Virus record (IMG/VR): IMGVR_UViG_2537561934_000018
Reading direction: 5' to 3' (one strand)
DNA: 9,822 nucleotides
DNA from: a virus
Taxonomy: Duplodnaviria > Heunggongvirae > Uroviricota > Caudoviricetes
Part shown: piece after piece, positions 1 through 9,822 of the stretch
Numbering within the stretch: position 1 is the first letter of the stretch
Layout of the letters: the number at the start of each line of letters is the position of its first letter
The notes under the pieces: model-generated
What the model was told of the DNA's origin: nothing
Database searches by the model: none
Seen by the model: the letters and a program-made list of their open reading frames with translations, nothing else
Made by a program: the position numbers and the translations under genes

Positions 1-960
1 TTACTCCTTGTTCATTGCGTACAGCCCATTAACCAGAGCAAACTGTGGCACCCCGTCCGCGATGAAAGTCGCATTAACTCCGCAGGCTTCGCGGATAGCG
101 GGTGCCACAATCTCCGCCCCGCCACCGACAACCATCACCCGCCCGTAACCCGAAAAAACCGCCAGCGCGCGGATCACGCGTTGTTTCAGTGTTTCTTCCT
201 TTTCACGAATAACCGCCATCAGGCTGGCGTAATGCGCGTCATTGTGGATGTGCTGGCGCAGCCAGGCTTCATCATGGCGATGTTCGATAATGGTATTGGC
301 GATGTGGTGACTGGTGCGCATACCGTTAGTGGCCATCACCGACAGTACGGCATCGGCCATCAGAGAAACGCCTACGTGTGGATCGCAAAACACCTGGCTG
401 ATACCTGCCAGTTGCCCCTGAACCTTTGCCACATCCAGCGTGGTTCCGCCCAAATCCACAATCAGCAGGGATTCAAACGGACTCATGTCAGCCAGTGCCT
501 TAAAGCCAGCCGGAATGGATTCAGGCATAACCCGCACGTTACGGATAGTGAATGCTTCGCCGTTCTGGTACTCCACCGGGCGCATAACGTTCGCTTTTTT
601 GCGGTTGATGTTGGCCATGTCCGGCTGTGCGTTTGTGTCGAAATATTCGCTCAGTGGCAGGGTGACAACCACATCCACTTCCTGTGGTGTGATGCCTGAT
701 TTGACCAGCGCGTGATGAATGGCAATTACATTCACATCGCTGTACTGGTATTGCGTGTCGGTCGTCTGGACAAAGCGATCGCTGACCGGATCAAAACCAT
801 AGCGCACGCCATCAAGCATGTAGTTCGCGGGCTGCGTGCCACCGAACGGCGCAGACCATTCCGACTTGAAGCTGTTTGGGCTGATGGCGTTGCGGCGTTC
901 GCCGTTCTCAGTCCATGCCAGCTTGATGTTGGTGGAGCCGTCATCGATACAAATTTTCAT
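1..960 (-). CDS. ParM/StbA-family actin-like ATPase (319 aa), complete ORF
   Basis: ORF track 1..960; stop TAA is the reverse complement of 1-3 and ATG is at 960-958, preceded by an AAGGAAAAG Shine-Dalgarno. N-terminal IDDGSTNIK motif plus DLGGTT and VVGGGA motifs are typical of actin-fold ATPases. The N-terminal ~110 aa closely resemble plasmid R1 ParM (StbA) as I recall it. The start overlaps the last 20 nt of the upstream A gene. Confidence 0.8.
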   Translation of the reverse strand: MKICIDDGSTNIKLAWTENGERRNAISPNSFKSEWSAPFGGTQPANYMLDGVRYGFDPVSDRFVQTTDTQYQYSDVNVIAIHHALVKSGITPQEVDVVVTLPLSEYFDTNAQPDMANINRKKANVMRPVEYQNGEAFTIRNVRVMPESIPAGFKALADMSPFESLLIVDLGGTTLDVAKVQGQLAGISQVFCDPHVGVSLMADAVLSVMATNGMRTSHHIANTIIEHRHDEAWLRQHIHNDAHYASLMAVIREKEETLKQRVIRALAVFSGYGRVMVVGGGAEIVAPAIREACGVNATFIADGVPQFALVNGLYAMNKE

Positions 961-3859
961 GTCGCTTTTCCTTATGTTGATTAATTAATCGTTTACGGGA
1001 TTCTGAAATCCCGTTTTTGTCCTGTTTTATGCGCGCTTCATATATCGCGGCGCGTTTTTGCTCATTTACGGGATTTGTGAATCCCGTTTCTGTCTGTTTT
1101 TTGTTTCCACTGGTCAGGCCACCCCGCAGCAGGTCTGCTTTGCGGCGGGCGCGTTCAGTGGTTTCACTGATTCTCTGTGCGTGCTCTGCGTCGCGGATGG
1201 CGCGCAGCATGTCAGAAAGCACGGTAACGGGTGTTTTCATGGTGTTCTGGTCTTGCTGAAGTGTGGATGCCAGGCGTGCGGCGGCTTCGGGGTCTGATGT
1301 CCCCAGCTGTTCCAGATAGCTGGCGACCGGGTTATGGCGGATCTCCGTACTGCTTACGCCGTGGTTACGGCTCAGGCGCTGCCAGAGCTGCGTGATCCGG
1401 CTGTCCGGTCGGGTATCCGGTTTGCGTACAATTTCAAATCCCTGCGGTGCAATGTTGCTGCCGTCAACGTACAGACTGCCGCCCCGTAACAGGTGCTGCA
1501 TCTGCTGTTCACCGATATGCAGGCCGAGAGATTCAGCAGACTCCCGCCATTCTTTAGCGAGTAGTTCGTGGTTATCAGGCAAAGGCCGCTGCTGTTTGCG
1601 GCTCTGTGTCCAGCTCTGCATTTCATCACGGCTGTTTTTTGCCTGTTTGTCACGAAGCGAACGCATCAGCGCCCGGCGTTCGTGCCGTTTCAGTGAGCGC
1701 ATCCATTCGTTCACTTCAACGCCGTCAGGGAGCTGCGGCCACGGTGCTGGCCGTTCTTCCGGCTGTTCTGTCCCGTTGTTGTCCGTTTCCTGTACACGGG
1801 GACAGTTATTGCCACGAGTCCAAGGGGCGGCAGGGCCGCCCTGAAGGTCAAAACCATTTTCGCGGGCGCTGTCTTCCGCTTCCGGTTTACGTCTTACCAG
1901 CTTCCAGTTATCCGGATGCGTGCACACGCGGGAAGACTCCCCGATGAGCGGCGACCAGATCCCGTAAATCTGTACGCTCTGTTCGCCGTAATCGTTCAGC
2001 CCATCTGCGAGGTCGTAGGCGGTGCGAATCAGGTAGTCTTTGCGTGGAACAAGTACGCCGCCCTGTTTCTCTATGTAGGTGGCAAAACATCCGGCATCAG
2101 CGGCAGCGAGTACCGCATCCATTGCGTCATCCTTCAGCCGTTGCGGGCCTTCCGGGTTGCGTGCCATCTGGCTGGCAAGGCGGCGCAGCTCACGCCACAC
2201 TTGACGGGAGGGGATGCCAAAGAACTGGAACTGGCGGACGCGGTGAAGGCGTGCCCAGCCGATGGCGCGCTCCACGCTCTCGGCCATTGATTTTCCGGTT
2301 TCGTGGTCAACGCGTGGCTTGCCCGTTTTCGGGTCGATGCCATCCACGGCGTGGCTGTCCAGGTTCTTTCCGATGTAGGTGGCGATGTAGCTGGTTGGCG
2401 TGCCTTTTGAGCCGTCGACGTACTCCGCCTTAAAGCGCGGAGTAATATCATTGCCCAGTTCGTGGCGGTCTTCCTGAATGGCAATATCGCGGGTGTGGGA
2501 CACAATGGTGTCGATTTCTTCCGGATGAGCAAAGACCATCATATGCCAGTGCACGGTGCCGTCATGGTGAGGCTCCACCGTGCGGATGCCATACCAGCGC
2601 AGGCCGTCGCGGTTCAGTTTTTTGCGGACCGCCGCAAAAAACGTGTTAACCAGGTAATCGCTGGAGTCGCGCATGGTGGCCCCGTTCCATTTGGGATTCG
2701 GATGACCGTTCTCTGTTGTGGCGTGGTATTTTGACGGGCAGGTGACAGTCAGAAACACCGCTTTGTCGCCACGGGCTTCGGCCAGAAGTTCCAGTCCCTT
2801 CATGGTGGCCGTCATTTCTGCCTTACGGTGAACCGGGTTACTTACTCCCGCGTAATACACCGTCTCGAGATCAATCGTGAACCCGTCTTCATTTTCCAGC
2901 ATGAAACTTTTCAGGAAATCGCGTGTTTTCTCGCGCTGTGCGCGAAACTCGCTTAACGCGTCCTGGCTCAGATAGGGTGATGTTTTTCTGGAAACCAGAC
3001 AGGCGGCGCGGAGTTGTTCTTCCCGCCACTCACAACGTAACAGCCACAGTTTGCGTTTCCACCAGTCCGCACAGGTCAGGCGAAGGATTGCGCCCGGCAG
3101 CAGTTCCGTGTCCGGTTCGTTCCTCCGGTCTTTGTCTGTTGTCAGTGCGTCATAATGTGGAGGCATGGCGTGCAGGTGTAACGCCATGCGGGCCAGCATC
3201 TGATACGCCTTCAGCGTTACATCCATGGTCAGCTCGCCATCTCTGGCACCGAAACCATCACAGAGAGTCTCAAAGGTGCTGCTGAACATTGCCGCCGTCA
3301 TGGTGGCCAGCGTCTGTATCTGGTGCTTGTTAAGCTGCGGCAGGTAAAGCAAATCGTCCAGGCGTTCGCGTCCGGCAAGGGCGCGATAACCCGGTGTCAG
3401 CCAGCGGCTGTCGGTGCGCTCCAGACGTTCGAATATTTTGCGCAGGGTTCCGTGCGCGTAGCGTTCTGCCTGCCAGCTCTTTTTGCCTTTCCGGCGATCG
3501 ACTTCCTGTTTTTTGCGCAGGAAAGAGAGGTGGCGAATAAGCGGATCGCGCAGATAGGACGGCAGCAGGCGCAGCGAGGCCATGGCTTCATCCACCGCGC
3601 CGCGTGCCTGTTTTCTGGCGTCTCCTGCCAGTGTGATGGTTTTGTCCTGTTTTTCCTGTGCGTCCAGGCTTTTATTAATCAGGTTGCCCAGCGGCGTGGC
3701 GGAGAACGCCGCATCAGCCATTTCCTGGCGGCGCTCGTTCTCTGCCCGGTAGGCATCCAGCCAGGAGGAAAGCGCGGATTCAGGAGCGGGGATCCCCGTT
3801 CCTTCACGCCCCACTGCGTGGCGCGGTTGTTGCCAGTCCCTGATGTACTCCGTTGACAT
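941..3859 (-). CDS. P2 gpA-family rolling-circle replication initiator (HUH endonuclease), 972 aa
   Basis: ORF track 941..3859; ATG at 3859-3857 with a GGAG about 10 nt upstream. HUH-type motif HWHMMVF is encoded at 2531-2551 and the paired-tyrosine motif YIATY at 2375-2389 (verified by reverse-complementing the DNA). This matches the two-tyrosine active site described for phage P2 A protein. Position immediately downstream of the cox-side early genes is as in P2. Confidence 0.8.
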   Translation of the reverse strand: MSTEYIRDWQQPRHAVGREGTGIPAPESALSSWLDAYRAENERRQEMADAAFSATPLGNLINKSLDAQEKQDKTITLAGDARKQARGAVDEAMASLRLLPSYLRDPLIRHLSFLRKKQEVDRRKGKKSWQAERYAHGTLRKIFERLERTDSRWLTPGYRALAGRERLDDLLYLPQLNKHQIQTLATMTAAMFSSTFETLCDGFGARDGELTMDVTLKAYQMLARMALHLHAMPPHYDALTTDKDRRNEPDTELLPGAILRLTCADWWKRKLWLLRCEWREEQLRAACLVSRKTSPYLSQDALSEFRAQREKTRDFLKSFMLENEDGFTIDLETVYYAGVSNPVHRKAEMTATMKGLELLAEARGDKAVFLTVTCPSKYHATTENGHPNPKWNGATMRDSSDYLVNTFFAAVRKKLNRDGLRWYGIRTVEPHHDGTVHWHMMVFAHPEEIDTIVSHTRDIAIQEDRHELGNDITPRFKAEYVDGSKGTPTSYIATYIGKNLDSHAVDGIDPKTGKPRVDHETGKSMAESVERAIGWARLHRVRQFQFFGIPSRQVWRELRRLASQMARNPEGPQRLKDDAMDAVLAAADAGCFATYIEKQGGVLVPRKDYLIRTAYDLADGLNDYGEQSVQIYGIWSPLIGESSRVCTHPDNWKLVRRKPEAEDSARENGFDLQGGPAAPWTRGNNCPRVQETDNNGTEQPEERPAPWPQLPDGVEVNEWMRSLKRHERRALMRSLRDKQAKNSRDEMQSWTQSRKQQRPLPDNHELLAKEWRESAESLGLHIGEQQMQHLLRGGSLYVDGSNIAPQGFEIVRKPDTRPDSRITQLWQRLSRNHGVSSTEIRHNPVASYLEQLGTSDPEAAARLASTLQQDQNTMKTPVTVLSDMLRAIRDAEHAQRISETTERARRKADLLRGGLTSGNKKQTETGFTNPVNEQKRAAIYEARIKQDKNGISESRKRLINQHKEKRHENLYR
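995..1087. repeat. Tandem pair of perfect 8-bp-stem palindromes (ACGGGATT-N4-AATCCCGT) 73 bp apart, flanking a GC-rich palindrome, each followed by a T-run on the + strand
   Basis: Hairpin 1 is 995-1014 (loop CTGA) followed by TTTT to 1018; hairpin 2 is 1068-1087 (loop TGTG) followed by TTTCTGTCTGTTTTTT. Flanking sequence is about 85 percent identical over ~38 bp. A GC-rich palindrome at 1031-1054 is followed by TTTTT (1055-1059). All lie inside the last ~55 codons of the A ORF and 35-130 bp upstream of the ParM-like start. Confidence 0.6.
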
Positions 3860-3865
3860 GCTGAC

Positions 3866-4231
3866 TTACTCCGCTTTGCCGCTCAGTGCGGCGTGGCAGA
3901 CGGCAGCCAGCCGCTGAATTTCCAGCACGGTGTCTTCTGTGTCGGCATGGCGATGTGTGATGCGGGTGCTGTCGGCAATCACATCGACGATTGCAGAGGA
4001 TGGGCGCTGGTAAATGCCAATAACGGACGGGGTGCCACCTTCAATGCGGTAAAGCCTGTAATTTCCCTCGTGGCTGTCAATCATGTAACGACCATCAATA
4101 ACAATCTTTCCGTCAGCGAGCTGCGGTACAGGCAGGGATTTCAGGTACATGTCATAACGATCACGCACGCGAGCGGCAAGATCACGCTCTGTGTTGAGCA
4201 GGTATTCAAGAAAGTCGTTGGCGAGAATCAT
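3866..4231 (-). CDS. Hypothetical protein, 121 aa, immediately upstream of the A gene
   Basis: ORF track 3866..4231; ATG at 4231-4229 with an AGAGGA Shine-Dalgarno ~9 nt upstream. Its stop TAA (3868-3866) lies 7 nt before the A start. Balanced amino-acid composition, unlike the antisense + strand ORF 3893..4396. No motif recognised. Confidence 0.5.
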   Translation of the reverse strand: MILANDFLEYLLNTERDLAARVRDRYDMYLKSLPVPQLADGKIVIDGRYMIDSHEGNYRLYRIEGGTPSVIGIYQRPSSAIVDVIADSTRITHRHADTEDTVLEIQRLAAVCHAALSGKAE

Positions 4232-4303
4232 TGCGGCAATCCTCTTGTTACAGATGTGCGAAGGCCTCCCGCCGCAAGGTGCAGGAAAGGCCTGGTACCG
4301 GAA

Positions 4304-4534
4304 TTAATGGAGTTTGTTTTGCTGCTGGATGAGATCCTGAAGAGACAGGAGGTCTTCCGCCAGATAGCTGAATACAGCGGCGCAGTAGTCGGCTGAAATA
4401 GTGCTGTTGAGTCTGTGCAATGTGTTGGATTGCATGATAAAGGCGATGTGTGCAGCGCGGGTGAGTCTGCGATCGATTTCAGTCTGGATGTGACGACGTG
4501 CAGCGTATGCGCGCTGTTGTTTGCGGTTTGCCAT
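4304..4534 (-). CDS. Hypothetical small protein, 76 aa
   Basis: ORF track 4304..4534; ATG at 4534-4532 with an AGAGG about 9 nt upstream. The Shine-Dalgarno region is part of an 11-bp inverted repeat (see repeat 4544..4635). No motif recognised; coding status uncertain. Confidence 0.4.
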   Translation of the reverse strand: MANRKQQRAYAARRHIQTEIDRRLTRAAHIAFIMQSNTLHRLNSTISADYCAAVFSYLAEDLLSLQDLIQQQNKLH

Positions 4535-4543
4535 GGTGTGGCC

Positions 4544-4635
4544 TCTGTAGTTGCAAGTTTTGAAAACTCACCATCCAGAGGTGGAAAACTCGGGGCGGTG
4601 AGACGTACAGGGTTTCCACAACCGGCAACTACAGA
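4544..4635. repeat. 11-bp perfect inverted repeat (TCTGTAGTTGC at 4544-4554 and GCAACTACAGA at 4625-4635), with a third 9-bp copy CTGTAGTTG at 4740-4748
   Basis: Read directly from the sequence. The proximal arm abuts the Shine-Dalgarno of the 76-aa ORF and the third copy lies inside the loop of the terminator hairpin at 4721-4755. A GC-rich stem-loop with a UUCG loop on the - strand RNA (4640-4659) sits next to the distal arm. Confidence 0.55.
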
Positions 4636-4713
4636 ACCCGGCCCGACCGAAGTCGGCCCCATACGCCCCACCATAATTCTGACGCGAAAAAGACGTGGCG
4701 ATACAGTACGCAC

Positions 4714-4755
4714 AAAAAAACCGCTGGCGCGGTTGTGCGCTGTAGTTGTCAGCGG
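4714..4755 (-). terminator. Candidate rho-independent terminator for the SPFH cassette transcript
   Basis: On the - strand the sequence reads CCGCTG...CAGCGG (4755-4750 and 4726-4721), with an inner ACCGC-GCCA-GCGGT hairpin (4733-4720), followed by seven T (4720-4714). Confidence 0.5.
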
Positions 4756-4870
4756 GGTGGAAATCCCGGCACCCGTTTTATGAGGTGCAGCGGAAATGTA
4801 ACCTGACTGATTGCGGCATGGCAAGCGGTTTTTTTGTGAGAACGGCATACTAAAAAATCCTGATACTGCT

Positions 4871-4895
4871 CCGGCCAGCGGTTTTCACTGGCCGG
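4871..4895. other. GC-rich stem-loop (CCGGCCAG-N9-CTGGCCGG) 7 nt downstream of the SPFH stop codon
   Basis: 8-bp perfect inverted repeat with a 9-nt loop. On the + strand it is followed by AT-rich ATTTAATT; on the - strand a U-run only follows after ~11 nt. Possible bidirectional terminator or mRNA 3' stabiliser. Confidence 0.4.
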
Positions 4896-4901
4896 ATTTA
4901 A

Positions 4902-5732
4902 TTACTTCACGGGAACGAACGGAACAGCGGTGTTACTGGTCATGTATTGCGGCAGCGTGCCGTTCCATTTGTTGATCGCTTCCAGCTCCATAACGCCGGG
5001 ATTCTGGCGCAGAGCTTCGCCGCGTAAACGAATGGCGTCGGCTTCAGCCTGGGCTTTTGTGCGAATGGCATCGGCCTGTCCGGCAGCTTCTGCGCGCAGC
5101 ATGTTGGCTTCAGCTTCGCGTTGCTTGACTTCCTGTTCACGTTGCAGGGTTTTCTGGTTTGCCGTGACTTTGGCGTTAATGCTGTCGATAACGGTTGGCG
5201 GATATTCCGGTTTACCGACATAAGAGAGGCTCATGACCTGAATGCCGATGGGGGTCATCTCTTCCTGAATATCTTTAAGTGCTGAATCCAGCAGTTCAGA
5301 CTTACCACCGTCGATAAACTTATCGGTGGTCATTTTGCTGGCCAGTCGGTTGAGTGCATCGGCGATCTTCTGGCGCAGGTCAGTGTCGGTAATGTCATCC
5401 ACGCCTTTGCGGTAGGTCTGAAACACTGTGGTAACTTTGGATGGATCAACCTTGTAGGCCACACCGATGTGATAGCCGATGGTTGTGCCGTCACTCATCT
5501 GGAAGCTGAACGGCTCATCGTAGGTCTTCATTTGTTTGAAGGTCGGGAAGATGTAAACCTCTGTATTCCAGCCTGTCCAGTAGCGGCCAACGCCAACCAC
5601 TTCACCGACTCCTTTGTCGTCGCCCAGTTTGTTGACTTTGATGCCCACATTACCTGGCTCAACGCGATCGCAACCAACCAGCAGGATGGCGGCAAAAAGC
5701 GGGATAATCTGAAAGAGTCTGAATTTCTTCAT
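4902..5732 (-). CDS. SPFH/Band-7 (stomatin/prohibitin/HflKC-like) domain lipoprotein, 276 aa
   Basis: ORF track 4902..5732; ATG at 5732-5730 overlaps the upstream stop (ATGA), with an AAGGAA Shine-Dalgarno. The N-terminus MKKFRLFQIIPLFAAILLVGC is a lipoprotein signal with lipobox LVGC, followed by Asp at +2. The central region resembles an SPFH domain and the C-terminus is the Ala/Glu/Arg-rich coiled-coil tail typical of HflK/HflC and prohibitins. Fold assignment is by eye. Confidence 0.65.
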   Translation of the reverse strand: MKKFRLFQIIPLFAAILLVGCDRVEPGNVGIKVNKLGDDKGVGEVVGVGRYWTGWNTEVYIFPTFKQMKTYDEPFSFQMSDGTTIGYHIGVAYKVDPSKVTTVFQTYRKGVDDITDTDLRQKIADALNRLASKMTTDKFIDGGKSELLDSALKDIQEEMTPIGIQVMSLSYVGKPEYPPTVIDSINAKVTANQKTLQREQEVKQREAEANMLRAEAAGQADAIRTKAQAEADAIRLRGEALRQNPGVMELEAINKWNGTLPQYMTSNTAVPFVPVK

Positions 5733-5932
5733 TGTTTGATTTCCTTGATGTACTTACTGAAAAGGCGAACAACGCCTGCCGGGTACAGCATGGCAATGAA
5801 AATGCCCAGCAATACCAGGAAGGAGCTGTCTGATGAAATCATTCGGGGGAGTAGTCCTGCATACAGAATGAGAGAAATGAGGACGCATACCAGCGCCCAC
5901 ATGTATGCGCGAAACCAGGTCTTTTTGTTCAT
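5729..5932 (-). CDS. Small membrane protein with two predicted transmembrane helices, 67 aa
   Basis: ORF track 5729..5932; ATG at 5932-5930 overlaps the upstream stop (ATGA) and its own stop overlaps the SPFH start. Two hydrophobic stretches (roughly residues 8-28 and 38-58) are separated by a short polar loop. Confidence 0.6.
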   Translation of the reverse strand: MNKKTWFRAYMWALVCVLISLILYAGLLPRMISSDSSFLVLLGIFIAMLYPAGVVRLFSKYIKEIKQ

Positions 5933-6147
5933 GTTGATTGCTCTCTTTTGTTATTCAGGAAAAAGTCAAAAACGTTATCGATGCGCATCATGAGTTCGCG
6001 CTGCATCGCTTCTGGTGTTTCCGGTTCGCCAGGCGACCCCAGCGTTGCGCAGAAATCAGCGATCTCGTGTTGAATGAGTTCTTTCAGCGTCGGTAAGGAA
6101 TTCATGTGTGTGCGGCGATGCTTGCGTGTGATTCGCCTTCTGCTCAT
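5929..6147 (-). CDS. Hypothetical protein with basic N-terminus, 72 aa
   Basis: ORF track 5929..6147; ATG at 6147-6145 overlaps the upstream stop (ATGA) and has an AGGAG Shine-Dalgarno 8 nt upstream. An internal Met-15 start has no Shine-Dalgarno. N-terminus is Arg/Lys-rich (MSRRRITRKHRRTH). Confidence 0.55.
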   Translation of the reverse strand: MSRRRITRKHRRTHMNSLPTLKELIQHEIADFCATLGSPGEPETPEAMQRELMMRIDNVFDFFLNNKREQST

Positions 6148-6347
6148 TTACGCTGCTCCTGTACCTGTCGGATAAGATTTACTCGCGCCACGTTGGTGGC
6201 GCAGAAGTAAGTGCCGTCAGTGAGGTAGATGTGGTGTGCATCCTTTTCCGAACGATGTTTGTCGATAGTGGTAATCAGGCGTTCGTCGACTTCGTATTCA
6301 CGTCCTCTGGAGGTAAAGCGAACGACGGGAAAATGCTTAATTGCCAT
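6144..6347 (-). CDS. Hypothetical protein, 67 aa
   Basis: ORF track 6144..6347; ATG at 6347-6345 preceded by an AAGGGGG Shine-Dalgarno. It starts 26 bp after the stop of the 136-aa gene and its stop overlaps the next start. Confidence 0.55.
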   Translation of the reverse strand: MAIKHFPVVRFTSRGREYEVDERLITTIDKHRSEKDAHHIYLTDGTYFCATNVARVNLIRQVQEQRK

Positions 6348-6373
6348 TGCCCCCCTTTTTTTGTCCAGTAACC

Positions 6374-6784
6374 CTATGCGTTAAATACGGTGTGTTGGGC
6401 GTCATCAATGAATGCGACTTGAGAGCGCTCTATCAGGTGGAGATTTGTCAGAAGCGCTGATTCCCTTATGGGGTAAGGAGTGATCAGGTATTTGTCCTGT
6501 AATCCGGCGATAATGGTGTATCGCTGTGGCTCTGAGCCAATTGTGTAAATAAGGCGTCCGGTGTTAGATAAATCCAGTCCGGTGACTGGTTGAGTTTTGA
6601 AAAGCGTAAGTTCCGCACCCTGTTCTTCGATGATTTTGGCGGCTTCTGCCGTGACTTTTGCAACTATCATTGTGTGGGTAGCGACGTCTATATGATTATT
6701 TGCTACGGCTTTTTTCGCCACTTCGCTTTCCATCTTTGAAATTTCTTTCAGTGCTCTGATAATACCTTCTTCTTTTGCGTTCAT
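6374..6784 (-). CDS. Hypothetical protein, 136 aa (first gene after an AT-rich gap)
   Basis: ORF track 6374..6784; ATG at 6784-6782 with a GGAG Shine-Dalgarno 8 nt upstream. It is preceded by a ~92-bp AT-rich intergenic gap (6785-6876). No motif recognised. Confidence 0.6.
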   Translation of the reverse strand: MNAKEEGIIRALKEISKMESEVAKKAVANNHIDVATHTMIVAKVTAEAAKIIEEQGAELTLFKTQPVTGLDLSNTGRLIYTIGSEPQRYTIIAGLQDKYLITPYPIRESALLTNLHLIERSQVAFIDDAQHTVFNA

Positions 6785-6876
6785 TTTATATCTCCGTTAT
6801 TTACGTGTGCGAATACCTCCGCGCATGCGGATTGTTTTCACGTTTTCTTATTTAACCTGATGTTTTATTTGTATGG

Positions 6877-6990
6877 TTATTCACCAGTGAAAAAACGTTC
6901 GATCTTTTTTACTGAATGAATAATTCGCATAATCCCAATGGCGCAGGCCACCGAAATAATCATAACAAGCCATGAGATAAATATACTCAT
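6877..6990 (-). CDS. Small hydrophobic peptide, 37 aa (MSIFISWLVMIISVACAIGIMRIIHSVKKIERFFTGE); not in the supplied ORF track
   Basis: Hand translation of the - strand: ATG at 6990-6988 overlaps the TGA stop of the 80-aa gene (ATGA at 6990-6987), with a GGGGAA Shine-Dalgarno-like sequence upstream and stop TAA at 6879-6877. One predicted transmembrane helix followed by a charged tail. Confidence 0.35.
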   Translation of the reverse strand: MSIFISWLVMIISVACAIGIMRIIHSVKKIERFFTGE

Positions 6991-7229
6991 GCGATATTCC
7001 CCAGCTTATACGGTTCAATATGTTCCCCGCATTCTGCGGCGCAGATAAGCTCAGAAAGTTCGTTAAGTGCATCCAGATCATCAGCGTAAAAAGCCACGTC
7101 ATACAGACTCCGGATTGCCCTGGTCAATGAGTCACGGGCTGCACGTTCAGCATGAGTGCCTGATGCACTTAAGCGAAAATAAAAACGCTCAAGTGCTTTG
7201 TTAATGAGAGTTTTATATTCTTTGCCCAT
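6987..7229 (-). CDS. Hypothetical early-operon protein, 80 aa
   Basis: ORF track 6987..7229; ATG at 7229-7227, 11 nt after the upstream stop, with an AGGGTG Shine-Dalgarno. No motif recognised. Confidence 0.5.
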   Translation of the reverse strand: MGKEYKTLINKALERFYFRLSASGTHAERAARDSLTRAIRSLYDVAFYADDLDALNELSELICAAECGEHIEPYKLGNIA

Positions 7230-7240
7230 CGCAACACCCT

Positions 7241-7528
7241 TTAATCTGCTTTCTGGATTTCAGCTTCTGAATCCATACAAATAATTTCGATATAGGGTTC
7301 ATCGCCATGAACCTGGTGTGCCTTTTCAGCTTCGCTAATGATTTCTCGTACGGTCTGGTACGGAAGTTCCACAAGCAGTCGCGTACCGTTCAGATAAACG
7401 TAAGTGGCTTCGTCGGCTCCGTTTTTACCCGCCGGAGTCACTCCATCAATAGCGGATGCACGTAATAACAGTTCACCGCGAAAATCAATAAAACGGATAA
7501 ATACACCTTGTGCATGGTCTTTAGTCAT
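7241..7528 (-). CDS. Hypothetical early-operon protein, 95 aa (start trimmed from track ORF 7241..7588)
   Basis: Internal ATG at 7528-7526 lies 8-9 nt after the upstream stop (7541-7539) and is preceded by an AGGTG Shine-Dalgarno. The longer track ORF would overlap the upstream gene by ~50 nt. Confidence 0.5.
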   Translation of the reverse strand: MTKDHAQGVFIRFIDFRGELLLRASAIDGVTPAGKNGADEATYVYLNGTRLLVELPYQTVREIISEAEKAHQVHGDEPYIEIICMDSEAEIQKAD

Positions 7529-7538
7529 AAAGCACCTG

Positions 7539-7889
7539 TTATAAATCAGCCTGTTTAATAAAACTTTGCCCGCGAAGCAGACGATCAACCGTGCGTAGTG
7601 CTTCGTATAATGTGAAATCCTGTCCGAACTGATTGTCGCCGCTGCTCAGGGCAAAAATGCGGCTTCCGGTAAACGGATTACGCGGGCATTTGTGGACCAC
7701 GATTCCAGCTTTCTCAATCAGCCAGGCGTGTTCGCCGATTTGTTTTACGGGGTAGCCATCCGGCGTTGCGTGTGTTTCGCTCAGGCTGTAGCGAGAGCTG
7801 CTACGTGATGCGCTGGTAGCGAAACGGTTGGCATGGCGTTCCGCCCCGTTGCGGAAGCGCTGTTGTGAAGAATTGCGCTGTTCCTTCAT
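7539..7889 (-). CDS. Hypothetical early-operon protein, 116 aa
   Basis: ORF track 7539..7889; ATG at 7889-7887, 37 nt after the Cox-like stop, with GGAG upstream. No motif recognised. Confidence 0.5.
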   Translation of the reverse strand: MKEQRNSSQQRFRNGAERHANRFATSASRSSSRYSLSETHATPDGYPVKQIGEHAWLIEKAGIVVHKCPRNPFTGSRIFALSSGDNQFGQDFTLYEALRTVDRLLRGQSFIKQADL

Positions 7890-7926
7890 ATCAAAATACT
7901 CCGCCTAAAATGAATTATGGTTTGAG

Positions 7927-8352
7927 TTATGCTGCTTTACCGCTGATGTTTCTGTTTCGTCTGCCACTTGTTGGCTTAAACAAAAACAGACGGTTTTCCC
8001 AGTCGTGCCATTCCTGAGGTGCGTTTTCGATGAGGCGATCGCATGCTTCATCCCACGCTTTTCTGTTGATGTAGAGTTCAGCGTTTCCGCCTGGTTTGAG
8101 AGGGTCCGCCATATACACCGCAGGTAGCTTTCCTGCTTTGGCCATGCTTACGATGGCGTCAACGGTCTTTCCGATATACATCGCAAATCCTTCTTTTGAC
8201 AGGAGATGCGAGGGATTTTCTGAAAGTCGAATTTCTTCACGTTCACGTGCTTTGCGTCCTGTTTTTTGATGCTCACCTTCTGGCATTTCTGACAGGTGAT
8301 CGCATCGTGTTCCGCAAAGTGACTCAGGCGCGTTTTGAGTGCTTTCTTGCAT
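7927..8352 (-). CDS. cox: Cox-like excisionase/transcriptional regulator (P2 Cox family); start uncertain
   Basis: The C-terminal ~85 aa (GFAMYIGKTVDAIVSMAKAGKLPAVYMADP...) resemble P2 Cox as I recall it. It is the first gene transcribed divergently from the C repressor. Start chosen at ATG 8352-8350 because of a GGAGG Shine-Dalgarno 7 nt upstream. The track ORF extends to a GTG at 8391, and an ATG at 8181 with an AAGGA Shine-Dalgarno would give an 84-aa product closer to P2 Cox in length. Confidence 0.55.
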   Translation of the reverse strand: MQESTQNAPESLCGTRCDHLSEMPEGEHQKTGRKAREREEIRLSENPSHLLSKEGFAMYIGKTVDAIVSMAKAGKLPAVYMADPLKPGGNAELYINRKAWDEACDRLIENAPQEWHDWENRLFLFKPTSGRRNRNISGKAA

Positions 8353-8423
8353 CTGATATCCTCCGCCATTGGTGCTCTTTCTAATTGGCACTAGTTGGAA
8401 CCACTTAGAACATTTGTTTGCTG

Positions 8424-8466
8424 TTCATATGTGGTGTTAATCTACACATATGTAGGAGTTTGTCAA
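8424..8466 (-). promoter_or_regulatory. Candidate early promoter Pe with two direct-repeat candidate operator half-sites flanking the -10
   Basis: On the - strand, -35 TTGACA is the reverse complement of 8461-8466 and -10 TAGATT is the reverse complement of 8439-8444, with a 16-bp spacer. Direct repeats CATATGT at 8426-8432 and 8447-8453 are 21 bp apart and bracket the -10, like the arrangement I recall for P2 C operators. Not experimentally mapped. Confidence 0.45.
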
Positions 8467-8760
8467 ATGGACATTCCTCAAAAAATTCGCGTCATGCGCA
8501 AATCTGAAGATCTCACTCAGCGGGAATTCGCTGATATGATTGGAATTTCTTATTCTGCTCTGACCAGTTATGAGTATGGTCGTAACCTTCCTGGCCTTGA
8601 GATCACTATCAAGCTTTTCAAGCACCCGAGATTTTCTAAATACCGCGACTGGTTTCTGTTTGATGAAGTTGAACCCAAGGCCGGGCAGGTTGTACCGGCT
8701 CTCGCACACATTGGGCAAGGCGAAGCGGAATCATCCCGCTCCGGCAAGAAGACTGGTTAA
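8467..8760 (+). CDS. C: P2 C-type immunity repressor, 97 aa
   Basis: Start trimmed from track ORF 8395..8760 to ATG 8467, which has a GGAG Shine-Dalgarno 8 nt upstream. The protein (MDIPQKIRVMRKSEDLTQREFADMIGISYSALTSYEYGRN...PALAHIGQGEAESSRSGKKTG) resembles P2 C repressor along its whole length as I recall it. It sits directly upstream of, and co-oriented with, the integrase. Confidence 0.85.
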   Translation: MDIPQKIRVMRKSEDLTQREFADMIGISYSALTSYEYGRNLPGLEITIKLFKHPRFSKYRDWFLFDEVEPKAGQVVPALAHIGQGEAESSRSGKKTG

Positions 8761-8826
8761 CGGTTCACCAGGCATTTATTTCCCAGAGCTGTGATCAAGA
8801 TGATGTTTTCATTGGAGGGCTTCCTT

Positions 8827-9822
8827 ATGTCGATTAAGAAGCTCGCTAATGGCAAATTCTGTGTGGACGTGCGGCCAGCTGGATCAGAAGGAAAAAGATT
8901 CAGGCGGCGATTTGATACTCGTGGTGAGGCTGTTTTGTATGAGCGTCATGTATTGCAGCATTACCACGACAAAGACTGGGTTGATAAGCCAACAGAACGG
9001 CGCTCGCTGAGGGAGTTGCTGGATTGTTGGTGGCTATACCACGGGAAAAATCATCCTTACGGTGCGATGGAGCGAGTGCGTATTTCTGCGGTCATTAGTG
9101 ATCTTGAAAGTATTAATGTTACACGCAGCGACCAACTTACTCGTAAGAACATAATTAATTATCGGTTATTGTTGCTTAACCGCGGAATAAAACAATCCAC
9201 GGTTAATCGTTATTGCGCAATGATGAGTGGTTTCTTCACAAAACTAATTGACGCAGAGGAATATTCTGGGGCTAATCCGTTTCATGATGTGAAAAAACTT
9301 AATATCAAACAGCCTGAAATGGCTTATTTGTATCATGAAGATATTCCACGATTACTGGAGTTGTTATCTGGTGATGAATTAAAAGCTGTCTTGTTGTGTC
9401 TGGCAACAGGTGGAAGATGGAGTGAGGTTGCAAATATCAAGGGGGAGCATGTTATTAGCGGCAAAGTCATTTTTATGGAAACCAAAAATGGGAAGCGTCG
9501 CGTTATACCTATATCGTCAGAACTGGAGTGCATGATTAAAACAAAGGCCACTGGTCGTTTAATTTATCCAAGTTATGCCGCTGTCAGAGCTGCTATCAGA
9601 AAGGTGAGGCCCGATCTTCCTGAAGGGCAGTCAATACATGTTTTACGGCATACCTTTGCCACTCACTTCATGATTAATGGTGGGAATATCATCACTTTGC
9701 AGAGAATACTTGGGCATAGCACTATTCAGCAGACGATGACTTATGCCCATTTTGCACCGGATTATCTGCAGGATGCTGTGCGCTTTAATCCTGTGGCTGA
9801 GTTGTCCAGATATTGCCCATAA
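8827..9822 (+). CDS. int: Tyrosine integrase, P2 Int family, 331 aa
   Basis: Start trimmed from track ORF 8791..9822 (GTG) to ATG 8827, which has a GGAGGG Shine-Dalgarno 7 nt upstream. The N-terminus MSIKKLANGKFCVDVRP and the C-terminal catalytic region (TGGRWSE, HVLRHTFATHFMINGG, LGHSTIQQTMTYAHF, i.e. the R, H-x-x-R and Y motifs) closely resemble P2 Int as I recall it. Stop TAA is at 9820-9822, the end of the window. Confidence 0.9.
   Translation: MSIKKLANGKFCVDVRPAGSEGKRFRRRFDTRGEAVLYERHVLQHYHDKDWVDKPTERRSLRELLDCWWLYHGKNHPYGAMERVRISAVISDLESINVTRSDQLTRKNIINYRLLLLNRGIKQSTVNRYCAMMSGFFTKLIDAEEYSGANPFHDVKKLNIKQPEMAYLYHEDIPRLLELLSGDELKAVLLCLATGGRWSEVANIKGEHVISGKVIFMETKNGKRRVIPISSELECMIKTKATGRLIYPSYAAVRAAIRKVRPDLPEGQSIHVLRHTFATHFMINGGNIITLQRILGHSTIQQTMTYAHFAPDYLQDAVRFNPVAELSRYCP

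Follow-up and report, generated by a model that had tools for sequence, protein, structure and literature searches.

The closest described relatives of the locus analysed here are type II partition systems. Repeats located immediately upstream of parM constitute parC in the plasmids R1, pB171, pSK41 and pCW3, and srpC has the same place in the SXT/R391 integrative and conjugative elements (PMC5016525, PMC9426499, PMC4489591). Characterised ParR proteins bind to direct repeats, of which there are usually 4-10 (PMC9426499). In R1, ten 11-bp direct iterons flank a defined promoter (PMC5016525), whereas the pSK41 site has four contiguous tandem 20-bp direct repeats, with a 20-bp unit lying under a ParR dimer of dimers (PMC5016525, PMC9426499). 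Related functions are also found in integrated elements. The srpMRC genes form a type II partition system that stabilises the excised circle of a normally integrated element, and the AlpAC/alpS system of the Corynebacterium prophage CGP3 uses an actin-like protein and an adaptor that acts on repeats upstream of the operon (PMC4446434). The latter system is induced early after excision and is required for efficient phage DNA replication (PMC4446434). Among P2-like phages, Rousset et al. noted a putative partition system in about one-quarter and left its role open (PMC9122126). The partition genes are already in the literature, and we did not find a description of the cis site there.

The window, which is the entire 9,822-nt stretch of DNA that was analysed, derives from a P88-like prophage (Xuanwuvirus, P2-like). 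P88-like prophages are carried by 1371 of 5426 complete E. coli genomes (about a quarter), including O157:H7 strains. In one complete assembly, the whole phage is present as a 34,461-bp circular record. The relevant features of the window are as follows.

1..960, minus strand: parM, encoding an R1-type actin-like segregation ATPase of 319 aa
969..973, minus strand: AAGGA, the parM Shine-Dalgarno sequence, read from the sequence
979..990: 12-bp palindrome GATTAATTAATC, which includes an ATTAAT box at 984-989
989..1028: proximal direct-repeat unit, 40 nt
995..1014: proximal dyad, ACGGGATT-TCAG-AATCCCGT on the sense strand, a perfect 20-bp palindrome with the same 8-bp arms as the distal dyad; centre at -44.5 from the parM ATG; intergenic in relatives
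~1031-1055: central imperfect GC-rich palindrome, between the dyads
1062..1101: distal direct-repeat unit, 40 nt; on the sense strand an A-tract, then the dyad
1068..1087: distal dyad, ACGGGATT-CACA-AATCCCGT on the sense strand, a perfect 20-bp palindrome with 8-bp arms; centre at -117.5 from the parM ATG, within the final codons of gene A; of the two candidate ParR sites, the more distant from parM
941..3859, minus strand: gene A, a P2-type replication endonuclease, 972 aa in the window

The initial annotation had described the two 20-bp palindromes with identical stems, 73 bp apart, and our analysis confirms them. It placed them within repeats of about 38 bp and 85 percent identity; these are indeed direct repeats with a 73-bp offset, but we measure units of 40 nt (989-1028 and 1062-1101) that are 78% identical without gaps. 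The GC-rich palindrome reported between the dyads is also present, although it is imperfect. Two divergent alleles of it exist in the population, and it could act as a spacer, a weak third site or a loop region. Together with their dyads, the two repeat units span -127 to -35 relative to the parM ATG. A single perfect palindrome with an 8-bp stem is expected by chance about 0.9 times per window, but the pattern CGGGATTNNNNAATCCCG has two exact matches where only 0.32 matches are expected even at ≤3 mismatches, and therefore the pair with shared arms is not a chance occurrence. The dyad motif was not found elsewhere in the window, nor in 26.5 kb of a related phage. Furthermore, AA dinucleotides across the region have a 10.5-bp periodicity whose power was reached by 4 of 2000 shuffles (a mononucleotide null, which is lenient), a hint that phased AAAC/A-tracts might provide weaker additional sites.

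The gene downstream of these repeats is readily assigned. Its product matches the Pfam StbA_N domain (1.8e-82) and the ParM C-terminal domain (6.3e-69), as well as R1 ParM itself (PDB 1mwk, E = 7.3e-93). A ParR gene had been predicted to lie just beyond position 1, and in relatives it does: both P88 and E. coli AH21B060 encode a PF10784 protein of 103 aa (E = 1.6e-24) that starts 4 nt after parM. A profile of the relatives' ParRs matches pB171 ParR (2jd3), the closest solved structure, over its full length (E = 7.8e-16), including the N-terminal ribbon-helix-helix strand and the C-terminal ...LF tail. This tail, ...N(I/A)xxLFP(E/D), is kept in all alleles and lineages, whereas the middle of the protein is hypervariable. 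Among P88-like allele classes, the N-terminal 18 residues are nearly invariant and the middle drops to about 52% identity.

Given the anatomy of the repeats, their selective conservation and linkage to parMR, and the fact that ParM and ParR are homologues of known partition proteins, we consider ~979-1110 to be a probable parC-like ParR binding site, and possibly also the operator, of a type II (ParMRC) cassette (probability roughly 0.7). As such, the region most likely adds a further case to a known class of element, the parC-type centromere. The cassette occupies the cargo hotspot that follows gene A in this P88-like, P2-family prophage.

Comparisons among diverged prophages support the parC-like role. 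Syntenic A-parM-parR cassettes were found in Hafnia and Plesiomonas prophages, whose ParM is 62% identical, and in a second Hafnia lineage. All four diverged lineages (E. coli, two Hafnia and Plesiomonas) have a two-unit array directly upstream of parM, made up of two GGG-N10-CCC dyads separated by 72-73 bp; the GGG of the proximal dyad is at -51 to -59 from the start codon. Upstream of parM, these lineages retain only the dyad pair with its spacing, its position and the ATTAAT box, and the rest of the sequence has diverged. Such a pair arises by chance at a frequency of ≤5e-5 (20,000 shuffles per lineage), with the caveat that the lineages share ancestry and their agreement does not amount to four independent observations. 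The ATTAAT box is invariant and is found 24-29 nt 5' of the ATG, with the Shine-Dalgarno sequence on one side and the proximal dyad on the other; it may function as a -10-like element or be the site of another protein. Among 71 distinct P88-like sequences, the distal dyad shows hardly any change in its GGG/CCC core, which is also conserved in L181, L007 (Hafnia) and L010 (Plesiomonas), but conservation within the P88-like population says little because these sequences are very close and the entire region is conserved. The initial annotation had observed that the two copies are read in different frames of A, which is true for this window (73 mod 3 = 1), and it correctly placed the conservation at the DNA rather than the protein level.

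The dyads are present wherever the TRR-type parMR cassette was found. Two E. coli prophages (L185 and L186) have an A 3' end that is 92-95% identical to that of the window but carry other cargo, and the dyads are absent from both. The dyads therefore travel with parMR and not with A. The ParR β-strand TRR(I/V)SFYL is common to all four lineages with dyads, and in ParR lineages with NRKISFYL (Serratia and Enterobacter-like) the repeats are arranged differently; TTTCTATA iterons are found in an IncFII plasmid whose ParR strand is NRKCSFYI. However, ParR type does not predict the motif cleanly, because GGGAAC is also found in the NRK-type lineages. The parC-like role suggested earlier is supported by the canonical position of the repeats, by the parMR linkage and by the conservation in four lineages.

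The emphasis that the initial annotation placed on hairpins did not hold up. Across homologues, 85.2% of cells in the stems are paired compared to 82.6% in shuffled controls, and the stems lack compensatory changes. In Plesiomonas (L010), the inner arms are non-complementary and no T-run follows, and in Hafnia L007 the arms are imperfect. Within the population, two genomes carry an identical substitution in both copies that leaves the partner arm uncompensated. Given the Plesiomonas arms and these uncompensated variants, the constraint seems to be on the duplex sequence rather than on a hairpin.

These data bear directly on the proposal that the palindromes are three stacked Rho-independent terminators of + strand transcripts antisense to A and parM, which would either block antisense or convergent transcription into the replication gene or determine where an antisense RNA that covers the parM start has its 3' ends. 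The window itself fits this proposal: both hairpins (995-1014 and 1068-1087), with their T-rich tails, pass a + strand terminator scan, as they do in P88, TTTTT(T)G comes after the central GC palindrome, the + strand folds with z = -5.0, and variants of the distal copy are G-U compatible on that strand. However, folding of the minus strand is just as favourable (z = -5.9), as expected for palindromes, and variants of the proximal copy create A-C mismatches on the + strand; the variants of the two copies are wobble-compatible on opposite strands. In P88, no + strand gene is annotated within ~2.5 kb upstream, and all genes from the portal end to A are on the opposite strand; a scan of those ~2.5 kb revealed no + strand promoter-like site, and two other terminator-like sites intervene. 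The terminator features are also not conserved. GGG-N10-CCC cores and their spacing are kept in the Plesiomonas and Hafnia L007 sites described above, and the A-run beside GGGAAC is retained in lineages without any hairpin. We therefore regard termination as an unlikely function.

Somewhat less credible is recognition of the dyads by another protein (phage A, Cox or a host nucleoid protein) for replication, as an origin or enhancer, or for module recombination. The P2 ori is inside A, the distal dyad overlaps the end of A, and the site is close to a cargo-module junction. Yet prophages that nearly match the A 3' end but differ in cargo lack the dyads, which argues against this function, and the dyads do not contain the junction, which lies upstream of them at ~1130-1140. 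The region 941-1110 was also evaluated as a P2-type origin, as the initial annotation had suggested, and was rejected: the homologue of the nick sequence GCGCC^TCGGAGTCCTGTCAATAAC is found elsewhere, about 700 bp away at ~1805-1842 (GCCGCCCCTTGGACTCGTGGCAATAACTGT).

A function of the hairpins in the sense mRNA at the A-parM junction of the early operon, as processing or stability elements or as modulators of parM translation, appears very improbable. The region is probably transcribed within the A-parMR message, because a separate promoter was not found, and the z-score for folding of the sense RNA is strongly negative. Against this, the common distal variants GGGACT and CCCGC generate C-A mismatches in the sense RNA, covariation is essentially absent beyond the shuffled controls, the inner stem is lost in L010, and the proximal hairpin ends 21 nt short of the Shine-Dalgarno sequence, which it leaves unobstructed. 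Least plausible of all is an incidental repeat, such as a functionless duplication kept by linkage, for although the close P88-like population is conserved throughout and one member (L036) has lost a dyad through a 73-bp deletion between the repeat units, the cores, spacing and position are selectively retained where the surrounding sequence has diverged. The survival of L036 with one dyad also weighs against the parC-like reading, as do the small number of strong sites, their dyad symmetry and the missing consensus sigma-70 promoter.

If the region is a parC-like site, its mode of action can be sketched by analogy. ParR, a predicted ribbon-helix-helix adaptor encoded directly after parM outside the window, would bind duplex DNA at the two 20-bp dyads through the GGG-N10-CCC core, probably as a dimer of dimers on each. 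The 73-bp spacing corresponds to about seven helical turns, and therefore both sites would be on the same side of the helix, set within phased A-tracts. Bound cooperatively between the two sites and in the DNA around them, ParR could wrap ~100-130 bp into a segrosome, in which its conserved C-terminal tails (...NIRALFPE) would take hold of ParM filament ends. These filaments might then separate or position circular copies of the phage genome, whether excised or replicating. The proximal site is so near to parM, 35-54 bp 5' of its start codon, that the ParR complex probably throttles parMR expression as well. A scan revealed no sigma-70 consensus promoter in or beside the site, unlike R1 parC, and parMR may be expressed from the early operon.

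The predicted site both resembles and differs from each of these known systems. With R1 it shares a homologous ParM, a ParR in PF10784 (StbB), and A-rich repeats directly upstream of parM that form two blocks around a central segment. However, instead of iterons around a promoter there are two 20-bp dyads 73 bp apart with no recognisable sigma-70 promoter, the carrier is an integrating prophage rather than a plasmid, and the distal site shares its sequence with the end of a replication gene. More generally, parC sites have several short direct iterons (10-20 bp), whereas this one has just two strong units that are internally dyad-symmetric. The recognition strand of pB171 ParR, which acts in par1 on parC1, is KKYTLYL, compared to TRRISFYL in the prophage ParR. 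The 20-bp unit of pSK41 offers a model for how two ribbon-helix-helix dimers could occupy a 20-bp dyad, but its repeats are direct, the plasmid is Gram-positive and its ParR has no sequence similarity. SrpR likewise lacks detectable ParR homology, and srpMRC belongs to a conjugative element rather than a phage, with unrelated repeat sequences. AlpAC/alpS differs in that the actin-like protein is distantly related, the site comprises 24 short TTAAnnG repeats, and both host and phage type are different.

The candidate cis site is a ~130-bp fragment with two defined dyads, which makes the system testable and may represent a compact alternative parC architecture in which dyads are separated by seven helical turns. 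If the site works, a further integrating element, besides SXT/R391 and CGP3, would have actin-like segregation in its episomal phase. A stronger version, which we put forward tentatively and consider doubtful, is that roughly one in four P2-like prophages of E. coli has a working, minimal two-dyad centromere at which tetrameric ParR recognises inverted half-sites, and that ParMRC segregates or positions the excised rolling-circle genome. To our knowledge, every characterised ParR recognises direct iterons. If true, this scenario would imply a plasmid-like carrier state for an integrating P2-like phage, or an actin-assisted replication stage as in CGP3. Still more speculative is the idea that the centromere serves as an incompatibility weapon against competitors with the same parC, which is raised by the location of the cassette in a hotspot for anti-phage cargo.

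Finally, the embedding of the repeats in gene A that was initially described is true of the window but is largely specific to it. The A reading frame reaches 941 only because a homopolymer at 1056-1060 is one base shorter in the window, a change that is unique among 85 related sequences. The A protein annotated in the relatives P88 and AH21B060 has 940 aa, and its gene stops at positions corresponding to ~1037-1040. Relatives with the consensus sequence share this TGA (~1038-1040), which sits in the loop of the central palindrome. As the initial annotation had considered, A orthologues do end before the proximal dyad, which is then intergenic, but the distal dyad is still coding and occupies the last ~15 codons of A. 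Homology to A genes with other cargo stops at ~1130-1140. The annotation of gene A can thus be corrected, as its tail is lengthened here through the homopolymer change.

Two perfect palindromes, ACGGGATT-N4-AATCCCGT, are present at positions 995-1014 (proximal dyad) and 1068-1087 (distal dyad). They are enclosed by 40-nt direct repeats (989-1028 and 1062-1101) that are offset by 73 bp and share 78% ungapped identity, and an imperfect GC-rich palindrome is located between the two dyads at ~1031-1055. The initial annotation had recorded this arrangement of identical-arm palindromes in repeats with a GC-rich palindrome between them, and it was confirmed from the sequence. Shuffles give a chance expectation of 0.92 for one perfect 8-bp-stem palindrome per window; the pair of palindromes with identical arms is not due to chance. 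The dyad motif was not found in the rest of the window or in 26.5 kb of a related phage. Furthermore, AA dinucleotides show a 10.5-bp periodicity across a 128-bp region, with the observed power reached by 4 of 2000 mononucleotide shuffles, which represent a lenient null. Sequence comparisons suggest, with a probability of about 0.7, that the dyad region is a ParR-binding, parC-like site. Among the ideas put forward in the initial annotation, this role and a ParR gene beyond position 1 gain support; an origin is rejected, and stacked terminators fit the window sequence but are not conserved.

The window comes from a P2-like prophage of the P88 type (family Peduoviridae, genus Xuanwuvirus). With a 701-bp stretch across the dyad region as query, 14 phage records matched at 96-99% identity, and a match was also found in 1371 of 5426 complete E. 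coli genomes, nearly always in the chromosome. Two genes meet at the site:

941-3859, minus strand, gene A, P2-type replication endonuclease (Pfam Phage_GPA, 1.5e-129)
1-960, minus strand, parM (StbA_N, 1.8e-82; ParM C-terminal domain, 6.3e-69; R1 ParM structure 1mwk, E = 7e-93)

Window position 1 is the parM stop codon, just beyond which a ParR gene had been predicted. Such a gene is present in the relatives P88 and E. coli AH21B060, where a 103-aa PF10784 protein (Plasmid_stab_B, i.e., R1 StbB/ParR) is encoded 4 nt past parM. A ParR profile matched pB171 ParR (PDB 2jd3) over its full length (E = 7.8e-16). The profile was required, as a single ParR searched by phmmer against the PDB gave no match. 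An NCBIfam search produced sub-threshold matches only, and PADLOC returned zero defence-family matches for ParM, ParR, and two downstream proteins. The partition genes carry annotation in RefSeq. Directly 3' of the parR stop codon in P88 (L001:4957-4980) is a strong 10-bp-stem hairpin, CATCAGGGCG-GATG-CGCCCTGATG, which is likely the end of the parMR transcription unit. The same enterobacterial prophage module, with a 98% identical ParM, also occurs on a 226-kb contig labelled Vagococcus sp. WN89Y (L004, NZ_JBQPOM010000071.1), a label that probably reflects contamination or a mislabelled assembly.

More distant lineages were reached by searching with proteins and looking up contigs; aligning ParM against IMG/VR gave the same 80 close relatives, and a single scan of genome contigs gave only three near-identical loci. 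Syntenic A-parM-parR cassettes were found in P2-like prophages of Hafnia (L007) and Plesiomonas (L010), each with a 62% identical ParM, in a second Hafnia lineage (L181/L182), and in Serratia and Enterobacter-like hosts (L011, L174, L176; ParM 54-58% identical). Exactly two GGG-N10-CCC dyads, 72-73 bp apart, are present in each of four lineages, at closely similar positions.

GGG starts relative to the parM ATG
P88-like: -125 and -52
L181 (Hafnia MAG): -124 and -51
L007 (Hafnia): -128 and -55
L010 (Plesiomonas): -131 and -59

Such a dyad pair appears in shuffled sequences at a frequency of <=5e-5 (20,000 shuffles per lineage). A four-way alignment leaves essentially only the dyad cores, the start codon, and an ATTAAT box invariant. 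These four lineages also have in common the ParR recognition strand TRR(I/V)SFYL. Lineages with NRKISFYL have another layout, a ~62-bp inverted repeat GGGAAC-N4-ATAGAAAAAT ... ATTTTTCT-N4-GTTCCC around a GC-rich dyad, and an IncFII plasmid ParR (NRKCSFYI) is associated with TTTCTATA iterons.

The palindromes might instead be stacked terminators for plus-strand transcription, as had been suggested, and a terminator scan of the window sequence agrees with this reading. However, the transcription unit that they would end is missing, since the P88 genes from the portal end to gene A all lie on the other strand. A scan of the P88 upstream stretch found no plus-strand site resembling a promoter, and two further terminator-like sites intervene. 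Moreover, the terminator form is not kept in Hafnia L007 or Plesiomonas, whereas the A-run adjoining the GGG core is retained even in lineages without any hairpin. This run is more likely part of a protein site or of a bend.

On RNA structure, the initial annotation looked to homologues for stems conserved through compensatory changes, but among 71 distinct 700-nt P88-like sequences the common arm substitutions are single changes that lack compensation. These include GGGAcT (24/71) and ...CCCGc (5/71) in the distal copy and gCGGG (25/71) and CCtGT (13/71) in the proximal copy; the four bases at the centre are free to vary. G-U pairing could accommodate the distal changes on the plus strand alone and the proximal changes on the minus strand alone, and thus neither RNA strand is favoured. 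Two genomes carry an identical substitution in both dyad copies with the partner arm uncompensated, a pattern more readily explained by gene conversion, or by selection for matching sites, than by selection to keep the arms paired. Both L181 copies lack the right arm's outer G. The Plesiomonas sites, GCGGGACAACAAAAACCCGA and GCGGGACAACACTAACCCAC, have non-complementary inner arms, making a stable hairpin impossible there, and no T-run follows them. Across 16 dyad variants, 85.2% of cells are paired compared with 82.6% in shuffles, and the inner pairs depart from this solely via unpaired cells. With both strands folded, the 71 sequences tallied, and the 16 variants pair-counted, no meaningful covariation was found, and an RNA-structure role was rejected. 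Because the cores, spacing, and position are kept even where pairing is lost, the constraint seems to be on sequence, outer-triplet symmetry, spacing, and position. A dimeric or tetrameric DNA-binding protein would impose such a constraint; with an RNA or cruciform stem, pairing would be what is kept.

An origin at 941-1110 is ruled out by the location of the P2 nick homologue at ~1805-1842 and by the dyads going with parMR. The homologue was located by carrying the nick annotated in the P2 ori (NC_001895 position 29892, GCGCC^TCGGAGTCCTGTCAATAAC) over through the A protein alignment. This stretch inside gene A reads GCCGCCCCTTGGACTCGTGGCAATAACTGT, P2 reads GCCGCGCC^TCGGAGTCCTGTCAATAACTGT, and by this correspondence it is the probable rolling-circle origin of the phage. 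Two E. coli prophages (L185, L186) have A 3' ends that are 92-95% identical to the window but carry different cargo in place of parMR, namely a Dam methylase and an AAA ATPase in one and an AAA ATPase and an S8 peptidase in the other. In both, homology ends at window ~1130-1140 and the dyads are absent, and therefore the site belongs to the parMR cargo module rather than to gene A. Window ~1130-1140 is the cargo-module junction after gene A, the P2 hotspot, and the last ~20-30 codons of A are swapped along with the cargo.

For the putative partition site, the R1, pB171, and pSK41 systems (PMC5016525, PMC9426499) serve as models. The half-sites of each 20-bp dyad would be bound by RHH ParR dimers, two per dyad, the same stoichiometry as on the 20-bp unit of pSK41. 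Both dyads would lie on the same helical face because 73 bp is ~7 turns, and they could nucleate a wrapped ParR-DNA complex over ~100-130 bp, in which clustered ParR C-terminal tails would hold the ends of ParM filaments. Promoter scans around the site found no sigma-70 consensus promoter, and therefore parMR may be expressed by early-operon transcription that continues through gene A, on which the ParR complex could serve as a brake. Alternatively, the ATTAAT box (984-989) may form part of a weak promoter with the proximal dyad as its -35 region. This box is contained in a 12-bp palindrome (979-990, GATTAATTAATC) between the proximal dyad and the parM Shine-Dalgarno sequence, and, invariant across the four diverged lineages, it may act as a -10-like element or as a further binding site.

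The ParR proteins of P88-like prophages (encoded beyond window position 1, at 2461-2775 in the relatives L013-L092 and at L001:4986-5297 in P88) are strongly mosaic. Residues 1-18 hardly vary, and the C-terminal tail ...NI(R/Q)xLFPE is conserved, whereas the middle drops to ~52% identity while the neighbouring ParM holds at 99%. Dyad haplotype and ParR allele class are not correlated in this population. The recognition strand is invariant across alleles, and thus this comparison is uninformative on ParR specificity. In one relative (L036, IMGVR_UViG_2657245439_000011), a natural 73-bp deletion between the repeat units upstream of parM leaves one dyad and joins the end of A straight to the proximal site.

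All characterised ParRs bind direct repeats (PMC9426499). Whereas characterised parC sites are arrays of direct iterons, the candidate site consists of two dyad-symmetric units, and, unlike them, it overlaps the 3' end of a replication gene. This layout might be an architectural twist on the known parC-type element; no earlier description of the cis site was found in the searched literature. By analogy with srpMRC, which stabilises the excised SXT/R391 ICE (PMC4489591), and AlpAC/alpS, which helps the excised CGP3 prophage to replicate (PMC4446434), we infer a role in partition during an episomal phase. One complete E. coli assembly includes an entire P88-like phage (int, cox, A, parMR, and structural genes) as a 34,461-bp circular record (NZ_CP148288.1) listed there as a non-mobilizable, circular 'plasmid'. 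This record represents either a replicative form that had excised and was captured in the assembly, or an episome that is maintained; it would agree with an episomal phase but is no proof of one.

The palindromes were originally described as embedded in the coding end of A, which holds for both of them only in the window. The homopolymer at 1056-1060 (a T-run; an A-run on the sense strand) has five bases rather than six, and an extra base is present at ~1020; both states are unique to the window among 85 related sequences. The base loss at 1056-1060 puts the end of gene A into another frame and lengthens the product by 32 residues, giving 972 aa versus 940 aa in annotated P88 and AH21B060. This homopolymer state reflects either an error in sequencing or benign variation at the C-terminus. 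The consensus A stop is a TGA equivalent to window ~1038-1040, inside the loop of the central palindrome, such that the proximal palindrome is intergenic and the distal one alone falls within the last ~15 codons of A. Elsewhere in gene A, a perfect 10-bp-stem palindrome at 2618-2645, TTTTTTGCGG-ACCG-CCGCAAAAAA, whose exact sequence is absent from P88, lies within the catalytic domain, where it encodes NTFFAAVRKKLN, and is bidirectional-terminator-like despite its mid-gene position.

Follow-up and report, generated by a model that had tools for sequence, protein, structure and literature searches.

The window, by which we mean the whole stretch of 9,822 nucleotides analysed here, comprises the part of a P2-type temperate phage that covers lysogeny and the early genes; it is read from right to left and ends at its left edge with a gene for a type II partition ATPase. 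The features on which the analysis draws are listed below.

1–960, minus strand: parM, type II partition actin-like ATPase of 319 aa, complete, with ATG at 958–960 and stop at 1–3
969–973, minus strand: parM Shine-Dalgarno AAGGA, a good ribosome-binding site 8 nt before the ATG, read from the sequence
977–989, minus strand: conserved ATTAATTAATCAA box just upstream of the ribosome binding site, kept in the E. coli, Plesiomonas and Hafnia lineages
995–1014, no strand assigned: proximal box, palindrome ACGGGATTCTGAAATCCCGT, 73 bp from the distal box
1020–1059, minus strand: two 1-nt indels in an alignment with 12 relatives, an extra A at 1020 and A5 instead of A6 at 1055–1059
1068–1087, no strand assigned: distal box, palindrome ACGGGATTTGTGAATCCCGT with the core GGG-N10-CCC, inside the 3' end of A
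941–3859, minus strand: gpA replication endonuclease (gene A), 972 aa in the window, Pfam PF05840 Phage_GPA with E 1.5e-129, directly upstream of parM and in the same direction
between A and Cox, minus strand: a series of small early genes
7927–8391, minus strand: Cox, intact
8395–8760, plus strand: helix-turn-helix repressor, intact
8791–9822, plus strand: tyrosine integrase, intact

Positions 1–4298 shared 96.8% nucleotide identity with Escherichia phage P88, with the same gene order from int to parM, and about a dozen further relatives matched this interval, including PhiSM of Citrobacter rodentium. By identity and synteny, the window is a member of the P88 group (Peduoviridae, genus Xuanwuvirus). 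The ParM of P88, which is annotated as such in P88 and by PGAP, is 99% identical to the ParM of the window; gp17/gp18 of P88 and their equivalents in PhiSM, P884B11 and the O157 prophage Sp13/CP-933T share this level of ParM identity, the neighbouring genes and the palindromic boxes. The window differs from the P88 group only in the two indels, which extend A, while accessory genes of the early region vary between relatives.

Two RNAs were detected in the early region with Rfam, a C4 antisense RNA at 4591–4678 (minus strand, RF01695, 76.8 bits) and an isrK Hfq-binding RNA at 4714–4788 (minus strand, RF01394, 63.6 bits). Both lie just upstream of a 76-aa ORF (4304–4534); P88 and EDL933 have counterparts of this ORF, which carry the annotation 'derepression protein'. 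The arrangement presumably resembles the RNA-controlled antirepressor cassettes of P4/P1 style, here within a P2-type phage, and may perhaps be related to the reported mitomycin inducibility of Sp13 and P88. A 206-aa ORF at 4228–4848 with a weak Ash match was rejected as a gene and is probably spurious, because it overlies the two RNAs and the derepression ORF. At 4902–5932 on the minus strand, the early operon also encodes an SPFH/Band 7 lipoprotein of 276 aa (Pfam E 5.7e-31) and, after and overlapping it, a 67-aa ORF, which corresponds to an annotated membrane protein in P88; a search of this region against PADLOC gave no significant match, with a marginal E of 0.008 for the 67-aa ORF.

A preliminary description of the window had reported a complete ParM/StbA gene co-oriented with A, and this was confirmed by both Pfam domains and by a full-length alignment to R1 ParM. 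Residues 1–157 were assigned to StbA_N (PF06406, E 1.8e-82, 275 bits with a cut-off of 24.6) and residues 159–316 to the C-terminal domain PF21523 (E 6.3e-69, 231 bits with a cut-off of 27.4), the two together covering residues 1–316 of 319 above the curated cut-offs. Residues 2–316 aligned with R1 ParM (PDB 1mwk, E 7.3e-93), and around half of them were identical by eye. The nucleotide-binding motifs IDDGSTNIK, MPESIPAG, DLGGTTLD and GGGAE were identical in R1 ParM in a residue-by-residue alignment; they contain the phosphate 1 motif (DDGS), the catalytic glutamate (in PES), the phosphate 2 motif (DLGGTT) and the adenosine motif (GGGAE). The ATTAATTAATCAA box upstream of the gene is possibly a promoter or operator element.

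The same description had noted that no ParR-like partner was visible. This holds for the 9,822-nt window, which contains no parR gene, but the partner lies 4 nt past the parM stop, just beyond position 1 of the window, in every relative examined (P88, TUM1881, E. albertii, Salmonella, EDL933, the circular record pZ1323PEC0009-2 and five of five contigs with a ParM identical to that of the window). ParR has 102–104 aa and matches Pfam Plasmid_stab_B (ParR/StbB) with E 1.6e-24. A PDB sequence search with ParR returned chance antibody matches only, and the family assignment therefore rests on Pfam and on the conserved termini. At least three alleles were found, which share an N-terminal RRISFYLKP/QRAAFLAGLAL and a C-terminal N-I-x-x-x-F-P tail and are joined by unrelated linkers, while the ParM beside these differing alleles stays at least 97% identical at the protein level. 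The pattern suggests recombination inside the operon or a fast-evolving disordered linker. The three alleles are 52–64% identical to each other (locus L001, which is P88, 8685–8996; L003, 6965–7279; L016, 10965–11279). About 5 nt past the P88 parR stop, there is a 10-bp GC-rich hairpin (L001, 8656–8679) followed by a weak U-tract on the coding strand, which may mark the end of the early operon. ParM and ParR are very likely a working pair that acts on phage DNA.

The A and parM reading frames overlap by 20 nt (941–960) in the window, as had been described, but the overlap is not conserved: the relatives have a spacer, of 76 nt in 11 sequences and of 25 nt in one (L018). The two 1-nt indels bypass the usual A stop (equivalent to 1038–1040), so that A is extended from 940 to 972 aa and runs 20 nt into parM; they may be genuine or an error of sequencing in a homopolymer. 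In general, gpA varies in length at its 3' end, with forms of 940, 946, 957 and 972 aa; single-base indels right before the stop account at least for the forms of 957 and 972 aa (L018 9950–9976 and window 1020–1059). From this polymorphism, it follows that the last 30 or so residues look dispensable, or that homopolymer errors are present in some assemblies. Between A and parM, no terminator-like site was found on the minus (coding) strand, and no internal promoter is claimed, because the promoter scan of this interval gave no consensus sigma-70 site.

Upstream of parM, both 20-bp palindromes (ACGGGATTnnnnAATCCCGT) sit within a 40-nt direct repeat, and these two are the only good copies of the box in a complete 34.5-kb phage genome. 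The distal GGG-N10-CCC is kept at the equivalent site in E. albertii, Plesiomonas and Hafnia. Box spacing was 73, 72 and 73 bp in three lineages whose ParM is only 62% identical, always at most 130 bp upstream of parM. The flanks have diverged in Plesiomonas and Hafnia, yet two GGG-N10-CCC boxes remain at an unchanged distance from the ATG, and the motif occurs only 3–7 times per 10–15-kb locus. The inner 10 nt are not self-complementary in these two genera, with GGG and CCC fixed, which favours a protein-binding site over an RNA hairpin. The palindromes score as intrinsic terminators on the non-coding strand only, and a role in RNA or termination is thus still conceivable. The proximal box is imperfect in O157-type alleles, which have CCT for CCC. 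Co-variation of the ParR alleles with the box sequence was looked for and none was found, since the DNA-reading N-terminus is invariant.

The two boxes are probably a minimal centromere (parC) or an operator, to which ParR would bind. Compared with the roughly ten iterons of R1 type, two boxes are few, and they could therefore be an operator only. The Serratia and Enterobacter lineages have a single long inverted repeat with GGGAAC arms instead, and the plasmid-type relative L013 has an array of about ten TATCTC iterons in two clusters. The phage version of this candidate centromere is strongly reduced relative to plasmid relatives and is comparable to the four-repeat srpC of SXT/R391.

The P2 layout given in the preliminary description (A, orf91, tin, old, cos) was found to be correct, and parM lies in the interval from A to cos/portal, which P2 uses for orf91, tin and old (the gpA-gpQ hotspot). 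As orf91 alone is co-oriented after A in P2, with tin and old opposed, parMR stands where orf91 does in P2, as the last part of the early operon; like parM in the window, orf91 overlaps or abuts the A stop. Both tin and old are conversion genes that vary and are read in the opposite direction, whereas parMR is fixed and resembles the backbone. At an identity of at least 95%, parM was present in 1303 of 5426 complete E. coli genomes, and a full-length copy was found in 1279 genomes as against 1322 with this type of A. GC content was 0.52–0.56 for parM and 0.54–0.60 for A, and accessory genes were AT-richer. The cassette is thus a fixed backbone module of P88-like phages and not variable cargo.

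These results do not agree with the proposal that the gene is variable, anti-phage cargo, nor with the view that parM is atypical for a P2-like phage, as orthologues also occur in four other genera. Had homologues been a standard component downstream of A in P2-like phages, the observation was to count as routine; this is largely the case in the P88-like lineage, although P2 itself lacks parM. The suggestion that parM is the first gene of cargo continuing past the window edge was right in that more genes follow, but parM does not belong to them: the variable hotspot is the interval from parR to the portal gene Q. There, P88 encodes a ClpX-type zinc-finger protein and TUM1881 Ead/Ea22-like proteins; contigs with a window-identical ParM encode a 280-aa protein with a DUF4760 protein (L016, 11362–12741), Serratia encodes HicAB (L006, 8450–9084) and Enterobacter a KAP-family NTPase (L008, 8411–9757). 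Some of this cargo may include defence candidates.

The location in the P2 defence hotspot interval (PMC9122126) and the hypervariable ParR linker, with three alleles beside a nearly constant ParM, would fit a function in conflict, be it incompatibility exerted through ParR/parC on plasmids or superinfecting relatives, or an unrecognised gpA-gpQ defence system. A PADLOC scan of ParM, ParR and the neighbouring cargo gave nothing relevant, and the defence-system reading was dropped on the lack of a match for ParM or ParR. Fixation in the lineage, the backbone-like GC content, the distance to the nearest plasmid ParM (only about 52% identical in PLSDB) and the invariance of the DNA-reading strand of ParR also speak against a role in conflict, which we regard as very improbable.

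Among P88-like prophages, parM is under purifying selection, with dN/dS of 0.01–0.17 in 20 of 21 pairs; the outlier (0.30) rests on six differences only. Together with an ORF that is intact in about 1280 genomes and a position kept across genera at 54–62% identity, the strength of this selection makes it hardly credible that the cassette is an inert relic of an old plasmid-phage recombination with no present function. Such a relic would be consistent with the reduction of the centromere relative to plasmid relatives and with the fact that no functional test is on record, the searched literature having yielded no experiment on the parMR cassette.

In a search of 5.8 billion proteins, ParM identity showed a gap between 92% and 62%, below which were diverged relatives from Hafnia and Plesiomonas (62%), Serratia (58%) and Enterobacter ludwigii (54%). 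P2-like prophages of these four genera share the order gpA, zero to two ORFs, parM, parR, cargo and portal. A contig scan with a single protein gave three near-identical loci only, and the diverged relatives were obtained from the protein search together with gene context. Relatives at about 50% identity were located in an integrated plasmid (Rep3, ParAB) and a conjugative element (TraG/TraU). A neighbour-joining tree placed the phage proteins in two phage-specific clades, E. coli with Hafnia and Plesiomonas, and Serratia with Enterobacter, each with 100% bootstrap support. The union of the two clades received 49%, and either one or two ancient captures from plasmids are therefore possible. 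One P88-like prophage with a ParM 98% identical to that of E. coli was found on a 226-kb contig labelled Vagococcus sp., a Firmicute (L004, NZ_JBQPOM010000071.1); this contig probably reflects contamination or an assembly under the wrong label.

In complete E. coli genomes, 1441 of 1443 parM places were chromosomal, and the prophages were located beside pheA, yecA and other sites. Measured against what defines a phage-plasmid, the lysogenic form was chromosomal in nearly all cases, and integrase and Cox were intact; a regular episomal lifestyle, as considered in the preliminary description, was not seen. PLSDB records with both A and parM were mostly replicons of 228 kb to 1.4 Mb. The exception is pZ1323PEC0009-2 (NZ_CP148288.1), a circular record of 34,461 bp that corresponds to a complete P88-like phage genome including the integrase; its genes include parMR, a Hok/Gef gene and one for a Com-like regulator together with a DNA methyltransferase. 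Strain Z1323HEC0067, from the same series, has an identical phage in its chromosome, and the chromosome of the strain with the circular record was not found in the E. coli collection. The 34-kb circle fits an occasional episome, and it fits equally well excised DNA caught by the assembler.

On the strength of this circle and of its integrated twin, P88-like phages could be true phage-plasmids, which regularly persist as low-copy plasmids with ParMRC as their maintenance system, an idea put forward by Pfeifer et al. 2021 and Rousset et al. 2022. Against it stand the chromosomal places, the size of the other PLSDB records, the intact repressor beside integrase and Cox, and the possibility that a lone circle is excised or induced DNA. 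Moreover, replication of P2-type phages depends on gpA, which is under immunity control. We consider regular persistence as a plasmid quite unlikely.

Extrachromosomal circles do occur in the group. The defective prophage Sp13 of O157:H7 Sakai spontaneously excises, circularises and replicates, about 30-fold more with mitomycin C (PMC2669165). The matching EDL933 prophage (CP-933T) keeps the genes from int to A-parM-parR, and its head genes are replaced by an IS element. Sp13 and the EDL933 prophage were matched by described features (the sole P2-like prophage, an epsilon-like gene and lost morphogenesis genes) and not by coordinates.

Among known systems, R1 ParMRC (StbAB) is matched in the full-length ParM alignment, a ParR of the Plasmid_stab_B family, the order parM-parR and the presence of upstream repeats. 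It differs in that the host here is a phage of P2 type, which integrates; the cassette is an addition to the gpA operon, and a consensus promoter for it alone was not detected; and two palindromic GGG-N10-CCC boxes 73 bp apart stand in place of about ten 11-bp direct iterons. The phage ParR is also shorter (102–104 aa) than its relatives, because an internal segment is missing. Outside the P88 group, the sole deposited phage with a detectable homologue was the plasmid-prophage D6 (48% identity, StbA-type stability protein). D6 is a P1-like prophage maintained as a plasmid, and in its 91-kb genome the homologue bears the annotation of a plasmid stability/partition protein, whereas the P88 group was integrated in more than 99% of cases.

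Two further systems belong to normally chromosomal or prophage elements. SrpMRC of the SXT/R391 integrative and conjugative elements lowers the loss of the excised replicating form, and its srpC is a compact centromere of four 13-bp repeats upstream of srpM (PMC4489591). It resembles the phage cassette as an actin-type partition system in a normally chromosomal element; it differs in being only distantly related to R1 ParM/ParR, in its control by SetCD and in belonging to a conjugative element and not to a phage (PMC4489591). AlpAC/alpS of the Corynebacterium prophage CGP3 is switched on soon after excision, and efficient replication of phage DNA requires it (PMC4446434). It likewise pairs a prophage actin-like ATPase with a DNA-binding adaptor, which binds upstream of its own operon, but it belongs to another actin-like family and another host phylum, and its adaptor gene precedes the ATPase gene.

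The AlpAC requirement in CGP3 replication (PMC4446434), combined with the place of the cassette at the end of the early replication operon, raises the alternative of an organiser of the lytic cycle, in which ParR-box-ParM complexes would spread or position rolling-circle monomers and aid replication or packaging rather than inheritance. We regard this as unlikely: the cassette is intact in the O157 remnant prophage, which has no head genes, and about three quarters of E. coli P2-like prophages, in the estimate of Rousset et al. (PMC9122126), replicate without it.

The best reading, to which we would give about an even chance, is that the cassette segregates transient extrachromosomal phage circles replicated by gpA. 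Going by gene order, parM and parR would be the last genes transcribed in the early replication operon (cox...A-parM-parR). ParR, a predicted ribbon-helix-helix adaptor, would bind the GGG-N10-CCC boxes at 995–1014 and 1068–1087, and filaments of ATP-bound ParM, captured by the ParR-DNA complexes, would push sister circular genomes apart. The system would be active only in the extrachromosomal replicating circle, that is after infection or once the phage has excised, spontaneously or on induction. By passing the element to both daughter cells, it would chiefly prevent its loss in a transient plasmid-like phase, on excision or before integration, and more efficient replication is a possible second benefit. 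P2-type phages without parMR, including P2, do well, and any benefit must therefore be conditional. Segregation of this kind would parallel SrpMRC of SXT/R391.

A bolder version, which we put forward tentatively and hold to be possible rather than probable, is that Enterobacterales P2-type phages with an old, phage-adapted ParMR and a two-box centromere have a facultative plasmid phase, even in the defective Sp13, in which circles would be partitioned and would persist for generations.

Parts of this are in print. Rousset et al. 2022 surveyed the gpA-gpQ locus, and their paper contains both the partition system and the episome idea (PMC9122126); Pfeifer et al. 2021 pointed to P88 as a candidate phage-plasmid that may have both an integrated and an episomal state (PMC7969092); and in Magaziner et al. 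2019, the gene of PhiSM is listed as one for a plasmid stability protein (PMC6456863). With both the observation and the episome hypothesis published, the finding is already known. It is real but ordinary, parM-parR being a standard, annotated part of very common P88-like E. coli prophages. The present analysis adds where ParR lies, that the overlap is specific to the window, that phage ParM proteins form clades of their own and that the two-box site is conserved.

The gene itself is minor, being 99% identical to the P88 gene and occurring in roughly one in four complete E. coli genomes. The main question is why a phage that integrates maintains, under purifying selection, a complete partition system of plasmid type. 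Should this system stabilise an episome, transient or facultative, this would bear on prophage loss, on carrier states and on the mobility of defective prophages in pathogens such as O157:H7, and mechanistic work would gain a ParR-binding site that is minimal by nature. If the facultative plasmid phase is true, the line between prophage and plasmid would be blurred in about a quarter of E. coli P2-like prophages.

Follow-up and report, generated by a model that had tools for sequence, protein, structure and literature searches.

The window examined in this study is a stretch of 9,822 nucleotides of Caudoviricetes DNA (IMG/VR record IMGVR_UViG_2537561934_000018) from a P2-like prophage of the P88 type (Xuanwuvirus). 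Its gene order is the same as in phage P88, and it also encodes a Cox protein and, where P88 has the gene noted as 'C protein', a helix-turn-helix protein. Within the early operon, an Rfam search, which an earlier note on this DNA had recommended, matched two RNA families in tandem on the minus strand, an isrK-type leader and a C4 RNA, both over their full length and above the curated thresholds. The features of the region are listed below.

4795..4835, minus strand: promoter-like site, with an A7 tract (4835..4829), a -35 hexamer TTGCCA (4824..4819), an 18-nt spacer and a -10 hexamer TACATT (4800..4795)
4714..4788, minus strand: isrK / P4 seqA-type leader RNA (RF01394; 63.6 bits against a threshold of 50; model positions 1-77 of 77)
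4788..4769, minus strand: leader RNA hairpin 1, from the family structure and the fold of the RNA alone
4768..4753, minus strand: leader RNA hairpin 2, followed by a linker
4757..4763, minus strand: J1 box UUUCCAC, in the loop of leader hairpin 2, complementary to J'; 'a1' in the P1 annotation
4740..4748, minus strand: L1 box CAACUACAG, able to pair with the C4 loop; it precedes the terminator, within a linker or small hairpin; 'b1' in P1
4734..4719 (stem) and 4720..4714 (U7), minus strand: intrinsic terminator, from a terminator scan
4591..4678, minus strand: C4 / P4 CI-type antisense RNA (RF01695; 76.8 bits against a threshold of 45; model positions 1-87 of 87; E 4e-14)
4673..4657 with 4612..4596, minus strand: C4 closing stem, 17 bp
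4656..4643, minus strand: C4 UUCG hairpin
4642..4621, minus strand: C4 hairpin 2, with a 12-nt loop
4625..4635, minus strand: L' box UCUGUAGUUGC, in the 12-nt loop of C4 hairpin 2
4613..4619, minus strand: J' box GUGGAAA, in the 8-nt single-stranded junction of C4
4581..4587, minus strand: J2 box UUUCCAC, 4 nt beyond the 3' end of the C4 match, placed as 'a2' in P1
4554..4544, minus strand: L2 box GCAACUACAGA, overlapping the Shine-Dalgarno AGAGG (4546..4542) of the ATG at 4534..4532
4304..4534, minus strand: gene of a 76-aa homologue of P4 epsilon, the first gene past C4
4231..3866, minus strand: gene of a 121-aa protein, distal in the same transcription unit
3859..941, minus strand: gene of the replication initiator gpA (Pfam Phage_GPA, E 1.5e-129)

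The promoter-like site, a 9/12 match to a sigma-70-like consensus in a consensus scan, is a candidate promoter, and the transcription start predicted from it, at ~4788, is the first base of the isrK match. Both hexamers were kept in 57 distinct relatives, while the spacer differs in the divergent ones; where the upstream genes are unrelated, homology starts exactly at the A tract. The surroundings expected of an isrK-type RNA were thus found at both ends, with the predicted promoter directly upstream and a rho-independent terminator at the 3' end. The earlier note had correctly placed a hairpin and a U7 run ending at 4714, but its first motif copy does not lie inside the terminator loop: the terminator is the short hairpin at 4734..4719 followed by U7, and the copy precedes it, in the linker or small hairpin. 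A covariance-model search with c4-a1b1 (RF03163), the family of the corresponding element of P1, gave no match in 4200-5000 even at E <= 1, and the upstream element was therefore filed under isrK only. By their complementarity, the upstream boxes of the window would nevertheless do the same job as c4-a1b1.

The C4 RNA exhibits the architecture of its family, a long closing stem around two hairpins, with one box in the loop of hairpin 2 and the other in the junction. The minimum-energy fold of the 88-mer equals the Rfam structure in energy (-42.1 kcal/mol), and the UUCG hairpin undergoes compensatory changes in relatives, such as CCAGC-AUCA-GCUGG. The stem-loops noted earlier at 4871-4895 and, with the UUCG loop, at 4659..4640 on the minus strand are both present. 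The 5' end of C4 RNAs is cut by RNase P; by homology, the C4 RNA of the window is probably excised from a precursor and active in trans. The downstream target of a C4 RNA was also found, J2 lying 4 nt past C4 and L2 over the AGAGG at the ribosome-binding site of the next gene.

With regard to this next gene, the 76-aa protein showed 33% identity to P4 epsilon over 51 aa (E 7e-9 in BLASTP, as a single comparison), fell in phrog_3688, and scored 22.3 bits against Pfam PF25738, under the threshold of 27. The homology is real but weak, and the protein appears to be antirepressor-like, resembling P4 epsilon. The P4 E protein is a 'derepression' protein, an antirepressor of the P2 C repressor (PMC2995052). 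The 121-aa protein showed no similarity to P4 ORF151 in a direct comparison. An Icd-like first gene is absent, the 76-aa and 121-aa proteins matching no NCBIfam model, and profile searches of the proteins encoded downstream of C4 yielded no Icd or Ant homologue.

Pairing and covariation of the boxes

The earlier note had described three copies of one motif on the minus strand, CAACTACAG at 4748..4740, the middle copy TCTGTAGTTGC at 4635..4625, and GCAACTACAGA at 4554..4544 followed by GGCCACACC and the ATG at 4534, and all these positions were found to be exact. These repeats are not random. Three copies of the 9-mer core lie in the window, spread over no more than 204 nt, where 0.06 would be expected; this chance level was obtained from 200 shuffles of the window, none of which reached three copies. 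Box triples are about 50 times commoner in the window than expected by chance. A second triple, of 7 nt, had been overlooked and completes the layout that is annotated in phage P1.

The middle element is complementary to both flanking copies, as had been proposed, and lies within the 12-nt loop of a C4-family antisense RNA (Rfam RF01695). Copy three does overlap the Shine-Dalgarno of the 76-aa gene, and control through access to the ribosome-binding site is therefore indicated. The initial idea of an attenuation or sequestering element thus stands as far as control by a non-coding RNA at the ribosome-binding site is concerned, but not in its picture of the middle element as a simple attenuator strand. 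The L':L2 duplex (11 bp) was predicted at -21.0 kcal/mol, compared with -10.6 +/- 2.4 kcal/mol when L' was shuffled, and the L':L1 duplex (9 bp) at -15.6 kcal/mol.

Both pairings were upheld by double changes among 88 distinct related modules, to a degree far exceeding slid and shuffled controls, which bears out the suspicion that the repeats pair with one another. The pairing with the upstream copy was 95.4% paired and double changes were observed at 13 of the 16 pairs, the paired fraction dropping to 27-50% once the partner was slid. The same 95.4% was obtained for J1:J' and for L1:L', with double changes at 6/7 and 7/9 pairs, respectively. The pairing with the ribosome-binding-site copy reached 79.5%, with double changes at 12/18 pairs and a slid control of 37-50%; J2 and L2 each covary with J' and L', respectively. 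The compensated positions include G:U and U:G pairs.

Across 88 to 120 modules, the scaffold hardly varies, whereas both boxes are hypervariable and their three copies change in concert. The 120 distinct modules comprise 20 types of loop box and 10 types of junction box in 31 combinations. With a module's own loop box, an upstream duplex of 8 bp or more is formed in 93% of modules and one at the ribosome-binding site in 99%, whereas loop boxes of another type reach such a duplex in 12-14%. As only the boxes vary among relatives, each combination of boxes may represent one immunity specificity. Mismatched boxes were found in a few relatives (L018, L076 and L002), and the system therefore tolerates recombination or is at times broken by it. 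When modules reside in the same genome, none of 10 scored pairs, nor a further pair read by eye, shares both boxes; random pairs do so in 7% of cases, and this comparison has no statistical power. A similarity search located the block in prophages of 1309 of the 5426 complete E. coli genomes, and a 22-mer of the scaffold was present at 9 loci in species-representative genomes, which is too few for statistics.

Known systems and the proposed mode of control

The region is very probably an RNA immunity module of the IsrK-C4 type in the early operon of a P2-like prophage. Its structure is not new in kind, since a C4 antisense RNA, a copy of its target in the leader and a target on the ribosome-binding site are already known in combination. 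In the Rfam search, the tandem of isrK and C4 was also found in P4, N15, an Stx2 phage, Salmonella phage 118970_sal3 and Gifsy-1. A search of the literature on seqB/seqC and on C4 in P2-like phages returned nothing relevant.

Close parallels exist with P4, which carries isrK (60.8 bits) and C4 (74.9 bits) in the same order as the window. The box geometry is also the same: one box is carried in the loop of hairpin 2 and another in the linker, a U7 terminator follows, and then come the loop and junction of the CI RNA; reading the P4 sequence directly, we observed that the second box copy abuts GGAGG and the ATG. The epsilon gene and a replication gene follow the RNAs in P4 as well, and in both cases the RNA region was historically taken for a protein gene. 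In P4, the CI RNA pairs with seqA and seqC, causing termination (Hershko-Shalev 2016). Several differences are observed. P4 is a satellite with the alpha primase, whereas the window belongs to a complete P2-like phage with gpA, a rolling-circle initiator. P4 has an Icd-like kil gene between C4 and epsilon, as the first ORF, which matches NF033153 (76 bits), and the window has no kil. The gap between leader and C4 is 35 nt in the window and 107 nt in P4, the epsilon-like protein has 76 aa compared with 95 aa for P4 epsilon, and the module is not at the start of the operon but midway along the Cox-side early operon. Compared with a P4-type operon as a whole, the tandem RNAs are present, the match to epsilon is weak, and the replication gene is that of gpA and not alpha.

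The immI region of P1/P7 consists of the promoters P51a/b, a1 and b1, c4, a2 and b2, icd and ant, and the layout of the window is identical to it within a few nucleotides. The P1 record annotates the promoters, a1, b1, c4, a2 at 4 nt past c4, and b2 by the start of icd, and notes 'repression of icd ant translation'. The C4 family is matched in P1 as well (68.8 bits), and the logic of an antisense RNA holding down an antirepressor would be shared; the heteroimmunity of P1 and P7 rests on differences in c4, according to a review. In contrast to the window, the upstream element of P1 matches c4-a1b1 (RF03163) and not isrK, Gifsy-1 matching RF03163 too. The genes controlled in P1, icd and ant, are both absent from the window, and none of the C1 operator that lies on the P1 promoter is evident there. 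N15 carries the tandem of isrK (62.4 bits) and C4 (78.8 bits) in its immA region, where an annotated rho-independent terminator ends the leader. It differs in being a linear-plasmid prophage and in its cargo, the icd and ant genes (antA/antB). The title of Ravin 1999 describes the N15 antirepressor as controlled by a small processed RNA. Gifsy-1 (isrK - orf45/STnc1160 - anrP) shares with the window the tandem of isrK and C4, the promoter geometry upstream of isrK and a box copy at the GGAGG of its first gene, whereas it is a lambdoid phage and its cargo is a 187-aa antirepressor.

Taking these parallels together with the pairing data, the likeliest role is, on our best reading, a type-specific RNA immunity that would block translation of the antirepressor-like gene and, by polarity, the expression of the replication genes. 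Transcription would start at ~4788 from the promoter at ~4824..4795, and the intrinsic terminator (4734..4714) would stop most transcripts, giving a 75-nt leader RNA that shows J1 and L1. Read-through transcripts would hold C4 (4678..4591), which by homology would be excised as a stable small RNA, and its L' and J' could then pair with L2 and J2 in the mRNA leader. The L':L2 duplex would mask the 5' half of the Shine-Dalgarno, so that translation of the 76-aa epsilon-like gene would be blocked, and the untranslated gene would lower the expression of the 121-aa gene and gpA through polarity. These two genes are presumed to be under the control of the module, via polarity or coupling. J1 and L1 may constitute a second C4 binding site, which could let C4 enhance termination and limit its own synthesis. 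In P4, the C4-type RNA does enhance termination at the upstream site and limits its own synthesis.

Alternatively, the short leader RNA could titrate C4 and turn translation on. The upstream copy would then serve mainly for positive control, the IsrK-like RNA pairing with L' and J' of C4 and freeing the ribosome-binding site of the epsilon-like gene. This is a distinct possibility, which we hold tentatively; it is compatible with the immunity module described above and concerns only the purpose of the first copy. Such a switch has been shown for Gifsy-1, whose isrK and C4 are arranged alike: IsrK acts in trans to activate translation of the downstream genes, raising that of anrP more than 100-fold, with compensatory mutations (Hershko-Shalev 2016). 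When the short RNA of the window is folded by prediction, L1 and J1 are exposed in loop or linker positions, and they covary with L' and J' more cleanly than does the copy at the ribosome-binding site. Nevertheless, L1 would be the weaker competitor, as its duplex with L' is shorter than that of L2 (9 bp and -15.6 kcal/mol, compared with 11 bp and -21.0 kcal/mol). The equivalent P4 site, moreover, is said to serve CI-dependent termination at terminator t1, and with it CI autoregulation, as Briani et al. reportedly described in 2000.

A purely cis-acting switch, in which the middle element toggles between the upstream copy and the copy at the ribosome-binding site within one transcript and no trans-acting RNA exists, appears quite improbable. 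Folding of the leader, one of the checks proposed earlier, does favor it, as the minimum-energy fold of the full 269-nt leader pairs L' and J' with L2 and J2 in cis (z = -3.8), and the long transcript of Gifsy-1 is translationally inactive through internal structure (Hershko-Shalev 2016). However, the middle element forms part of a C4-family RNA, and the scaffold of this RNA hardly varies among relatives, as would be anticipated for an RNA that has to fold and be processed independently. According to the literature, the P4 CI RNA and the N15 RNA are small RNAs processed from a primary transcript, and c4 and CI regulate their target sites as antisense RNAs; the equivalent region of Gifsy-1 yields a stable processed species of ~80 nt (Hershko-Shalev 2016).

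Reading frames across the RNA genes

The earlier note had seen no convincing coding frame in this region. A coding signature is indeed absent, but most relatives keep the frame of ORF 4848..4228 open, with no stop codon in 76 of the 79. It is highly improbable that the region encodes a 206-aa protein of the 'Ash family' or 'transcriptional regulator' kind in this ORF, even though its translation has matches to Pfam PF10554 Phage_ASH (26.9 bits, threshold 26) and to PHROG families called 'transcriptional regulator'. Substitutions are spread evenly over the codon positions (1286/1287/1199) and amino-acid identity is equal in all three frames. Given these substitutions without a codon signature, the 'Ash' gene was rejected as a conserved protein. 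The stretch matched by Phage_ASH is exactly that of the two RNA genes, and the first 20 codons of the ORF lie upstream of the predicted transcription start. PF10554 also matches the obsolete P4 'cI protein' ORF, although in the literature the immunity factor of P4 is a processed RNA. Part of ORF 4848..4228 may nonetheless be translated, not as a conserved protein but as the following leader ORF.

4228..4674, minus strand: candidate leader ORF of 148 codons, opening with a conserved AUG on the 5' side of the C4 closing stem

This ORF crosses C4, the leader and, in the +1 frame, the entire 76-aa gene, and ends in ATGA upon the start codon of the 121-aa gene; a second AUG in its frame lies 12 nt downstream of the first. 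The +1 frame is open in all 68 distinct epsilon-like genes, the chance of which is 0.12-0.35 per representative by synonymous-codon resampling. With only 3-4 leucine sites at risk, the open frame over the epsilon-like gene is suggestive only. The Gifsy-1 equivalent of the leader ORF is the published orf45, whose link to the C4 family comes from the Rfam search and sequence reading performed here and is absent from the Gifsy-1 paper. Gifsy-1 likewise has an ORF that starts from AUUAUGG in the 5' strand of C4, has a second AUG 12 nt on, and ends in AUGA on the downstream gene. In Gifsy-1 the ORF is 45 codons long and ends on the first gene; in the window it is 148 codons long, overlapping the first gene and stopping only at the second. 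The N15 ORF that begins with the C4 AUG bears the annotation gp32, and its terminal ATGA falls on gene 31.

A plus-strand antisense small RNA, suggested at 4809-4835 on account of a hairpin followed by T7, is barely credible. A T7 run does follow a possible stem, but this stem has only 4 bp, the terminator scan gave no call, and the Rfam search found no match on the plus strand. The partner strand of the stem falls within the promoter spacer, where divergent relatives have other sequence, and they retain the A tract and the -35 hexamer. As its hairpin is weak and unconserved, and its sequence is that of the A7 tract and -35 hexamer of the promoter-like site of the minus-strand module, this RNA was rejected. 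Finally, the notion that the 11-bp inverted repeat, 81 bp centre to centre, forms DNA operators for a looping regulator protein can virtually be dismissed, as the compensated G:U and U:G pairs preserve RNA pairing and not DNA symmetry, two independent boxes occur three times each in the strand arrangement that antiparallel RNA pairing requires, both RNAs have matches among curated RNA families, and the known mechanism in relatives is RNA-based.

Meaning for P2-like prophages and their satellites

The identification of an immunity module of the IsrK-C4 type explains a conserved 'intergenic' block, which in the records examined is annotated as a hypothetical protein or as one of the 'Ash family'. 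Since they match the translation of these RNA genes, Pfam Phage_ASH and several PHROG families are likely to be spurious protein families. A P2-like branch and the satellite P4 share an RNA immunity cassette together with an epsilon-like antirepressor gene, and this bears on the relation between the regulation of helper and satellite. The boxes, covarying three ways on a fixed scaffold, constitute natural orthogonal pairs of RNA regulator and target.

We also considered whether, in P88-type prophages, the module exceeds classical immunity and combines a combinatorial RNA 'barcode' with a ribosome 'bridge' formed by the leader ORF, which we regard as speculative and rather unlikely. If this were true, at least 31 combinations of loop box and junction box on one scaffold would set which co-resident or incoming P2-like phages, and which P4-like satellites that use this same scaffold, express their antirepressor and replication genes, and would form an RNA layer of compatibility between helper and satellite and between phages. 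The 148-codon leader ORF would in that case couple the unfolding of C4 to the translation of the 121-aa gene and gpA, extending the coupling by the 45-codon orf45 shown in Gifsy-1. With regard to the immunity module itself, if it controls gpA and the antirepressor, box type should predict superinfection immunity, and perhaps the inducibility, of these common prophages.

RNAs between the SPFH and 76-aa genes

This analysis revealed that the gap ahead of the 76-aa gene, an epsilon-like gene, holds two RNAs of known families. The earlier note had described a structured non-coding region there from first principles and had proposed an Rfam search; each sequence element lies where it was placed, and the module proves to be a known kind of system in an uncharacterised setting. 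Across the whole window, Rfam returned exactly two matches, both in the gap, on the minus strand, full length and above threshold; the c4-a1b1 model had no match in the window. The window corresponds to the early part of a P2-like prophage, in which the genes around the module are all on the minus strand. Over 801 nt around the module, identity is 91.5% with Escherichia phage P88 (Peduoviridae, Xuanwuvirus) and as much as 94.7% with E. coli chromosomal prophages; 1309 of 5426 complete E. coli genomes contain a match.

Features of the window around the RNA module
8395..8760, plus: helix-turn-helix protein, at the same position as the P88 gene noted 'C protein'
plus: ORF at the position of the P88 integrase gene
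8391..7927, minus: Cox
between Cox and the SPFH gene, minus: several small genes
5732..4902, minus: SPFH protein gene
between the SPFH and 76-aa genes: gap of 367 nt holding the RNA module
upstream of the module, minus: promoter-like site (TTGCCA, 18 nt, TACATT)
4788..4714, minus: isrK leader RNA (RF01394; 63.6 bits, threshold 50)
4763..4757, minus: box J1, UUUCCAC
4748..4740, minus: box L1
4678..4591, minus: C4 antisense RNA (RF01695; 76.8 bits, threshold 45)
4635..4625, minus: box L', in the C4 loop
4619..4613, minus: box J', GUGGAAA, complement of J1 and J2
4587..4581, minus: box J2, UUUCCAC, 4 nt after C4
4554..4544, minus: box L2, on the Shine-Dalgarno sequence
4534..4304, minus: 76-aa gene
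4231..3866, minus: 121-aa gene
3859..941, minus: replication initiator gpA
960..1, minus: ParM

In the alignment with the C4 model, L' occupies the 12-nt loop of the second hairpin and J' the 8-nt single-stranded junction; a stem-loop with a UUCG loop, noted earlier, is the first C4 hairpin. Folded alone, the C4 88-mer has a minimum-energy structure of -42.1 kcal/mol, equal to the family structure. Within the isrK match, the second hairpin has J1 as its loop and the linker holds L1, and the terminator consists of the 3' hairpin (4734..4719) with its U7 run; this terminator had been recognised before, but with the first motif copy in its loop, whereas the copy lies 5' of it.

The promoter-like site would start transcription near 4788, just where the isrK match begins. 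In loci with different upstream genes, the shared sequence begins exactly at the A tract that immediately precedes the -35 hexamer, and the module's left edge is placed there; divergent loci have an altered spacer and keep both hexamers. On the plus strand this A tract is the T7 run that had been read, with a hairpin, as a sign of a possible antisense small RNA; we rejected this reading because the stem has only 4 bp and the terminator scan did not call it. Together with its 10-bp stem-loop (4895..4871), the SPFH gene makes up a block of variable cargo (window 4836..5732), in whose place relatives have unrelated genes; from the A tract onward the loci are homologous again. Since its U run comes only 13 nt later, this stem-loop is not a canonical terminator.

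Pairing of the L and J boxes

The motif of the earlier note is here called the L box and a second motif the J box, each named for its middle copy, in the loop and in the junction; the P1 annotation calls them b and a, respectively. The concern that the repeat arose by chance is answered by the 9-mer CAACTACAG, which occurs three times in the window, always within 4545-4748, against 0.06 expected, and three times in 0 of 200 shuffles.

Modules were gathered from 80 loci encoding a relative of the 76-aa protein and from 120 more found through a conserved C4 22-mer. Their scaffold is almost invariant and both boxes are hypervariable, changing together in all three copies: 120 distinct modules comprise 20 L types and 10 J types in 31 combinations. 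In 93% of modules the module's own L' can form an uninterrupted duplex of 8 bp or more in its leader RNA, and in 99% at its ribosome-binding site, against 12-14% with modules of another type. Among 88 distinct modules, pairing stands at 95.4% for the L1:L' and J1:J' positions, and 13 of the 16 pairs show double changes (365 cells); sliding the partner by 1-3 columns gives 27-50%, and 0 of 500 shuffles reached the observed score. The L':L2 and J':J2 positions are 79.5% paired (slid, 37-50%), with double changes at 12 of 18 pairs, a value depressed by a few poorly aligning divergent modules and by two terminal pairs that only the window's type has. The claim that the middle element can pair with either flank is thus borne out far above slid and shuffled controls, and extends to a J box triple that had been missed. 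The alternative of a DNA looping operator is rejected, as the compensated positions include G:U and U:G pairs, which indicate RNA pairing rather than a symmetric operator. Judged from these comparisons, the module is real and functional.

Three IMG/VR loci carry mismatched boxes and are probably recombinants. L018 combines a C4 loop box of the window's type with two target copies of another type; L076 has upstream boxes that differ in type from C4 and the copy at the ribosome-binding site; and L002 has only J1 changed. If active, these modules would be derepressed or deregulated. Four loci with an Icd-like first gene, as in P4 (L100, L140, L189 and L200), have the antisense junction box AUUUCCAC and GUGGAAA targets. 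This mirrors the window's type (4613..4619), so that the two antisense RNAs would be mutually complementary over 7 nt, which could be chance in a small sequence space. Exact matches to the 22-nt C4 scaffold in genome contigs labelled Verrucomicrobiota MAG, Micromonospora and Vagococcus (L208, L209, L212), far outside Enterobacterales, could reflect contamination or transfer.

Proposed control and reading frames

Beyond the sequence features, family matches, folds, covariation and gene context, which were observed directly, we infer the mechanism from the homologous systems of P1, P4, N15 and Gifsy-1. Transcription from the module promoter would mostly stop at the terminator, giving a 75-nt leader RNA, and read-through transcripts would carry C4, which would be excised as a stable RNA whose L' and J' pair with L2 and J2. 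The 11-bp L':L2 duplex has a predicted energy of -21.0 kcal/mol, against -10.6 +/- 2.4 for shuffled L', and overlaps AGAGG in its first three bases, 7 nt before the ATG, so that initiation on the 76-aa gene would be blocked. The untranslated mRNA would be expected to terminate or decay before the 121-aa gene and gpA, as described for P1 icd-ant. In the unprocessed transcript, the same pairing is predicted to form also in cis. In P4, CI RNA bound at seqA reportedly enhances termination at t1, limiting its own synthesis. In Gifsy-1, a short RNA acting in trans opens the long transcript and raises translation more than 100-fold (Hershko-Shalev et al. 2016). In the window the upstream copy may serve activation, autoregulation or both, these roles not being exclusive.

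The 76-aa protein shares 33% identity with P4 epsilon over 51 residues (E 7e-9, single comparison) and scores 22.3 bits against Pfam 'Derepression', below the threshold of 27. P4 E, an antirepressor, binds the P2 C repressor (PMC2995052), and at the P2-like switch position the window carries cox together with a repressor-like gene. The control logic would be that of P1 immI, an antisense RNA restraining an antirepressor, with a replication gene further along the same transcript, as in P4. Elsewhere the same scaffold carries Icd-like proteins or 185-201-aa proteins, a relative of which in phage sal3 is annotated as antirepressor; this varied cargo fits a portable control cassette for antirepressor-type genes. 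Separately, a hairpin between the 76-aa and 121-aa genes (4263..4292, minus strand; GGCCUUUCC...GGGAGGCC) is kept by compensatory changes (GGAAGC...GCUUCC) in other locus types, with GCGGGAGGC conserved in its 3' arm; it has no Rfam match.

An AUG in the 5' strand of the C4 closing stem (4674..4672, AUUAUGG; ATGG invariant in 88/88 modules) opens a 148-codon frame (4228..4674, minus) that runs through C4, the leader and, in the +1 frame, the whole 76-aa gene, ending in ATGA on the 121-aa gene start. Of 99 distinct loci, 77 share this layout, and their downstream genes are of two kinds; where a third kind follows, the frame mostly runs to about 10 nt beyond the next start, and in a few loci it ends in ATGA. 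The same frame is orf45 of Gifsy-1 (45 codons, the same two AUGs 12 nt apart, AUGA on anrP), whose translation is needed for anrP expression (Hershko-Shalev et al. 2016). The N15 frame is annotated gp32, and its terminal ATGA lies on gene 31; the frame is in phase with the cargo gene in P4, sal3 and others, and only 14 codons long in P1. All 68 distinct epsilon-like genes have an open +1 frame, which is only suggestive of a frame kept open on purpose.

The 206-aa ORF (4228..4848, minus) matches Pfam Phage_ASH PF10554 (26.9 bits, threshold 26). A conserved protein was rejected, as substitutions show no preference for any codon position and the three frames do not differ in amino-acid identity. 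When translated, the isrK and C4 RNA genes are hit by PHROGs 995, 821 and 6928 ('transcriptional regulator'), and Phage_ASH also matches the obsolete P4 'cI protein' ORF, still annotated in RefSeq as a transcriptional repressor. These families are, at least partly, translations of RNA genes and look spurious to that extent. The observation concerns L083 (8168-8584) as well as the window.

Known systems and the P2-like setting

Matches of the same Rfam search in reference phage genomes
P4: isrK 8692..8615; C4 8507..8420
N15: isrK; C4
Stx2 phage F004: isrK; C4
Salmonella phage 118970_sal3: isrK; C4
Gifsy-1: isrK, overlapped by a c4-a1b1 match; C4
P1: c4-a1b1 (RF03163); C4

The P4 matches span the region known in the literature as seqA leader and CI RNA, and P4 has the same design, including a box copy abutting GGAGG and ATG. 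The P1 record gives two promoters, then a1, b1 and c4, with a2 4 nt after c4 and b2 adjoining the icd start ('repression of icd ant translation'); the spacing of J2 and the site of L2 in the window are alike. The relationship between these RNAs is already in the literature (Barquist et al.; Hershko-Shalev et al. 2016; Weinberg et al. 2010): IsrK is a structural homologue of seqA, and CI RNA pairs with seqA and seqC to cause premature termination (Hershko-Shalev et al. 2016), and 'c4 antisense RNA' and 'c4-a1b1' are both listed (Weinberg et al. 2010).

P88 was obtained after mitomycin C treatment, which shows only that such prophages can be released. A ParM gene follows gpA in the window (1..960) and in L001 (1486-2761), in an integrase-carrying P2-like phage, and in P88 a 'partition protein' gene adjoins the ParM gene; a plasmid-type segregation system is unusual cargo for P2-like phages.

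The window differs from the known systems in its host element, a complete P2-like phage, in having gpA as the replication gene, and in lacking both an Icd-like first gene and a c4-a1b1 match. The new point is this P2-like setting, in which the literature search gave no description of the module. In contrast to the known systems, the module sits midway along the Cox-side operon, and early transcripts therefore have to pass both the leader terminator and the C4 target before they reach gpA.

Follow-up and report, generated by a model that had tools for sequence, protein, structure and literature searches.

The window, that is the whole 9,822-nt stretch of DNA analysed here, is the early region of a P88-like (Xuanwuvirus; P2-related) prophage. 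An earlier sequence-only reading had described five consecutive minus-strand genes, and these ORFs are real: all on the minus strand, they encode proteins of 136 aa (6374-6784), 67 aa (6144-6347), 72 aa (5929-6147), 67 aa (5729-5932) and 276 aa (4902-5732). Four ATGA junctions had been counted among them, of which three are present (6144-6147, 5929-5932 and 5729-5732); a 26-nt spacer with a Shine-Dalgarno-like run lies between the 136-aa gene and the one that follows it. The view that all five form one cassette had to be given up, as only the last two genes are linked and share an indel at 4839-5938. The real unit is two genes, coding for a mini-protein with two transmembrane (TM) helices and a lipid-anchored SPFH scaffold (stomatin/HflK-like).

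The borders of this unit were taken from blastn break points against the P88-like phages 569R5 (L013) and Shae_phiSM (L014), both of which lack the SPFH gene. Homology covers 3801-4838 and restarts at 5939 or 5954, which leaves a presence/absence unit of about 1.1 kb (4839-5938, unstranded) with the mini gene, the SPFH gene and a hairpin. It is inserted 3' of the stop codon of an Ead/Ea22-like gene and ahead of the isrK promoter region. The clean indel supports the view that the module is an accessory insertion in this lineage of phages, and in the cox to A interval of P2 nothing resembling it was found, as had been anticipated. Among unrelated temperate phages the module has been transferred horizontally, with 87-93% nucleotide identity.

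The insertion had also been likened to a moron. Its presence/absence polymorphism in a syntenic backbone agrees with this, but the classic layout with an own promoter and terminator in the flanks was not found. An ATGA couples the mini start to the gene before it, and a consensus scan, which is weak evidence, gave no sigma-70-like minus-strand site upstream, nor a promoter-like one ahead of the five ORFs; its yield was 4 sites versus 4.8 expected by chance. At the other end, a GC-rich hairpin (4871-4895, minus strand; MFE -22.3 kcal/mol, z = -4.05, 0/200 shuffles as stable) begins 7 nt past the SPFH stop codon and makes up the 3' end of the insert. The hairpin claimed behind the SPFH stop thus exists and is strong, but a T-run is not adjacent to it, and the closest terminator-like site (4734-4719) lies inside the match to the isrK sRNA. 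isrK (4714-4788) and the C4 antisense RNA (4591-4678), which together span 4591-4788 on the minus strand, scored 63.6 and 76.8 bits in Rfam, both above their gathering scores. They are the downstream neighbour of the module and mark the 3' boundary of the variable slot.

The three other genes belong to the backbone or vary independently of the module. The 72-aa protein (5929-6147, minus strand; phrog_4144) has the basic N-terminus ascribed to it, MSRRRITRKHRRTH, and the 3' part of its gene is common to the P88 Ead/Ea22-like gene; it is a variable backbone gene outside the module. The gene for the 67-aa soluble basic protein (6144-6347, minus strand; phrog_3459) is present in P88, 569R5 and Shae_phiSM and is thus a backbone gene that occurs with or without SPFH. 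The 136-aa gene (6374-6784, minus strand; phrog_9338) is found in the SPFH-less 569R5 and Shae_phiSM and is missing from the SPFH-bearing P88. The supposedly empty AT-rich gap at 6785-6986 is mostly taken up by a 37-aa membrane ORF (6877-6990, minus strand), which is ATGA-coupled to a DUF4754 gene and annotated as 'membrane protein' in P88. The gap also contains some 90 nt of intergenic DNA, which four P88-like phages have kept, whichever gene comes next.

The 276-aa gene (4902-5732, minus strand; phrog_200, E 4e-112) encodes the SPFH/Band-7 lipoprotein. Its proposed SPFH core was recovered by Pfam as Band_7 (PF01145) at residues 23-209 with E 5.7e-31; the match reaches 108.4 bits versus a gathering cut-off of 23.6 and covers profile positions 2-176 of 176. 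Homologues in Stx2 phages and phiP27 are annotated as 'serine protease', which was rejected, since in the 92%-identical window protein Pfam gives only Band_7. The N-terminus, MKKFRLFQIIPLFAAILLVGC-DR, carries the lipobox LVGC with Cys21 and Asp22 as described before, and within MKKFRLFQIIPLFAAILLVGC a basic n-region and a hydrophobic h-region precede the pattern [LVI][ASTVI][GAS]C. By this pattern, the protein is predicted to be a bacterial lipoprotein (Lgt/LspA substrate). Cys21 is invariant across 10 homologues that are 28-93% identical to the window protein (alignment A1). In E. coli, Asp at position +2 is the Lol-avoidance signal that retains lipoproteins in the inner membrane. This residue is present in the window protein and in the homologues of P88, Stx2, P1-like phages and phiE125; N4 has Tyr, and Glu, Arg, Ser, Asn or Gly occur elsewhere. 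Because the +2 residue varies, retention in the inner membrane is not a family-wide prediction. Automatic lipobox calls on 79 genomic loci (52/79) are crude, and neither these nor the corresponding +2 statistics are relied on.

The AF2 model was built on a 47-sequence alignment and has a pLDDT of 75.5, whereas the single-sequence model (pLDDT 46.6) was useless. It contains strands at residues 20-95, helices at 97-159 and, after the SPFH core, a 65-residue helix (179-243), which agrees with the HflK/C-like helical tail noted earlier; in this monomer the last 21 residues have a pLDDT below 50. The AlphaFold and Foldseek check that had been proposed supports the SPFH fold, with HflK/C, prohibitin, erlin and stomatin as top PDB matches (E about 1e-12) and flotillin, QmcA and vault in addition, the whole set ranging from 1e-12 to 1e-6. 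The C-terminus carries the motif AINKWNGTLP...PFVPVK, in which K255, W256, G258 and P261 do not vary across alignment A1. The KWNG-x-LP motif appears to be specific to this SPFH subfamily.

The mini membrane protein gene (5729-5932, minus strand; 67 aa; phrog_1130, E 7e-23) overlaps the SPFH start by an ATGA, in accordance with the proposed translational coupling, and hydropathy gives the two hydrophobic segments expected of a 2-TM protein. Both termini are basic, and the inter-helix loop LLPRMISSDSS is conserved. No family of Pfam, NCBIfam or PADLOC was matched; the Pfam scan gave only a sub-threshold RseC_MucC (E 0.022), and none of 120 homologues has a Pfam domain on record. A phmmer search against 1.8 billion cluster representatives returned only 14 small relatives, besides a repeat protein that is a false positive (P0268), and gave no informative domain fusion. 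Between the Stx2 phages and the window the mature SPFH proteins are 92% identical and the mini-proteins just 23%; despite this, the Stx2 mini-proteins retain the loop motif and a proline in TM2.

How closely the two genes travel together was seen with an HMM of the mini-protein, which gave 39 matches among 7,290 ORFs, in 39 of 79 genomic loci, and no false match on about 31 kb of control DNA. All 39 lie upstream of the SPFH gene on the same strand, and all but one, where an IS1-like insertion intervenes, directly adjoin it. Across pairs the two genes overlap by 1-11 nt or are separated by a gap of at most 3 nt. In the Vequintavirinae phage Seu621 the mini gene is found one gene farther upstream. 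At the other 40 of the 79 loci, mostly in Bacteroidota and some Caulobacter relatives, the mini-protein was undetected, and PaCe, Harbringer, phiCbK and Staphylococcus Kayvirus have another small neighbour or none. Two in-frame fusions were found (L026 and P0001), with the order TM1, loop, TM2, basic linker, signal peptide/lipobox and SPFH; they fit both the association of the two proteins and the topology proposed below.

Phages with the pair include P88, an Stx2 phage (where the mini gene is an unannotated ORF), P1-like phage-plasmids, N4 (gp19-gp20) and phages of Aeromonas and Burkholderia. Further loci are a Salmonella prophage-like element, a Yersinia pMT1-like locus, and Pantoea, Dyella, Pseudomonas, Leptospira, Flavobacterium, Caulobacteraceae, Sphingomonas and Acidobacteriota. 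Some of the chromosomal loci are apparently cellular and not of phage origin, for example recF-gyrB in Sphingomonas. N4, Vequintavirinae and N4-like Erwinia and Klebsiella phages are strictly virulent carriers. In the window the pair lies in the early Pe operon, in P1-like phages in the C1-controlled ban operon region between tRNA genes and ban, and in N4 in the early/middle region, adjoining a gene of the phrog_1510 'superinfection exclusion' family. A Pseudomonas prophage has it two genes downstream of a CI-like repressor and co-directional with it. P1 Plp/Upl was considered as an equivalent and rejected, the P1 plp product being 125 aa long and encoded on the opposite strand; the position of plp is roughly where P1-like variants have the SPFH pair. 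In a Vi01-like phage preparation a homologue has been seen by mass spectrometry (PMC10892097).

The pair is not undescribed, as had been suggested. It is already present in the type phage P88, belongs to PHROG 200 and 1130, and is listed in RefSeq as 'SPFH domain-containing protein'. In P88 (NC_026014) these two genes are gp11, annotated as membrane protein, and gp12, as lipoprotein / putative SPFH domain protein; they have the equivalent position in an early operon of the same type, with 97% (mini) and 99% (SPFH) amino acid identity to the window, the same ATGA coupling and the same isrK/C4 region downstream. However, the genes upstream differ: P88 has the Ead/Ea22-like gene, a wHTH gene and the 67-aa gene, and is without the 136-aa gene. 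In N4, gp19 (membrane protein) and gp20 (lipoprotein) form a homologous overlapping pair. Its SPFH protein is 62% identical to that of the window, and its mini-protein is a member of the mini family that shares the loop motif; N4 differs in being a virulent podovirus and in having Tyr-Asp instead of Asp after the lipobox.

Our literature search (SPFH with prophage, superinfection exclusion, anti-phage defence, lipoprotein/periplasm and N4-like; MbpS) returned no functional study of the subfamily, and a 2026 paper calls the occurrence of the subfamily in phage genomes unexplained. The subfamily occurs in classic phages (N4, P88, P1-like phage-plasmids, Stx2) and in many other phage and bacterial lineages. 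The analysis brings out the conserved un-named 2-TM partner, the natural fusions and the clean 1.1-kb indel. The two genes make up a small, genetically tractable system with natural plus/minus phages, such as P88 versus 569R5, in which the action of a putative exoplasmic SPFH cage and its use to phages can be studied.

SPFH proteins are universal membrane scaffolds, and genes for small membrane proteins accompany them in other systems as well. SPFH-NfeD operons (QmcA-YbbJ, PDB 8z5g) likewise combine an SPFH gene with a co-oriented gene for a small membrane protein. However, the window partner is a 67-aa protein that lacks an NfeD/OB-fold domain and matched no Pfam family. QmcA faces the cytoplasm, whereas the window SPFH protein is predicted to be periplasmic. 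In the Bacillus subtilis SamG-SamH-SamI system (YdjGHI), small membrane proteins are reported to recruit an SPFH protein to the membrane (bioRxiv 10.64898/2026.02.06.704340). In function, this sets a precedent for an anchor that is detached, although SamI is cytosolic and the genes belong to a psp stress operon and not to a phage.

We regard 4839-5938 as a two-gene accessory membrane module, a periplasmic SPFH cage with a detached TM partner and an exclusion-type role, and put the probability of this reading at about 55%. By the positive-inside rule, the mini-protein would form a hairpin with cytoplasmic termini and its short conserved loop in the periplasm; the entire folded part of the SPFH lipoprotein would be periplasmic. 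To our knowledge, all solved SPFH structures of this layout (core, long helix, C-terminal tail) are closed domes on the membrane, and by analogy we infer that the window lipoprotein oligomerises as a cage. Such a cage would sit on the periplasmic face of the inner membrane with its acyl anchors limited to the outer leaflet, and the mini-protein may then serve as its detached transmembrane 'fence' or client, a task that in HflK/C falls to N-terminal TM helices of the same polypeptide. Since the module is part of the rightward Pe/cox early operon and an own promoter was undetected, it is probably made upon phage derepression, a timing that is read from gene order only. Once made, it would most likely insulate or stabilise a patch of the infected cell's inner membrane. 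A block to incoming DNA or proteins at the inner membrane, an effect of the superinfection-exclusion type, is favoured because it is the single reading that fits the virulent, temperate and repressor-linked positions alike; modulated membrane proteostasis would be the next candidate.

A wider and more tentative reading treats the pair as a distinct, widespread device, an exoplasmic SPFH cage with a separate 2-TM fence, which phages of many families would have borrowed repeatedly from bacteria and would express early or from the immunity region, and which would seal the inner membrane against competitors or against host defences that act at the membrane. This is possible but doubtful. If true, N4 gp19-gp20, P88 gp11-gp12 and related pairs would define a new type of module, for superinfection exclusion or counter-defence. 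As a point against our main reading, the apparently cellular copies suggest a general membrane housekeeping function without need for exclusion.

Two other readings we consider unlikely, and to the same degree. In one, the pair is an anti-phage defence or abortive infection system of the prophage acting in lysogens, in which the SPFH cage restrains the mini-protein as a latent pore until infection. The presence/absence of the module in a variable slot of P88-like phages and its exchange among unrelated temperate phages would suit this, and so would the mini-protein, which is small and holin-like with two TM helices and a charged C-terminus. In lambda, rexAB lies co-directionally downstream of the CI repressor, and the Pseudomonas prophage copy has a comparable position. 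However, the early operon in which the module of the window lies is repressed, a promoter for the module alone was not detected, PADLOC-DB v2 gave no SPFH match and for the mini-protein only a 20-residue match to PDC-M18B (E 0.0078), and no supporting literature was found. In addition, the pair in strictly virulent phages and at apparently non-phage loci argues against a function specific to the protection of lysogens.

In the other, the phage cage mimics HflK/C and captures or competes for FtsH, which would alter the degradation of phage or host proteins such as CII-like factors. HflK/HflC-FtsH (PDB 7vhq, 7wi3, 9cz2) is indeed the best structural match (E 7e-13, about 290 columns) and is among the best matches in sequence too, with an SPFH core and a long wall helix as in the window protein, and one phage record labels a homologue 'putative FtsH membrane protease modulator'. 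The window SPFH protein would share its orientation with HflK/C. HflK/C lies on the periplasmic side of the inner membrane. However, identity is only 15-18%, prohibitin, erlin and stomatin match just as well, and the scores of 23-26 bits are far under the equivalog cut-offs of 134-159 (TIGR01932, 25.7 versus 134.4 bits; TIGR01933, 23.5 versus 159.4); the model NF008181 gave 20.7 bits versus 660. The anchor is a lipid in the window protein and an N-terminal TM helix in HflK/C, and instead of the two paralogues HflK and HflC there is a lone SPFH gene next to a 67-aa non-SPFH protein. The pair also occurs in virulent phages that have no lysis-lysogeny decision.

Still less probable is a helper of lysis timing or secretion, with a holin-like mini-protein and an SPFH scaffold that organises holin, Sec or the export of lytic enzymes. 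This rests on the Staphylococcus Kayvirus genes MbpV/MbpS, where a small membrane-protein gene abuts an SPFH gene and MbpS retains a C-terminal EKWNG. Their position between lysK and tgl, with the endolysin and Tgl genes as neighbours, hints at lysis or secretion, and the authors considered MbpV holin-like and MbpS a possible aid to the Sec-dependent export of Tgl (PMC7150955). However, MbpS lacks a lipobox and is anchored by an N-terminal TM segment, and no homology was detected between the 2-TM mini family and MbpV, which has one TM helix and a long charged tail. The Kayvirus genes adjoin lysis genes, unlike the pair of the window; the pairs of the window, P88, P1-like phages, Stx2 and N4 are in early regions with no annotated lysis genes adjacent. 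Neither Pfam nor PHROGs gave a holin family for the mini-protein, whose gene here belongs to the early operon.

We think it very improbable that the lipoprotein acts on the animal host, as a surface or vesicle component of lysogenic conversion with a role in virulence or immunomodulation. A possibly comparable case is PM0222, an HflK/C-like SPFH protein of a Pasteurella multocida prophage, which was reported in outer-membrane vesicles, signals via TLR1/2 and, when deleted, leaves the bacterium less virulent in mice (PMC9872710). The gene is also common in prophages of pathogenic E. coli, Stx phages among them. However, the family is widespread in environmental bacteria and virulent phages, and in E. 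coli Asp at +2 predicts retention in the inner membrane.

That all of 4902-6784 is a single functional system is hardly credible, because the five genes assort independently in P88-like phages and beyond this lineage only the mini-SPFH pair recurs, even though they are co-stranded, four of them are joined by the three ATGA overlaps, and the query 4700-6900, with all five genes in it, is covered to at least 80% in 79 E. coli genomes. When the SPFH gene alone was used as query it was present in 715 of 5,426 complete E. coli genomes (13%), while the 2.2-kb query gave 1,785, a count inflated by flanking matches.

The finding is real, an SPFH scaffold with a partner, and it was in part wrongly delimited. 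The sequence-only reading had described a moron-like cassette of five translationally coupled minus-strand genes at 4902-6784. All five ORFs are present with the sizes it gave: 6374-6784 (136 aa), 6144-6347 (a soluble protein of 67 aa), 5929-6147 (72 aa), 5729-5932 (the 67-aa mini-protein) and 4902-5732 (the 276-aa SPFH lipoprotein); the last two are called the pair below. ATGA junctions occur at 6144-6147, 5929-5932 and 5729-5732, three rather than four, and the 136-aa gene is not linked in this way, since it ends 26 nt ahead of the next start. The supposed AT-rich gap in front is occupied by a conserved 37-aa membrane ORF (6877-6990, minus strand), which is ATGA-coupled to the DUF4754 gene and kept in the phages P88, 569R5 and Shae_phiSM. 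After it come about 90 nt of conserved intergenic sequence, which four P88-like phages share and which include a small hairpin (6818-6831). At the 3' side a strong hairpin does follow the SPFH stop codon (-22.3 kcal/mol, z = -4.05), but without an adjacent T-run, and the nearest terminator-like site falls inside the isrK sRNA match.

Comparison with P88, vB_EcoM-569R5 and Citrobacter phage Shae_phiSM reduces the five-gene cassette to the mini and SPFH genes. P88 carries both, with 97 and 99% amino acid identity to the window, respectively; upstream of them it has Ead/Ea22-like, wHTH and 67-aa genes, and the 136-aa gene is missing. In 569R5 and Shae_phiSM, conversely, the 136-aa and 67-aa genes are present and the pair is absent. 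Because blastn homology to these two phages runs over 3801-4838, breaks, and restarts at 5939 or 5954, the presence/absence unit is 4839-5938, which takes in the mini and SPFH genes together with the hairpin. It occupies the space from the Ead/Ea22-like stop codon to the isrK promoter region. Without the pair, the slot holds a 'DNA binding protein' gene in Shae_phiSM and almost nothing in 569R5. As the cox-to-A genes of P2 (cox, orf78, B, orf80-83, A) include nothing comparable, the remark of the sequence-only reading that an SPFH lipoprotein is not known from the early region of P2 or 186 holds for P2, but the type phage P88 has the pair as a regular component.

The window is the early region of a P88-type P2-related prophage (genus Xuanwuvirus). 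E. coli chromosomes (99.1% over 4700-6900) and phage P88 are the closest records, and the full 2.2-kb arrangement occurs in only 79 E. coli genomes. The integrase (8791-9822) and a C-type repressor are encoded on the plus strand. The minus strand carries, in this order, cox (Pfam Phage_Cox), a DUF4761 gene, a 115-aa gene, the DUF4754 gene, the 37-aa ORF, the five ORFs, the sRNAs isrK and C4, a 76-aa homologue of the P88 'derepression protein', a 121-aa gene, and finally a 972-aa replication endonuclease and a ParM-like gene. The isrK and C4 antisense RNA matches (4591-4788, minus strand; 63.6 and 76.8 bits) lie directly 3' of the SPFH gene and, together with the 'derepression protein' homologue that comes after them (4304-4534, minus strand), look like a P1/P7 immI-type RNA-controlled antirepressor module within a P2-like phage. 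A 206-aa ORF overlying these RNAs (4228-4848) is probably spurious.

The 276-aa protein is a predicted lipoprotein as proposed earlier, its N-terminus MKKFRLFQIIPLFAAILLVGC-DR reading as a canonical lipobox with Asp at +2. The Pfam Band_7 match spans the entire profile (E 5.7e-31). From the N-terminus on, an AlphaFold model based on 47 homologues (pLDDT 75.5) consists of a beta-rich part, an alpha/beta part, a helix of 65 residues (179-243) and a tail that is disordered; its Foldseek neighbours are HflK/C, prohibitin, erlin, stomatin, flotillin, QmcA-YbbJ and the vault shoulder domain (E 1e-12 to 1e-6, about 250-300 aligned columns). Since Foldseek thus groups the model with known SPFH proteins, a non-SPFH fold, by which the sequence-only reading wanted its claim judged, is not what the model points to, and Pfam and Foldseek agree on the predicted SPFH fold. 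The mini-protein has the two hydrophobic helices ascribed to it. Its two ends carry clusters of 3 and 4 Lys/Arg residues, compared with one Arg and one Asp in the short loop, which by the positive-inside rule suggests cytoplasmic termini and a periplasmic loop. A Pfam scan of this partner found no NfeD domain.

In a tblastn search SPFH homologues were found in 767 phage records, among them Stx2-converting phages (92%) and phiP27 (about 90%), both annotated 'serine protease', N4 (62%), P1-like phage-plasmids, Vequintavirinae, Ounavirinae, PaP3-like Pseudomonas phages, Burkholderia phiE125, Caulobacter phiCbK, Staphylococcus and Enterococcus myoviruses and haloarchaeal viruses. The 'serine protease' label, which phiP27 and a number of further Stx2 phage records also bear, found no domain support in the Pfam scan. 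The gene preceding the SPFH gene was inspected in ten representative phage loci. A homologous 2-TM mini is encoded in the Stx2 phage, a P1-like phage, N4 (gp19), Seu621 (one gene further upstream), Aeromonas Gekk3-15 and phiE125, which with the window and P88 makes eight phages, and all eight minis share the loop motif (L/V)-P-x-(L/M)-(I/V)-S-x-x-(D/S)-(S/T) and a proline in TM2. Otherwise the neighbour is a 3-TM protein (phiCbK), a 1-TM protein (PaCe) or none (Harbringer). In the Stx2a phage Stx2_EH2201 (locus positions 2643-3655, SPFH gene labelled 'serine protease') the mini is an unannotated 62-aa ORF (3467-3655) with an ATGA overlap to the SPFH gene. The P1-like phage Ro157c2YLVW has the pair between the tRNA genes and ban (locus positions 4001-5045), whereas canonical P1 has plp, upl and tciABC instead, making this a variable slot of the ban operon region. 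P1 plp/upl, considered as an equivalent, was rejected as a different 125-aa gene on the opposite strand.

The N4 pair (locus positions 3413-4837) comes after gp18, a phrog_1510 'superinfection exclusion' (P22 gp17-like) gene, and the gene table of the Vi01-like phage PhiSH19 also lists an SPFH protein beside a 'superinfection exclusion protein' (PMC3220722). This recurrent neighbourhood may be meaningful or a coincidence.

A scan of genomes, one per species, returned 80 loci, 79 of them usable, from Gammaproteobacteria, Alphaproteobacteria, Spirochaetota, Bacteroidota, Acidobacteriota and others. The SPFH proteins keep a C-terminal K-W-x-G motif in 75 of the 79. A mini-family HMM matched 39 of 7,290 ORFs, exactly one in each of 39 loci, always upstream of the SPFH gene on its strand (39/39) and directly adjacent to it in all matched loci but Shigella, where an IS1-like insertion intervenes; about 31 kb of control DNA gave zero false matches. 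As about 10 of the 39 loci had supplied seed sequences, about 29 are independent. In the Shigella flexneri locus (2030-3831) the split is due to about 770 bp that carry IS1-like ORFs (InsA-like, judged by eye), and a transposase-like gene is located just upstream.

Two in-frame fusions of mini and SPFH were found, one on an Iamiaceae MAG contig (L026, 2718-3933) and one from a P1-like element (P0001, 347 aa, 8 member sequences), both in the order TM1, loop, TM2, basic linker, signal peptide/lipobox, SPFH; they may be Rosetta-stone fusions or frameshift artefacts. A Salmonella element has the pair among replication genes. The module is not restricted to phages and appears to have cellular members, because in a Sphingomonas MAG the pair (about 2636-3774) is flanked by recF and gyrB and has a core chromosomal setting, and the sampled neighbours in Leptospira and a Binatus MAG include no phage-type domains. 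Among complete E. coli genomes, 715 of 5,426 (13%) carry the SPFH gene, at 417 chromosomal and 389 plasmid places. The plasmid records among the matches listed are mostly about 75-110 kb, and their SPFH copies are similar to those of P1-like phages.

These results establish that the 276-aa protein combines an SPFH fold with a lipoprotein signal, that its coupled 2-TM partner is conserved, and that the mobile unit is a clean one. Each of HflK/C, prohibitin, erlin, stomatin, flotillin and QmcA assembles into a closed dome at a membrane. By analogy, the SPFH lipoprotein would form an oligomeric cage on the periplasmic side of the inner membrane. HflK/C provide the transmembrane ring themselves, whereas the predicted lipid anchor of the window protein would enter the outer leaflet only, as acyl anchors do; a separate ring is therefore plausible, and the 2-TM partner could supply it or be an enclosed client. 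The order of the fusions fits what this topology would require. Mature SPFH proteins of P88-type and Stx2 phages are 92% identical, while their minis share 23% identity and keep only the loop motif, which would fit a contact via the periplasmic loop.

This structural reading is more secure than the reading of the role. By its operon positions the pair should be transcribed early or leftward, or is linked to the repressor gene, and it is found in virulent phages, temperate phages and cells. Insulation or stabilisation of the inner membrane is the single reading compatible with all these positions and carriers; its selective benefit would most likely be to keep superinfecting phage out (probability about one third). 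Among the rival readings, a defence or abortive-infection module of lysogens could draw on Pseudomonas fungipugnans, where a CI-like repressor, a phrog_3282 'sigma factor' family gene, mini and SPFH follow on one strand (locus positions 1432-3828), with an integrase further downstream; this resembles the position of rexAB in lambda and could by analogy mean expression in the lysogen. PADLOC-DB holds no model for either protein, and virulent and cellular carriers fit this reading less readily. An HflK/C mimic that modulates FtsH would agree with the Foldseek neighbours, but the NCBIfam equivalog models for HflK and HflC speak against it, reaching 21-26 bits where the cut-offs are 134-660. A lysis or secretion helper is in line with a Kayvirus paper speculating that MbpV is holin-like and MbpS perhaps aids Sec export of Tgl (PMC7150955). 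The weakest candidate, a host-directed lipoprotein, would have a parallel in the Pasteurella prophage SPFH protein PM0222, reported as a vesicle-borne TLR1/2 agonist and virulence factor (PMC9872710).

The family is already known and annotated, and therefore the pair is not an undescribed system. Mass spectrometry picked up a homologue in a preparation of a Vi01-like phage (PMC10892097), and for a 2026 N4-like phage paper the reason for the gene's presence 'remains unclear' (PMC13239085); no functional study of the SPFH subfamily was found in the searchable literature. The conserved partner, its fusions to SPFH, the exact extent of the mobile unit and the copies in cells are absent from that literature, and they make the question experimentally tractable.

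At the far end of the window (1-960, minus strand) a ParM/actin-like segregation gene adjoins the replication endonuclease gene. This P2-like prophage, which encodes an integrase, thus also keeps a partition system; at the matching place P88 is annotated with a 'plasmid segregation protein ParM' and a 'partition protein'.

Follow-up and report, generated by a model that had tools for sequence, protein, structure and literature searches.

Does the 37-codon open reading frame (ORF) on the minus strand between positions 6877 and 6990 encode a protein and, if so, what might that protein do for the phage? An initial annotation of the 9,822-nucleotide stretch of viral DNA analyzed here (hereafter, the window) had described this ORF as an unannotated, translationally coupled hydrophobic peptide, and had likened its product to type I toxins, holin-like peptides and membrane-modulating phage peptides. 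The strand, the coordinates, the overlapping start and the hydrophobic stretch were all re-derived and found to be right. The ORF begins with an ATG at 6990-6988 and terminates with a TAA at 6877-6879, yielding the product MSIFISWLVMIISVACAIGIMRIIHSVKKIERFFTGE. Its start codon and the TGA stop codon of the preceding gene, an 80-aa DUF4754 gene (6987-7229, minus strand; full-length Pfam match, E 2e-54), share a single ATGA tetranucleotide (6987-6990), and a Shine-Dalgarno-like GGGGA motif (6998-7002, minus strand) is found 7 nt 5′ of the ATG. Since as many as 67 ATG-initiated ORFs of at least 30 aa were counted in the window, a 37-codon ORF is by itself unremarkable, and it is the comparative data that take this one beyond chance.

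The diversity of the locus was drawn from IMG/VR loci and from exact-protein look-ups; a contig scan with DUF4754 as the single query returned two loci only. In 85 of 85 close loci (84 relatives plus the window), a DUF4754 gene of 80 codons was followed by the stop-overlapping ATG and the hydrophobic ORF, and across about 108 related loci the stop of DUF4754 was overlapped every time by the start of a small ORF with a single transmembrane (TM) segment. The ATGA and the ORF were likewise retained in every divergent subfamily examined, and no loss of frame was seen among homologues in the TM-encoding part. Comparison of synonymous and non-synonymous changes between canonical 37-codon alleles, a check proposed in the initial annotation, yielded a pN/pS of 0.28 in frame, against 1.8 and 1.1 for the two alternative frames, with DUF4754 standing at 0.06 in the same close-relative comparison. 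Codons 1-26 alone gave 0.35 in frame, as opposed to 1.5 and 0.84 out of frame, and the tail codons gave 0.20. Mean pairwise nucleotide diversity was 0.062 over the ORF and 0.24 over the 61 nt located 3′ of its stop. Between subfamilies, where pS was near saturation (0.4-0.86), pN amounted to 0.10-0.27 and the out-of-frame ratios ranged from about 0.6 to 6, most of them being 1 or above. The peptide retained approximately 57% identity in loci where DUF4754 was down to 26-31%; at this level of divergence, the DUF4754 protein no longer returned its recorded Pfam match and the start of the ORF still overlapped its stop. These substitution patterns show purifying selection on the sequence of the peptide, and with the frame intact in all close and divergent loci, the ORF is very probably a real membrane-protein gene. 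Phage 503458, considered as a candidate decayed copy, was set aside: its entire early region is riddled with indels, with gpA in three pieces, which probably reflects sequence quality.

The same loci speak to how the gene is translated. A purine-rich, Shine-Dalgarno-like run at -6 to -12 was retained across every subfamily, with AGGTGG, GAGGAG or GAGAGGG occupying the same spacing from the ATG in subfamilies other than that of the window, and with different DUF4754 codons and residues at that place. The operon contains three further ATGA junctions, at 6144-6147, 5929-5932 and 5729-5732. The architecture of translational coupling proposed for the pair is thus borne out by the conserved ATGA and the Shine-Dalgarno-like motif, from which we infer that the peptide is translated through coupling to DUF4754.

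The gene had not, however, escaped public annotation, as first believed. RefSeq holds exactly this frame as a hypothetical protein, under WP_000021673.1 (strain PEC41) and WP_000021655.1 (O157:H7 EC4115); the reference genome of phage P88 (NC_026014) lists it as SF19_gp07, "membrane protein" (YP_009113050.1); and its UniRef name is "Prophage membrane protein". P88 gp07 is the same gene, with a protein 97-100% identical, the same position, the same 4-nt overlap with DUF4754 and no differences. All of these records carry an automatic name only and no function, and no information on function came out of our literature searches on the peptide sequence, the accessions, DUF4754 and Xuanwuvirus. Some gene callers skip the ORF altogether, as in L104-L106 (Salmonella and some E. 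coli loci), from which an annotation lesson may be drawn: such a gene can still be missed.

The DNA surrounding the ORF was found in 1363 of 5426 complete E. coli genomes and the 114 nt of the ORF itself in at least 1076 of them, including O157:H7 and ST131. The exact peptide sequence belongs to a 183-member cluster. A homologue search, for which the natural 41-aa allele P0014 served as the query, returned 85 clusters at 90% identity, and a profile search run exhaustively against 1.84 billion representative proteins returned 17 representatives at 50% identity. The latter include the 41-aa subfamilies MSVFLSWVILIISVLMAIGIMRIIEALKNIESLFTGEERRK, MNILISWLILILAIICAVGIMRIINGIKTIESLFTGDKRHK and MNTLVSWLVLILAVLCAIGIMRVINALQNIKDLFTDEPRRK, two of the 41-aa subfamilies being present on about a thousand contigs each. 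In the Salmonella enterica prophage L104 (2740-2892) and in L105, an uncalled ORF of 50-53 aa beginning with MNCGIPVSVCFSWTVFALSIIAAIAIVRLWRAISKPDK starts with an ATGA on the DUF4754 stop; its TM segment is recognizably related to that of the window peptide, and its tail is unrelated and polar. Full-length similarity, together with a start on the DUF4754 stop in a P2-like early operon, places the window peptide in the P88 gp07 family which, with its 37- and 41-aa forms and the 50-aa Salmonella form, is restricted to P2-like prophages of Escherichia and Salmonella. No Pfam, PHROG, NCBIfam or PADLOC model matched the peptide at normal thresholds. At E values of up to 10, Pfam returned only DUF6007, DUF6095 and Nlp36 (E 0.13-0.28), all far below cut-offs, and PHROG only phrog_5315 and phrog_5620, which we regard as noise in both cases; a family profile found no match among PDB chains. 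Proteins of 103-128 aa that appear to fuse DUF4754 to the peptide were rejected as Rosetta-stone evidence, being frameshift artefacts mostly in the wrong frame (...HEYIYLMACSDYFGG...). The locus harbors a widespread gene of a narrow family, already catalogued but uncharacterized.

The predicted anatomy of the protein agrees with the single TM helix and charged tail initially assigned to it. Over residues 3-21, the 19-residue Kyte-Doolittle mean reaches 2.58, a strongly hydrophobic value, and AlphaFold2 predicted, from a 19-sequence alignment, one continuous helix spanning residues 2-34 (pLDDT 87). The predicted TM helix SIFISWLVMIISVACAIGIM corresponds to codons 2-21 (6928-6987, minus strand; mean Eisenberg hydrophobicity 0.81, moment 0.15). 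It runs into a predicted amphipathic, net positive juxtamembrane helix, RIIHSVKKIERFFTG, encoded by codons 22-36 (6883-6927, minus strand; muH 0.65), over which the hydrophobic moment ranges from 0.48 to 0.65 and the hydrophobic stripe is formed by I23/I24, V27, I30 and F34. Residues M1, S6, W7, A17, G19, I20, R/K22, I24, I30 and F34 are at least 92% conserved across subfamilies; within the 22-36 helix, conservation extends to R/K22, I24, K28, I30, E31, F34 and T35, and the tail motif K-x-I-E-x-[FL]-F-T-G-[ED] is common to the 37- and 41-aa subfamilies. The C-terminal flank carries a net charge of +1 to +3 and the N-terminus is uncharged which, by the positive-inside rule, points to an N-out/C-in topology with the 22-36 helix in the cytoplasm. 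A lipoprotein signal peptide was considered on account of S-V-A-C16, a sequence that is only loosely lipobox-like. Subfamilies have C, M or F at position 16 and A, V, I, L or F at position 15; since C16 is not conserved and there is no positive n-region, this possibility was excluded.

The length of the tail varies among alleles. Within the tail codons (6890-6910, minus strand), one-base losses in homopolymer runs of A6 (6905-6910) and T6 (6890-6895) give rise to alleles of 45, 34 and 30 aa in which the last 4-9 residues are replaced. Among 95 sampled loci, 83 were canonical, seven encoded the 45-aa, three the 34-aa and one the 30-aa form, and the remaining one was a low-quality record; altered tails (L037, L038, L063, L079, L080, L082 and L091-L094) thus account for about 12% of the sampled loci of the 37-aa type. 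The 34-aa allele is found on 388 contigs and one 45-aa cluster comprises 63 sequences, so that read errors alone do not account for these alleles, which are inherited. Residues 1-28 are kept in all of them. We read the altered tails as derived and possibly inactivated alleles of resident prophages; the recurrent losses may reflect decay, selection against the product or neutral change. Their wide occurrence indicates that the persistence of a prophage, at least, does not require the conserved tail.

The window corresponds to the early region of a P88-type P2-like prophage (genus Xuanwuvirus, Peduoviridae). On the plus strand lie the integrase gene (~8827-9822) and a helix-turn-helix (HTH) repressor gene (~8467-8760). 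Divergent from the repressor, the minus strand carries a cox-like gene (7927-8352), a DUF4761 gene (7539-7889), a gene encoding a 95-aa protein (7241-7528), DUF4754 and the peptide gene, which closes this first block of the early operon. No minus-strand terminator was found before the ORF within the early operon, and the genes are tightly packed; together with the divergent repressor/cox arrangement, this places the peptide gene in the early operon. The only promoter-like sequence near the ORF on the minus strand in a consensus scan was a weak 9/12 match inside DUF4754, at the level expected by chance. On the far side of the ORF, a 92-nt spacer is followed on the minus strand by genes of 136, 67, 72 and 67 aa and then by the SPFH gene (4902-5732). 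The placement originally given to the ORF, at the boundary between the early genes and an AT-rich gap preceding the SPFH cassette, holds as regards the edge of the conserved early module; however, four genes separate the ORF from SPFH and the "gap" is only the 92-nt spacer, which includes a conserved hairpin block. Further along the minus strand are two RNA genes within a non-coding stretch, a 76-aa "derepression" ORF, a gene of 121 aa, the gene of the replication endonuclease gpA (941-3859) and, directly 3′ of gpA, a ParM-type actin-like segregation gene (1-960).

The conserved non-coding block (6800-6846, minus strand) lies about 45 nt past the stop of the ORF. It reads GAAAACAATCCGC-N4-GCGGAGGTATTCGCACAC and contains the hairpin TCCGC-N4-GCGGA (6818-6831), the 4-nt loop of which varies and the stem of which is kept in essentially all subfamilies, with single stem-base differences in L088, L095 and L100. 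Homology to many E. coli relatives stops right past the block (query cover 1-497) and different cargo genes follow, so that the block marks the junction of the conserved early module with variable cargo genes. Read on the plus strand, it takes the form of a terminator-like hairpin (6804-6831) with a T-rich run; the sense strand has no such T-run. The tR1 terminators of P2 and 186 occupy an equivalent position in their early operons, and the block may represent a degenerate form of tR1, a boundary of recombination or a terminator that blocks antisense transcription.

Could translation of the ORF, rather than its product, be what matters, whether by protecting the transcript from Rho, by setting the state of the hairpin or in the manner of a leader, or could the ORF even be fortuitous? 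That a strongly conserved hairpin block follows the ORF at the module junction, that tail frameshifts are tolerated and that some gene callers skip the ORF would all fit. However, purifying selection operates at the level of amino acids and in this frame only, residues being conserved at saturating synonymous divergence; the stop codon, some 45 nt from the hairpin, is out of reach of a terminating ribosome; and the distance between the two shifts by 24 nt in the 45-aa alleles (45 or 21 nt). We consequently regard a functionless peptide as very improbable, and its specific version as a leader peptide or attenuator as ruled out by the hairpin distance and the amino-acid-level selection.

The antisense strand bears directly on the suggestion that the peptide is a type I toxin. 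Toxins of the Hok/Gef, Ldr, TisB, Fst and Ibs families are small and consist of a single TM helix with a charged C-terminal tail, and the size, single TM helix and charged tail of the peptide resemble those of Hok, Fst, TisB and Ldr-type toxins. As a membrane-damaging peptide of this kind, or of the holin/antiholin kind, it would oligomerize and dissipate the proton-motive force, resulting in host arrest or in the timing of lysis. The small-residue spacings S13-x3-A17 and A15-x3-G19, the latter with a conserved glycine, could support helix-helix packing, and the recurrent tail-disrupting alleles could reflect selection against a toxic product. Type I toxin genes differ from this locus, however, in having an antisense RNA or promoter and a dedicated 5′ untranslated region (UTR), neither of which was found for the peptide gene, which is operon-internal, coupled and devoid of a promoter or 5′ UTR of its own. 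A consensus scan of 6840-7100 found no promoter-like site on the plus strand, and no Rfam RNA matched the ORF region. Moreover, as the only terminator-like hairpin of the plus strand precedes the ORF on that strand, antisense transcripts reading in from that side would be expected to stop short of it. The search for an antisense RNA advocated in the initial annotation thus came out negative, on the basis of consensus scanning and Rfam, and the toxin assignment is not upheld by family searches either, with no toxin or holin match in Pfam even at E values of up to 10, and none in NCBIfam (toxins) or PADLOC. As to a holin, the lysis genes of P2-like phages are late genes whereas the peptide belongs to the early operon and not to a lysis cassette; neither Pfam nor PHROG returned a holin match; and no endolysin or spanin gene was found in the window, the neighbors of the ORF being cox, DUF4761, DUF4754 and cargo genes, all of which precede the replication gene A. 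Finally, the cytoplasmic helix is conserved in sequence, a requirement that pore-forming toxins generally do not have. Membrane damage is accordingly an improbable mode of action for the peptide.

The only promoter-like sequence found on the plus strand, TTGAAA-16-GATAAT (10/12) at 6736-6763, is antisense to the 136-aa gene and falls within the 5′ end of that gene. It is directed toward the start codon of the gene and toward the hairpin some 55 nt further, and could drive a ~70-nt antisense RNA over the ribosome-binding site of the 136-aa gene; it may equally be a chance match, as promoter-like sites numbered two in total against 1.6 expected.

Another reading is prompted by the position of the ORF next to variable DNA. 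Phage exclusion factors are commonly small inner-membrane proteins, and the peptide could be a superinfection-exclusion or lysogenic-conversion factor, produced in the lysogen or at an early stage of infection, that blocks DNA entry, a receptor or a transport function used by other phages. In keeping with such a role, the ORF borders a cargo region with moron-like genes (SPFH, ParE-like, MarR) and has a GC content of 35%, compared to 52% for the window. Yet it is part of the conserved early module and not of the exchangeable cargo, it has no PADLOC match, and it lacks a convincing promoter of its own, with the implication that it would be repressed along with the early operon in a lysogen. For these reasons an exclusion factor appears quite improbable to us.

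The cargo itself deserves description. In the window, the segment 4902-6347 (minus strand) consists of ATGA-chained genes for proteins of 67 aa, 72 aa and 67 aa, the last with two TM segments (phrog_1130, "membrane protein"), and for a 276-aa SPFH/Band 7 protein whose N-terminus, MKKFRLFQIIPLFAAILLVGC, looks like a lipoprotein signal. Phage P88 and a Salmonella prophage carry this cassette as well, but it is missing from many relatives, which identifies it as cargo; it matched no PADLOC defence model. The slot past the hairpin varies elsewhere (3596-3878 in L088-L090, 3694-5287 in L097 and 3672-4157 in L100-L103), and the genes found in those prophages encode a ParE-like toxin, a D12 methyltransferase with an Rv2179c-like exonuclease, MarR-type regulators and, on the opposite strand, a 161-aa protein. 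Such differences in gene content suggest that the slot is a moron or defence hotspot of Xuanwuvirus prophages.

Of the three kinds of product named at the outset, the loosest, a membrane-modulating phage peptide, remains the best reading. We favor an early, translationally coupled, N-out/C-in peptide that acts through specific protein contacts, and put the probability of this whole chain at roughly 55%. A transcript of the early operon, initiated between the repressor and cox, would include the peptide gene, and ribosomes terminating on DUF4754 would restart at the overlapping ATG with the help of the Shine-Dalgarno-like motif. The product would then insert into the inner membrane as a bitopic protein, its N-terminus, which is very short, remaining outside and its positive C-terminus inside, with residues 2-21 crossing the membrane and the amphipathic helix 22-36 lying at its cytoplasmic face. 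Early after induction or infection, the conserved faces of the helix would make specific protein-protein contacts in or at the inner membrane, and the peptide would not act through non-specific membrane damage. Its target could be a host membrane protein, such as a divisome component or a membrane protease, in the context of host takeover; alternatively or in addition, it could tether the co-translated DUF4754 protein to the membrane. That the action would be specific rather than generic is suggested by the conservation of S6, W7, A17, G19, R/K22, I24, I30 and F34 and of the IE..FTG motif. Against this explanation stand the absence of any homologue with a known function, the altered tails of about 12% of the loci, the unrelated tail of the Salmonella form and the lack of a counterpart of the peptide in P2 and 186.

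Precedents for a specific mode of action exist among small bitopic regulators. MgrB, AcrZ, MgtR, SidA/DidA and Blr are proteins of 30-50 aa with one TM helix that bind a larger membrane protein; regulators of the MgrB type display conserved residues on the helix, and are chromosomal and stress-regulated. The peptide resembles them in length, in its single TM helix and in its conserved helix residues, with no sequence relationship detected. It differs from them in being phage-encoded, early and coupled to a cytosolic protein predicted to be a three-helix bundle.

That partner, DUF4754, was modeled with a pLDDT of 91.6 as a bundle of three helices (3-22, 25-48 and 52-66) followed by an extended C-terminal tail in which P73 and Y74 are invariant. 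Structure searches with the model returned generic helical bundles only and no functional lead. In L097, a DUF4754 protein similar to that of the window is accompanied by a peptide of 41 aa, and the DUF4754 proteins of L100 and L102 differ although their peptide is shared. As judged from such sequence comparisons, the pairing of the two genes is positional and universal and the genes do not co-vary; their types have been reshuffled by recombination, and a co-adapted complex is thus not indicated.

An early-operon counterpart with a described effect on the host is provided by fil and dhr of phage 186, a small, overlapping and non-essential-looking pair found at the same position of a P2-like early operon, just 5′ of a hairpin/terminator. 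The annotation of the 186 record ascribes a block of cell division upon overexpression to fil, and inhibition of host DNA replication to dhr. The tR1 terminator of 186, like the hairpin block described above, stands between the first early block and the replication genes. By analogy of position, a role in host takeover is suggested for the peptide. The analogy is positional only, as there is no sequence similarity and Fil (75 aa) and Dhr (66 aa) have no strong TM segment, their maximum 19-residue hydropathy being 1.26 and 0.49, respectively; a scan of the early operons of P2 and 186 found no equivalent small hydrophobic ORF. A more elaborate version, which we consider speculative and unlikely in full, would make the peptide and DUF4754 the two parts of an immediate-early device for host takeover, tethered to the membrane. 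The 22-36 helix would dock onto the DUF4754 bundle to complete a four-helix bundle, and the assembly would inhibit the divisome, FtsH or the link between replication and the membrane. Were this to be the case, a functional counterpart of fil/dhr would reside in a prophage that roughly one E. coli strain in four carries.

Annotation of small membrane proteins is deficient, and targets are known for few of those encoded by phages. If the peptide of the favored reading binds a host membrane protein, it would represent a new phage-derived inhibitor or modulator and would provide DUF4754 with a function; if it has no measurable effect, it would be one more conserved accessory gene. At 37 aa, with clearly conserved residues, a wide distribution in E. 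coli and a defined early operon that would express it, it should be easy to study.

Two further modules of the window were noted. Between the SPFH gene and gpA, Rfam matches on the minus strand identify a C4 antisense RNA at 4591-4678 (RF01695, 76.8 bits) and isrK at 4714-4788 (RF01394, 63.6 bits); a mechanically called 206-aa ORF at 4228-4848 overlaps these RNA matches and was discarded as spurious. They are followed by the 76-aa ORF (4304-4534, minus strand), which is named "derepression protein" in relatives and matches Pfam PF25738. Together, these elements make up a c4/isrK anti-repressor module in the style of P1/P7, here within a P2-like prophage. At the other end of gpA, a "plasmid partitioning/stability" gene adjoins the ParM-type gene in relatives, amounting to a partition system in a P2-like prophage that integrates.
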